Below are positions 1 through 60,970 of a stretch of DNA of 60,970 nucleotides, one piece after another (the first letter of the stretch is position 1; each line of letters opens with the position of its first letter). Under the pieces are notes generated by a model. It was not told where the DNA came from. It did not search any database and saw only the letters and a list, made by a program, of their open reading frames with translations. Source of the stretch: an uncultured Gammaproteobacteria bacterium. Its GTDB lineage: Bacteria; Pseudomonadota; Gammaproteobacteria; GCA-001735895. The translations under genes and the position numbers were made by a program. The stretch spans positions 1 through 60,970 of the forward strand of contig CAXMRQ010000036.1 in NCBI GenBank assembly GCA_964196115.1, in the 5' to 3' direction.

Positions 1-634
1 CTGATATTCTAGACCTATCTCAAGAGTTGCAATAATATTTTGCAACTTGGCTGCGGCGGCTATTAAACGAAGTTTCTGATCATCTTCAAGCATGATTTAT
101 CTCTTAAAAAAACTTTGTTATATATGATGGACATGACACTAAATATTTCTTAGATGCCAACCTACAATTCCATCGATAATTCAGATTACCTTGGCGTTCG
201 TGAAAATTTCGTGAAAAATTGTAAAAAATGTCTGCAATGTGCCGTTCCCTGTCGTAGAAATTATTCCTCCAGTTTAAAGATCACTTTGAGTTGTAGCCTT
301 TGACAATTCAATCCTGAGCGGTTGCTTCTGGGAAAATGTCTTCCAAATATTACACCTGCGACATAGAACGGTCAGGATATAAGGTTCAATTATTTAGGTA
401 AGATGTAAATCGAATTCAATTCCTTTTTATTTGGCTCGATATTTGACTCTATGAATTATCCTTCTTCGCAAATCTAATGATCTGTTTAACGCAGGGAACC
501 GGTTAATCGATCTAACCCCGGATGCAAATAATAGATTCTGAGACTAATACCTCAGCTCTTGATCCAGATCATGGCCCTTTTTCGCCAATAACGATATCTT
601 CATCGCCTTCCAGCCAAATAAATAAAGGGGTTAA

Positions 635-742
635 ATGGCTAATGATGAAGATAAGTCTGCCGTAATCCAGATTGGAATTATCATACTGGTATTCGTATTA
701 ATCGGAGTCGCTTTAGTAATTCTCGCCAATATGATCGCTTAG
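635..742 (+). CDS. Small single-pass membrane protein (35 aa, not in ORF track)
   Basis: ATG at 635 after AAAGGGG; reads MANDEDKSAVIQIGIIILVFVLIGVALVILANMIA*, with an acidic N-terminus and a ~22-residue hydrophobic stretch; TAG at 740-742. Confidence 0.5.
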   Translation: MANDEDKSAVIQIGIIILVFVLIGVALVILANMIA

Positions 743-802
743 GAATCTTCGCAAAAACAGAGATATTGCGAAACCCAGCCTTACTTCTGTTAAGGTCGAT
801 TC

Positions 803-1204
803 ATGAACGTGAAACCCGATCTATGCCCCTGTGACTCTGGCCAGAAATATATCTCCTGTTGCGGCGAGTTTCTGCTAGGCAAGCCAGCAGATACAGCTGA
901 GCAATTGATGCGTTCGCGTTATACCGCCTATGTACTCAACGATGAATCATACCTACTCGAAACCTGGCATAAAAAAACCCGCCCCCAAACATTAAATCTA
1001 TCACAGCAGGAACCGCTAAAATGGATTGGGTTAAAGGTTCTTAGCCATACCGTAGACATCGATAACCCGCACGCGGCTAGCGTTGAATTTGTGGCACGCT
1101 ACAGGGTAAATGGTAAGGCCGAAAAAATACGCGAGCTGAGTCGTTTTTTAAAAGAGGATGGGCATTGGTTTTATATCGATGGTGACTTAAGGGCATTTCT
1201 ATAA
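803..1204 (+). CDS. ychJ: YchJ family (SEC-C/UPF0225) protein
   Basis: CPCDSGQKYISCC zinc motif, TAEQLMRSRYTAY, C-terminal ELSRF...WFYIDG. Confidence 0.85.
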   Translation: MNVKPDLCPCDSGQKYISCCGEFLLGKPADTAEQLMRSRYTAYVLNDESYLLETWHKKTRPQTLNLSQQEPLKWIGLKVLSHTVDIDNPHAASVEFVARYRVNGKAEKIRELSRFLKEDGHWFYIDGDLRAFL

Positions 1205-1256
1205 ATGCCCTTAAGTTAATTTCACCATATTGTTTCCATTAACAGAGGAATAATTT

Positions 1257-2054
1257 ATGCAACGTGAATATCAGCATCGGCTGGAAATCGCACGACAGGT
1301 AGCTCGATCGGCAGGCGCGCTGGCATTGAGTTACTTTGAAAAACGCGACGAACTTACCATTAACAGCAAAGGCTTACAGGATCGTGTAACTAAAGCCGAT
1401 CAGGAAGTTGAACGACACATCTATCAAAACATAATCGCAGCCTTTCCGGACGATGGTTTCCTAGGAGAGGAAATGGCTTCGGGTGAAGCATTTAACCTGG
1501 TTGAAGAAGGTACCTGGGTTGTCGACCCGATTGACGGTACAGACTGTTTTATCTACGGTATCCCCTGCTGGTGTATTTCAATCGCATGGCTGCAACAGGG
1601 TGAAGCCAGGATTGGCGTCATTTATGACCCGTTACATGATGAAATGTATTCGGCCGCAGTCGGACTCGGAGCGGATATGAATGGTAAACAATTGCAAATT
1701 TCCGACGCTACCGAATTGTCTGATGGCATTACTGGCATGGGATACTCTACCCGGGTTGCGCCTATTGCTTCGCTTGAACCCCTACAACGACTGCTGGAGG
1801 CCGGAGGGATGTTTAATCGCTGCGGCTCGGGCGCCCTGTCCCTCGCCTGGGTAGCTGCAGGGCGGTTCATTGCTTATTATGAACCTCATATTAATTCGTG
1901 GGACTGTCTGGCTGGTATTGTGCTGGTTCGCGAGGCCGGTGGCTGGGTTAATGATTTTTTAGCTAACGATGGCCTGACCCAGGGCAATCCGATAATTGCC
2001 GCGGCCCCCGGCCTTATTGAAAAAATTAAAATGGTCAGTGGGCATAAATCTTGA
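1257..2054 (+). CDS. Inositol monophosphatase family protein
   Basis: FLGEE, VVDPIDGT and WD metal-binding motifs; GSGALSLAWVAAGR. Confidence 0.88.
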   Translation: MQREYQHRLEIARQVARSAGALALSYFEKRDELTINSKGLQDRVTKADQEVERHIYQNIIAAFPDDGFLGEEMASGEAFNLVEEGTWVVDPIDGTDCFIYGIPCWCISIAWLQQGEARIGVIYDPLHDEMYSAAVGLGADMNGKQLQISDATELSDGITGMGYSTRVAPIASLEPLQRLLEAGGMFNRCGSGALSLAWVAAGRFIAYYEPHINSWDCLAGIVLVREAGGWVNDFLANDGLTQGNPIIAAAPGLIEKIKMVSGHKS

Positions 2055-2102
2055 AGGATTAGCTATCGGAACCAGTTTATATATTTAAGAGGCTCATAAG
2101 GC

Positions 2103-2705
2103 ATGAAAAAAACTTTGGTGTTTGATCTCGGTGGTGTACTTATAAATTGGGATCCCAGGCATTTGTACCGAAAATTAATCGACGACGAAGATGGCATCGA
2201 TATTTTTCTGGCAGAAATATGCAACTCGGAATGGAATGTAAAACAGGATGCCGGACGACCTCTGGCTGAGGCCACGGCAGAACGTGTAGCCCTGTTCCCC
2301 GAAAAAAAATCACTGATTGAAGCCTTTTATGATCGTTGGGAAGAAATGCTGGGCGGAGAAATTACCGAAACGGTGGAAATACTGCGTGAGCTAAAAACCA
2401 GAGGAGAACCACTCTACGCCCTGACAAACTGGTCGGGTGAGACATTTCCAATAGCGCTGCAACGCTACGATTTTTTGCAATGGTTTGAAGGAACCCTTGT
2501 TTCAGGTGACGAAAAAATGGCCAAACCAGACCCGGCGATATTCCATTTATTGCTTAATCGTTATGGTCTACAGGCGCAAGACTGTTTATTCATTGACGAT
2601 TCAAAAATCAATATTGAAGCAGCAATAAAGATAGGGTTCGATACCCATCACTTCACCTCTGCGAACCAACTTCGGCAATATTTGACGCAGGGAAACTTGC
2701 TGTAG
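2103..2705 (+). CDS. HAD-superfamily phosphatase (YihX-like)
   Basis: FDLGGVL motif I, ALTN, KP and FIDD motifs. Confidence 0.8.
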   Translation: MKKTLVFDLGGVLINWDPRHLYRKLIDDEDGIDIFLAEICNSEWNVKQDAGRPLAEATAERVALFPEKKSLIEAFYDRWEEMLGGEITETVEILRELKTRGEPLYALTNWSGETFPIALQRYDFLQWFEGTLVSGDEKMAKPDPAIFHLLLNRYGLQAQDCLFIDDSKINIEAAIKIGFDTHHFTSANQLRQYLTQGNLL

Positions 2706-2911
2706 CGGGTATCACCTGTTTTTTTAGGGAGAAACTGGAATAAATAAGCCCAATTAAAAATTTAGAATAAATGCAAAGTTTGCCTTCATCGTGATATATT
2801 CCGAGTGTAGTATAAAAAATAATAAATCGAAGAGCCGAAGCATAAAGAGCTTATAACCTGGCGCGACACAAAAACTGTGTTAAACGCTAAATAACAAAGG
2901 AGAATATAACA

Positions 2912-3949
2912 ATGATATTTAAAAAACTTTTATTTTCGATGGCACTCGGAACCGTTGTTTTGATGGGTTTCGGGCCCGGAGAGGCTATCGCCAAAGGCAA
3001 GGTCAATTTTTATTGTAGTGCGCAGGAAGACTGGTGTCAGCTGATGGCAAAGGGCTTTACCAAGGAAAGCGGCATCAAGGTTAACATGAGCCGGGCAAGT
3101 TCCGGCGAAACCTTTGCCAAGGTCAAGGCTGAAGCCAAAAACCCGAAAGGGGATGTATGGTGGGGCGGAACCGGCGATCCGCATTTGCAGGCCGCAGAGG
3201 AAGGTTTGAGTGTTGCTTATGACTCGCCCATGCGTTCACAGCTTCAGGATTGGTCAATCCGCCAATCTAAATCTGCCAGTAATAAGACTATCGGCATTTA
3301 TTCTGGTGCGCTGGGCTACGGCTATAATGAAGAGGTTCTAAAAAAGAATAATCTTCCCGTACCCGCCTGCTGGAAAGATTTGCTCAAGCCGGTGTATAAA
3401 GGTCATGTGCAAATGGCTAACCCGAATTCGTCGGGTACGGCTTACACAACTCTGGCAACAATGGTTCAGTTATTTGGTGAAAAAGGCGGTTTTGATTTTA
3501 TGAAAGGACTTCATAAGAATATCAATCAGTACACCAAATCAGGTTCTGCGCCAATCAAAGCGGCAGCCCGTGGTGAAAACACAATCGGTATCGTGTTCAT
3601 CCATGATGCGGTCAAACAGGCGGTAAAAGGTTTCCCGATTAAGTCGGTTGCTCCCTGCGAAGGCACCGGGTTTGAGATTGGATCGATGAGCCTGATCAAG
3701 GGTGCGCGGAACATGGAGGAAGCCAAGAAGTTCTATGACTGGGCACTGTCGGCCGATGTTCAATCACGAGCTATCGAAGTGAAAGCCTATCAGGTTCCTT
3801 CGAACAAAAATGCCAAGGTTTCGCCAAAGGCGCCCAAGTTATCGAGTATTAAGTTGATTGACTACAACTTCACCAAGTATGGCAGCTCTACGGAGCGCAA
3901 GCGCCTGCTTAAGAAGTGGGACGACGAAGTAAAGTCGTTACCGCAATAA
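2912..3949 (+). CDS. ABC transporter substrate-binding protein, AfuA/FbpA-like
   Basis: Signal peptide; DVWWGGTGDPHLQAAEEGL and NPNSSGTAY motifs; followed by cognate permease and ATPase. Confidence 0.85.
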   Translation: MIFKKLLFSMALGTVVLMGFGPGEAIAKGKVNFYCSAQEDWCQLMAKGFTKESGIKVNMSRASSGETFAKVKAEAKNPKGDVWWGGTGDPHLQAAEEGLSVAYDSPMRSQLQDWSIRQSKSASNKTIGIYSGALGYGYNEEVLKKNNLPVPACWKDLLKPVYKGHVQMANPNSSGTAYTTLATMVQLFGEKGGFDFMKGLHKNINQYTKSGSAPIKAAARGENTIGIVFIHDAVKQAVKGFPIKSVAPCEGTGFEIGSMSLIKGARNMEEAKKFYDWALSADVQSRAIEVKAYQVPSNKNAKVSPKAPKLSSIKLIDYNFTKYGSSTERKRLLKKWDDEVKSLPQ

Positions 3950-3981
3950 GTTAAATCATTAACCAGGCCCGGACGAAAGTC

Positions 3982-6216
3982 ATCAATAGAATTATTACAT
4001 TATGGCTGGCGGTCGGCCTGGTTGGTTTTTTCATCCTTCCCTGGTATGCCATCGAAGACGGCTTCTGGGGACTAGACTGGATTTTCGACGGATATCCGTT
4101 CGATACCGATTATGCGCCCGCAATCATTCAGATTTTTGCGGGAGAGAAGACCTGGCTTGCGCCTCTACTTTTATTCCTGCTATTGCCATTTGCGACCTGG
4201 GGTCGGATTAAATCAGACCCGTTTTACAGTAATGTCCTGATATTTTCTGGTCTTGGTGGGCTTGGCTATTTGCTTGCCCAGGGGTTTGCGATTGGCATTT
4301 CCGGCTGGGAAATTACAGCGCTTGAGTCAGTTTTTGGCCCTATGGATGACAGGCAATATGGCCTGGGGTACGGGGCGTTATTTGTTTCTACCTCTTTCCT
4401 GTTTGCCTTAACCCAGGGTATCGCCGCGCGTGGGGCTGTGAATGGCGATGTTTTTGTAGTCAGCTCGATCGGTCTGGTGATTGCGGTTGTTGCGGCTTTT
4501 GTTTTTTTTCCGGTATTGCAAATTCTCACCAGCGCACTTCGCGATAATGAGGGCATCTACTCCCTCACAACCTTTCTGACAAAATTCTCCAGCCATAAAA
4601 TATGGGGGCTGGGTTGTCTGAGCGCTAATGTCAGTTGCGGTGCGGCATGGAATTCGCTATTTCTGGCGAGCCTTATCGGCGCAGGCAGCACAGGCCTGGG
4701 GCTGGCATTTGCGTTAGTGGCCACGCGTTCGGGCTGGAAGTATCGACGTTTGCTCCGGGCTTTAACTGTTTTACCAATTATCACCCCTCCGTTCGTAATA
4801 GGACTCGCGATTATTTTACTGTTTGGCCTCTCCGGCGTGGTAACAACCTTTGTTGCCGACCTGCTAGGCGTTACTGCTACCCGTTGGGTTTATGGATTAC
4901 CCGGCATCTGGATAGCGCAGATGCTGGCCTTTACGCCTATCGCCTTTCTGGTATTAATCGGTGTGGTTGAAGGCATCAGCCCGTCAATGGAAGAGGCGGC
5001 GCAAACATTACGCGCGGATAACTGGAAGACGTTTACCACGGTTTCCCTGCCGTTAATGCGCCCGGGATTGGCCAATGCTTTTTTGTTGGGCTTTATTGAG
5101 AGCATGGCTGATTTTGGTAACCCGTTGGTGTTAGGGGGGAATTTTGAAGTGCTCTCGACAGAAATTTTCTTTGCCATTGTCGGCGCGCAAAATGACCAGG
5201 GCATGGCCGCCGTATTGGCAATCGTATTATTATCTTTTACCCTGAGCGCGTTTTTCCTCCAGCGTAAATGGCTAGGACGCAAGTCTTACACCACTGTGAC
5301 CGGAAAAGGCGATTCTGGCGTTCCAGCGGTTATGCCGCGACGTGTACGTTACCCTGTTTTTTCCATTACCCTGGCATGGACAGCGATGACACTGGTGATT
5401 TACTTCATGATCCTGTTTGGAGGCTTTGTTGAAATATGGGGACTCGATCATAGCCTGACTTTCAAACACTACATCACCGCTTTTTCGTTCAGCTTTACCG
5501 AAGATGGGATATTATGGACTGGCGCCGCGTGGAACTCATTTTGGACAACGATTACGATTGCCCTTACTGCAGCTCCACTTACAGCAATGGTTGGTTTGTT
5601 AACCGCTTATTTACTGGTGCGGCAAACGTTCACCGGCAAACAGGTGTTTGAGTTCGGCACCATGCTTAGTTTCGCCATCCCGGGAACCGTCATTGGCGTT
5701 AGTTACATTATTGCCTTTAACGTGCCTCCGTTTGAGCTTACCGGCACGGCTGTTATTCTGGTTATATGTTTTGTGTTTAGAAATATGCCTGTTGGTGTTC
5801 GCGCCGGTATTGCTGCAATGTCGCAACTCGACAAGAGTCTCGACGAAGCATCTCTGACCCTGGGCGCTAATAGCTGGTACACCTTGCGTAAGGTGGTTTT
5901 GCCGCTGCTGCGTCCTGCTATTATCGCTGCCCTGGTTTATAGTTTTGTGCGAGCGATGACAGCGATCAGCGCGGTAATATTCCTCGTCAGTGCAGAACAT
6001 AATATGGCAACGGCCTACATTATTGGCCGTGTTGAAAACAACGATTACGGTTTGGCGATTGCCTATAGCACGGTGCTGATTTTTGTCATGCTAATTGCCG
6101 TTGTCTCATTTCAGCTGGTAGTGGGTGAGCGAAATCTGGGACGGCGTGTTGAACGCGGTGAAGCCGAGTCAGTCATTAAAGCCGAGTCAGTCACTAAAGA
6201 AGGAGATCCTGCATGA
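3982..6216 (+). CDS. ABC transporter permease with two TM modules, AfuB/FbpB-like; start uncertain
   Basis: Two EAA loops (EEAAQTLRA, DEASLTLGA). The frame is open from 3955 and encodes a TM helix (ITLWLAVGLVGFFILPWY) before the first canonical start at 4183; ATC at 3982 is the likely start position. Confidence 0.8.
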   Translation: MNRIITLWLAVGLVGFFILPWYAIEDGFWGLDWIFDGYPFDTDYAPAIIQIFAGEKTWLAPLLLFLLLPFATWGRIKSDPFYSNVLIFSGLGGLGYLLAQGFAIGISGWEITALESVFGPMDDRQYGLGYGALFVSTSFLFALTQGIAARGAVNGDVFVVSSIGLVIAVVAAFVFFPVLQILTSALRDNEGIYSLTTFLTKFSSHKIWGLGCLSANVSCGAAWNSLFLASLIGAGSTGLGLAFALVATRSGWKYRRLLRALTVLPIITPPFVIGLAIILLFGLSGVVTTFVADLLGVTATRWVYGLPGIWIAQMLAFTPIAFLVLIGVVEGISPSMEEAAQTLRADNWKTFTTVSLPLMRPGLANAFLLGFIESMADFGNPLVLGGNFEVLSTEIFFAIVGAQNDQGMAAVLAIVLLSFTLSAFFLQRKWLGRKSYTTVTGKGDSGVPAVMPRRVRYPVFSITLAWTAMTLVIYFMILFGGFVEIWGLDHSLTFKHYITAFSFSFTEDGILWTGAAWNSFWTTITIALTAAPLTAMVGLLTAYLLVRQTFTGKQVFEFGTMLSFAIPGTVIGVSYIIAFNVPPFELTGTAVILVICFVFRNMPVGVRAGIAAMSQLDKSLDEASLTLGANSWYTLRKVVLPLLRPAIIAALVYSFVRAMTAISAVIFLVSAEHNMATAYIIGRVENNDYGLAIAYSTVLIFVMLIAVVSFQLVVGERNLGRRVERGEAESVIKAESVTKEGDPA

Positions 6217-7280
6217 GTATTAAGAGCAAGGCGGCCACGGTAACATTCGACAATGTCAGCAAGATTTATGGCGGCAGTGTCATCGCCGTCGACAATGTAG
6301 CCTTTAAAATTGAAGCTGGAAAGCTGGTTACGCTTTTGGGGCCGTCCGGTTGTGGCAAGACAACCACCTTGAGGATGATTGCCGGGCTGGACATGGCAAC
6401 AAAGGGACGAATTTTAATCGGCGATGAAGACGTCACCAAACTGCCTGCCACCGACCGCGATGTGTCGATGGTATTTCAATCATACGCATTATTTCCGCAT
6501 ATGACAGTGAGCGAGAATGTCGCCTATGGCCTCAACGTCAGCGGCATGGATAAGTCAGAAGCGCGTGAGCGGTCCGAAGACGGCCTGAAGCTGGTCGGAC
6601 TTACAGGATATGGCACGCGCTTGCCGAGCGAACTGTCGGGCGGTCAACAGCAACGCGTCGCGGTGGCGCGTGCGCTTGTTCTGGAGCCGCAGGTGTTATT
6701 GTTTGATGAGCCGTTGTCTAATCTGGATGCAAAATTGCGCCGCCAGGTACGTGAAGAAATTAGAGACATTCAGACTAATCTTGGCCTCACCGTAGTCTAT
6801 GTAACTCACGATCAGGAAGAAGCCCTGGCGGTATCCGACCGCATTATTGTGATGAAAAATGCCGGCATCGCCCAGGAAGGAACGCCGCGCGAATTATATG
6901 AAGAACCGGCTAATTTGTTTGTCGCAGACTTTATCGGTGATGCTAACGTCGTACCCGCTGAAATACGCTCAATCGACGGCGAATGGGCGAATGTCCAGGT
7001 CGGCAATGCCGAAACCAGGTTGCCAGGTCGCGGAATGAAACCGGGCAAGACCCTAGTGGCCATTCGCCCCGAATCTCTTCAAATTAGCGACAGTAAACTA
7101 TCAGGCGCTATAGAGGCCGAGGTTGTTAAGGCGACTTATCTGGGTAGCCACATGGAATATACACTCAGCAGTGCGGTGGGAGAACTTTTTGTTGTCGAGC
7201 CCGATATTAGCCACCCGGTTAGCATCGGCTCAGCCATCTCTGTGCGCCTGCGTGACCATGGCATTGCACTGGTCGAATAA
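6213..7280 (+). CDS. ABC transporter ATP-binding protein, AfuC/FbpC-like
   Basis: GPSGCGKT Walker A, LSGGQQQ signature, LLFDEP Walker B, TOBE-like tail; ATGA overlap with the permease stop. Confidence 0.92.
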   Translation: MSIKSKAATVTFDNVSKIYGGSVIAVDNVAFKIEAGKLVTLLGPSGCGKTTTLRMIAGLDMATKGRILIGDEDVTKLPATDRDVSMVFQSYALFPHMTVSENVAYGLNVSGMDKSEARERSEDGLKLVGLTGYGTRLPSELSGGQQQRVAVARALVLEPQVLLFDEPLSNLDAKLRRQVREEIRDIQTNLGLTVVYVTHDQEEALAVSDRIIVMKNAGIAQEGTPRELYEEPANLFVADFIGDANVVPAEIRSIDGEWANVQVGNAETRLPGRGMKPGKTLVAIRPESLQISDSKLSGAIEAEVVKATYLGSHMEYTLSSAVGELFVVEPDISHPVSIGSAISVRLRDHGIALVE

Positions 7281-7396
7281 CACTGAATACGGATAATTAT
7301 ACAAAGCTGTCATTCCGACATCAATTTGACGACCCAACATGGATGCTTGCCTGTGAAACTTCAGGCCTAGATCAAAATTGCCACTATCGACTCAGA

Positions 7397-7948
7397 TCAC
7401 CTTTTGCCTGGCTGATACAGATGTATTTCGCAATTGTCCATCATGCGCCCCATCAGCGCCATGAACAGGTTGCCATGGCCGACAACAGCGAGTGGTCTGT
7501 CCTCGATCTGAGCCAGGTCGCGCTCGAATGCGGCGACGCGCTGCAGAAAAATGTCTTTCGGTTCAACCGGAACTCCATCGTCGTTTTGCGGGCCGTCATG
7601 CCACCAGTGGTCCGGCAGATGGGTAAAAGATAAAGTTGGAAAATCTCGTTGCAATTCTCCGGGAGGACGACCCACATCCCCACTGTATACCAGCAATTCG
7701 CGATGTCGGGCGGCAACCGTGATCGGCGCGATGTTTTCGAACAGGCATAAGGAAGTCTGTATCGCCCTCGTCAATGGCGACGTTATGACCTGTTTAATAC
7801 CCAGCTCCGCGACTATTGCTTTCGTTTCTTCAGCCTGCCTGCGGCCCCTGGCGGTTAGCGGTGCGTCAAAAATCATTGGGTCTCTGCCGCCATCTTTATG
7901 GGTGGCGTTGAATTCCGACTGACCGTGACGAATGAAATAAACTGGCAT
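7397..7948 (-). CDS. Histidine phosphatase (phosphoglycerate mutase-like)
   Basis: FIRHGQS, SPLTRAIQT and VVGHG motifs. Confidence 0.85.
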   Translation of the reverse strand: MPVYFIRHGQSEFNATHKDGGRDPMIFDAPLTARGRRQAEETKAIVAELGIKQVITSPLTRAIQTSLCLFENIAPITVAARHRELLVYSGDVGRPPGELQRDFPTLSFTHLPDHWWHDGPQNDDGVPVEPKDIFLQRVAAFERDLAQIEDRPLAVVGHGNLFMALMGRMMDNCEIHLYQPGKR

Positions 7949-7955
7949 TAGATTT

Positions 7956-8786
7956 TTATTGTCCTAATAGTTCAATCATCTGGCTAGCTTCGTCGCTTAG
8001 CTCAGGCATCACTTTTTGCATGATAGTAAGGCGATCAAACAGCTTTTCATCGGAGGCCAGAGTGGCTCGCAATGCACTTCCAAAACGCTGCCGCAGGCAG
8101 GTACCGATATTGAACTTGCAGACATTGCGCCGCGCCAGATGACGAATGTCTTCGGGTTTGATACCGCTGGTGCCATGGATAACGAGTGGTATTTCTACTG
8201 CTTGCTCCAGGGCCGCGAAATTCTCGAAATCAATGTCTACATAACTGTCTTCGATACGGTGTACATTACCGATGGATATGGCGAGCACATCAGGTTGGCC
8301 CTGTTGAACCATGGCTACGGCCTCGGCAACACTGGTTGGTGCTGATTTGATATGGTCGCGACCCTTAGCATAGGGCACCGAGCCGACTTCGGCCTCTACT
8401 GATACGCCCTGTTTATGGGCGTGCTCGACCACCGCCTGAATGCCAGCGATATTGTCGGCGATGGGTTTTTGTGAACCGTCGTACATTACCGAGGAAAAAC
8501 CACAATCGATGGCGTGTTTCACCGTATCAATTTCGTAGTTGTGATCCAGATGAATACAGACAGGAACCCCGGCCGATTCCGCTAATGGACGTAGCATCCC
8601 TGTTATGTGTTGAAGTGGCATGAATTCGGTCATGTCGAGGTTGACCGCGAGGATTACGCTGGCGTTACGCGCCTCTGCCGCGTCGACTACCGCGCGAGCG
8701 TCTTCGTAGCCGAATACGTTAAAGCAGGCTACCGCGTATCCTCCCTTGAGCGCAGGGCCGGTGAGATCGGTCAGGTTGGCTAGCAT
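7956..8786 (-). CDS. Class II fructose-bisphosphate aldolase family, IolJ-like
   Basis: HLDH, SSVMYDGS, GNVH and LVIHGTSG zinc motifs; lies in the iol cluster. Confidence 0.85.
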   Translation of the reverse strand: MLANLTDLTGPALKGGYAVACFNVFGYEDARAVVDAAEARNASVILAVNLDMTEFMPLQHITGMLRPLAESAGVPVCIHLDHNYEIDTVKHAIDCGFSSVMYDGSQKPIADNIAGIQAVVEHAHKQGVSVEAEVGSVPYAKGRDHIKSAPTSVAEAVAMVQQGQPDVLAISIGNVHRIEDSYVDIDFENFAALEQAVEIPLVIHGTSGIKPEDIRHLARRNVCKFNIGTCLRQRFGSALRATLASDEKLFDRLTIMQKVMPELSDEASQMIELLGQ

Positions 8787-8813
8787 ACTAGTACTCCTTT
8801 AATGAGTACAAAG

Positions 8814-9653
8814 TTACTTGAACTTGCTAATCATGTCTTTGATGCCTGGAATGGTTTCCAACTGGTAGGCGTTTTCCGGTTCAAAGTTCTGATGCAAGGG
8901 TCGCTGCGACAGCCCCCCGAGAATTGTAAAATAGTACATTTCATAACCTGGTGCAGCCACACAGGGGTGATATCCCTTTTCGATCTGAATCGTGGAGCCA
9001 TTGCGAATGTGGTAAACATCGCCATAGTCTTCTCCTGCAGGAGTCAGGAACTGGGCGCCAAAGCCATTGGGTGGGTTAAAACGAAAGTTATAAACCTCGT
9101 CATGGCGAGTTTCGTCGGGCAGGTTATCGGTATCGTGTTTGTGTGGCGGGAAACCCGACCAGCCACCGGCGCCGACCGTAAACAATTCGCTCACCAGCAG
9201 TTTGCCGACTTTACCGGCCGGGCTCTTGCCCAGAATATGTTTGATCTTGCGGTGGGTTTTAGTGTCATCGGAACCATACTGTATCGGGTCGATGTCGCTC
9301 TCTCGCACCACGAATGCCTCGTATACTTCGTCGTGCTGTGCCCCGGCGATGAACACTTCTACCGCATCACTGACGCAGGTAATACTGGCTTCGAGGCCAA
9401 CCGGGACATAAACACCTTCCGGCTCGCCTTCCCAGATATTCATACGCTTGCCAACCTGTTCGAAAGTCTCACCCTGTACGCTAACGTCGATGCTGCCAGT
9501 GACGGGTACCACACAGGTTTCATAACCTTCAACCTGCGAGTCGAAGCTTTCGCCCCGTTGCAACTTGACAATATTGAAGTAGCACAAAGGGGTCTTGCTG
9601 TCATTGCGGTCAACGATAGCCTGGTTGTGGTTGTCGTGGTGGGGAATATGCAT
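8814..9653 (-). CDS. iolB: 5-deoxy-glucuronate isomerase paralog (IolB/KduI family)
   Basis: GGWSGFPPHKHD, EVYNFRF and KGYHP motifs. Confidence 0.85.
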   Translation of the reverse strand: MHIPHHDNHNQAIVDRNDSKTPLCYFNIVKLQRGESFDSQVEGYETCVVPVTGSIDVSVQGETFEQVGKRMNIWEGEPEGVYVPVGLEASITCVSDAVEVFIAGAQHDEVYEAFVVRESDIDPIQYGSDDTKTHRKIKHILGKSPAGKVGKLLVSELFTVGAGGWSGFPPHKHDTDNLPDETRHDEVYNFRFNPPNGFGAQFLTPAGEDYGDVYHIRNGSTIQIEKGYHPCVAAPGYEMYYFTILGGLSQRPLHQNFEPENAYQLETIPGIKDMISKFK

Positions 9654-9655
9654 GG

Positions 9656-10654
9656 TTAGCTCCAGTTGGCAGCAGGAATCATCGTGTGTTTTTGCTGCAG
9701 GGATTTAAGTTGATCGGGTGTGGGCATCGCGCTGGCGCAACCGCGTTGCGATACCACCAGGGCTGCTGCTGCGCTACCGGCGTCCACGGCTTGCAACCAG
9801 TCGCCGTTATTCATGTATTCGACCAGCAGGTTACCGAGAAAAGCATCACCCGAACCGTAGGGTTTGAGTGGGTCGAGTGGGTAAATACCCGAATTTAGCC
9901 GCTCCCTGCCTGCGTAAAGGCTAGCGCCATCGGCACCGCGCTTGAGTATCATTATCTGATTGTAGCGCTGGCATTGCTCTATCTGGATTTCAATGTCGTC
10001 GCATAAAACCGCAAATTCCTCATCGTTACCGATTAATACCTGGGCCATTGCTGCCGCTTCCATATAGGCAGCACGGGTGATTTCGAGGCCAGGCCAGTTC
10101 CAGGCGCGGTAATCGAGATCCAGCCACACCATGCAACCGAGATGATTGGCGTGGGCCATAATCTCGAGCGTTTGTTGGCGAGAGTCAGAGTCAATCAAAC
10201 TGGTGCCGGTTACAACCAGATTACTGGAATCTTCGAGTGCCTGCTTAATTGCATCGCTACATTGAACTTTCAGGTCGGCTGCGTTATTGCGATAAATAAC
10301 AACCTCGCAGTCGTCGGTGCGAACTTCAGCCAGTGCCAGGCTGGTACGTTCGTGACCGGTGGTGTTAGTCGTCAATGACACATCAACACCAAACTCTAAC
10401 AAACGCTTCCGCACAAACTCACCGACTGCGTCATCCGAAACAGCCGAAATTAATCCGACTTTAGCCCCTGCTTTTGCCATCGCCACCGCTATGTTGCCAC
10501 CGGAACCGCCGACATCACTTGAAAACGACATCGCCTGGTGAATTTTGCAGCCATCCGGCTCGGGGTATAAGTCCATGCCTGCACGACCCAACACTAGCGC
10601 ATGCCAGTTTCTGGGAGAGTCATAGTTAAGCTGCAAGGCGTTAGAATTAGACAT
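9656..10654 (-). CDS. PfkB family kinase, IolC-like (kinase domain only)
   Basis: LGRAGMDLYP, VGGSGGNIA, LDLDYRAWNW, YGSGDAF. Confidence 0.82.
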   Translation of the reverse strand: MSNSNALQLNYDSPRNWHALVLGRAGMDLYPEPDGCKIHQAMSFSSDVGGSGGNIAVAMAKAGAKVGLISAVSDDAVGEFVRKRLLEFGVDVSLTTNTTGHERTSLALAEVRTDDCEVVIYRNNAADLKVQCSDAIKQALEDSSNLVVTGTSLIDSDSRQQTLEIMAHANHLGCMVWLDLDYRAWNWPGLEITRAAYMEAAAMAQVLIGNDEEFAVLCDDIEIQIEQCQRYNQIMILKRGADGASLYAGRERLNSGIYPLDPLKPYGSGDAFLGNLLVEYMNNGDWLQAVDAGSAAAALVVSQRGCASAMPTPDQLKSLQQKHTMIPAANWS

Positions 10655-11771
10655 CCAACCATTGGCCCGACATTGCGGAGCGATCTATCGCATCCATGAC
10701 GCGCTCAATTTTGATACCGTCTTCAAAATTGGGCCAGGCTGGTTCACCTGTGGAAATTGCAGTCAGTAATTTATGTAGTTCGCATACTTTGACATCGATA
10801 AAACCGAGTGTGTGACCCGCGTTTGGCAGGAATGCATCATAAGGTGGATGGTAAGGTCCGGATAAGATGGTCCTGAAACCCTGCTGACGCGGGTCATCAC
10901 TACGGGTATAGAGTTTGATTTCGTTAAGACGTTCCTGATCGAAACAAATCATCCCCTGAGAACCGTGAATCTCCCAACGCAAACCGCACTTACGGCCCCA
11001 GGCGACGCGGCTAACGCGCAGAGTTCCTTTGATGCCACTGGCAAAATGGGCCAGTGCTGTGCAGACGTCGTCATTATCAACCGTTAGTGTTTGTCCTGGA
11101 TTATTAAGATCGCTGCGTTGTTTGTGTACAGTATCGTAGTCACCCACCAACCGTGTTACTTCGCTGCCCGTCATTAAGTGCGCAATGCTAAGCAGATGGC
11201 ACATGACGTCGGCGTTAGCGCCCGAACCGGAAGCCTCGCGACTCATTCTCCAGCTATGTGGCCGGTCCGGATCGGCTTCATTGTCTATATCGTAAATACC
11301 ATGGAAGCCGGTAACTCGTCCTATCGCGCCTTCCTCAATCAACTGGCGTGCCGATTGCACCAGAGGATTTTGAGCGTAGTTATAACCAAGCATAGTCTGG
11401 CATTTTGAAGCTCGCGCCGCGGCCAGCATTTCTTCGGCCTCGGCCACGCCAGTCGCCATCGGTTTTTCACACCAGACATGTTTACCGGCCTTGAGTGCTG
11501 CTATAGAAATTTCTTTGTGGACGGCGTTAGGCACGCATATAGAAATGAGTTCTATTTCAGGATCATTTACCACGTCCATGTAGTTACTGGTAGAACGTGC
11601 ATAGCCCATTTCGGCCTGTTTAATTTTGGCCCTTTCCGGATTAATATCGCACAGCATTTCCAGTCGAGGTCGTAGACCATCGCCAAATGCGGTGCCTGCG
11701 GCAGCATAAGCAATTGAATGGGCCTTACCCATAAATGCCGTTCCGATGACTCCGACACCTATTTCTTTCAT
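10647..11771 (-). CDS. Gfo/Idh/MocA family oxidoreductase (inositol dehydrogenase-like)
   Basis: GVGVIGTAFMG Rossmann fold, VWCEKPM, D...CH catalytic region. Confidence 0.85.
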   Translation of the reverse strand: MKEIGVGVIGTAFMGKAHSIAYAAAGTAFGDGLRPRLEMLCDINPERAKIKQAEMGYARSTSNYMDVVNDPEIELISICVPNAVHKEISIAALKAGKHVWCEKPMATGVAEAEEMLAAARASKCQTMLGYNYAQNPLVQSARQLIEEGAIGRVTGFHGIYDIDNEADPDRPHSWRMSREASGSGANADVMCHLLSIAHLMTGSEVTRLVGDYDTVHKQRSDLNNPGQTLTVDNDDVCTALAHFASGIKGTLRVSRVAWGRKCGLRWEIHGSQGMICFDQERLNEIKLYTRSDDPRQQGFRTILSGPYHPPYDAFLPNAGHTLGFIDVKVCELHKLLTAISTGEPAWPNFEDGIKIERVMDAIDRSAMSGQWLDV

Positions 11772-11820
11772 GTGAATATCTCTTTTAATAAATTTGTTTA
11801 AAATGTAAGCGCAATTCTAC

Positions 11821-11979
11821 GAGTCTGTCGGACTTAGGTAGTCGTCACGAGGGAAAGACCGGTTTGAGTCAGATTTTGAGTTCTTTTAAGGAACACGTCA
11901 TTCTATTTGACGAAAAAGAACTCAAAATATGGCCAAATCCGGCATTTCCGTAGTAGACCTGCCTAAGTCCGACAGACTC
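11821..11979. mobile_element. MITE-like element, family A (complete copy)
   Basis: Terminal IR GAGTCTGTCGGACTTAGG / CCTAAGTCCGACAGACTC; internal perfect 15-bp IR ATTTTGAGTTCTTTT / AAAAGAACTCAAAAT; the same end recurs at 22018 and 57491. Confidence 0.8.
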
Positions 11980-12052
11980 CTGGAAGGCTGCATTGAAGGT
12001 AGCTGCGGAGATTGCAAGGCCAGGGAATTACCCGGCCAGCGAGTCATAAGCC

Positions 12053-12871
12053 CTAAACTGTACCGCCTAGCGAACCTTCGAGCGTCGCCAGTTCCTGGCC
12101 ACCAGCCATCAAGTTCTGCAACTCCTCGGGTGTGATATCACCGCGTTTCGCGGTACCTAAGGTCTTGCCCCGGTCGAGTACCGTGAAACGGTCGCCCACG
12201 GCCATCGCATGTCGTACGTTGTGGGTGATAAACACCACGCCGATACCCTGCTTTCGCACCCTGTCGACCGTAGCCAGAACATTGGCGGTCTGACGTACGC
12301 CGAGTGCCGAGGTCGGCTCGTCCAAAATCAGTATTTTGGCACCGAAATGGACTGCACGGGCAATTGCTACCGTCTGACGTTCGCCACCCGAGAGCGTGCC
12401 GACCGCCTGATCTGGAGAGCGTAGATTGATACCCATCTTCTTCATTTCGGTCATCGTTATTTCGTTGGCGTGTTCGTGGTCGAAGAAACTAATGCCTGCG
12501 ATTTTTTTCGTCGGCTCGTTGCCCATAAAAAAGTTACGAGTCACCGACATCAGCGGGATCATCGCGAGGTCTTGATACACGGTGGCGATCCCTGCAGAAA
12601 TCGCATCGCGCGGCCGTTGGAAGTTCATCGGCTTGCCCTCGAAATAAATCTCGCCTGCCGAGGGTTTATGTACACCAGACATGGTTTTAATGAAGGTCGA
12701 TTTGCCTGCTCCGTTGTCCCCCAGCAAACAATGACATTCACCAGGGAGCACATCGAGTGATACCCCGGAAAGTGCAATCACCGAGCCGAAATGCTTCTCG
12801 ATGCCCTTCATTTTAATAATTGCATCGTCAGTCGTCTCGACGTTCTTCATTTCAATTAATGGTTCGGTCAT
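12053..12871 (-). CDS. Sugar (inositol) ABC transporter ATP-binding protein
   Basis: GDNGAGKS, LSGGERQ, ILDEPT. Confidence 0.92.
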   Translation of the reverse strand: MTEPLIEMKNVETTDDAIIKMKGIEKHFGSVIALSGVSLDVLPGECHCLLGDNGAGKSTFIKTMSGVHKPSAGEIYFEGKPMNFQRPRDAISAGIATVYQDLAMIPLMSVTRNFFMGNEPTKKIAGISFFDHEHANEITMTEMKKMGINLRSPDQAVGTLSGGERQTVAIARAVHFGAKILILDEPTSALGVRQTANVLATVDRVRKQGIGVVFITHNVRHAMAVGDRFTVLDRGKTLGTAKRGDITPEELQNLMAGGQELATLEGSLGGTV

Positions 12872-12872
12872 G

Positions 12873-13997
12873 TTATTTCTCCCCGGTAATCATGCGGCGG
12901 ATATAAGTGTTGAGGATCACCGCGAGTAATAGAATCACACCAAGGAAAACTCTAAATAGTGAGCTTTCGACGCCTGCAAAAAACAATCCCTGCTGTACGA
13001 CGCCAAAGACAATCGCTCCCAGTGCCGCGCCGATCACCGATCCGTAACCGCCGGTTAGCAAAGCACCGCCGATGACAACGGAGATAATCGCCTCGAATTC
13101 CTTCAACAGTCCGCGATCAGCGCCGGCTGAACCAAACTCCATTACCTGGGCGGTCGCAAATACACAGGCGCAAAATGCAGTAAACATGAACATCGTGATT
13201 TTGACCCGGTTTACCGGCACGCCCACATAACGGGCCGCCTGTGCGTCGCCACCGGAAGCAAATATCCAGTTACCGAACTTAGTTTTAGTTAACAACCAGT
13301 GACCAAAAATGACCAGAACCAAAGCCCAGACCATTAACATCGGGATGCCTTCGACTACCGGTTGGCCTTCTCTGGTGCCGCGTGTAAAGGTTTCGATCCA
13401 GCCATTTTCTCCCATCCACTGAAAAAATCCGGTCAGTACCTTGCCGCCGAAAATAGGTGCCAGCCAATCGCCTTCAGCCGCGTCCTTGACACCACCGATA
13501 ATGGTTTTGCGGGTGGTAGCGATAGCGGCAAATATGGTCAAGCCGCGTAAAATAAACAGGAATGCCAACGTCACGATGAAGCTCGGCAGTCCAGTCTTGA
13601 TTACCAACCAACCATTTAACCCACCTATTGCCATGCATAGGATAAAAGTGACGATAATCGCTAGCCATACGGGCCAGCCAAAGCTGACCGACAGCAGCGC
13701 AATTGACATGCCGGAAAATCCGATCATCGAGCCGACCGACAGGTCGAATTCACCGGCGATCATCAACAGGCAGGCACCGACGGCGATAATAATGAACTGC
13801 GCCGATACGATTGACCAGTTCATCACACCAGCAGGCGAAAACATGCCTGAGTCTCGGGCGGTGAGGAAAAAGAATACAAATACCAGGATGACGCCGCAGA
13901 TGCTTCCCAGTTCGGGTCGGATCAGCGCTTTGTGAAAGTCCGACGTTTCTTTGACGCGCTCGTCCGTTGCTATCGGTGTTTGTTCGGTCTGTGACAT
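12873..13997 (-). CDS. Sugar (inositol) ABC transporter permease
   Basis: EFDLSVGS, GLPSFIVTL, GGALLTGGYGS; BPD_transp_2-type hydrophobicity. Confidence 0.9.
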   Translation of the reverse strand: MSQTEQTPIATDERVKETSDFHKALIRPELGSICGVILVFVFFFLTARDSGMFSPAGVMNWSIVSAQFIIIAVGACLLMIAGEFDLSVGSMIGFSGMSIALLSVSFGWPVWLAIIVTFILCMAIGGLNGWLVIKTGLPSFIVTLAFLFILRGLTIFAAIATTRKTIIGGVKDAAEGDWLAPIFGGKVLTGFFQWMGENGWIETFTRGTREGQPVVEGIPMLMVWALVLVIFGHWLLTKTKFGNWIFASGGDAQAARYVGVPVNRVKITMFMFTAFCACVFATAQVMEFGSAGADRGLLKEFEAIISVVIGGALLTGGYGSVIGAALGAIVFGVVQQGLFFAGVESSLFRVFLGVILLLAVILNTYIRRMITGEK

Positions 13998-14025
13998 CTA
14001 GGATTCCTCAGCGGTGTTGGAAGTC

Positions 14026-14055
14026 AAAAAGGCGACTGCGATCCGCACAGTCGCC
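14026..14055 (-). terminator. Intra-operon hairpin or intrinsic terminator after the SBP gene
   Basis: GGCGACTG/CAGTCGCC stem followed on the minus strand by TTTTT. Confidence 0.6.
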
Positions 14056-14070
14056 CAATCACTTTATTGT

Positions 14071-15027
14071 TTAGCGGTATTCGCCAGCGTATTTCTCGAC
14101 CAGGGTCAAAGCGTCTTTGGTCACGAAACCCGGGCCTGAATTGATGTTGTTGCCGGGCAGTACACCATAACGGTCGTAGTTAGTCAGAATAACCACTGGC
14201 AGATAGGCTTGCAGGAAGGGCTGTTGATCAATGCCCCATTGGATTACACCAGACTTGATACCTTTGACGATGTTGTCACCCAAATCAAATGTACCGAAGT
14301 AGATATCACCGGCCAGGCCGTTTTCTTGCAAGGCCAGAAGAGTCGGATCAGCCGATGTAGGCCCAAGCGTCAATATCGCTTCAGTCTTGGGGTTGGCTGA
14401 CAAATAAGCCATTACCCGGTTTTTGATTTCGGCAGGATCCTGTCCACTGTCGAGCATGGAGCTACCCAGTTCGATACCAAGACCATCCGCAAAACCACGG
14501 CAACGCTCTGCTACGACTGCGTTGGAAATAACATGGTTGACACAAAGGAATGACTTGATGCCATCACCTTTGGCGCGCAAACCGGCTGCAAAACCCGCGT
14601 CATATTCCGGTTGGCCGACAAACATTAGTGCACCGACTTCGCGGGTCTGTTCGGGCGTACCGGAATTCATGATGATTACGTTGATGCCCTGATCGACCGC
14701 ATTTCTGATCGGGCCGCTGAGTACGTCGAAATCAGCCAGGGTGGTGATAATGCCGTTCGGTTTCGAAGCCGTCGCCTGCTCTATGATGCGAGCCATGTCG
14801 GCCAGATCGCCTGTGGGCGGGTTACGGTATTCAACTTTAACGCCCATCTGCTTACCGGCCAGGGCAATTCCATTTTTAACGGTATTCCACCAGCTGTCAG
14901 AATCCGGTGCGTGGCTGACAAGGATGTATCTTTCGCCATCTGCCGAGGCGGATGTAGCGGTCATCGCAAGTGGTGCAGCGATCGCCACGGACAATGCCAT
15001 GGCAGTTAGTAAACTAGATTTTTTCAT
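14071..15027 (-). CDS. Sugar ABC transporter substrate-binding protein (probable inositol-binding)
   Basis: Signal peptide, DSWWNTVKNG, GIDQQPFLQAY; Peripla_BP type I; iol context. Confidence 0.88.
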   Translation of the reverse strand: MKKSSLLTAMALSVAIAAPLAMTATSASADGERYILVSHAPDSDSWWNTVKNGIALAGKQMGVKVEYRNPPTGDLADMARIIEQATASKPNGIITTLADFDVLSGPIRNAVDQGINVIIMNSGTPEQTREVGALMFVGQPEYDAGFAAGLRAKGDGIKSFLCVNHVISNAVVAERCRGFADGLGIELGSSMLDSGQDPAEIKNRVMAYLSANPKTEAILTLGPTSADPTLLALQENGLAGDIYFGTFDLGDNIVKGIKSGVIQWGIDQQPFLQAYLPVVILTNYDRYGVLPGNNINSGPGFVTKDALTLVEKYAGEYR

Positions 15028-15282
15028 ATATCCTCCGAGTAGGATGGTTGGCCTACAAAATAAACAATATTCAGAGCGATGCTCTGTTACCTTACAAAAT
15101 AAGGTAGCTGGATTAGCCCAGACATAAAATGCCTTGTACGAGCTGCTTTGTTACCACACAGAAAATGATCCGGTGGACCGGAGCCTGCCATTTATTGTCA
15201 CATTCCATTGCGGATTAGCACATAACTCACAGATATCTAATTTGTACCACTATAGAATATAAATAGCAACTATATTAAAAAT

Positions 15283-15300
15283 AGAATATTTATTCCAAAA
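15283..15300. promoter_or_regulatory. Putative IolR operator 1
   Basis: AGAA-N6-TTCC; 15285-15300 is the exact reverse complement of 16249-16264. Confidence 0.65.
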
Positions 15301-15377
15301 TTACTTTTCATTGCGTATACTTCGCCGAAACCGTTAAACGACCCTGTTTATTAAATAATCGCGTTAAACTCGAGGCT

Positions 15378-16217
15378 ATGATGTCTACAGCAATAAGCCA
15401 GCAACCTCCCAGAGTATTCAGTGCGTTAAAACCCTGGTTGCAGGAGCACTATGTTTCATTGCCCAGACGTTTACAGAGCGTGGCTGAATTTGTATTGGCT
15501 AATCCAGATGTTGTCGCATTGAATACCATTGCCGTTATTAGCGATAAAGCCGAAGTCACGCCGTCCACTCTGGTACGCTTTGCCAAGTCTGTCGGCTATC
15601 AGGGTTTTTCCGACATGCAGGCAGTATTTCAGCAGAGCATGCGCCACATGCCTCAGCCTTACGATCAACGCATCCATCACCTCGATGAGCAGGATCAGCT
15701 CGATCAAACGGTATTACACCGATTTAGCCGGGCGGCTAGCGCCTCTATTGACAAGCTGCAACACCAGGCCGACGAAGCCGCCATATTGCAGGCCAGTGAA
15801 CAACTGGCTAGTGCGCGTTGCATTTATATCGCGGGTCAGGGGCGCGCCACGCCGGTGACGACTTATTTGCATTATATGTTTGTGAAGATGGGTTTACAGG
15901 CCGTATTGCTGGACGGTATAGCCAGCACAATGACTGACAAGGCTAATCTGATTCGACCCGATGAAGTGCTGGTGGCGGTTAGCTTCAGCCCTTATACCGC
16001 CAATACGCGGGAACTGGTCGATATCTGCCTGGCGCGGCAGGTTCCAGTAGTAGCTTTGACGGACTCTACCTTAAGTCCTATTGCCAGGGTCGACGACCTG
16101 CATCTCGAAGTGCTCGAAGAGGAGGTAGGCGGATTTCGAGGCTTATCAGCCACGATGTGCCTGGCTCTGTGTCTGGCGGTGGAAACCGGTAAGCAGCGTT
16201 CACACCATGCCGCATAA
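15378..16217 (+). CDS. iolR: RpiR/MurR family regulator IolR
   Basis: N-terminal HTH (PSTLVRFAKSVGYQGFSDMQ), SIS domain (SFSPY, ALTDSTLSP); divergent from the transporter and upstream of iolC. Confidence 0.85.
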   Translation: MMSTAISQQPPRVFSALKPWLQEHYVSLPRRLQSVAEFVLANPDVVALNTIAVISDKAEVTPSTLVRFAKSVGYQGFSDMQAVFQQSMRHMPQPYDQRIHHLDEQDQLDQTVLHRFSRAASASIDKLQHQADEAAILQASEQLASARCIYIAGQGRATPVTTYLHYMFVKMGLQAVLLDGIASTMTDKANLIRPDEVLVAVSFSPYTANTRELVDICLARQVPVVALTDSTLSPIARVDDLHLEVLEEEVGGFRGLSATMCLALCLAVETGKQRSHHAA

Positions 16218-16248
16218 TTATTCATATTCAACCGGTATCAAAACAGAG

Positions 16249-16266
16249 TTTTGGAATAAATATTTC
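16249..16266. promoter_or_regulatory. Putative IolR operator 2 upstream of iolC
   Basis: GGAA-N6-TTTC; 16/16 identical, inverted, to the site at 15285-15300. Confidence 0.65.
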
Positions 16267-16280
16267 GGAATATTAAGATA

Positions 16281-18191
16281 ATGAAACAAAAGCCACTTGA
16301 TCTCATTTGTATCGGTCGCGCCGGCGTGGATCTCTATGGTGAGCAGGTCGGGGGTCGTCTGGAGGACATGGGCAGCTTCGCCAAGTATGTCGGTGGCAGC
16401 CCGTCCAATACAGCTATCGGCACGGCCCGCCTGGGATTGAAATCTGCCCTGCTGGCTCGTGTTGGCAACGAGCATATGGGTCGTTTTATCCGCGAAACTA
16501 TGGCGGCCGAGGGTGTTGATACACAAAAAATCATTACCGATCCTGAACGACTAACCGCCCTGGTATTACTTGGGATTCAGGACGAAGAACACTTTCCCCT
16601 TATCTTTTACCGAGAGAACTGTGCCGACATGGCGCTGTGCGAAGAGGACGTGGATGCGGATTTTATCGCCCAGGCGGGCGCAGTTCTGGTATCCGGCACC
16701 CATTTGAGTACCGCCCGTGTAGCAGCAGCTAGCCACAAGGCAATGAAGCTCGCGCGTTCGCAGGGTTCCAGGGTGGCGCTGGATATCGACTATCGACCTA
16801 ATCTATGGAACCTGGCCGGTCATGGCGATGGTGAATCGCGTTTCATTGCCGACCGGGGTGTAAGCCAACATTTACAGAAATATCTCGCCGACTGTGACCT
16901 AATTGTCGGCACCGAGGAAGAATTTCATATTGCAGGTGGTACCGAAGACACATTGGCGGCGCTGCGCAAAGTGCGTGAGCTAAGCGATGCGGTCCTGGTT
17001 TGTAAACGCGGCGCTATGGGCTGCAGAGTGTTTGAAGGCATAGTTAATGACTGGGAATCGGGTGTCTCAGGACCAGGGTTTAAGGTAGAGGTTTTTAATG
17101 TATTGGGTGCCGGCGACGCTTTTATGGCAGGCCTGCTACGAGGCTGGCTACGTGGAGAAGACTGGACTACCAGCTGTACCTACGCCAACGCCTGTGGCGC
17201 CTTCGCGGTGTCACGCCATGGTTGTGCGCCGGCTTATGCTTCGGAATCGGAGCTACTGGATTTCATCAAAAATGGCAGTGAATACGAGGCGTTACGATTA
17301 GATCCTCGTCTCAATCATATTCATCGCGCCACTAACCGTCGAAAAAGCTACGACCGCGTCGTGGCTTTCGCATTCGATCATCGGCAGCAATTCGATCGCT
17401 GGGCAGACGAGCATGGGCGCGATTCTAAGGATATTGGCGAATTTAAAAAATTAATCTGGCAGGCGGCCGAACAAGAAGCGGGCAGCGATTCCGGTTTCGG
17501 TGTACTGGTCGATGATCGACTAGGACGCTCCGCGCTGCAGACGGCAACCTCATCGGGTGCCTGGGTCGGTCGTCCGATCGAAGCCTCCGGCCAGTTCCCA
17601 ATGGCTTTCGAAGCCGAGGGTGATATCACCGAACACCTGGCCGACTGGCCACTCACTCAGACTGTCAAGGTATTATGCCCGTATCGTCTGGATGACGATC
17701 CGGTAATCAAAAGCCGCCACGAAAAAATGATCCAGAACCTGGACCGCGCCTGTCGGCACAGCGGACACGAATGGTTGTTGGAGATAATTACCGCGCGTAA
17801 TGGTAGCAACCCTGAATTCAACACCATCGAAACCATCATGCAGCATTTCTATGAACTGGGCGTTAAACCGGACTGGTGGAAACTGGAGCCCGGGACTGAT
17901 ACGAACTACTGGAACGCTGTCGGTCAGGTAATCGATAAACATGACCCCTGGTGTCAGGGCGTTATCGTATTGGGCCTGGATGGTTCTATTGAATCCATTG
18001 GCGAATCTTTCAAGGTCGCGGCAAACCAGCCGTGGGTCAAAGGATTTGCGGTTGGCAGAACCTTGTTCGCGCAGCCCGCCAGAGACTGGCTTGCCAGAAA
18101 TATTGATGACGCAACCGCAATAGCAACAATGCGCGCCAATTATCGCAATATGATCGATGCCTGGGACAATGCCCACTGCAAAACACATTAA
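16281..18191 (+). CDS. iolC: 5-dehydro-2-deoxygluconokinase with C-terminal DUF2090 aldolase domain
   Basis: CIGRAGVDLYG, VGGSPSNTA, LGAGDAF, then AFDHR and KPDWWKLEP. Confidence 0.92.
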   Translation: MKQKPLDLICIGRAGVDLYGEQVGGRLEDMGSFAKYVGGSPSNTAIGTARLGLKSALLARVGNEHMGRFIRETMAAEGVDTQKIITDPERLTALVLLGIQDEEHFPLIFYRENCADMALCEEDVDADFIAQAGAVLVSGTHLSTARVAAASHKAMKLARSQGSRVALDIDYRPNLWNLAGHGDGESRFIADRGVSQHLQKYLADCDLIVGTEEEFHIAGGTEDTLAALRKVRELSDAVLVCKRGAMGCRVFEGIVNDWESGVSGPGFKVEVFNVLGAGDAFMAGLLRGWLRGEDWTTSCTYANACGAFAVSRHGCAPAYASESELLDFIKNGSEYEALRLDPRLNHIHRATNRRKSYDRVVAFAFDHRQQFDRWADEHGRDSKDIGEFKKLIWQAAEQEAGSDSGFGVLVDDRLGRSALQTATSSGAWVGRPIEASGQFPMAFEAEGDITEHLADWPLTQTVKVLCPYRLDDDPVIKSRHEKMIQNLDRACRHSGHEWLLEIITARNGSNPEFNTIETIMQHFYELGVKPDWWKLEPGTDTNYWNAVGQVIDKHDPWCQGVIVLGLDGSIESIGESFKVAANQPWVKGFAVGRTLFAQPARDWLARNIDDATAIATMRANYRNMIDAWDNAHCKTH

Positions 18192-18205
18192 TTGAGAATA
18201 TCGTT

Positions 18206-20044
18206 ATGAAAACTATCCGACTTACCGCTGGCCAGGCCCTGGTTAAATATTTGACCAGTCAATTCGTCCGTCTTGACGATGGCTCTGAACTGCCATTATT
18301 CGCCGGCGTCTGGGCCATCTTCGGCCACGGAAACGTGGCTGGTATTGGCGAGGCGTTATATCAGGTAAAAGACAAGTTACCGACCTACCGCGGACATAAT
18401 GAGCAAAGCATGGCGCATGCTGCGGTCGCTTTTTCCAAGGCACGTCGGCGACAGCAGATCATGGTGGCTACTTCGTCAATTGGTCCGGGCGCGACCAATA
18501 TGGTAACCGCTGCAGCAGTGGCGCATGTAAACCGGATTCCGGTGCTATTGATTCCGGGCGATGTCTTCGCGTCGGGCCTGCCCGACCCGGTGTTACAGCA
18601 AGCTGAAGATTTCAGTGATGGCAGTACTACGGTTAACGATGCATTTCGCCCGGTAAGTCGATATTTTCATCGTATTACTCGCCCGGAACAACTCGTTCAG
18701 GCCTTACCAAAGGCAATGGTAGCTCTGACGGACCCAGCTCAGTGTGGTCCCGCCACCATCAGCATTTGCCAGGATGTGCAATCGCTGGCGTTTGATTTCC
18801 CCGAAACTATGTTTGAAAAGCGCGTATGGGGATTACGTCGGCAGGCGCCGGATAGTCACGAACTGGCGCAAACCCTTGCAGCTATCAAAGCCGCAAAAAA
18901 ACCTGTTATCGTTGCCGGTGGCGGAGTGCGCTATTCCCGGGCCGAAACCGAATTAAAAACTTTTGCCGAGACTCATCAGATTCCAGTAGTCGAAACCCAG
19001 GCCGGTAAATCGTCTCTTCAGGCCGATCATCCACTTAATTTTGGCGCGGTTGGTGTAACGGGTGTTACCTGTGCCAATACGGTGGCCAGCGAAGCCGACC
19101 TGGTACTCGCAGTGGGTACGCGGTTACAGGATTTCATTTCCGGCTCCAACAGCCTGTTCACGAGCCAGGTGGTGCAATTGAATGTACAGCCGATGGACTC
19201 GATCAAATATCGCGCCCTGCCATGCGTAGCTGATGCCAGGATCGGATTGCAGGTATTGTCTGAGGATTTAGCCGATTACAAAGCGGACCCTGACTGGATT
19301 ACCTATGCCAACCAGTCGAGAAACGAATGGATCGAAATACAACAGGATATCCTCTCGGCCGCCGATGGTGCCACGATTCCGAGTGACGCTCAGGTTGTCG
19401 CCGCGGTCAATCAAAGTGTAGCAGCTAACGCGGTTGTCGTGGCGGCTGCCGGTAGTTTGCCTTCCGAACTACACAAGCACTGGAATAGTGCGCAGGTAGG
19501 AGGTTATCACCTGGAATATGGTTATTCCTGCATGGGGTATGAAATCGCCGGCGGGGTCGGGGTGAAGCTGGCGGAACCCGATCGCGAGGTAGTGGTGATG
19601 GTAGGCGACGGTTCCTACATGATGATGAATTCCGATATCGCGACTGCCGTTAGTCTAGGCCTGAAAATCACTATCGTGGTTCTTGATAATCGGGGTTACA
19701 GTTGTATCAACCGCTTACAGATGGCCACGGGTGGTGCCAATTTTAATAACTTGTTACGTGATACCCATCATGAAGGACTTGCCGAAATTGATTTTGCCGC
19801 GCATGCCGGAGCGATGGGCGCGAAGGCTGAGCACGTGGCCAATGTAGGCGAACTCAAAGCCTCGGTTAAAGCAGCTTCGAATCACGCCGGCGTCAGCGTT
19901 GTGGTGATCGATACTGACCCGATGCACGCTTCGCCTGGTGGTTGTTGGTGGGAAGTGGAAGTGCCGGAAGTATCGGTACGTAACGAAGTGCTTGAGAAAC
20001 GTGCAGACGCCGTGGCGAGTCGAATGCAGAAGAGAGGGTATTAG
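18206..20044 (+). CDS. iolD: 3D-(3,5/4)-trihydroxycyclohexane-1,2-dione acylhydrolase
   Basis: IFGHGNVAG, TSSIGPGATN, LEYGYSCMGYE, GDGSY TPP motif. Confidence 0.95.
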   Translation: MKTIRLTAGQALVKYLTSQFVRLDDGSELPLFAGVWAIFGHGNVAGIGEALYQVKDKLPTYRGHNEQSMAHAAVAFSKARRRQQIMVATSSIGPGATNMVTAAAVAHVNRIPVLLIPGDVFASGLPDPVLQQAEDFSDGSTTVNDAFRPVSRYFHRITRPEQLVQALPKAMVALTDPAQCGPATISICQDVQSLAFDFPETMFEKRVWGLRRQAPDSHELAQTLAAIKAAKKPVIVAGGGVRYSRAETELKTFAETHQIPVVETQAGKSSLQADHPLNFGAVGVTGVTCANTVASEADLVLAVGTRLQDFISGSNSLFTSQVVQLNVQPMDSIKYRALPCVADARIGLQVLSEDLADYKADPDWITYANQSRNEWIEIQQDILSAADGATIPSDAQVVAAVNQSVAANAVVVAAAGSLPSELHKHWNSAQVGGYHLEYGYSCMGYEIAGGVGVKLAEPDREVVVMVGDGSYMMMNSDIATAVSLGLKITIVVLDNRGYSCINRLQMATGGANFNNLLRDTHHEGLAEIDFAAHAGAMGAKAEHVANVGELKASVKAASNHAGVSVVVIDTDPMHASPGGCWWEVEVPEVSVRNEVLEKRADAVASRMQKRGY

Positions 20045-20308
20045 TGGCCTCTCAAGCTAGGAATGAAGGATTCAGAGTGCTCCAGATGATCTGGAACAAG
20101 GCGCAACCCGCAGGAAATGGCATGTCCTTTTCAAGGGTTGCAACGCAGAGCCAGGTCATCTGGAGCACTCCCTTCGGGCGAGACAAGAAGCGGCCATTCG
20201 CTTTGTTGCGCCTTTTGCCAAGGACCAAGCCATTGCCTGCAAGGCGCGTCGCGCGACTAGCCGCTTCACGTCTCGCTGAACCCATCATTCCTAACTTGAG
20301 AGGCCACT
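20043..20308. mobile_element. MITE-like palindromic element, family B
   Basis: 24-bp terminal IR with 1 mismatch (AGTGGCCTCTCAAG(C/T)TAGGAATGA); internal 20-bp IR GAGTGCTCCAGATGA(T/C)CTGG; lies between the iolD stop and iolB start. Confidence 0.8.
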
Positions 20309-20311
20309 GAC

Positions 20312-21115
20312 ATGAGTAAATTATTGGCGAAGCCTGTTCACGCTCAACAGGTACATCACATCACGCCTGAAAGTGTTGGCTGGGTACACGTGGGGTTCGA
20401 GCTCTATGATCTTGAGGCCGGGCAAAGTCTGGTTTTGCAGCAGCCAGGACGTGAACTCTGTCTGGTTGTGCTTTCCGGAACGGTTAGCGTAAAGGTTGGT
20501 GAGCACCTTTGGAATGACGTCGGCGGGCGTGCCAGTGTTTTTGAGAATAAGGCGCCCGGGGCTATTTATGTGCCCGGGGGAACCAGTGCCGAGGTATCGG
20601 CCAGTTCGTCGGTGGAATTAGCCGTGTGCAGCGCTCCCGGAGAAGGGAAAAGTGGTCCAGCACGAATAATCGACAGTTCGAAAATGTCCCAGGAAGTCCG
20701 GGGTAAAGATACCAACACACGTTACGTGCGTAACATTTTGCCGGAATCCGAGCCAGCCGATAATCTGCTCGTCGTCGAGGTCATCACACCTTCCGGAAAC
20801 TGGTCTTCGTATCCACCCCACAAGCATGACCGGGATGCCTTGCCGCACGAGAGCAAACTTGAGGAAACCTATTATCATCGTCTCAATCCTGCGAGTGGTT
20901 ACGTGCACCAGCGGGTTTATACGGATGATCGCAGTCTGGATGAAACCCTGAGTGCGGAAGACCGCGACGTCGTGCTGGTGCCCGAAGGTTACCATCCAGT
21001 AGGCGTGCCTCACGGGTACACAAGTTATTACTTAAATGTCATGGCGGGACCGATTCGAGAGTGGCATTTTGCCAACGATCCGGCGCATGAATGGATTATT
21101 AAAAAAGAGATTTAG
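20312..21115 (+). CDS. iolB: 5-deoxy-glucuronate isomerase
   Basis: GNWSSYPPHKHD, LEETYYHR, VPEGYHP, YYLNVMAGP. Confidence 0.93.
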   Translation: MSKLLAKPVHAQQVHHITPESVGWVHVGFELYDLEAGQSLVLQQPGRELCLVVLSGTVSVKVGEHLWNDVGGRASVFENKAPGAIYVPGGTSAEVSASSSVELAVCSAPGEGKSGPARIIDSSKMSQEVRGKDTNTRYVRNILPESEPADNLLVVEVITPSGNWSSYPPHKHDRDALPHESKLEETYYHRLNPASGYVHQRVYTDDRSLDETLSAEDRDVVLVPEGYHPVGVPHGYTSYYLNVMAGPIREWHFANDPAHEWIIKKEI

Positions 21116-21120
21116 AACCG

Positions 21121-22020
21121 ATGAATTTGAAATTTGGCATGTCCCCTATTTCATGGACTAACGACGATCTGCCTCAGTTAGGCGGGGACACCTCGCTCGA
21201 AACCTGTTTACGCGAGACCCGTCAGGCCGGATATACCGGCACCGAACTCGGTGGAAAGTTTCCCAAGGACAAAGAGTCGCTGGGAAAGGTACTGGCCGAA
21301 CACGATCTCAAACTGGTATCGGGGTGGTATTCGGGTCTATTGCTAAATAATAATCTGCAAAACGAGCTCGAGCGAGTTAAACCCCAGCTCGAATTATATG
21401 CAGCCCTGGGTGCACCGGTGCTGGTCTATGGCGAAACCTGGAATACCGTACAAAACCGCCAGCATGAGCCATTAGCCAACAAACCGGTGGTGCCGGATTC
21501 TGAATTTGCTGCCTATGGTGAACGACTCACAGGACTGGCCGAGTACTGCGCCAGCCAGGGTGTGCCGCTGACTTTTCATCACCATATGGGCACAGGTGTG
21601 GAAACTGAACACGAGCTGGATTTAGCCATGGCGAATACCGGAGATGCAGTGGGTTTGTTGATCGATACCGGGCATCTTGTATTTGCTGGCGGTGACCTTC
21701 TTGCCGTTATTGAGCGTTACGGACATCGAGTCAACCACGTGCATGCAAAGGATGTTCGTTCAGAGGTGCTGCAAACCATTGATCGAGAAAAGGACTCTTT
21801 TCTGGATTGCGTGTTGAAGGGAGTTTTTACCGTACCCGGTGATGGCATGATCGATTACCACACGGTGATGCAGGCGCTCGCCGACAAAAATTACGAAGGT
21901 TGGATTATCGTCGAAGCTGAGCAGGATCCCGCCCTGGCTGACCCTTACGAGTACGCCTGCATCGGATACGATGCGCTCAAGCAAGCCGCTTTAGCCGCTA
22001 ACTACAATATTGTGCCATAG
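21121..22020 (+). CDS. iolE: Myo-inosose-2 dehydratase
   Basis: PISWTNDDLPQLG, HHHMGT, DTGH, HAKD, VEAEQDP. Confidence 0.95.
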   Translation: MNLKFGMSPISWTNDDLPQLGGDTSLETCLRETRQAGYTGTELGGKFPKDKESLGKVLAEHDLKLVSGWYSGLLLNNNLQNELERVKPQLELYAALGAPVLVYGETWNTVQNRQHEPLANKPVVPDSEFAAYGERLTGLAEYCASQGVPLTFHHHMGTGVETEHELDLAMANTGDAVGLLIDTGHLVFAGGDLLAVIERYGHRVNHVHAKDVRSEVLQTIDREKDSFLDCVLKGVFTVPGDGMIDYHTVMQALADKNYEGWIIVEAEQDPALADPYEYACIGYDALKQAALAANYNIVP

Positions 22021-22038
22021 GAGTCTGTCGGACTTAGG
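22018..22038 (+). repeat. Isolated end of MITE family A
   Basis: TAGGAGTCTGTCGGACTTAGG; includes the iolE TAG stop. Confidence 0.75.
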
Positions 22039-22045
22039 AATAATC

Positions 22046-23044
22046 ATGATAAATTTTGCCTTATTGGGTGCCGGTCGCATCGGTTCGATTCACGGTGGTA
22101 ATGTTGCCAGGCACCCGCATGCACGCTTAGCCGCATTACACGATCCGTTTCAAGCCAATGCAGACCGCCTTGCCACCGAACTCGGATGCGAGCAGATGAC
22201 ACCGCAACAGATTTTTGCCAGCGATGATATTCACGCTGTGCTGATATGTTCAGCAACAGACACCCATGCCGATCTCATTGAACAGGCTGTCGCGGCAGGA
22301 AAACATGTGTTTTGCGAAAAGCCGATAGACCTGTCGCTGCAACGAGTGCAACAGTGCCTGCAACGAGTTTCGCAAAGCGACAGTAAAACCATGGTTGCTT
22401 TTAATCGACGTTTCGATCCGAATTTTCAAATTCTGCAGCAGCAAATTGAAGCCGGTGACATCGGTGCGGTGGAACTGGTGAGTATCATTTCCAAGGATCC
22501 GGCGCCTCCTCCGGTCGAATATATCAAAGTCTCTGGAGGCCTGTTTCGCGACATGACCATCCACGATTTCGATATGGCTCGGTTCCTGTTAGGCGAAGAA
22601 GTGATAAGCGTCAACGCCATGGCTTCCTGTCTGGTAGATTCAGCAATTGGCGAAGCGGGCGATGTCGATACTGCCGTAATCACGCTGACCACCGCGAGCG
22701 GAAAACTGGCGCAGATTTCAAATAGCCGTCGTGCCAGTTTTGGTTATGACCAACGCATTGAGGTGCATGGCTCGGAAGGCATGCTGGTTGCGCAAAATGT
22801 GAATGAAAATACAGTCGTGGCGTATAATCAGGCCGGTGTTAGCAGCGCCAAACCATTACATTTTTTCCTCGAGCGCTATGAATCGGCCTACCGCACAGAA
22901 CTGGATAGCTTTGTACGATGCTTAATGGGTGAACAGGTAAGTCTGCCAACTATGAAAGATGGCCTACAGGCATTAATGCTGGCTGAAGCAGCTTTGTTGT
23001 CGCTACAGCATGGGCGTACTGTGAACCTGTCGGAACTAGACTGA
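22046..23044 (+). CDS. iolG: Inositol 2-dehydrogenase
   Basis: LLGAGRIG, CEKPID, AFNRRFDP, GGLFRDMTIHDFD; ATG at 22046 preferred over 22010. Confidence 0.92.
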   Translation: MINFALLGAGRIGSIHGGNVARHPHARLAALHDPFQANADRLATELGCEQMTPQQIFASDDIHAVLICSATDTHADLIEQAVAAGKHVFCEKPIDLSLQRVQQCLQRVSQSDSKTMVAFNRRFDPNFQILQQQIEAGDIGAVELVSIISKDPAPPPVEYIKVSGGLFRDMTIHDFDMARFLLGEEVISVNAMASCLVDSAIGEAGDVDTAVITLTTASGKLAQISNSRRASFGYDQRIEVHGSEGMLVAQNVNENTVVAYNQAGVSSAKPLHFFLERYESAYRTELDSFVRCLMGEQVSLPTMKDGLQALMLAEAALLSLQHGRTVNLSELD

Positions 23045-23047
23045 TAA

Positions 23048-24163
23048 GTGCCTGCTGTGTTGAAGGATTTTGTAGCCAGCCTGGAAAACCAATGTGAGTA
23101 TTCATTTGCCGCACGCATAGAGCAGCAGGTGCCAATTTATGATGGTGACTGGTTACGCCGGTTAGACACTGAGCAGATGCACGCTGTGCGTCGGGAATGG
23201 GCCGAGTGTTGGCTGCACGGTGCCGGCATTATCGCTATCTCGGCTTTTTACGCCGAGACTGGTACCGTCGAAGCTATGACCCGGTCAATGTTTCGCCTGC
23301 TGGAAATGGAGCAGCGCGATAAGAAGGCCACTGGCGACCATTTCGCCGGGCAAGGTGCTAACAAACGACTGTGGAATGCCCTGGAGAAAACTGCGGTGGA
23401 AGATCCACAGGCTTTCATCGACTATTATCAGAATCCTCTGCTAGGCGCCGTCTCAGAAGCCTGGTTGGGCCCGGGTTATCAGGTAACAGCGCAGGTTAAC
23501 CTGGTGCCTCCCGGAAGCCCGGCACAGGCGCCTCATCGAGATTATCACCTCGGGTTTCAAACCGATACTGAAGTAAAACGATATCCATTACATGTACAGA
23601 CCATGTCGCCTCTTTTAACCCTGCAGGGTGCAGTGGCACATGCGGATATGCCCGTCGAATCAGGTCCGACCCGCGTATTACCGCATTCCCAGCGATATGA
23701 ATTGGGCTTTCAGCTTTATCGGCAGGACGATTTTAAGACCTTATTCGAGGCGCAGGCTGTCCAGCTTCCGATGGCTCTGGGTGATGCGGCTTTTTTTAAT
23801 CCGGCATTAATGCACGGTGCAGGAGCCAATAACAGCGACGATGTTCAGCGTATAGCAAACCTGCTACAGATTTCCTCGCCTTTCGGTATTGCCATGGAGA
23901 CCATCGACCACGACAGAATCCAGTTGGCCTGTTATGACGCCCTGCAAAAGTCCCCACCGCAAGGTGAAGCACTGGAAGCCCTGACTACAGTCATCAGCGA
24001 CAGCTACCCATTTCCGACCAATCTGGATCGCGATGTACCGGATAACAGCCTGACACCTACCAGCAGTAAACAATTATTACTCAAAGCGCTTGATCAGAAA
24101 TTAGATAAAGCTAAATACAATAAGATGCTACAAGATTACCGTTGGTGTCGCCGTAGCGCTTAG
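23048..24163 (+). CDS. Phytanoyl-CoA dioxygenase (PhyH) family Fe(II)/2-oxoglutarate enzyme
   Basis: PHRDYH (HxD) plus distal MHGAG histidine; QVNLVPPG. Confidence 0.8.
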   Translation: MPAVLKDFVASLENQCEYSFAARIEQQVPIYDGDWLRRLDTEQMHAVRREWAECWLHGAGIIAISAFYAETGTVEAMTRSMFRLLEMEQRDKKATGDHFAGQGANKRLWNALEKTAVEDPQAFIDYYQNPLLGAVSEAWLGPGYQVTAQVNLVPPGSPAQAPHRDYHLGFQTDTEVKRYPLHVQTMSPLLTLQGAVAHADMPVESGPTRVLPHSQRYELGFQLYRQDDFKTLFEAQAVQLPMALGDAAFFNPALMHGAGANNSDDVQRIANLLQISSPFGIAMETIDHDRIQLACYDALQKSPPQGEALEALTTVISDSYPFPTNLDRDVPDNSLTPTSSKQLLLKALDQKLDKAKYNKMLQDYRWCRRSA

Positions 24164-25185
24164 GCTTCGTGTTTAATTACTGCCACCGCCTTCTCGGCCA
24201 GCGGTCTCACTAGCGCGCCGTATTCGACTGCGATAGCACTGGATGCATTGCCATCAAGCGCGCGCTTTTTCACGCCCTGAAGAATCGCGGCAAAGCGAAA
24301 AAAACCGAACGCCAGGTAGAACGGCCAGTTATCGATGCGATCTATCCCGCTGTGCTCGCAATATTGTTCAACGTATTCCGCTTCGGATGGGATTCCCAAT
24401 GCTACGCGGTCGATTCCATTCAGACCGCACAAATACTCGCCCTGATCCATACGCAACTGCATACACTGGTAAGCCAGGTCAGCGAGCGGATGCCCGAGCG
24501 TCGACAGCTCCCAGTCCAGTAGTGCGGCCATGCAAGGTTCGTCTGGTTTGAAAATCATGTTGTCGAGTCGATAATCGCCATGCACCAGCGCAACCTTGCC
24601 ATCATCGTCAGGCAGGTTGTCGGGTAACCAGTCGATGATATAGTCTATTTCCGTAATGATTTCGGTTTTTGAGGCAATATACTGCTGCGTCCACCGATTG
24701 ATCTGGCGCGCGAAATAATCTCCTGGCTTGCCGAAATCGGAAAGACCGGCAGCATCAATATCGACCTGATGCAATACAGCGAGCACCCGACACATCTCCA
24801 TATATATTTCGCGCCGCTCGATTGCTGATAATTCGGGTAAAGCTGGATCCCAGTAGATTGAACCTTTGACATACTCCATAACGAAAAACACGCTGCCGAT
24901 AATCGACTCGTCACTACACAGGTGTAACATTTTCGCGACCGGCACATCGGTTGCGTATAAAGCCTGCATCACCCTGAATTCACGTTCCACCGCATGCGCC
25001 GATTTCAATAGTTGACCCGGGGGCTTGCGGCGTAATACGTATTCAGCGGTGGCGGTTTTGAGCAAATAGGTGGGGTTGGACTGACCGTCGGAGAACTTTT
25101 GAGACGTGATTAACCCGTCGAATCCCGGAATCGTATCACCCAGATAAACGGCAAGTGCCGCATCGTCGAGCGCGAGGGAGCCCAT
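24160..25185 (-). CDS. APH-family phosphotransferase (ACAD10/11 kinase-like)
   Basis: FSDGQSNPTY, HAVEREF, HGDYRLDN, LDWELSTLGHP; ATG at 25185 preferred. Confidence 0.88.
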   Translation of the reverse strand: MGSLALDDAALAVYLGDTIPGFDGLITSQKFSDGQSNPTYLLKTATAEYVLRRKPPGQLLKSAHAVEREFRVMQALYATDVPVAKMLHLCSDESIIGSVFFVMEYVKGSIYWDPALPELSAIERREIYMEMCRVLAVLHQVDIDAAGLSDFGKPGDYFARQINRWTQQYIASKTEIITEIDYIIDWLPDNLPDDDGKVALVHGDYRLDNMIFKPDEPCMAALLDWELSTLGHPLADLAYQCMQLRMDQGEYLCGLNGIDRVALGIPSEAEYVEQYCEHSGIDRIDNWPFYLAFGFFRFAAILQGVKKRALDGNASSAIAVEYGALVRPLAEKAVAVIKHEA

Positions 25186-25355
25186 AAACCTAGGAAACGC
25201 AGCTGGGCGTGAAAAAGACACGTGAGATATTGGTGTGCATAGTGAAATCAAATAATTCGTAGTCACCTTATTGGTGATGAGAAGTTATTTGGTTTTACTA
25301 GGTGCGTCAAGAGCTCGCGTGGACTTTCGCGATCCAACTGCGTTTTCTAGGTTTA
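25185..25355. mobile_element. MITE-like element, family C, TA-flanked
   Basis: 21-bp terminal IR with 2 mismatches (AAACCTAG(G/A)AAACGCAG(C/T)TGG), TA at both ends; fills the whole ACAD/APH intergenic gap. Confidence 0.75.
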
Positions 25356-26585
25356 GACACGATCACTACCGGCATAGCGTTGAATTACCTGTTTACCCAG
25401 CGCCATCAGATGAACTTGATCCGGCCCGTCAGCCTGTCGACACCAGCGTGCATAATTGAATGCCTCAGCCATAAAATAATCACTGGTCAACCCGCCCGCA
25501 CCGTGCATTTGCATGCAGCGGTCGATTATCGTCTGCACCATAAGCGGCACACTGGTTTTGCAGGCAGCGATCATATCGCGTGCGTCCTGCGCGCCGACCC
25601 GATCCATCTTGCAACAGGTATTCAGCACCAACAGCCGGGCCATCTCGATTTCCGAAAACGAACGCGCAATACCTTCACGGATCGACTGATGCTGACTCAA
25701 TTTGCGGCCGAAAGTAGAACGCCTTTCTACGCGCTCACAGGCCAGTTCCAACGCCCTCTGCGCTGCACCCACCAGCCGCATACAATGATGCATACGACCC
25801 GGCCCGAGTCGGCCCTGTGCAATTTCGAACCCCCTGCCCTCTCCGAGCAGGACATAATCCAGCGGTACGCGCACATTCTCAAAATTCACCTCGGCGTGAC
25901 CGACTGGCGCATCATCATATCCGAGTGTGGTCAAGGACCGAACCAGTGTGACACCGGGCGTGTCCCTGGGTACCAGTACCTGGGTTTGCTGTTTATGCCG
26001 GTTAGAGTTGTCGGGATCCGATTTACCCATGACGATAAAAATTCGCGTGCGCGAATTCATCGCGCCGGTGATAAACCACTTGCGACCGTTCAACACCCAT
26101 TGATCACCATCGCGCTCGATTCGCGTCTCGATATTGGTGGCGTCACTGGAAGCCACCTGTGGTTCAGTCATCGCATAAGAGGAGCGAATTTCGCCATTCA
26201 ATAGCGGCGTCAACCAGGTATTTTGTTGCTCCGGCGTGGCGTATTTCATAAACACCTCCATATTGCCGGTGTCGGGTGCGCTACAGTTGAATACCTCGGC
26301 CGACCACAACACCCGCCCCATCATTTCAGCCAATGGTGCATAGGCAAAATTGCTGAGCCCGCCTATATCGCTGAAACTGGCATGTTCAAGCGGGATAAAC
26401 AGATTCCACAGGCCCTCAGATCGAGCTAGTCCTTTGAGTTCTTCAACTAGAGGCAAGGGCGCGAAGCGCTCGCTTGCGGATTCCAACTGCTGCGCATGAA
26501 GCAACTCGCTGGGATAGATATGCCGATCCATAAACGCCTTCAACCGGGTCAGCATATCTAACGATTTTTCACTGTGTTCAAACAT
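25353..26585 (-). CDS. Acyl-CoA dehydrogenase (ACAD11-like)
   Basis: FNCSAPDTGNME, AMTEPQVASSDA, QGRLGPGRMHH, QMHGAGG, DGPDQVH. Confidence 0.92.
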   Translation of the reverse strand: MFEHSEKSLDMLTRLKAFMDRHIYPSELLHAQQLESASERFAPLPLVEELKGLARSEGLWNLFIPLEHASFSDIGGLSNFAYAPLAEMMGRVLWSAEVFNCSAPDTGNMEVFMKYATPEQQNTWLTPLLNGEIRSSYAMTEPQVASSDATNIETRIERDGDQWVLNGRKWFITGAMNSRTRIFIVMGKSDPDNSNRHKQQTQVLVPRDTPGVTLVRSLTTLGYDDAPVGHAEVNFENVRVPLDYVLLGEGRGFEIAQGRLGPGRMHHCMRLVGAAQRALELACERVERRSTFGRKLSQHQSIREGIARSFSEIEMARLLVLNTCCKMDRVGAQDARDMIAACKTSVPLMVQTIIDRCMQMHGAGGLTSDYFMAEAFNYARWCRQADGPDQVHLMALGKQVIQRYAGSDRV

Positions 26586-26856
26586 CAGCAATTCCAATGA
26601 AACGAAGCACTTCCATTTTCTGGATTGGCTCACGCATTGCAAGTCTCTGTTGGATAAATTTCAGTAAAGTCGCGATAATATAAATATTGAACGGTATCAA
26701 TTAGGATAATCATTGTGAAACACTAGAATGCCGAAAAACTTGAATCTGGGCTAGCATTCATTCGCAATCTTCGAAGAATCGTGAGGTTTTTGGCGGACGA
26801 ACAACTTTTCACGGATCTGGATTTAGCCCTACAGAACCTGCCACCCGGTAATACTT

Positions 26857-27300
26857 ATGCCACCAGAAACTCCACACAAGCGTGAAGACTACTTTTATTA
26901 CATGCCGATTCAAACCCGCCGGGGCGATAACGACTCTTATGGCCACGTGAATAATGTTATTTACTATTCCTATTTCGACACCATCGTCAACGCCTTCCTG
27001 ATCAATGAAGGAAAACTGGATATACACAATGATCCGGTGATTGGTTATATCGTCAACAGCTCGTGTAATTATCTGAAGGGTTTATCATTTCCGGATCAAC
27101 TCGAAGGTGGATTCAGGATAAACCGCCTCGGTAATAGTTCGGTCGAATATGGTATTGCGATTTTCAAGCAGCGCGAGGACGATCCCTGTGCCTACGGTAG
27201 TTTCACTCATGTTTTTGTCGACCGAAACTCAGAAAAATCGCAACCGATCCCAGAAAAACTTAGAATCGCGTTGTCACGAAATCTGCTGCAAGAAAACTAG
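26857..27300 (+). CDS. Acyl-CoA thioesterase (4HBT/hot-dog fold)
   Basis: DNDSYGHVNNVIYYSYFD motif. Confidence 0.85.
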   Translation: MPPETPHKREDYFYYMPIQTRRGDNDSYGHVNNVIYYSYFDTIVNAFLINEGKLDIHNDPVIGYIVNSSCNYLKGLSFPDQLEGGFRINRLGNSSVEYGIAIFKQREDDPCAYGSFTHVFVDRNSEKSQPIPEKLRIALSRNLLQEN

Positions 27301-27312
27301 CTCGAAGATAAA

Positions 27313-27333
27313 AGGGGCCGCGAAGCGGCCCCT
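27313..27333. terminator. Intrinsic terminator hairpin between convergent thioesterases
   Basis: Perfect 9-bp stem AGGGGCCGC-GAA-GCGGCCCCT with an A-tract on the left. Confidence 0.65.
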
Positions 27334-27447
27334 CAGCGAGGCCTACACTCATCTCGTAAGGTGGGTTCGGTTCCGCTGCTTGAATTATACCAGAATCCGT
27401 CGATTCAGGGCGAATGTAGAGCGTCGAAAAGAACTCATTATTCCTGC

Positions 27448-27870
27448 TTATTCGCTTAACTGGGCTTCTAAAGCTTCTCTGATCGCCGGTGGCATCTGGG
27501 TCGATTTTCTCGTCTTCGGGTCGAAGAAAACCTCTGCCGTTTCATAGGTAGCGTGCACCGCCATTGTGTCCACATGCAGCATACGTTCGGTGAAGGTACA
27601 GCTTTTGCCACCTACCCGCGTCAACAGACTGTCAACAATAATTAAATCACCGGCAACCAGTTCCTGCTGAAACTGTACAGTGGCTGACGCTGTTACCGTA
27701 TGAACACCCAGTTCATCCAGCATTTTCTGATGGCTACCCCAGTAAAGCGGCCAGAGATGAAATGCGGCATCATCGAAAAAGTGGCTGTACCAGCGCACGT
27801 TCATGTGCCCAAAGGCGTCACAGTACCAGGGGTGGATAACACCACGAAGGACTTCAATTGGTTTTGCCAT
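27448..27870 (-). CDS. Acyl-CoA thioesterase (YbgC/FadM-like)
   Basis: CDAFGHMNVRWY motif. Confidence 0.82.
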   Translation of the reverse strand: MAKPIEVLRGVIHPWYCDAFGHMNVRWYSHFFDDAAFHLWPLYWGSHQKMLDELGVHTVTASATVQFQQELVAGDLIIVDSLLTRVGGKSCTFTERMLHVDTMAVHATYETAEVFFDPKTRKSTQMPPAIREALEAQLSE

Positions 27871-28071
27871 AATTCGCCTTCAATATTTTAAGTGGACGTA
27901 ATCGTAAGTTGACAATTGATTATAAAATAAAATGACATCTAATTGACAATATACTGGCTTTTCAAAATATTAAATCAAGCTGTGATTCTGTTAAACCTAT
28001 CCAGTCATAGCGAAATAAAGCGGAAATTAGTAAACTACTTTTGGAATTTAAACAAACCTGGGGGAAAAATC

Positions 28072-28335
28072 ATGGCTGCTGGCTGGTCCCGAGACGGGGC
28101 GGTACAGGATCAAATAGATGCGAGCGTGGAAGATGCAGTTCAACTGGCTCGAAGCCGTCTGCCCAGCGGCGAAAGCTTGCCTAACTGCGAAGAATGCGAC
28201 GCCACAATTCCCCCGGCACGTCGCGAAGCAATCCCCGGTGTGCGTCTTTGTGTTCAGTGCCAGAGCGAACTAGACGAACAGCAGCGTCTTGGCGGCTTTA
28301 ATCGTCGTGGCAGTAAAGACAGTCAATTGCGATGA
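28072..28335 (+). CDS. ybiI: DksA/TraR family C4 zinc-finger protein
   Basis: MAAGWSRDGAVQDQID...CEEC...CVQC...FNRRGSKDSQLR; ATG after GGGG. Confidence 0.9.
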   Translation: MAAGWSRDGAVQDQIDASVEDAVQLARSRLPSGESLPNCEECDATIPPARREAIPGVRLCVQCQSELDEQQRLGGFNRRGSKDSQLR

Positions 28336-28340
28336 TCCCA

Positions 28341-29519
28341 TTAATCAAAATGCGCGCCGCAAACCCTGGCCAGGTAACGGGTGAACTGCCAGAGATTTCG
28401 TTCTATTGGATGGTAGGTGCCTTCAGGTAAAATAGGTGATCCGCTGCCACGATGCAGTGCTTCGACTAACTCCTTGTCTTCCCCATTAGCAACTTCCATA
28501 TAGGTTTTAAAATCTTTCACCCAGTCGTCGTAGCCAGCTACCGCTATATCATCCAGCACCTCCGGTGGCACCGCTACACTCCAGGTTGCCTGCATGCGGT
28601 CAGTGCCTAGCGGTTGTACCGAAATATACCAGAGATAATCGGGCATTAAGGTCACCAGGTGGCAGGGAAAGATACAGAAATCGACCATCATTCGACGCCA
28701 TTCACCCTGCAGGCGTTCATTCTTCGGATGCGCGGCGCCGGGCCCGCTATCGTCGGGTTGGGCGGCTCGGTGATAGCCATAATAATCACTGTCCTCACCG
28801 CAACTATAATCCTCTAACGGCTTATCGTGCCTGGCGAAGGTTTTACGATGTGCGAACGGGACGTGATAGCTCTCGGTAAAGTTTTCGATCAGATTTTTCC
28901 AGTTGGCGGGCCAGACCATGTTTTCACGCATAATGGTTTGGTAGCAACTCATGTCGAAACGGCCGACGATTTGATCGCGAAACGTCGTTAATACTTTATT
29001 CAGACTAGTTTCAGGATTATCGGCGAGCGATACATAAATAAACCCCTCCCAGACCTCCGAGTGCAACGCGCGCAGGTGGATCGACGATGGGTCGAAACCC
29101 GCTTTCATTTCCATCTTCGGCGCTCGAATCAACTGTCCCATACAATCGTAACTCCAAGCGTGATAGCGACAGGTAAATCGCTTAGCGGAACCTTTTTCAT
29201 CTGGCATCAAACAGGCAAATCGATGCGCACAGGCATTTACAAAAGTACCGATCTGCCCATCTTTTTGTCGCACAACGAGTACCGGCACCCCGGCAATATC
29301 ATGCGTTAAATAGTCACCATGTTCAGCAATTTCATCGACACGACCGACGCAAACCCATTCCCGCATGAAAACAGAATCATGCTCATGATCGAGAAATTCA
29401 CGCGAATGATTCACCGCAGCCGGAATCGGCCTGGCTTCGTCAAATGGAAGCGCCGCAGCAGCCTGCAGTTTCGCTAAAACAGTTGCTAATGGTATGTGCG
29501 TATTGGGATTGCCTGTCAT
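28341..29519 (-). CDS. Rieske non-heme iron oxygenase alpha subunit (choline monooxygenase-like)
   Basis: CAHR...CRYH Rieske motif; ENFTESYHVPFAH and ED mononuclear iron ligands. Confidence 0.88.
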   Translation of the reverse strand: MTGNPNTHIPLATVLAKLQAAAALPFDEARPIPAAVNHSREFLDHEHDSVFMREWVCVGRVDEIAEHGDYLTHDIAGVPVLVVRQKDGQIGTFVNACAHRFACLMPDEKGSAKRFTCRYHAWSYDCMGQLIRAPKMEMKAGFDPSSIHLRALHSEVWEGFIYVSLADNPETSLNKVLTTFRDQIVGRFDMSCYQTIMRENMVWPANWKNLIENFTESYHVPFAHRKTFARHDKPLEDYSCGEDSDYYGYHRAAQPDDSGPGAAHPKNERLQGEWRRMMVDFCIFPCHLVTLMPDYLWYISVQPLGTDRMQATWSVAVPPEVLDDIAVAGYDDWVKDFKTYMEVANGEDKELVEALHRGSGSPILPEGTYHPIERNLWQFTRYLARVCGAHFD

Positions 29520-29576
29520 GATCGTGAACTATAACCCTGGCCCGGTATGTTTGCTCTATATTCGATTATATTTGCT

Positions 29577-29743
29577 TAACCCGGAAATTTCTCAAATCTG
29601 CGCAAAGATCACGCAGTAAATTGATTTCACAAGGAAATATCCGAAGAAGTCTCGTATCAATGATTCCGAGCGACTGAGGAACTAGTTCTTGTTGAATCAA
29701 TAGACAAGTGAGATTGTGCATGATTTATGAATTTTCCGGGTTA
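29577..29743 (+). mobile_element. MITE-like element, family D, copy 1 (167 bp, TA ends)
   Basis: TAACCCGGAAA...TTTCCGGGTTA termini; about 90% identical by hand count to the reverse complement of 31561-31727. Confidence 0.85.
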
Positions 29744-29860
29744 TTAAGGATGAAACAAAATATCAGTTAAGATTTAATTCCATACTACGGCGACCCTATA
29801 ATAGTGCTATAAATAACGCCCTCAGATAGTATTCACCCGATCAGTAATGATTTATCTGGA

Positions 29861-31483
29861 TTGAATCGAATGAACCTCAGAAACAGCAATATAGAAAGAC
29901 TCGCTAACGAAACCTACGACGTGTTAATCATTGGCGGCGGCATTAATGGCGCAGTATCGGCGGCATCGCTATCGGCGAGAGGCGTTAAAGTCGCGCTGAT
30001 CGACCGAGGTGATTTTGCCTCCGGCACCAGCTCGGAGTCGTCCAACCTGGCCTGGGGTGGCATCAAGTACATGGAGACCTACGAGTTTCTGTTAGTCAAT
30101 AAATTGTGCAAAAGCCGCAATCACCTGATGAAAAACTACCCTTCGACGGTACAGGAAATTCGCTTTATGACGACCATTGCGAAGGGGTTTCGTTACCCGG
30201 TTTTTCTGATTTATCTCAGCACGCTGCTCTACTGGGTAATCGGTCGCTTCGTCACTAAAGCACCAAATTACCACAGCGTAAAAAAACTCGAGCAACTGGA
30301 GCCTGTCATCAATACCGAAAACGCACAGGGTGGTTTTGAGTATTCAGACTGTTATCTGCACGATAACGATGCACGCTTTGTATTTAATTTCATTCGTACT
30401 GCGATGAACTACGACTGTATAGCAGCCAATTATGTCGAGTCGTCGGGGTCAACACGAAGCAATGGAGAATGGATTACGCAAGCGAAAAATACGCTGAATG
30501 GAGAGCCATTAACGATTCGCTCGAAAGTACTAATAAACGCCTGTGGCCCCTGGGTGGACAGCCATAATCGTCTCACTGAACAGAAAACAGAGCATCGTCA
30601 TTTGTTCTCCAAGGGCATACATTTAATCGTCGGCAAGATCACCGAGTGCGACCGTGTTCTGGCATTCTTCGCCAGTGATGGGCGGCTGTTTTTCCTCATT
30701 CCTATGGGGCCGAAAACCTGTATTGGCACCACTGACACCCAGGTAGACGCACCAGAAACCGAGGTGACTGATGAAGATCGCGACTTTGTCCTGAGCAACA
30801 TCAACGCGCTGCTTGACCTCGATAAACCGTTAAGCAAGTCAGACATTATCGCCGAGCGATGTGGCGTGCGACCGCTTGCCCAAAAGGGTGACGATGGGGT
30901 CGCCGATTGGGTCAAGTTATCGCGCAAACATGCAATCGATATTAACCGCGAGGATCAGCACCTCAGTATTTTTGGCGGTAAGTTAACCGACTGCCTGAAT
31001 GTCGGTAACGAAGTAACGGAGTTAGTTGCGCAACTGGGTATCAAAACGCCCTACCCGAATAAAAAGTGGTATGGAGAGCCGGATCGTAGCGTGCATGAGG
31101 AGTTCCTCCACCAGTCGCAGCTAATGGAACTGGATGCGATGACAGACCCTTCCTCTTCCGAAATGCTAAGCACGCGTTTATGGCGTCGCTATGGCGCCAA
31201 TGCGCTAGAGATACTGGAGGGCATTCGCGAGGATCCTGAACGAGGCAAGCTACTGATTAAAAAAGCCGAATATCTGCGCGGTGAAATCGAACTCGCAGCG
31301 CGACGCGAGATGATTACCAAACTGGAAGATTTTCTGCGTCGACGTTCGAAAATTTCTCTGGTAGTACGCCATGCGGATCTTATTGCCGCACCCGGTTTGA
31401 AGGAAGCCTGTAAAATTTTATTTGCTGATCAGGCCGATGAAAAATTAGCCGAATATTTGCAAACCAGATCGCTTACAAATTGA
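29861..31483 (+). CDS. FAD-dependent glycerol-3-phosphate dehydrogenase/oxidase family (GlpD-like)
   Basis: IIGGGING, DFASGTSSESS, NACGPW, KGIHL, GVRPL, GGKLT. Confidence 0.85.
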   Translation: MNRMNLRNSNIERLANETYDVLIIGGGINGAVSAASLSARGVKVALIDRGDFASGTSSESSNLAWGGIKYMETYEFLLVNKLCKSRNHLMKNYPSTVQEIRFMTTIAKGFRYPVFLIYLSTLLYWVIGRFVTKAPNYHSVKKLEQLEPVINTENAQGGFEYSDCYLHDNDARFVFNFIRTAMNYDCIAANYVESSGSTRSNGEWITQAKNTLNGEPLTIRSKVLINACGPWVDSHNRLTEQKTEHRHLFSKGIHLIVGKITECDRVLAFFASDGRLFFLIPMGPKTCIGTTDTQVDAPETEVTDEDRDFVLSNINALLDLDKPLSKSDIIAERCGVRPLAQKGDDGVADWVKLSRKHAIDINREDQHLSIFGGKLTDCLNVGNEVTELVAQLGIKTPYPNKKWYGEPDRSVHEEFLHQSQLMELDAMTDPSSSEMLSTRLWRRYGANALEILEGIREDPERGKLLIKKAEYLRGEIELAARREMITKLEDFLRRRSKISLVVRHADLIAAPGLKEACKILFADQADEKLAEYLQTRSLTN

Positions 31484-31560
31484 TGGCACTATGATCTGAG
31501 AAGCACATCCAGATATTCGAGAAGATTAAGATCGATTCGTCCCGCCTGCATAATAATCTG

Positions 31561-31727
31561 TAGCCCGGAAAATTCATAAATCACGCACAATCTCGCTTGC
31601 CTATTGATTCCACAAGAAATAGTTCCTCAGTCGCTCGGAATCATTGATACGAGACTTCTTCGGATATTTCCTCGCGAAATCAATATGCTGCGCGATCCTC
31701 GCGCAGATTTATGAAATTTCCGGGCTA
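31561..31727 (-). mobile_element. MITE-like element, family D, copy 2 (inverted)
   Basis: TAGCCCGGAAA...TTTCCGGGCTA; same length as copy 1, with a compensatory terminal change. Confidence 0.85.
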
Positions 31728-31842
31728 ACACCTTTATTCGTTTGGTGAATAATAAATATAATTATCATTTATTTCAATTATGCCTCACAAACCCTTACCA
31801 TAGGCGGTGTTATCAATAACCCCTGACTCTAAAGGAATGACC

Positions 31843-33441
31843 ATGACTCAATACACTAAAGACATCGATTCAGTGGCAGCCCTGTGCACAGCACAAGGGG
31901 ACAGCTGGAATGCAGTTAACCCGGAATCTGTCGCACGTATGCGCGCCCAGAACCGCTTTAAAACCGGTTTGGATATTGCCAAATACACCGCCAAAATCAT
32001 GCGCGAGGACATGGTCGCCTACGATGGTGACTCATCTAAATACACCCAGTCGCTGGGCTGTTGGCACGGTTTCATCGCGCAGCAGAAAATGATTGCGATT
32101 AAGAAGTACCAGTCCACCACCAAAGGTTCTTATATCTACCTGTCAGGCTGGATGATCGCCGCGTTGCGTTCTGACTTTGGCCCATTGCCGGACCAGTCAA
32201 TGCACGAAAAGACAGCAGTTCCTGAGCTGATCGAAGAAATTTACACCTATCTGCGCCAGGCCGATGCACGTGAACTTGGCGGTTTGTTCCGCGAACTCGA
32301 TGCCGCCCGTGAAGCCGGTGATAGCGTTAAAGAAAAAGGAATCCAGAAACAAATAGATAACCACGAGACTCACGTCGTGCCGATTATTGCCGACATTGAC
32401 GCCGGTTTCGGCAACGAAGAAGCGACTTACCTGCTAGCGAAGAAAATTATCGAAGCCGGAGCCTGCTGCATCCAGATCGAAAATCAAGTCTCCGACGTCA
32501 AACAGTGCGGCCATCAGGATGGTAAGGTTACCGTTCCTCACGAAGACTTTATCGCCAAAATCAATGCCGTGCGTTATGCCTTCCTCGAGCTCGGTGTTGA
32601 AGACGCCATCATCGTCGCACGTACCGATTCACTCGGCGCTGGCCTGACTCAAAAAATTCCAGTATCCACTGCCGAGGGCGATCTGGCTTCTCAATACAAC
32701 GCTTTCATCGCAACCACCCCTGTCGAATCTGTCGATGATATCGTCGATGGCGATATGGTGATCGGGCAAAACGGTCAACTGGTTAAGCCGGTTCGCTTAC
32801 CTAACGGCCTGATACGCTTCAAGGAAGGTAGCGGTGAAGATCGTTGCGTACTCGACGGCATTACTGCACTGCGAAATGGTGCTGACTTGTTGTGGATCGA
32901 AACCGAGAAGCCTCATCTCGAACAAATCGGCGGAATGATTAATCGAATTCGTGAAGTGATCCCGAATGCCAAACTGCTTTACAACAACAGCCCGTCGTTC
33001 AACTGGACGCTAAACTTCCGCCAGCAGGTTTTCGATGCCTGGAGCGAAGAAGGTAAAGACGTCTCAGCCTATGATCGCGCTGGATTGATGAGCGTCGATT
33101 ACGACGACACCGAACTAGGTACGGCCGCCGATGGGCGAATTCGTTCTTTCCAGGCTGACGCGGCTCGCGTAGCAGGTGTTTTCCATCACCTGATCACGCT
33201 GCCGACCTACCACACTGCGGCCTTGTCTACCGACACGCTGGCCAGAGACTACTTCGGCACCGAGGGCATGCTCGGTTATGTCGCTAATGTTCAGCGCCAG
33301 GAAATTCGCCAGAGTGTTGCCTGCGTTAAACACCAGAACATGGCTGGTTCCGATATGGGTGATGATCACAAAGAGTACTTCTCAGGTGCGCAAGCGCTGA
33401 AAGCCTCGGGTAAAGACAACACGATGAATCAGTTTGGATAA
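31843..33441 (+). CDS. aceA: Isocitrate lyase (long type)
   Basis: YLSGW, DIDAGFG, KQCGHQ catalytic loop, WIETEKP, YNNSPSFNW; AAGGA RBS before ATG at 31843. Confidence 0.95.
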   Translation: MTQYTKDIDSVAALCTAQGDSWNAVNPESVARMRAQNRFKTGLDIAKYTAKIMREDMVAYDGDSSKYTQSLGCWHGFIAQQKMIAIKKYQSTTKGSYIYLSGWMIAALRSDFGPLPDQSMHEKTAVPELIEEIYTYLRQADARELGGLFRELDAAREAGDSVKEKGIQKQIDNHETHVVPIIADIDAGFGNEEATYLLAKKIIEAGACCIQIENQVSDVKQCGHQDGKVTVPHEDFIAKINAVRYAFLELGVEDAIIVARTDSLGAGLTQKIPVSTAEGDLASQYNAFIATTPVESVDDIVDGDMVIGQNGQLVKPVRLPNGLIRFKEGSGEDRCVLDGITALRNGADLLWIETEKPHLEQIGGMINRIREVIPNAKLLYNNSPSFNWTLNFRQQVFDAWSEEGKDVSAYDRAGLMSVDYDDTELGTAADGRIRSFQADAARVAGVFHHLITLPTYHTAALSTDTLARDYFGTEGMLGYVANVQRQEIRQSVACVKHQNMAGSDMGDDHKEYFSGAQALKASGKDNTMNQFG

Positions 33442-33465
33442 CAACATTTCTAAATAGTGTTTTCG

Positions 33466-33495
33466 AAGGGCGGAATTATTTCCGCCCTTTTTTTT
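33466..33495 (+). terminator. Rho-independent terminator of aceA
   Basis: AAGGGCGGAA-TTAT-TTCCGCCCTT followed by a T-tract. Confidence 0.9.
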
Positions 33496-34178
33496 GTTTT
33501 GTTAGGATGGCGCATTGCATAGGGATGTGCCGGTGCCGTGAAGCACAGGGAGGTGCGAGAACGGCCTCCCGGAGCGATTACAGTCGGGACGTCGTATCGC
33601 TACTTCCCTGTAGGCCGCCCTTCGGGCCGCCCTGCGGACGTTCAAGTCAAGGGGTCTTGAAACTTGAATTTATGTGAAGATAAGATTTCGAAATCCTAAA
33701 ATCCCTCTTTAATTCACAATTAAAGACGCGACCCCAGAGACAAATATCTCTAGCATAGAACAAAATTAAGGGACAACTTTAGGGGCATTAAAATTCCAGG
33801 GAAAATATAATCGTAAAGATATTAATACTTTAATACTAGAGGGTGGTAGATGACGTATCAACCGCAATGACTGGAAGGCCTTTTACCGACTCAAAATGAC
33901 AGGGATGGTTGCTGACAACCACAGGGCGAATGATTTTCTGGCCAAGTTGGTACATTAACTGAGGACCCTCTTTTAAAACCCTCGGAAATCGAAAAAGCGG
34001 ACGCTGGGAAATCCTCGACGAGCGGCAGAAAACGACCCATAACAGACTTTCGGGAAAGGTAAGGTGAGAGGCAACCTTCGGCCAACAATGGGCGCTCAGG
34101 TTTCCGAGTTTATTGGCCTCTGACAGGTTTTCGCGCTAGTATCTGTCTGACCTGCCAACTTTAAGAGGTTGTCTTCAG

Positions 34179-34498
34179 TTGGACGAACGTCTACCGCGTA
34201 AACTTGCCGCAATTATGTACGCAGATGTGGCTGAGTATAGTCGGTTGACCGGAGACGGCGAAGATGCTACACATAGGGCGCTCAGCGAATCCCTTGATCT
34301 AATATCCAACACTATCCAGTCCCATCAGGGTAAAAGGTGATGCTCTACGCAGGCAATGCCGTGGTTGACGCTGTATCCATTGCCACGGATATACAGAGAC
34401 AACTCGGTATTCGAAACGCTGATCTGCCTGACCAGCGCAAGGTGCAATTTCGCATCGGAGTGAACCTGGGGGACGTGATCGAACCGGCAGTGTTATGA
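34179..34498 (+). pseudogene. Class III adenylate/guanylate cyclase remnant (frameshifted, truncated)
   Basis: LDERLPRKLAAIMYADVAEYSRLTG..., then in a shifted frame VMLYAGNA...KVQFRIGVNLGDVIE; not in ORF track. Confidence 0.8.
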
Positions 34499-34551
34499 AC
34501 TTGCATTGGAAGTGTTTACAATGTATTTGAGTCGAAACCACAATATCAATT

Positions 34552-35799
34552 ATGTCATTTACAGAAGTTAAAGTGCCCGTACCAGAACTCAAACCAGGGA
34601 TGTATGTCAGTCGTCTGGACAAACCATGGCTGGATACACCCTATAAGGTGCAAGGTTTTTTGCTGAAAGAGCAAAAAGATATAGATCGACTGCAGAAGTA
34701 CTGCGAATTTGTATATATTGACAATGAAAAAAGCACCAAAGCTTTCGAACCAAATAGCACTTCCTCAAAACTGCTTCTTACCGATGAAGCGCAGAAGTTT
34801 CTACTCATTAATGCTAAACCTCGTCAATACCCGGAAAAGTCAACCTTAAAGGACGAGCTAAAAGTTGCTCATGTTGAACATGAAGCACTGAGCAATACGA
34901 TCAAGGCAATTATCGAAAATACAGCAAAGAGCAACAGACTCGATTTAATAACGATTCAAAAAGCTGTCACGCCAATAGTTGACAGTGTGGTTCGAAATTC
35001 AGATGCGTTCGTTTGGCTAACCATGATGAAAAGGAGTGATAGCTACGCCTATAACCACTCAATCAGTTCTGCAATCTGGGCTGCGGCCTTTGGCAGGAAA
35101 CTCGGGTTGCCGATCAAGGATATCAAGTCGGCTGCCATGGGTGGGTTACTTTTCGATATTGGCAAAGTAAAGCTGCCTGAAAATCTGATTAGTAATCCCA
35201 ATAGCTATGACCCGATTGAATTCAAACTGGTAAAAAAACATGTGGAATACGGCATCGATATAGTCCGTAAAATTGATGGGATTAATGACGAGATAGTGCA
35301 AATGGTAGCGACTCATCACGAACGTCACGATGGCAGTGGATATCCAAATGGACTAGACGGCAATAACATTCCGCTGTTTGGCAAAATGGCGGGCATTATT
35401 GATTGTTACGATGCGATCATTTCCGATCGTCCACATGCAAAAGCGATGTCACCGCATGATGCTGTTAAAAAACTTTATGACCTGAGCGGTAGTGCCTACC
35501 AGCCAGAATTGATTGAACAATTTATTCAGGTAGTAGGCATTTATCCGGTAAGCACTATGGTCGAACTCAGTGACAGACGGATTGGGGTGGTGGTTGCGCT
35601 CCATAAAGTGCGTCGTTTGCGACCGAAAATTATGTTGATTCTCGATAAAAACAAGAAGCTGTACGATAAATACGAAATTATCAATCTGGCTGAAGTAACA
35701 GTAGATGAAGAAGGGCAGCCGCTAAATATAGTAAAAACGACAAACGCCAGTAAATACGGACTGGATCCGAGCCAGTTTTATCTGCTTGAGAAGGCATAA
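34552..35799 (+). CDS. DUF3391 + HD-GYP domain protein
   Basis: LKPGMYVSRLDKPWLDTPY N-terminal domain; HHERHDGSGYP; HD dyad reads FD (LLFDIGK). Confidence 0.88.
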   Translation: MSFTEVKVPVPELKPGMYVSRLDKPWLDTPYKVQGFLLKEQKDIDRLQKYCEFVYIDNEKSTKAFEPNSTSSKLLLTDEAQKFLLINAKPRQYPEKSTLKDELKVAHVEHEALSNTIKAIIENTAKSNRLDLITIQKAVTPIVDSVVRNSDAFVWLTMMKRSDSYAYNHSISSAIWAAAFGRKLGLPIKDIKSAAMGGLLFDIGKVKLPENLISNPNSYDPIEFKLVKKHVEYGIDIVRKIDGINDEIVQMVATHHERHDGSGYPNGLDGNNIPLFGKMAGIIDCYDAIISDRPHAKAMSPHDAVKKLYDLSGSAYQPELIEQFIQVVGIYPVSTMVELSDRRIGVVVALHKVRRLRPKIMLILDKNKKLYDKYEIINLAEVTVDEEGQPLNIVKTTNASKYGLDPSQFYLLEKA

Positions 35800-37079
35800 T
35801 GGAGACACCTGTCGGTGTAATCGGCCACGTTCATTTACAGGGAAAACTGAATGGACTGATCGAAGATCATAAAAATCGGGTGGCAGAGTTTGCTATATTA
35901 CTAATCCGAATTAACAAGTTCAGACAATTAAATATTACCCACGGATACCGAATCGGGGACGGTGTGCTGATCGAATTTTACAATCGTCTTAATACATTGG
36001 CACAAAACCACGACGAGGTCGTCAGGGTTGGCAGCGCTGACTTCATGTTGATCATAAACGATTTGCAAAATGAAGGACACGCTACGCTTGCCGCGATAAG
36101 ATTATTGGGCGAGCTTGAAGAAGAATTCGAGATTGCTGACAGAAAACTAAAGATAAACGTTGAAATCGGTGTGGCAATATTTCCTTACCACGGCCAAGAT
36201 AGTGGTACTCTGTTAATTAATTCGGAAATTGCTCTTACCGCTGCGCTGCGTAAAAGCCCTCCCTATATTATTTATTCCCAAGCATATGAACAGAATGACG
36301 CAACCAGCTGGGATATTGATTCTGAACTGCGAGCCGCGATAGATAAAGACCAGTTCGAATTATATTTCCAGCCGCAGGTTAATCTCAAAACTGGACAGCC
36401 ATTTGGAGCGGAAGCATTACTGTGCTGGAAGCACCCTGACCGGGGTTTTGTTCGACCCGATTATTTTATTCCAATTGCCGAACAAAGTAATGTCATTCAC
36501 GGTATAACCGACTGGACAATCCGTGCAGCACTTTGGCTGACCAAGGACCGGCCAGTCGGTCCAGTACCTCTGAGAGTGTCCGTTAATTTGTCGCCGAGAG
36601 TATTTGATGGCGGCGGGTTGATCGAGTCTATTCAAAATTCAGCGGCGGTTTTTAATGCAAATCTCAATAATTTGACGCTTGAGGTCACTGAAAGCGCCTT
36701 AATGGAAAATGTTTCCATAGGAACCAGCATTCTGGAGGAGTTGAAATCGTTGGGAGTAAATATTTCGATCGACCATTTTGGCACTGGCTATTCTTCAATG
36801 GCTTATTTCAAAAACATACCCGCCAACGAATTGAAGATCGATCGATCGTTTGTATCCGGCATGGTGGAAAATCCAAAGGATATGCATATTGTTCGTTCGA
36901 TGATTGATATGTCTCAGGGCTTCGGACTCAAGGTGGTCGCGGAAGGAGTCGAAAATCGTGAAACTTTCGATTTGCTGAAAACATTTGGCTGCGATATCGC
37001 ACAAGGCGAGTATGTTTCCAGACCCATGCCACAGGACAAGTTTATTGAATGGCTTGAACAGTATTATGAGGTTTGCTGA
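35799..37079 (+). CDS. GGDEF-EAL protein with degenerate motifs
   Basis: GGDEF replaced by GSADF; EALLCW; DHFGTGYSS; LKIDRSF, AEGVE; start overlaps the HD-GYP stop. Confidence 0.88.
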   Translation: METPVGVIGHVHLQGKLNGLIEDHKNRVAEFAILLIRINKFRQLNITHGYRIGDGVLIEFYNRLNTLAQNHDEVVRVGSADFMLIINDLQNEGHATLAAIRLLGELEEEFEIADRKLKINVEIGVAIFPYHGQDSGTLLINSEIALTAALRKSPPYIIYSQAYEQNDATSWDIDSELRAAIDKDQFELYFQPQVNLKTGQPFGAEALLCWKHPDRGFVRPDYFIPIAEQSNVIHGITDWTIRAALWLTKDRPVGPVPLRVSVNLSPRVFDGGGLIESIQNSAAVFNANLNNLTLEVTESALMENVSIGTSILEELKSLGVNISIDHFGTGYSSMAYFKNIPANELKIDRSFVSGMVENPKDMHIVRSMIDMSQGFGLKVVAEGVENRETFDLLKTFGCDIAQGEYVSRPMPQDKFIEWLEQYYEVC

Positions 37080-37122
37080 GAGTATTGATGAGAAAAATAG
37101 ATTCAAGTGATCTGAGCTGCAT

Positions 37123-37600
37123 TTAGCGGGTGATGATCAGGATCCGATGCATGCGATTGATACTCATTGAGCCTTCTTTTTCGAAGTGGGTAATCACCCA
37201 GCTGCCAATTTTAAGTGAGATAACCCTAGCTACTAATGATCCGACGATTATTTCTCCAATAAACAAGTACCAATTAATGTAGTAGTTTTCTGGATTCCGA
37301 ATGAAATGTACAAACGAACCTAGCCCCAATCTTCCTAAAGCCCGCCAAAAATCAATGTGAAGAGACCGATTGCTCCATAAAGCGTTCCACTAACCCAACC
37401 AATGCCACCAAATATTAAAAAAATAATATTCCTAGTGTAGCGCCCAGCGATCCCCCGGCAATTAATTCCCATGCAATAACATAGAAAGGTTTTTCTTCTA
37501 CACCAGCATACATGGTTAGTTGTATTACCGCGTACATCAATCCTGCAAAAATCGATGTACCCAAGGCTTTTCGAGCTATCGTTTGTTTTTGCACTTTCAC
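37123..37600 (-). pseudogene. Gly-rich membrane protein broken by two frameshifts; cassette-like
   Basis: ORFs 37415-37600 and 37123-37329 join into one hydrophobic ~160-aa protein if 1 nt is added in a T-run (~37420) and in a G-run (~37340); AGGAG RBS then GTG. Confidence 0.6.
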
Positions 37601-37607
37601 TCCTAAT

Positions 37608-37675
37608 GCCTAACGCCGAAGCAAAGCCGCAGGCCCACCCGAGGAGGGACTGTCGGCTTGAGCGCCTTGTGTGTG
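37608..37675 (-). other. Integron attC-like site
   Basis: Minus strand reads ...ACAAGGCGCTCAAGCCGAC-hairpin-CGGCTTTGCTTCGGC-GTTAGGC: intact R' (GTTRRRY), L''/L' pairing, degenerate R''; lies directly before the RBS of the cassette ORF. Confidence 0.65.
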
Positions 37676-37856
37676 TATTTCGCTCGTCAGATTTAGACGT
37701 GAAGGTCCGTTCCTGGCCGATTGGAGAAGTTTTCGTTCATTAATTGAACGGCAGCTTACGAGAAAGCCGACCTTCAGATTCGGCTTGGTGACTTCGGCTC
37801 ATTGCCCTTAGCGGACATGCCCAGCCGTTTCATTAATTCTGATTATGGTAGCAATT

Positions 37857-37885
37857 TAGACTTTCCCAGTGGAGGGGTGTATAAA
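37857..37885 (+). promoter_or_regulatory. Putative sigma70 promoter for the riboswitch-lipoprotein transcript
   Basis: TAGACT-N17-TATAAA. Confidence 0.5.
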
Positions 37886-37902
37886 TGATTTGTAGTAAAA
37901 AA

Positions 37903-38005
37903 CAATAAAGCCAAACCCGACTAAAGTCGGGGACGGAAAGCCACGGGTCCTCGCTTCCTCCGAGAAGCCACGAAAGATTCCCCGAAGGACCCTAGCCAGG
38001 TAAAT
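37903..38005 (+). ncRNA. c-di-GMP-I (GEMM-I)-like riboswitch
   Basis: GCCAAA-CCCGAC-TAAA-GTCGGG-GACGGAAAGCCAC-GGGTCCT...AGGACCC-TAGCCAGGT; compensatory C21-G46 pair; 3' end atypical. Confidence 0.75.
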
Positions 38006-38016
38006 GAGGTGGCAAT

Positions 38017-39333
38017 GTGCGGTTTCTACCACTAATCCTAATTATTAGCATTACTGCCTGGCTTCTGGCTTGTGATCCCGTAATCGATGACGTGACCGTA
38101 GCAACTCCGCCGACCGTGCTGGATTTCGCGAGTATGCCCGCGACGGGTCAAACGCTATCCCCTGGGGGAGATTCGCGATTTGAGATCACCGGCCTTACAC
38201 CCGGGACCTTGTACAGCGTCTCCATTGCGGGAAACAATAACACCCAACTTAGTGTTTTTAACGCCAATTTTTCCATTTTTTTGTGCATCGGTTTCGCTTC
38301 CACCGGTAGCGGGAGTTGCAGCGCTTCTCCCTCGGGCACATCGTTATACTTGCGCGTGAGAGATAACTCCGGATTTGGCGATACCTTTACCCTCGACGTG
38401 ACCGTAGCAACTCCCACCGTGCTGGATTTCGCGAGTATGCCCGCGACGGGTCAAATGGTATCCCCCGCAGGAGATTCGCTATTTGAGATCACCGGCCTTA
38501 CACCCGGGACCTTGTACAGCGTCTCCATTGCGGGAAACAATAACACCCGACTTTTTGTTTTGGACGACCCCAATTTTTACATTGATTTGTGCATCGGTTT
38601 CGCTTACACCGGTAGCGGGAATTGCAGCGCTTCTCCCTCGGGCACATCACTATTCTTGCGCGTGAGAGATAACTCCGGATTGGGCGACACCTTCACCCTC
38701 GACATTATCGTAGCGACTCCGACCGTGCTGGACTTCGCGAGTATGCCCGCGACGGGACAAACGCTATCCCCTGGGGGAGAAGCGCTATATGAGATCACCG
38801 GCCTTACACCCGAAACCATATACAGCGCCTCCATTGCGGGAAACACAAGCACCCAACTTAGTGTTTTTAACGATCCCAATTTTTACATTGTTTTGTGCAT
38901 CGGTTTCGCTCCCGCCGGTAGCGGGACTTGCAGCGCCACTCCCTCGGGCACCTCGTTATACTTGCGCGTGAGAGATTACTCCGGAACGGGCGACACCTTC
39001 ACCCTCGACATTATCGTACCCACTCCGACCACTCTGGACTTCGCGAGTATGCCCGCGACGGGACAAACGCTATCCTCTGGGGGAGAAGCGCTATATGAGA
39101 TCACCGGCCTTACACCCGAAACCATATACAGCGTCTCCATTGCGGCACCCAATAACACCCAACTTAGTGTTTTTAACGATCCCAATTTTTCCATTTTTTT
39201 GTGCATCGGTTTCGGCTCCACCGGTAGCGGGAGTTGCAGCGCCACTCCCTCGGGCACATCACTATTCTTGCGCGTGAGCACCTCCGGAACGGGCGCCACC
39301 TTCTCCCTCGACGTGACCGTAGCGCCGCCCTAA
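38017..39333 (+). CDS. Lipoprotein with four ~101-aa beta-rich repeats, each with two Cys
   Basis: MRFLPLILIISITAWLLA-C lipobox; repeats PTVLDFASMPATGQ...CIGF..GSGxC..LYLRV..GDTFTLD; GAGGT RBS. Confidence 0.85.
   Translation: MRFLPLILIISITAWLLACDPVIDDVTVATPPTVLDFASMPATGQTLSPGGDSRFEITGLTPGTLYSVSIAGNNNTQLSVFNANFSIFLCIGFASTGSGSCSASPSGTSLYLRVRDNSGFGDTFTLDVTVATPTVLDFASMPATGQMVSPAGDSLFEITGLTPGTLYSVSIAGNNNTRLFVLDDPNFYIDLCIGFAYTGSGNCSASPSGTSLFLRVRDNSGLGDTFTLDIIVATPTVLDFASMPATGQTLSPGGEALYEITGLTPETIYSASIAGNTSTQLSVFNDPNFYIVLCIGFAPAGSGTCSATPSGTSLYLRVRDYSGTGDTFTLDIIVPTPTTLDFASMPATGQTLSSGGEALYEITGLTPETIYSVSIAAPNNTQLSVFNDPNFSIFLCIGFGSTGSGSCSATPSGTSLFLRVSTSGTGATFSLDVTVAPP
38110..39330 (+). repeat. Four coding tandem repeats (303, 306, 306, ~306 bp)
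   Basis: Units start at 38110, 38413, 38719 and 39025 with visibly high nucleotide identity. Confidence 0.9.
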
Positions 39334-39585
39334 ACTCCGATGGTGGGATGGCATTAAGGGACAGACCACGTTTTACAATTTTAGAATGAAATGTGCGCCA
39401 TGATCTGATGATTATGAGCGACCGTTATTGGCCGAAATACGAAGCTCGGTAAACGCGTTTCAGCGTCTCCTTTGGAGAAAGCTGACGCTCAAACTCGATG
39501 AATCAGCGGCAATAACCGACCGAATCTGTTGAAAAACTCGAATCGACGGTTAGAAAATAAATTCCTCCTGTCTCGATGTTGATTG

Positions 39586-48800: not shown

Positions 48801-49947
48801 CGAATGGTTACTGCAACGTCGCGATGGCGAAGGCGGCTTTAAACGTAACGAGCGCGCGCTGGATAGTTTCGGTAGCGCGCCGGTGCCAACCACCAATGCT
48901 TATATAGTCTGGGCATTATTAGAAAGTGGAGAAAAACCTGAAACCTTAACAAAGGAAATTGCCGCGATTAAAAAGCAGGCGCTAAAAAGTAAAGATAACT
49001 ACGTTGTCGCGCTTGCTGCCAATATCCTTTATCTGGCTGGCGATAACCAGGGGGCGACGGGGTTTTCTAAAAAACTCGCGCAGGCTGTCAACAAAGAGGG
49101 CGCAATCAGTGGCGCAATCACCTCCATTACACGATCCGGCGGCGATGCGCTTGCGATAGAAACAACCAGCCTCGCATTACTGGCCTGGCTGAAAGATGAC
49201 GCACAATGGGCCGCACAGGTCGAAGTTTCCATGCAATGGTTATTTGAGCGTAGCAAATCGGGACGCTTTGGTTCTACGCAGTCGACTATCCTCGCGCTTA
49301 AGGCGATTAACGCTTATGACGCTGCTCGCGCTACGCCAAAGCAACCTGGCTCAGTTCAACTATTCGTTGACGGCAGCGCTTTCGGTAAACCAGTCGCTTT
49401 TAACGAGGATTCAAAAGGCGCAATCGAGTTACCGGATTTTGCCGCTGCTCTTGTTCCCGGTGAGCATAGCCTTGCACTGAAAATGGCTGACGGCAGTAAA
49501 ATGCCTTTCGCCTTCGAAGTGACCTACAACACCAGTTTGCCCGTCAGTAGCGAAGCAACTGAGCTCAAGCTGCAAACTCGCATTTCTAGTGCCGACATTC
49601 AGGAAGGTGAAGCCCTGGAAATGGAAGCGGTGATTACCGTTGGCGATAAAAATGCGCCCACGCCGATAGCTATTATTGGCATCCCCGCCGGTCTCGAAGT
49701 GCGTCATGATCAGTTAAAAGAACTGGTGAGTTCTAATCGTATCAGCGCTTATGAAGTAGTAGGCCGTGAGGTAATATTATACTGGCGCGCACTAAAAGCT
49801 GACGAAAAACGCATTATCCCAATCAGCCTTACTGCGGCGATTCCAGGCACTTATACAGGACCTGCTAGCCGTGTTTACCTTTATTATACCGATGAGCACA
49901 AACATTGGCAGAACGGCCATAGCGTAACAGTGCGTCCTCGTGGTTAG
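45883..49947 (+). CDS. Alpha-2-macroglobulin / thioester-containing protein
   Basis: SPase I-type signal, TDKPIYRE, FYPEGG, GWRRF, FTETLYW, thioester motif GCFEQ, FGSTQST, VYLYY. Confidence 0.9.
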   Translation: MLTFKRITTLLGFLITLGFAAWAATDSTTGSIITSQNLGGDERFLIYASTDKPIYREQESLYLRAVFLNAADNTPVKNGQININVKIRGPKGDFVFEGFGVGDDSAAGIKWDIPPGMPGGQYTALITSPSLGTPETERSFEIRAYRAPRLKTQIEFAREGYGPGDLVQATVKVERAEGGIPQDAKVTVLVRVDGKEVFKKSGFVISDDGTLSTEFKLPDTIEVGDGSLSFIIEDGGVVETASKTLPILLQTMDIAFYPEGGDLVAGIASRVYLQAKRPDGKPADIEGRIVEMEGEKPGTLPVAKLATQHEGRGIFTITPKAGKHYALVLDSPSGINRHFLLPTIKSSGTVIKSMKPVFHYQEGIAVEVTSNSVNPATTITLHKREALLDTGAISGNSNTITLDAKDSEGVLIVTAWDAAGNPLAERLVYREPKFSVNVDIQADSDSFVPGAEVSLDILTTDENGKPVEAVVGITVTDDAVLEIIEKREQGPRLPVMVYLENEVRDLADAHIYLDAQNQQAPQALDLLLGTQGWRRFILVRYDEIKQSYPEHGKRVLAERQPEDIYPQAVGMMQGLEIGLFAGAAPVEEIAGEDKRQKAKAIVENAEPKKKIANDEAGNFNLAQEPQGLLAEADIAMEMRVMRRPVMTIREYAYQVRPNRKANDRVDFTETLYWHKGIRTGARDGKATVKFSLSDSVTTFRVMGDAFGNNGALGSNDMVINSVEPFYIEPKMPLEVTVGDIIELPVALVNASNEDISSANLLVKGEGVSITQAKPITLAAGERVRRVVRLVANKPGSFSLKLTAAAGPYTDSVTRMLSIKPKGFPISINHGGLVGPEQAFNTQITIPEEMELGSLTSIVKVYPSPLANMEEALNALLRQPNGCFEQTSSSNYPLVMAQQYFMSHQGVNPEKIAQAKKLLNAGYKKLIGFESGDKGYEWFGANPAHEALTAYGLMEFRDMAKIMPVDESMIKRTREWLLQRRDGEGGFKRNERALDSFGSAPVPTTNAYIVWALLESGEKPETLTKEIAAIKKQALKSKDNYVVALAANILYLAGDNQGATGFSKKLAQAVNKEGAISGAITSITRSGGDALAIETTSLALLAWLKDDAQWAAQVEVSMQWLFERSKSGRFGSTQSTILALKAINAYDAARATPKQPGSVQLFVDGSAFGKPVAFNEDSKGAIELPDFAAALVPGEHSLALKMADGSKMPFAFEVTYNTSLPVSSEATELKLQTRISSADIQEGEALEMEAVITVGDKNAPTPIAIIGIPAGLEVRHDQLKELVSSNRISAYEVVGREVILYWRALKADEKRIIPISLTAAIPGTYTGPASRVYLYYTDEHKHWQNGHSVTVRPRG

Positions 49948-50020
49948 ACTTGGACCTGAATTATTACCAGGTAGGAATAATCATCGAACTTCGTTGCCTA
50001 CAGGGCATTATATGTTTGGC

Positions 50021-50782
50021 CTAAAGCGGGATCTGCCGAACCAGCTCACTCATCTTCTCTGCTGCGATCTCGCTGCCCTGATCTCGCTGCCATTCGATGT
50101 ACTGCGAGCAAAAGGCCGCGACTTCGGCTTTGCCCGACAGCGCGTTTAAATCATCGATCGAACGGACTCCAAAGCCGACTGCCAGCGGCAAATCGCTATA
50201 CTGTCGTATTTTAGCAATATAGCTCTGGAATTCTTCACCCCAGTGCGTCTTGTGCCCGGTAACGCCCATGCGCGAAACCACATAAATCATGCCGCGGGCT
50301 GCTTTGGCGATTTTTTCAATTCGTGCAGGAGCGGTGTTTGGTGTAACCATCAAAATCGGTGCCAGCCCCAGCTTATCGAGCGTTGGCAACCAGGGTTCGA
50401 TTTCTTCCACCGGCCAGTCGGGAATAATCATGCCTTTAATACCAACCGCCGCGGCTTTTTCGAATAAAGCCTGCAAACCATAACGAAACAGCGGGTTGAT
50501 ATAACTCATTAATATGAAAGTCGTTTGCGGATGCCTGGCACAAACCTTTTCGGCCAGGTCGAGCGTCGCCCTTACTGAGCCGCCCTGTTTCAGCGCATCG
50601 TAACAGGCATTCACCAACGTATGCCCATCGGCCACCGGGTCGCTGAAAGGCACCTGTAATTCGATCAGGTTAACTCCGGCCTCAACCAGGCCTGCTATCG
50701 CTTTTTCATTTTCTTCGAGGTTTGGAAAGCCAACAACGGCATGCGACATCACCTGTAGATTATCGTTTTGAGATGGAAACAT
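50021..50782 (-). CDS. trpA: Tryptophan synthase alpha chain
   Basis: IELQVPFSDPVADG catalytic Glu/Asp, YVVSRMGVTG, VGFGV. Confidence 0.93.
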   Translation of the reverse strand: MFPSQNDNLQVMSHAVVGFPNLEENEKAIAGLVEAGVNLIELQVPFSDPVADGHTLVNACYDALKQGGSVRATLDLAEKVCARHPQTTFILMSYINPLFRYGLQALFEKAAAVGIKGMIIPDWPVEEIEPWLPTLDKLGLAPILMVTPNTAPARIEKIAKAARGMIYVVSRMGVTGHKTHWGEEFQSYIAKIRQYSDLPLAVGFGVRSIDDLNALSGKAEVAAFCSQYIEWQRDQGSEIAAEKMSELVRQIPL

Positions 50783-50784
50783 GA

Positions 50785-52044
50785 TTATTGCGCCTCCATT
50801 TCAGCCAGCAACTCCTGCGATCGTGCGGCCTCGCGTTGCAGAAATCCGGTCCATTCGGGCTGCGGAAAGGCGCGTGCGATATTAAATATATCCTTGTCGC
50901 CACGGCCGCTTAGATTGATGACAATATTTTGCTCGGGTTTCATTTTCTTCGCGCGTTTAAACCCACCCGCGAGACCATGCGATGATTCGAGTGCAGGGAT
51001 AATACCCTCGGTTTTCATCAGCAGGCTAAAAGCATCGGTGACTTCGTCGTCGGTGGCCGACTCGGGCGTCACCCGACCCTGTTGCGACAGGTGAGCCAGA
51101 ATCGGTGATACACCGACATAATCGAGCCCAGCTGCAATACTGTGGGTGTCACCGAGCTGACCGTCGTCGTTTTGTAAAAACAGCGTTTTGTAACCCTGCG
51201 CTATACCGGTTTCACCAGTACCTTTAAGCAATCGCACCGAATGCTGACCCTCTTCAAAACTAATTCCGCCAGCCTCTACGCCCACCAGGGTAACTGCTTC
51301 ATCGTCGAGAAAATTAGCAAACGCGCCCAATGCATTAGAGCCGCCGCCGACACAGGCAACAATTTCATCGGGTAGCTTGCCCAGCTGTTTTAAAGCCTGT
51401 TGCTTGATTTCCTCGCTGATCACGCCCTGGAAATAAGACACCAGCTCCGGAAACGGCGCCGGTCCGCAGGCAGTGCCGAGTACATAGTGGGTGGTTTCCA
51501 CCGATGCTGCCCAGTCGCGCAATGCCTCATCTAGCGCCTCCTTCAAGGTTTGCGCGCCGGTCGTGACACCAACTACGTTGGAGCCGAGTTGGCGCATCCA
51601 GAAAACGTTCGAGTACTGGCGTTCGATATCTTCAGCGCCCATGTAAATAGTCGCATCCAGCCCCATTCGCGCTGCCATAATAGCGGTAGCCAGGCCATGC
51701 TGACCGGCACCGGTTTCGGCAATCACGCGTTTCTTACCCATGCGCTGCACCAACAAACCCTGACCGAGCACATTATTCATCTTGTGCGCACCGGAGTGGT
51801 TCAAATCTTCGCGTTTTAACCAGATCATCGCACCGCCGAGTTGCTTCGACAGACGGTGTAAAGGTGTTAATGGCGTTGGGCGACCGCTGAATTCCTGGGT
51901 TAGTTGCAGGTATTCTTGCCAGAACTCGGGGTCATCGCGTAACTGAAAAAATAAAGTTTCTAACTCGGTTAAGGCGGGCAAAAGGATTTCAGGGACAAAG
52001 CGTCCACCGAATTCTCCAAAATAGCCATTATCACTGCGAATCAT
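50785..52044 (-). CDS. trpB: Tryptophan synthase beta chain
   Basis: KREDLNHSGAHKMNN PLP lysine, AETGAGQHG, CVGGGSNA, LSGRGDKD. Confidence 0.95.
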   Translation of the reverse strand: MIRSDNGYFGEFGGRFVPEILLPALTELETLFFQLRDDPEFWQEYLQLTQEFSGRPTPLTPLHRLSKQLGGAMIWLKREDLNHSGAHKMNNVLGQGLLVQRMGKKRVIAETGAGQHGLATAIMAARMGLDATIYMGAEDIERQYSNVFWMRQLGSNVVGVTTGAQTLKEALDEALRDWAASVETTHYVLGTACGPAPFPELVSYFQGVISEEIKQQALKQLGKLPDEIVACVGGGSNALGAFANFLDDEAVTLVGVEAGGISFEEGQHSVRLLKGTGETGIAQGYKTLFLQNDDGQLGDTHSIAAGLDYVGVSPILAHLSQQGRVTPESATDDEVTDAFSLLMKTEGIIPALESSHGLAGGFKRAKKMKPEQNIVINLSGRGDKDIFNIARAFPQPEWTGFLQREAARSQELLAEMEAQ

Positions 52045-52085
52045 TGCGGTCTCCGGGCTCTAAAAATTTAATTTAAATGACATTA

Positions 52086-52100
52086 ACTAAACGGTTTAGT
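52086..52100. promoter_or_regulatory. Putative TetR operator
   Basis: Perfect 7-1-7 palindrome ACTAAAC-G-GTTTAGT between divergent trpB and tetR. Confidence 0.7.
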
Positions 52101-52137
52101 ATAGTTTGCATATTATCAACCGAAAATCAAGTTGCCA

Positions 52138-52599
52138 ATGGCGCAAAAGTCCAAAAAGGAACACATCATCGGTGTCGCCCTGCCGCTATTTTTACAAAAC
52201 GGCTTCAAAGGCACATCGATTGATATCGTGGTTAAAAAAAGCGCAGTATCCAAACCTACGGTTTATAACCATTTTCCCGATAAGGCCGCGCTAATCTTAG
52301 CGGTTATCGGGCAGTGGGTAGAAGCCAACAAACCCTCGTTGCTATTCAAATACGATTCACAGGCATTCGAAGAAATGATTCGAACTCAATGGTTGACCGG
52401 CGACGCGGTGCGTCTGTATGCACTGGTGATCAGTGAAGGCTGGCGATTCCCCAAGGCGCGAAAGTTATTCTGGAACCAGCACGACGAAATATGGCGCAAG
52501 GCATTAAGCTATGTCGCGGAGCGATTACCGGGTCGCGATCAAACTCCAGTCGAGCCGCTACTCGATCACGAATTAATGAGTAGGCTTAAAGAGCTTTAA
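52138..52599 (+). CDS. TetR/AcrR family regulator
   Basis: LFLQNGFKGTSIDIVVKKSAVSKPTVYNHFPDK HTH. Confidence 0.9.
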   Translation: MAQKSKKEHIIGVALPLFLQNGFKGTSIDIVVKKSAVSKPTVYNHFPDKAALILAVIGQWVEANKPSLLFKYDSQAFEEMIRTQWLTGDAVRLYALVISEGWRFPKARKLFWNQHDEIWRKALSYVAERLPGRDQTPVEPLLDHELMSRLKEL

Positions 52600-52650
52600 G
52601 CCGGACTCCGGGGACAAGATTCCTAACTTACCTGGCTCGGGAAAATAAAA

Positions 52651-52679
52651 TTTACACATATACGCCAATGGCGTATAAT
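52651..52679 (+). promoter_or_regulatory. higBA promoter with overlapping operator
   Basis: TTTACA-N17-TATAAT; palindrome TATACGC-N5-GCGTATA (52659-52677). Confidence 0.8.
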
Positions 52680-52686
52680 TCGGATT

Positions 52687-52998
52687 ATGATCATTATAGA
52701 AACTTCGGTGTTTGGCCGACTGATTCAGGGATTGATGAGCGACGATGAATACCGCACTCTCCAGGAGGCTATAATCACGCGACCAGAAACTGGAGATTTA
52801 ATCAAAGGTAGTGGTGGCTTACGAAAAATGAGATGGAAACTGGAAGGGCAAGGTAAGCGCGGCGGCATTAGAGTAATTTACTACTGGGTTACAGCTGATG
52901 ACCAAATTCGAATGTTGTATGTTTATCGATAATCTAAGCAGGCAGACTTAACACAAGAGCAGCTAGCGACATTGAAATCAATTGTTGAGAGATGGTGA
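52687..52998 (+). pseudogene. higB: RelE/HigB-2 family toxin with premature stop
   Basis: IKGSGGLRKMRW...GKRGGIRVIYY; TAA at 52930-52932 followed in frame by SKQADLTQEQLATLKSIVERW*. Confidence 0.82.
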
Positions 52999-52999
52999 A

Positions 53000-53293
53000 A
53001 TGAATAAATTAATGTTTGATGAGTTATTACAAAGTGTTGATGAAATGGATCAAATCGGTAAAGGAAAAAAACAGCCCACACGCCAATTTGAATTTCCTGA
53101 CCCTGAAGTAAAATTAATCCGTGAAAATATTGGGTTATCACAGGCCAAATTTGCGATGTTGATTGGTGTTAGTAAACGAACACTGGAAAATTGGGAGCAA
53201 GGTAGGCGCCATCCAACGGGCCCGGCAAAAGCATTGCTGCGAATACTAGATGTCGATCCTAAACATGCTGTAGAGGCCTTATATAACCAGTAA
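53000..53293 (+). CDS. higA: HigA-2-type HTH antitoxin
   Basis: FDELLQSV...IRENIGLSQAKFAMLIGVSKRTLENWEQGRRHPTGPAKALL. Confidence 0.88.
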   Translation: MNKLMFDELLQSVDEMDQIGKGKKQPTRQFEFPDPEVKLIRENIGLSQAKFAMLIGVSKRTLENWEQGRRHPTGPAKALLRILDVDPKHAVEALYNQ

Positions 53294-53409
53294 ATGTCCG
53301 CCAAAACATCTACCTGGGAGGCTAAAAGCTAGACCTGACCCTGGCACCAACAATAAATCTGCATGGGACTTTCCACAGGCCGGTGAAAAGCTTAGTGTAG
53401 AATCCATAT

Positions 53410-55404
53410 ATGAAACAGTTAGCCGTCATTAGATTCTGGTACGAAGGCAATGCCTTTGCGCCGAGCAATGCCACAAGGGATGCTTTTAAGGACCGCGAAT
53501 GGGTAGCGGGCTTGGCGGCAAAGGAATTTTATCAAAACACGAATGTAGAAGTGGCCGCGGTTGAAGATTTCATCTCCGATCATCCTGATATCGAAGCACA
53601 TTATATTTTTTGTGCGGCAGCCTACCCCGCTGGGCCGATGGAAGAAGGGCTGTTTAGCGAAATACTGGCCCGTATAGAAAAGGGACTAAAGGGTCGCAAA
53701 TGGGATGGGATTTATCTGTCCCTGCATGGCAGTGCGGTTACTGAGGAAGAAGCCCAACCTGAAACCACCTTATTAAAATTCGTACGTGAACTGGCAGGGG
53801 CAGCCGTACCTATTGCCATCTCGTTTGATCTGCACGCCAATATCAACCCCGAAATAGGCCAGCTAGCCGATATTATCTGCGGCTATAAAACCTATCCTCA
53901 TGTCGATATGCTGGAAACAGCCGCTAAAGCGTTAAGCCTGCTCGGTAAAACAATGGCCAATGAAATCAGCCCAACCACGACGATTATTCCGGCAGGTTTC
54001 GCTCCCACCAGCTTCAATATGCGCACCGACCAGGGCCCGATGGCCGATATGATGGCGCAAGCAGAAAAGGCCGAGTTCGAAAACGGCTTTTACGATGTCA
54101 GTGTATTTGGTGGTTTTGTTTATGCTGACACCGTAGATACTGGCGCATCGATTACCATTTGTGCCGATGCTGATGCCACGGCAAAAGCCATTAAGCTTGC
54201 AAATATCTTTCGCGCAAAGGCGCCGCAATTTGACGTGAAATTACCACCGGTAGCGCAAATATTAATCGACATTGGCAATTCGCTTAAGCAGAAAACCCTC
54301 GGCCCACCGATCGCAATGATAGAGCCGTCAGACAATATATTTTCCGGCGGCGGGGGTGATACACCAGGGTTGTTGGCAGCCGTACTTAAATCGGATATCA
54401 AAGCGCCATCTTTATTTGCCTTCTTCTGGGATCCGAACATAGTTCAGGATGCGATTCATGCAGGTATTGACGGCAAAATAGATTGTAAAATTGGTGGCCG
54501 ACTGACACCTAAATTCGGCCCACCGGTTGAAATGTCGGCGCGCGTAGAAAAACTGACCGATGGCAGGTTTAGCAATCTCGGTCCGATGGAAAAAAACCTG
54601 AAAGTTGATCTCGGGCCAACAGCAGTTTTGAATAACGACAATCTTTCCATTATCGTTACCAGCAAAAACATACCAGTGAACGACAGGGCCTATTTCAAAT
54701 TGCATGGCATGGAGCTGGATAATTTTGCTATTGTTTATGTGAAAGCGAAAAACCATTTCCGCTCCGCTTTCGAGGATCAATTCGGCCAAATTATCGAAGT
54801 TGAAACCCCGGGACCGGCCGCATCTGATCTTTCTTCTTTCTGCTTTAAAAATGTGCCAGAGAGTATGTTAAATACAGCAATCACAGTTCAGCCAGTCAGC
54901 ATCAGTGACGCTAAAACCATCGCCGCTATTCATACGTCCAGCTGGCGCGATGTCTATAAAAATATCCTGCCAAAGTCCTATCTGGCCGGGGAAATTGAAC
55001 AGGAAAGAAATGAATTCTGGCATCGAAAAATCCTCGAAATAGACGCTAACGAAATGGTGCTGACGATAAATTCAGGCGATATCATTATCGGCTTTATCTG
55101 GATAACGCGAACCGGCGAACCCGGATATGATGCAGTGATCGAAGCGCTGCATATTGAAGCCAGCAACAAAGGCTGCGGCTACGGCAAAAAAATAATAAAA
55201 GCGACTGTACAACAGCTAGTCAGTGACGGGCTACAGTCTATTTGCTTGCGGGTTTTTGATGAAAACACGCCTGCCATTCAGTTTTACCGACATATTGGTG
55301 GTATAAAAGACCAGAGTGGTATCGATAACTTTACGGATGACAACGCGCCAGATAGCCGCATCGGCTGGAAGGATATAAAAACATTATTGGCAGCGCTCAA
55401 TTAA
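53410..55404 (+). CDS. MlrC/M81 metallopeptidase fused to a C-terminal GNAT acetyltransferase
   Basis: LSLHG, DLHAN, YPHVD, GGGGDT, VKAKNHFR; then DAKTIAAIHTSSWRDVY...GCGYGKK...LRVFDENTPAIQFY. Confidence 0.85.
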   Translation: MKQLAVIRFWYEGNAFAPSNATRDAFKDREWVAGLAAKEFYQNTNVEVAAVEDFISDHPDIEAHYIFCAAAYPAGPMEEGLFSEILARIEKGLKGRKWDGIYLSLHGSAVTEEEAQPETTLLKFVRELAGAAVPIAISFDLHANINPEIGQLADIICGYKTYPHVDMLETAAKALSLLGKTMANEISPTTTIIPAGFAPTSFNMRTDQGPMADMMAQAEKAEFENGFYDVSVFGGFVYADTVDTGASITICADADATAKAIKLANIFRAKAPQFDVKLPPVAQILIDIGNSLKQKTLGPPIAMIEPSDNIFSGGGGDTPGLLAAVLKSDIKAPSLFAFFWDPNIVQDAIHAGIDGKIDCKIGGRLTPKFGPPVEMSARVEKLTDGRFSNLGPMEKNLKVDLGPTAVLNNDNLSIIVTSKNIPVNDRAYFKLHGMELDNFAIVYVKAKNHFRSAFEDQFGQIIEVETPGPAASDLSSFCFKNVPESMLNTAITVQPVSISDAKTIAAIHTSSWRDVYKNILPKSYLAGEIEQERNEFWHRKILEIDANEMVLTINSGDIIIGFIWITRTGEPGYDAVIEALHIEASNKGCGYGKKIIKATVQQLVSDGLQSICLRVFDENTPAIQFYRHIGGIKDQSGIDNFTDDNAPDSRIGWKDIKTLLAALN

Positions 55405-55556
55405 CCTGGAACCCTCTATAAAATCTCATTTAACGTATTCGCGCATCGACCCTTTAAAAATAGATCCTTCGATGCCGTAGCAGTAATTTATAGTGATTAA
55501 ATTCTGCTGTATAAATAAGCTACAATACCCACAACTTTCACTTACCGAAAAATATC

Positions 55557-56372
55557 ATGCCACGTTTCAATCGGCTCTTAATCACCGGCGCAGCCGGAAA
55601 CCTTGGCCGCGAACTCCGTCGAGGCCTTGCGCCACTGGCTACAACCCTGCGCCTCACCGACCGTGGGGAGATGGGAACGGCGGAAAACCACGAAGAAGTC
55701 ATGCCCTGCGAACTTGGCGACTTCGATGCGGTTATGAAAGTGGTAGAAGGCTGTGACGCGATAGTTCATTTTGGCGCGGCCCCAGTGGAGAGACCCTGGG
55801 AAGAAATTCTCGACAGCTCGATCAAAGGCGGCTACAACATTTATGAGGCGGCACGACGGCATGGAATTAAGCGTATTATCTACGCTAGTTCGATTCACGC
55901 CGTTGGCTTTGAGCGTCGCGAGGATGGTGCCGATACTGACACAGATCATAATCCCGACACCTTGTATGGAGTCTCCAAGTGTTTTGTTGAAGATCTGGCG
56001 AAACTGTATTTTAACAAGTTTGGTATCGAGTCGGCGTGTTTGCGCATTAATTCATGCTTCCCAAAACCGGTTGATCGTCGGCATCTAGCCACCTGGTTAA
56101 GCTTTGACGACATGATCCATCTGGTCGAACGCTGTTTGCTATCCGAGCGCATCGGACATACCATCGTCTATGGTATTTCCGACAACCAGGAAGTGTTTTT
56201 TTCCAATCACAAGGTGGCGCATTTGGGCTATCGACCGAAAGATAACGCGGAGGCGTACCGCGAGGAAGTCGAAGCAACGGTTGGCCCCGGCGACCCACAC
56301 GACCCAGCTATCGAATATGTCGGTGGATTTCTCTGTGCTTATGGTCATCCGGATGAAGAGGAGCGACTTTAG
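55557..56372 (+). CDS. NAD-dependent epimerase/dehydratase, uronate dehydrogenase-like
   Basis: ITGAAGNLG, YASSIH, LYGVSKCF, YRPKDNAE. Confidence 0.8.
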   Translation: MPRFNRLLITGAAGNLGRELRRGLAPLATTLRLTDRGEMGTAENHEEVMPCELGDFDAVMKVVEGCDAIVHFGAAPVERPWEEILDSSIKGGYNIYEAARRHGIKRIIYASSIHAVGFERREDGADTDTDHNPDTLYGVSKCFVEDLAKLYFNKFGIESACLRINSCFPKPVDRRHLATWLSFDDMIHLVERCLLSERIGHTIVYGISDNQEVFFSNHKVAHLGYRPKDNAEAYREEVEATVGPGDPHDPAIEYVGGFLCAYGHPDEEERL

Positions 56373-56533
56373 TCATAAAATGAAAGGCGTTGGTTTGGTT
56401 AATCAGTTGTGCGTTGTGGCAGTTAATCACCCCACCCCGCCGATTAACAATCAACTCTCGAAACCTACTCACCAACCAAAATACCGGACACTACTGCGGC
56501 AAATTAATAAGATTCGAAAAAGAGTAAAATCCC

Positions 56534-57316
56534 ATGATAGCGCAAAATCGTATTCAACCACTATTCCAGTTAGACGGTAAAGTCGCCCTGGTCACCGGTG
56601 CGAGTAAAGGCATTGGCGAAGCGATGGCCCGCGGACTCGCCGAATTTGGTGCAAAAGTCGTTGTTAGCAGCCGCAAACAGGAAGCAGTTGATGCGGTTGC
56701 CGAGTCTTTTAAAACTGATGGACTCGAAGCCACCGGTATTGCAGCCAACGTTGGCAGTATCGAAAACATTCACAAGTTGGTCGATAAAACAGTCGAAACC
56801 TACGGCGGGCTCGACATCATTATCAACAACGCCGCTGTAAATCCGGTTTTTGGACCGATTCAAAATACCGACGAACGCGCCTTCGACAAGATCATCGATG
56901 TCAACCTCAGGGGACCGTTTGAGCTGTGCAAAAAAGCCTATCCGATTCTAAAGGAACGTGGCGGCGGTTCGATCATTAATATTAGCTCGATTGGCGGTCT
57001 TACCCCGGAAGCAGGCATTGGCATTTATAGTGTCAGCAAGGCAGCGATTATTAATTTGACCCAGGCAATGGCACAGGACTGGGGTGTCGATAGTATTCGC
57101 ATCAATGCGATTTGCCCCGGCCTGATCAAGACCAGATTCAGCGAAGCGCTGTGGAACGACAAAAAAATTCTTAATCGATTTTTAGAAAAAATCCCACTCG
57201 GTCGGGCGGGTATAGCAGATGATATTGCCGGGATGGCGGTATTTCTGGCGTCAGATGCCGCGGCTTATTGCACTGGTGGTGTTTATACCGTGGATGGGGG
57301 TTATGTGGTCAATTAA
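56534..57316 (+). CDS. Short-chain dehydrogenase/reductase (DHRS4-like)
   Basis: TGASKGIG, NNAA, YSVSK, NAICPG, VDGG. Confidence 0.9.
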   Translation: MIAQNRIQPLFQLDGKVALVTGASKGIGEAMARGLAEFGAKVVVSSRKQEAVDAVAESFKTDGLEATGIAANVGSIENIHKLVDKTVETYGGLDIIINNAAVNPVFGPIQNTDERAFDKIIDVNLRGPFELCKKAYPILKERGGGSIINISSIGGLTPEAGIGIYSVSKAAIINLTQAMAQDWGVDSIRINAICPGLIKTRFSEALWNDKKILNRFLEKIPLGRAGIADDIAGMAVFLASDAAAYCTGGVYTVDGGYVVN

Positions 57317-57490
57317 CCTTTAATGAAACGCTCCTAGGGTGTTTTCAGCGCAATCGATTTTTACGCCTATAGTTACTGTACATGACGATATTTCATATAT
57401 TCTATTCAGCTGATCGAACTCCTACCTGGTGTTATTAGAAATCTTATACAGCTAATGATCTATCAATGTGATAATTACAGATGCGGCGCC

Positions 57491-57529
57491 TAGGAGTCTG
57501 TCGGACTTAGGTAATTGTAGCGAGGAAAA
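57491..57529 (+). repeat. Truncated left end of MITE family A
   Basis: TAGGAGTCTGTCGGACTTAGGTAATTGTAGCGAGGAAAA, similar beyond the TIR to 11821-11860. Confidence 0.75.
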
Positions 57530-57545
57530 ATTATAGTGGACCAAT

Positions 57546-60344
57546 ATGTTAGACGATCTTTTTAAACCCGCCTGGAAAAGTCTCTCTGTTGAGAAACGCC
57601 ACAAAGCCATCTCTGAAATGAATAGCGCCAGCGCAGGACATCAGGAGTCACTAATGCAACTGGCCACGGATGACGAAGATGCCTCCATTCGTATCGCGGC
57701 GATCCAGCAATTAAGTTCTGCCGCAGCACTGCATGAACTGTCGATAAAGATTTCCGATGGCGCCGTTCGCACCGAAGCCGAGAATAGGGTAAATGAATTA
57801 ATCGGTGCGAAGCACGCGCTTGATGAAGAGCAATACCGCGAATTGCTAAAGCGCTATCCCGAATTGCGACTGCGCATTGCCGCCCATGCTGATTCATCGG
57901 CAGTTCGAACCGAAGCCATGCAGGCTTTGTCCAGCGGGCAACTGCTGGAAGTTCTTGGCGCAACCACTTATACCGACTCCCGACAATTGATTGCTGAAAA
58001 GCTTTCAGAAATCGAAAATCTCGAGTCTGCGCGCAAGATCATGCGTGGCAAAGACAAGAATGCCGAGCGTGTCATTAAGACCAAAATAGATACTTTCAGA
58101 AGTCATGAGCGACAGCAGGCCGAAAATTTGGTCCGCGTCGAAAAGCTGATTGAAGAAGTTGAATATCTCTCCAGCCATGACTGGCTACCAGAGTTTAAGG
58201 AGCGTTGTCTGGCTCATCGGCAGCAGTGGGACAGCCTGGAGTTCGATATCGACGGTGGCTCCAGACAACGTTATCAGATAGCTCGCGAGCTTGTCGATAA
58301 GCACTATGAACAGCAGCGAGTTGTTGAGCAATCCCGACAGTCTCAACAACAGCTGGTTGGCGAGCTTGAAGCCCTGCTACAGATCACCGTCGAAAAGGGT
58401 CTCGTCACCTCAATCGAAGCACTGTCGGAAACGGGGTTACAGCAACAGCGGCTTAACTCAGCCTGGCAGGCTTTAGCCGAGATCACTCCGCCAGACGAGC
58501 TCATGCTCAACCATTACGACAAAATGCATAGCGCATTGCAATCCGCTACTCGGTTCGTGACTAAGGCTGCCACACTGGTTCAGGATGCTGCAGAGAATTC
58601 CAGCCAGGCCTGGGCCAGTAGCAAGCTATCGAGTAATTGTCAGCAACTGGACAGCGCTCTAAAAAATCTTAAATGGCCTGCCGACTTTGCCGAACTCCAG
58701 GTCGCAACTGAATTACAACAACAATTGCTGGACTGGCGTAAAGCGCAGAAAGCTTCTGTAGACGCCTATCAACAGAAACTGGCTCAGGCGCATAAAAAAA
58801 TCAGTTCTATCTTGCGTTTTTCACAAGCAGGAAATCTGACTAGAGCGAAACAGTTAACGCAAAAAACACAAAAGGCGCTCAGCCAATTTGATGGAAAAGA
58901 TCTTTTAGTCCTACAGGAGCGTTTCGACGAAGCCAGCAAAAAACTGGGGGATATGGGTGACTGGAAAAATTTTGCGACCGAACCCAAATACATCGAACTG
59001 TGTGAAGCGATGGAGCTGCTGGCCAAATCGAAACACCACCCCGACAAACTCTCCAACGAGATGAAGGCGGTTCAGCAACAATGGAAGGCGCTTGGCCACT
59101 CGGATATCTCCGATCAGTACTGGCCCCGTTTTAAAATCGCCGCCGATAAAGTTTACCTGCCCTGTGCCGAATTTTTTGCTCAGCGCCACAAGACTCGTAA
59201 AGCCAATTTCGAGCAACGTCAACAGTATGTTGAACAGATGCGGGAACTCCTGGAAGCAACTGATTGGGACAACAGCCCCGACTATAAGGCAGCACAGTCG
59301 CGTGTGCGCAGCATAAGCGATAGCTTCACCAGTATTAAAGACGTAGAACGCAATGCAGGGCAAAAACAATGGAAGCAATTATCGACATTCAGGGACGCCG
59401 TGACGGCGAAGCTGAAGGTGGCTTATGATGCAAATATTGAGTTGAAACAACAACTGATCGCGCAAACTGAAGCGCTCGCCGAAGCCACAGCCAAAGTTGA
59501 AAACCTTGCCAGCTTAAAAACCCTGCAAACCAGGTGGAATCAGATCGGTGTCACCAGGCGCAATCAGGATCAAAAAGCCTGGATCGCATTCAAAAAACAG
59601 GGCGATATTGTTTACAGCAAGGTACAGGAACTACGCCAGGGGCAAAGACATGAAACGGATCAACAGTTGAATGACTACAGGGAAATTATTAAACATATTC
59701 AAAAACTGGCAAAGACGGCAAGTGATCTGACTGGGGCGGATCAGCAGTTTGCTGTACTGCAGGCTAACTACGCCGCTTTGCCCGAATTACCCCGACAACT
59801 TCCAGAAAAGCTGGTGGAAGGCATTCAACGTGACTATCACAATGCCTGTGATCAGTATGACAATAGTCGTTTGCGGATTATTAAAAACAGGCACCACCAA
59901 CAAATCGATGCGCTACGACTGAAGGCTAAACTTTGCGCGCAACAGGAGGCGCTGGGGGCATCGCCCTCGGAGCAGCAACTAGAGGAAATATCGCAGCAAT
60001 GGAATTCGATTGAGTTACACAACGCGGATTTATCGCGCCGTATCGAGGCGCGTAGAAATGCGGCTCAGTCCGTCATAGATCGAGCTGCGATAGGAGCAGA
60101 GCGGCGCATGCTTTGTATTCAACTGGAAATCGCGATGGGAGTGGAAAGCCCGGCCGAAGACAGGGCCTCGCGTATGCAATATCAGCTGGATCAGATGAAT
60201 AAATCAGGACTGGGCCAGCAAGTCGGTAATAGCAAAGAACTGTTAGAAAATATGGAACTGGACTGGCTGTGTATGCCGGGCGCGCCCGCGGTGCAGCAAA
60301 AAATATTAGATGAGCGTTTCCAGCGAGTAATTCGATCAGCATAA
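57546..60344 (+). CDS. DUF349 domain-containing protein
   Basis: All-helical; repeated QQQWKALG...WPRFK / RWNQIG...WIAFK units. Confidence 0.75.
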   Translation: MLDDLFKPAWKSLSVEKRHKAISEMNSASAGHQESLMQLATDDEDASIRIAAIQQLSSAAALHELSIKISDGAVRTEAENRVNELIGAKHALDEEQYRELLKRYPELRLRIAAHADSSAVRTEAMQALSSGQLLEVLGATTYTDSRQLIAEKLSEIENLESARKIMRGKDKNAERVIKTKIDTFRSHERQQAENLVRVEKLIEEVEYLSSHDWLPEFKERCLAHRQQWDSLEFDIDGGSRQRYQIARELVDKHYEQQRVVEQSRQSQQQLVGELEALLQITVEKGLVTSIEALSETGLQQQRLNSAWQALAEITPPDELMLNHYDKMHSALQSATRFVTKAATLVQDAAENSSQAWASSKLSSNCQQLDSALKNLKWPADFAELQVATELQQQLLDWRKAQKASVDAYQQKLAQAHKKISSILRFSQAGNLTRAKQLTQKTQKALSQFDGKDLLVLQERFDEASKKLGDMGDWKNFATEPKYIELCEAMELLAKSKHHPDKLSNEMKAVQQQWKALGHSDISDQYWPRFKIAADKVYLPCAEFFAQRHKTRKANFEQRQQYVEQMRELLEATDWDNSPDYKAAQSRVRSISDSFTSIKDVERNAGQKQWKQLSTFRDAVTAKLKVAYDANIELKQQLIAQTEALAEATAKVENLASLKTLQTRWNQIGVTRRNQDQKAWIAFKKQGDIVYSKVQELRQGQRHETDQQLNDYREIIKHIQKLAKTASDLTGADQQFAVLQANYAALPELPRQLPEKLVEGIQRDYHNACDQYDNSRLRIIKNRHHQQIDALRLKAKLCAQQEALGASPSEQQLEEISQQWNSIELHNADLSRRIEARRNAAQSVIDRAAIGAERRMLCIQLEIAMGVESPAEDRASRMQYQLDQMNKSGLGQQVGNSKELLENMELDWLCMPGAPAVQQKILDERFQRVIRSA

Positions 60345-60443
60345 TCCCGGCCCGGCTTTGCGTGACAGGGTCAACTCGCGGCAAATCACAATATTCGCGC
60401 CAGCGACATAATCAACTGAGCACGATTACCTGAATTCGCGGCG

Positions 60444-60603
60444 TATACGGCCAAAGCGAATGGACTGACGCCATTTGACTACATCAAGTACTTGCTGGAT
60501 GAACTTGCAAAGAAACCCGATCGCATCGATCAACTGTTGCCCTGGAATGTTGATCTAACATAGTTAGAAAATTACTGCCATGTGTCATTCCCCAGACGTT
60601 CAC
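60444..60603 (+). pseudogene. IS66 TnpC C-terminal remnant with degenerate end
   Basis: TAKANGLTPFDYIKYLLDEL...IDQLLPWN*; ends ...GACGTTCAC, resembling IS66 ends. Confidence 0.7.
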
Positions 60604-60643
60604 GCTTTACCACAGGCAACGGATGCTTTGAAATAGCTTTCCT

Positions 60644-60970
60644 TCAAACCTCTGAGATCACCTGGCTCGCGGCCTCTAGCGCACCGTTCCCATGTGAAAT
60701 AACCAAAGCTTTCAATGCGCTGTCAATAGTTCCTAATGTACCCATCACCATAGGGACATTCAAATGCCCCATGTGGCCAATGCGAAATGCGTTATGCCAT
60801 TCGGGTGAATCTTCGGGTGCCATGCCTAAACCGATACCAAGGGTCAGGCCTGCAATATCTTCGCACCATCTGCGAATTTTAGTGCCATTGCCATTGCTGG
60901 TTTTTATGCAGGTCACCACCCGTGAACGGCTCGCAGGGTCTCGGACATTCATTGTCAGATCACCCCCATC
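60644..60970 (-). CDS. Class V PLP aminotransferase (alanine/serine-glyoxylate type), C-terminal part only
   Basis: RSRVVT...LGIGLG...AFRIGHMGHLN; continues past the window edge. Confidence 0.75.
   Translation of the reverse strand, partial: DGGDLTMNVRDPASRSRVVTCIKTSNGNGTKIRRWCEDIAGLTLGIGLGMAPEDSPEWHNAFRIGHMGHLNVPMVMGTLGTIDSALKALVISHGNGALEAASQVISEV

Follow-up and report, generated by a model that had tools for sequence, protein, structure and literature searches.

The riboswitches of the c-di-GMP-I class (GEMM-I, RF01051), represented by Vc2 of Vibrio cholerae, share a three-helix junction, and their ligand pocket is built where P1, P2 and P3 meet. In Vc2, G20, which follows an A-rich J1/2, contacts one guanine of c-di-GMP, and C92 in J3/1 is the Watson–Crick partner of the second; pocket mutants of Vc2, described by Smith et al. 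in Biochemistry in 2010, reportedly often keep nanomolar affinity. The 3′,3′-cGAMP riboswitches (GEMM-Ib) and the G20A, C92U and G20A/C92U mutants have the same fold with one pocket base changed: G20A leads to binding of 3′,3′-cGAMP (PDB 4YB1), and the G20A/C92U mutant binds c-di-AMP (PDB 3MUV; PMC7288161). Substitutions of C92 in Vc2 strongly reduce function in vivo, with loss reported for C92U (bioRxiv 10.1101/617340). A second Rfam family, c-di-GMP-I-GGC (RF03167), belongs to the same clan (CL00126).

In this work, we analyse a window of 60,970 nucleotides from an uncultured gammaproteobacterium of marine sediment, in which Rfam recognizes one family in the whole 61 kb, c-di-GMP-I RF01051 at 37900–37961, in the leader of a lipoprotein gene. 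The preliminary description of this locus, made from the letters alone, had proposed an Infernal comparison with that model; the element barely passes (38.1 bits where the gathering score is 35; E = 6.7e-4 over the whole window), but its 3′ half is aligned falsely, with a 2-nt P3 loop and the UCC at 37956–58 taken as ‘GCC’. Because this part of the alignment is spurious, and because a relative without any 3′ strand (L112) reaches 39.0 bits through the same short alignment, the 38 bits of the window reflect only the 5′ two-thirds of the aptamer. With permissive settings RF03167 gives 35.9 bits, under its gathering score of 59, whereas intact relatives of the element score about 59–72 bits on it. 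The features on which the following rests, all on the forward strand, are these:

37881–37886, +: possible −10 element TATAAA with TG just 5′ of it (reading of the sequence)
37903–37904, +: 5′ strand of P1, CA, where the subfamily consensus has CG (subfamily model alignment)
37910, +: equivalent of G20 (Rfam and subfamily model alignments)
37911–37936, +: P2, with outer pairs C37911–G37936 and C37912–G37935 (Rfam alignment and reading)
37937, +: equivalent of A47, the intercalating adenine of J2/3 (Rfam and subfamily model alignments)
37939–37946, +: 5′ strand of the P3 lower stem, AGCCACGG, identical to the subfamily consensus (subfamily model alignment)
37945–37992, +: subfamily-specific P3 insert of about 48 nt (consensus match outside the variable loop)
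37954–37961, +: CUUCCUCC tract inside the insert, anti-SD-like (reading of the sequence)
37993–38006, +: remnant of the aptamer 3′ strand, UAGCCAGGUAAAUG (subfamily model alignment)
38006–38013, +: Shine–Dalgarno (SD) region GAGGUGG(C), abutting the remnant strand (reading of the sequence)
38017–39333, +: lipoprotein gene of 438 amino acids with lipobox LLAC and four FN3-like repeats of about 105 residues (translation)

The window element shares with Vc2 the three-helix junction, G20 after an A-rich J1/2, the closing pair of P2 (G–C, here C–G), A47 and the P3 5′ strand AGCCACGG, and it also lies in the 5′ leader of a gene for a surface protein. Unlike Vc2, it has a UAAA rather than a GNRA loop on P2, a P3 insert of about 48 nt that Vc2 does not have, an A at the position of C92, no P3-closing A–U pair and a P1 of at most 2 bp that runs into the SD.

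The 5′ part of the aptamer is canonical. G37910 stands 5′ of CC-AAA, in keeping with G20 in J1/2; the P2 hairpin pairs CCCGAC (37916–21) with GUCGGG (37926–31) around the UAAA loop (37922–25), and the conserved GAC that precedes the closing GG is in place. Among listed relatives the outer P2 pair is G–C in 59 copies and C–G in 55, and five of the six P2 stem pairs show two-sided changes. The insert consists of a perfect 7-bp P3 stem (GGGUCCU at 37945–51 with AGGACCC at 37986–92), a CU-rich internal loop and a distal hairpin. Over its first 97 nt or so the window copy is about 88–90% identical to the nearest subfamily members, and the conserved positions of this stretch are almost untouched. 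The preliminary description had identified an aptamer of c-di-GMP-I type with G20 at 37910, A47 at 37937, a compensated C21–G46 pair (C37911–G37936), a TAAA loop on P2 and a perfect 7-bp P3 stem, all of which we find in the sequence and, for the two pocket bases, in the model alignments as well. Upstream, the TATAAA would put the transcription start some 10 nt 5′ of the aptamer; a consensus promoter scan gave no full sigma-70 match.

To place the element among its relatives, we ran two pattern scans. The scan of species genomes, for a 5′ half with the C21–G46 variant, returned at least 125 c-di-GMP-I copies, mostly from Desulfobacterota and nearly all ending ...AGAUAGCCGGGUUGCC; three of them have a long P3 like that of the window (L007 from a Poribacteria MAG, L051 and L112 from Gammaproteobacteria MAGs). 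The scan of metagenomes, for the P3 insert, returned at least 120 loci. Together they gave at least 117 distinct full-length sequences, the window included, of a pattern-selected subfamily that we define here as L007, L051 and L121–L240. These relatives, from marine-sediment metagenomes, carry a nearly invariant insert of about 48 nt followed by (C)AAGAUCGCCGGGCUGCCGA, and the common layout is a canonical 5′ half, the insert GGGUCCUCGCUUCCUCCGAGAAGCC-N10-UCCCCGAAGGACCC and the strand (C)AAGAUCGCCGGGCUGCC(G/A)A. The window matches this insert at 37945–37992 outside the variable loop, and in a second insert type the distal hairpin covaries from GAG/CUC to GCG/CGC. It is a very abundant subfamily: each of four marine-sediment runs has between 49 and 302 contigs that match the core, their word depths add up to thousands, and hundreds of related contigs in these runs lose their match to the window at about 37990–37992 and continue AAGATCGCCGGGCTGCC.

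In the subfamily the triplet G20/A47/C92 reads GAC in 99 of the listed copies, GAU in six and AAC in five, and both the A20 and the U92 copies look intact. U92 and C92 interchange ahead of orthologous genes (L148/L165 against L176/L125), so that a change at position 92 need not mean a new ligand in this subfamily. The best-scoring model for intact relatives is c-di-GMP-I-GGC, with which they have the P3 layout CGGGUC ... GAU-CG-CCGGGCUGCC in common; at position 47, however, both they and the window have A rather than G, and these are therefore not pockets of the GGC type. The window element is neither a GGC nor a UAU variant, nor of the A20 cGAMP type. The genes downstream of 76 complete copies almost all start with signal peptides or lipoboxes, which makes the window’s lipoprotein a typical target of the subfamily, and damaged copies are common in the same samples.

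We built a covariance model of the subfamily (R1) from 32 gap-free members, with a P3 register like that of RF03167 and a CUCG/CGAG hairpin. The assumed pairs are 94.8% standard in its alignment, a value reached by none of 500 shuffles. R1 matches the window at 37900–38010 with 99.2 bits (E about 1e-22), and its alignment, which shows a 5-nt gap, agrees with the alignment of the 3′ strand made by eye; the element is a c-di-GMP-I homologue far beyond chance. The 100 loci scored hold about 107 complete copies, of which about 92 reach 110 bits or more, the highest 142; the window falls in the lowest 10% or so, beside the visibly damaged L216b, L198b, L199 and L137. RNAalifold, applied to the family alignment, left P3 unresolved. 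For P3 the second insert type has since favoured a 7-bp stem with the GAG/CUC distal hairpin instead, which affects the annotation of P3 and leaves the comparison of scores as it is.

Like its relatives, the window copy has the insert GGGUCCUCGCUUCCUCCGAGAAGCC...CCCCGAAGGACCC and a signal-peptide protein downstream, and it agrees with the subfamily through 37992. Immediately 3′ of this point it departs: relative to copies such as L051 (CCCUAAGAUCGCCGGACUGCC) the strand has a clean 5-nt deletion of AGAUC, followed by six substitutions in eight consecutive positions, every one towards A or U, which turn the consensus GGGCUGCC into AGGUAAAU. No other copy among the 116 listed relatives has a gap in AAGAUC. 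GCCAGGU in the remnant is the counterpart of GCCGGGC, and 37999–38005 reads GGUAAAU where the family has GG(C/U)U(G/A)CC (expected, GGCUGCC). The subfamily strand (C)AAGAUCGCCGGGCUGCC(G/A)A, whose positions are about 78–99% conserved in the 116 listed copies, most of them at 88% or more, is thus represented in the window by UAGCCAGGUAAAUGA; AAGAUCG, at least 95% conserved among listed relatives, is lost. Between the end of the aptamer and the start codon there are 11 nt, whereas 95 relatives have 19–159 nt (median 38), so that the copy falls short of the subfamily minimum of 19 nt. The lesions (conserved bulge; P3-closing pair and C92; linker) cluster in the same 20 nt.

Position by position, A38004 stands opposite C92 of the subfamily model, in a column that reads C in 109, U in six and A in one of the 116 listed relatives; the window thus lacks the C92 expected of a c-di-GMP-I aptamer. 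The GGTAAAT end with A at the C92 equivalent, to which the preliminary description had drawn attention, is therefore correct by both reading and model. A38002 replaces the P3-closing U (U102, C13 and A1 in the same relatives), which makes the closing A37939–U pair A–A, and C44 now faces an A. The lower stem of P3 retains G40–U, C41–G, C42–G, G45–C and G46–C, and one or two comparable mismatches in it are tolerated in relatives, two of which (L160 and L220) have the mismatched strand GCCAAGCU. P1 could form two pairs, C37903–G38006 and A37904–U38005, for which chance pairing is conceivable; the latter is changed on both sides with respect to the G–C of 92 of the 117 listed copies, whereas relatives with A on the 5′ side of P1 keep the C on the 3′ side in six of nine cases. 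Four of the six substitutions also occur in intact-looking relatives: G to A in GCCAGG (six subfamily copies, plus L002 and L072), C to U giving a G–U pair (nine listed copies), G91 to A (19 listed copies) and C93 to U (seven). Only the P3-closing U to A and C92 to A are exceptional. Among listed relatives, A92 recurs in L219 and L137 alone (in L137 by our reading of its strand), and these are heavily decayed, with 64 and 73 bits on R1. The 3′ strand of the window has no second example among the roughly 240 sequences listed, and no intact A92 copy appears among the approximately 117 subfamily and 125 other c-di-GMP-I sequences listed. By descent the window element is a c-di-GMP-I riboswitch of clan CL00126; since C92, the 3′ strand and the linker all depart from the family in this way, we make no claim of functional membership.

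The locus itself varies. Two other MAG contigs have the same gene order as the window (HD-GYP, GGDEF-EAL, lipoprotein, sensor cyclase), with a leader identical letter for letter, and one syntenic MAG carries a 337-residue version of the lipoprotein; exact-protein look-ups of two small upstream ORFs gave no match. Diverged homologues of the lipoprotein have no riboswitch in the 98–650 nt of upstream DNA examined. One contig of run X2 joins 37720 to 39462 and so lacks the whole riboswitch–lipoprotein unit, a presence/absence polymorphism between repeat hairpins, and together these observations mark a locus in flux. Another X2 contig, of 602 nt, has the same unique 5′ flank (37747–37895, no differences listed) with seven differences inside the core, after which it continues AAGATCGCCGGCCTCCAGATC; it may be a short-k assembly chimera or a real second allele. 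There are thus three haplotypes, that of the window, that of X2 continuing AAGATCGCCGGCCTCC and that without the unit, and the locus varies between strains whichever way the 602-nt contig is read.

The window allele might itself be an assembly artefact, in which two different riboswitch copies were joined across the invariant core of about 36 nt (37932–37968) and no single molecule ever carried both the 5′ half and the odd strand. The core does occur in hundreds of copies per sample, and in X2 the 602-nt contig keeps the 5′ flank with another 3′ end while depth over 37994–38100 is zero. Against this, the join is identical in three separately assembled MAG contigs, the window’s included, and in X1, X3, X4 and X8, which come from at least three studies, contigs run from the variable loop peculiar to the window (37969–80) into the odd strand and the start of the gene. 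A typical short read would be longer than the invariant stretch (read lengths and assembler settings are not recorded), the X2 contig, which we take to have been assembled with k=31, is itself the likelier chimera or else a real second haplotype, and the odd strand would stay real even in a chimera. We therefore regard the allele as real DNA, given its identity in three MAG contigs and in contigs of several runs, and an artefact as very improbable. As every available copy of the leader is identical, a covariation test of the odd strand has nothing to vary.

The aptamer lies directly 5′ of the SD and the start codon (GTG at 38017), as the preliminary description had noted in placing the switch at translation, and any control would act at that level. 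The complementarity that it pointed out between GCCAC (37940–44) and GUGGC (38009–13), which overlaps the SD GAGGUGG, is there, and a 5-bp match of this kind is expected by chance somewhere between an aptamer of about 100 nt and an SD region. A fold that encloses the ribosome-binding site at 37994–38063 has z = −1.36, a stability matched or exceeded by 21 of 200 shuffles; both pairings are possible on paper and neither goes beyond chance. In 95 relatives the CUUCCUCC tract of the insert ranks with the most frequent partners in predicted duplexes with downstream SD regions, a comparison run with no control, and pairing of this anti-SD-like tract with the downstream SD is only suggestive. A search for RNA runs listed four runs of unknown kind, none of which covers 37997–38104.

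We considered two other accounts of the 3′ end and dropped both. A second 3′ strand inside the coding region, GCCUGGCUUCUG at 38056–38067, would restore C92 and P1, but we take it to be a coincidence: the same letters encode the Ala-Trp-Leu of the lipobox in the riboswitch-free homologue L242, and a fold constrained to use it costs 19 kcal/mol relative to the unconstrained one. The likeness of UAAAUGAGG to UAAAUGGAGG of L242, which might have marked it as the ancestral leader of the lipoprotein gene fused to a truncated aptamer, is not significant, with 668 of 2,000 shuffles scoring equally well.

Three readings of the leader remain to be weighed on real DNA, and the one that we hold to be somewhat the more probable is a 3′-eroded riboswitch that no longer senses c-di-GMP well. 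The strand recurs nowhere in the listed sequences and damaged copies are common around it, which is why we read it as an eroded copy. The abrupt departure from the consensus after 37992, the low scores, the short distance to the start codon, the variable locus and the reduced in vivo function of Vc2 with C92 substituted also speak for it; the tolerated substitutions, the two-sided change in P1, the five P3 pairs, the intact 5′ part, the widespread allele, the typical target and the affinity that Vc2 pocket mutants reportedly keep all count against this. These same points sustain a tentative place for a still-working c-di-GMP riboswitch of lower affinity, in which G20 and A47 would hold the ligand, A92 would contact it by other than Watson–Crick pairing and the 2-bp P1 would form on binding. 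With P1 and the 3′ strand of P3 abutting the SD, binding would then alter access for the ribosome, either switching translation on by freeing GUGGC from GCCAC, as the preliminary description had proposed, or off by packing the aptamer against the SD. Selection for a folded junction would yield a P1 pair changed on both sides, the pairs C41–G, C42–G, G45–C and G46–C persist, relatives such as L160 and L220 live with mismatches in the lower P3 stem, the identical, widespread allele has kept its 5′ part perfectly, and the subfamily typically has lipoprotein genes as its regulon. A working switch has to be reconciled, however, with a strand without a second example, the loss of AAGAUCG and of the closing A–U pair, a score in the range of damaged copies (99 bits against about 110–142 in intact-looking ones), an SD spacing outside the family range and two candidate pairings at the level of chance, and on balance we think it possible yet doubtful.

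A change of specificity, which the preliminary description had raised as a possibility, appears improbable. It would have the pocket of G20 and A92 prefer a dinucleotide with a second base able to pair with adenine or to stack in another way; candidates are cyclic dinucleotides that contain uracil and linear products (pGpG or pGpA, for instance). This fold can indeed be retuned through its pocket, as the cGAMP and c-di-AMP cases demonstrate, and the A20 and U92 copies within the subfamily show no sign of damage. A true class should recur, however, and the only companions of A92 among the listed copies are decayed, which is the outcome that the preliminary description had itself said would speak for a decayed aptamer; its suggested search for other A92 variants yielded, among the matches listed, only L219 and L137. 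In GEMM-Ib and the mutants the changes are clean single-base swaps, either recurrent (A20) or engineered, whereas here the base sits in a deleted, mutated and non-recurring strand and arrives together with the deletion of AGAUC and the loss of the P3-closing pair and the linker. The interchange of U92 and C92 ahead of orthologous genes also speaks against a new ligand. The chances seem similarly slim that the A92 strand is an adaptation, that is, a compact switch whose P1 runs into the SD and whose G20/A47/A92 pocket would respond to something else than c-di-GMP (a cyclic dinucleotide with uracil or adenine, say, or a linear product of breakdown) and so switch translation of the repeat-variable surface lipoprotein.

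The leader of the lipoprotein gene descends from a c-di-GMP-I riboswitch of the P3-insert subfamily, and its 5′ stretch of about 97 nt (P1 5′ strand, G20, P2, A47, P3 5′ strand and insert) is intact. On the reading of a 3′-eroded copy, the strand needed for closing P3, for C92 and for P1 has been eroded by the loss of AGAUC, by substitutions and by the loss of the 19–159-nt linker to the ribosome-binding site. Because AGAUC, the closing U, C92 and the linker are missing from the 3′ side, the junction of the three helices, where the ligand pocket lies, would close only weakly, and c-di-GMP sensing would most likely be lost or strongly weakened. The sequences show the homology, the exact lesions, their uniqueness among the listed copies and their occurrence in nature beside other damaged copies, and from these we infer reduced ligand binding and an effect on expression: the lipoprotein would probably be expressed from the promoter of the riboswitch itself, under little or no control by the second messenger. 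The substitutions towards A and U leave an A/U-rich stretch immediately 5′ of the SD, which would suit selection for unregulated translation.

The locus serves mostly as a warning that a marginal Rfam riboswitch match can be a copy without its ligand-reading strand, and that a single odd pocket base is no ground for reading a new specificity unless it recurs; an A92 pocket, if true, would add a natural variant of new specificity to a well-studied fold. Beyond this copy, a very abundant marine-sediment subfamily of c-di-GMP-I riboswitches, with a structured P3 insert containing anti-SD-like tracts, mostly precedes, and hence putatively controls, genes for secreted proteins and lipoproteins, and it is a good system in which to follow the spread, variation and decay of riboswitch copies.

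The P3 insert of the leader, roughly 48 nt long, structured and nearly invariant, marks a large subfamily of c-di-GMP-I relatives in marine sediments, which we collected by pattern scans (loci L007, L051 and L121-L240) and of which we know of no description. Contigs carrying it number 49-302 per sediment metagenome run, several loci hold two copies within a few kilobases, and RF03167 is the best-scoring model for intact members, despite their A at position 47 (Vc2 numbering, as for the other pocket bases). In a second insert type, CCGCGACG...CGCCACG takes the place of CCGAGAAGCC...GACUCCCCG.

P3 insert in the window and example copies of the subfamily
Window 37945-37992: P3 insert
Window 37954-37961: CU-rich tract, same columns in relatives
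Window 37979-37983: CU-rich tract, same columns in relatives
L214:1294-1409: subfamily copy
L151:5607-5722: subfamily copy
L155:2522-2637: second insert type
L152:1444-1559: second insert type
L173:3890-4001: second insert type
L198:95-200: second insert type
L186:534-649: second insert type

Among the matches listed, U92 occurs in six intact-looking copies (L148, L165, L171, L218, L237 and L122) and A20, the signature of 3',3'-cGAMP sensors, in five (including L125:2520-2635, L141, L224 and L168). Upstream of orthologous small secreted proteins, U92 (L148 and L165) and C92 (L176 and L125) stand in for each other. Damage is frequent: in roughly one in ten of the matches listed, the 5' or 3' part is absent or scrambled (L112, L134, L137, L235, L219, L121, L199 and L216:45-164), and intact genes with an SD still lie downstream of some of these, for example L121 and L199. 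Separately, several canonical Desulfobacterota c-di-GMP-I leaders (species-genome contig loci L047, L052, L070, L114 and L036) carry the 3' strand AGCCGGGUUGCC twice, 20-45 nt apart, an arrangement in which the aptamer might close in either of two ways.

The window locus itself varies between strains. Copies of a repeated hairpin element, which reaches high depth in metagenomes, flank the riboswitch-lipoprotein unit (window 37714-37800 and 39417-39520). In one contig from X2, a marine-sediment metagenome run, position 37720 is linked to 39462 through 26 other nucleotides, and the whole unit is therefore missing from some strains. Another X2 contig follows window 37747-37992: its unique 5' flank is identical, all seven of its differences lie inside the riboswitch core, and it then runs on as AAGATCGCCGGCCTCCAGATCTCTGATCCC; X2 depth is zero at 37994-38100. 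This contig is either a second haplotype of the locus, which raises the question of exchange between riboswitch copies, or a chimera from short-k assembly. Between otherwise syntenic MAG contigs, the lipoprotein measures 438 aa with four repeats (window 38017-39333) versus 337 aa (L246:2708-3721), which may be due to differing numbers of repeats.

Between the two insert types, the distal hairpin covaries from GAG/CUC to GCG/CGC, which favours the 7-bp GGGUCCU/AGGACCC stem over a CUCG/CGAG hairpin. The two CU-rich tracts of the insert, CUUCCUCC, which resembles the 16S rRNA 3' end, and (C/U)CCCC, come up most often as predicted duplex partners of downstream SD regions (95 relatives among the matches listed), and may constitute a portable anti-SD built into the insert.
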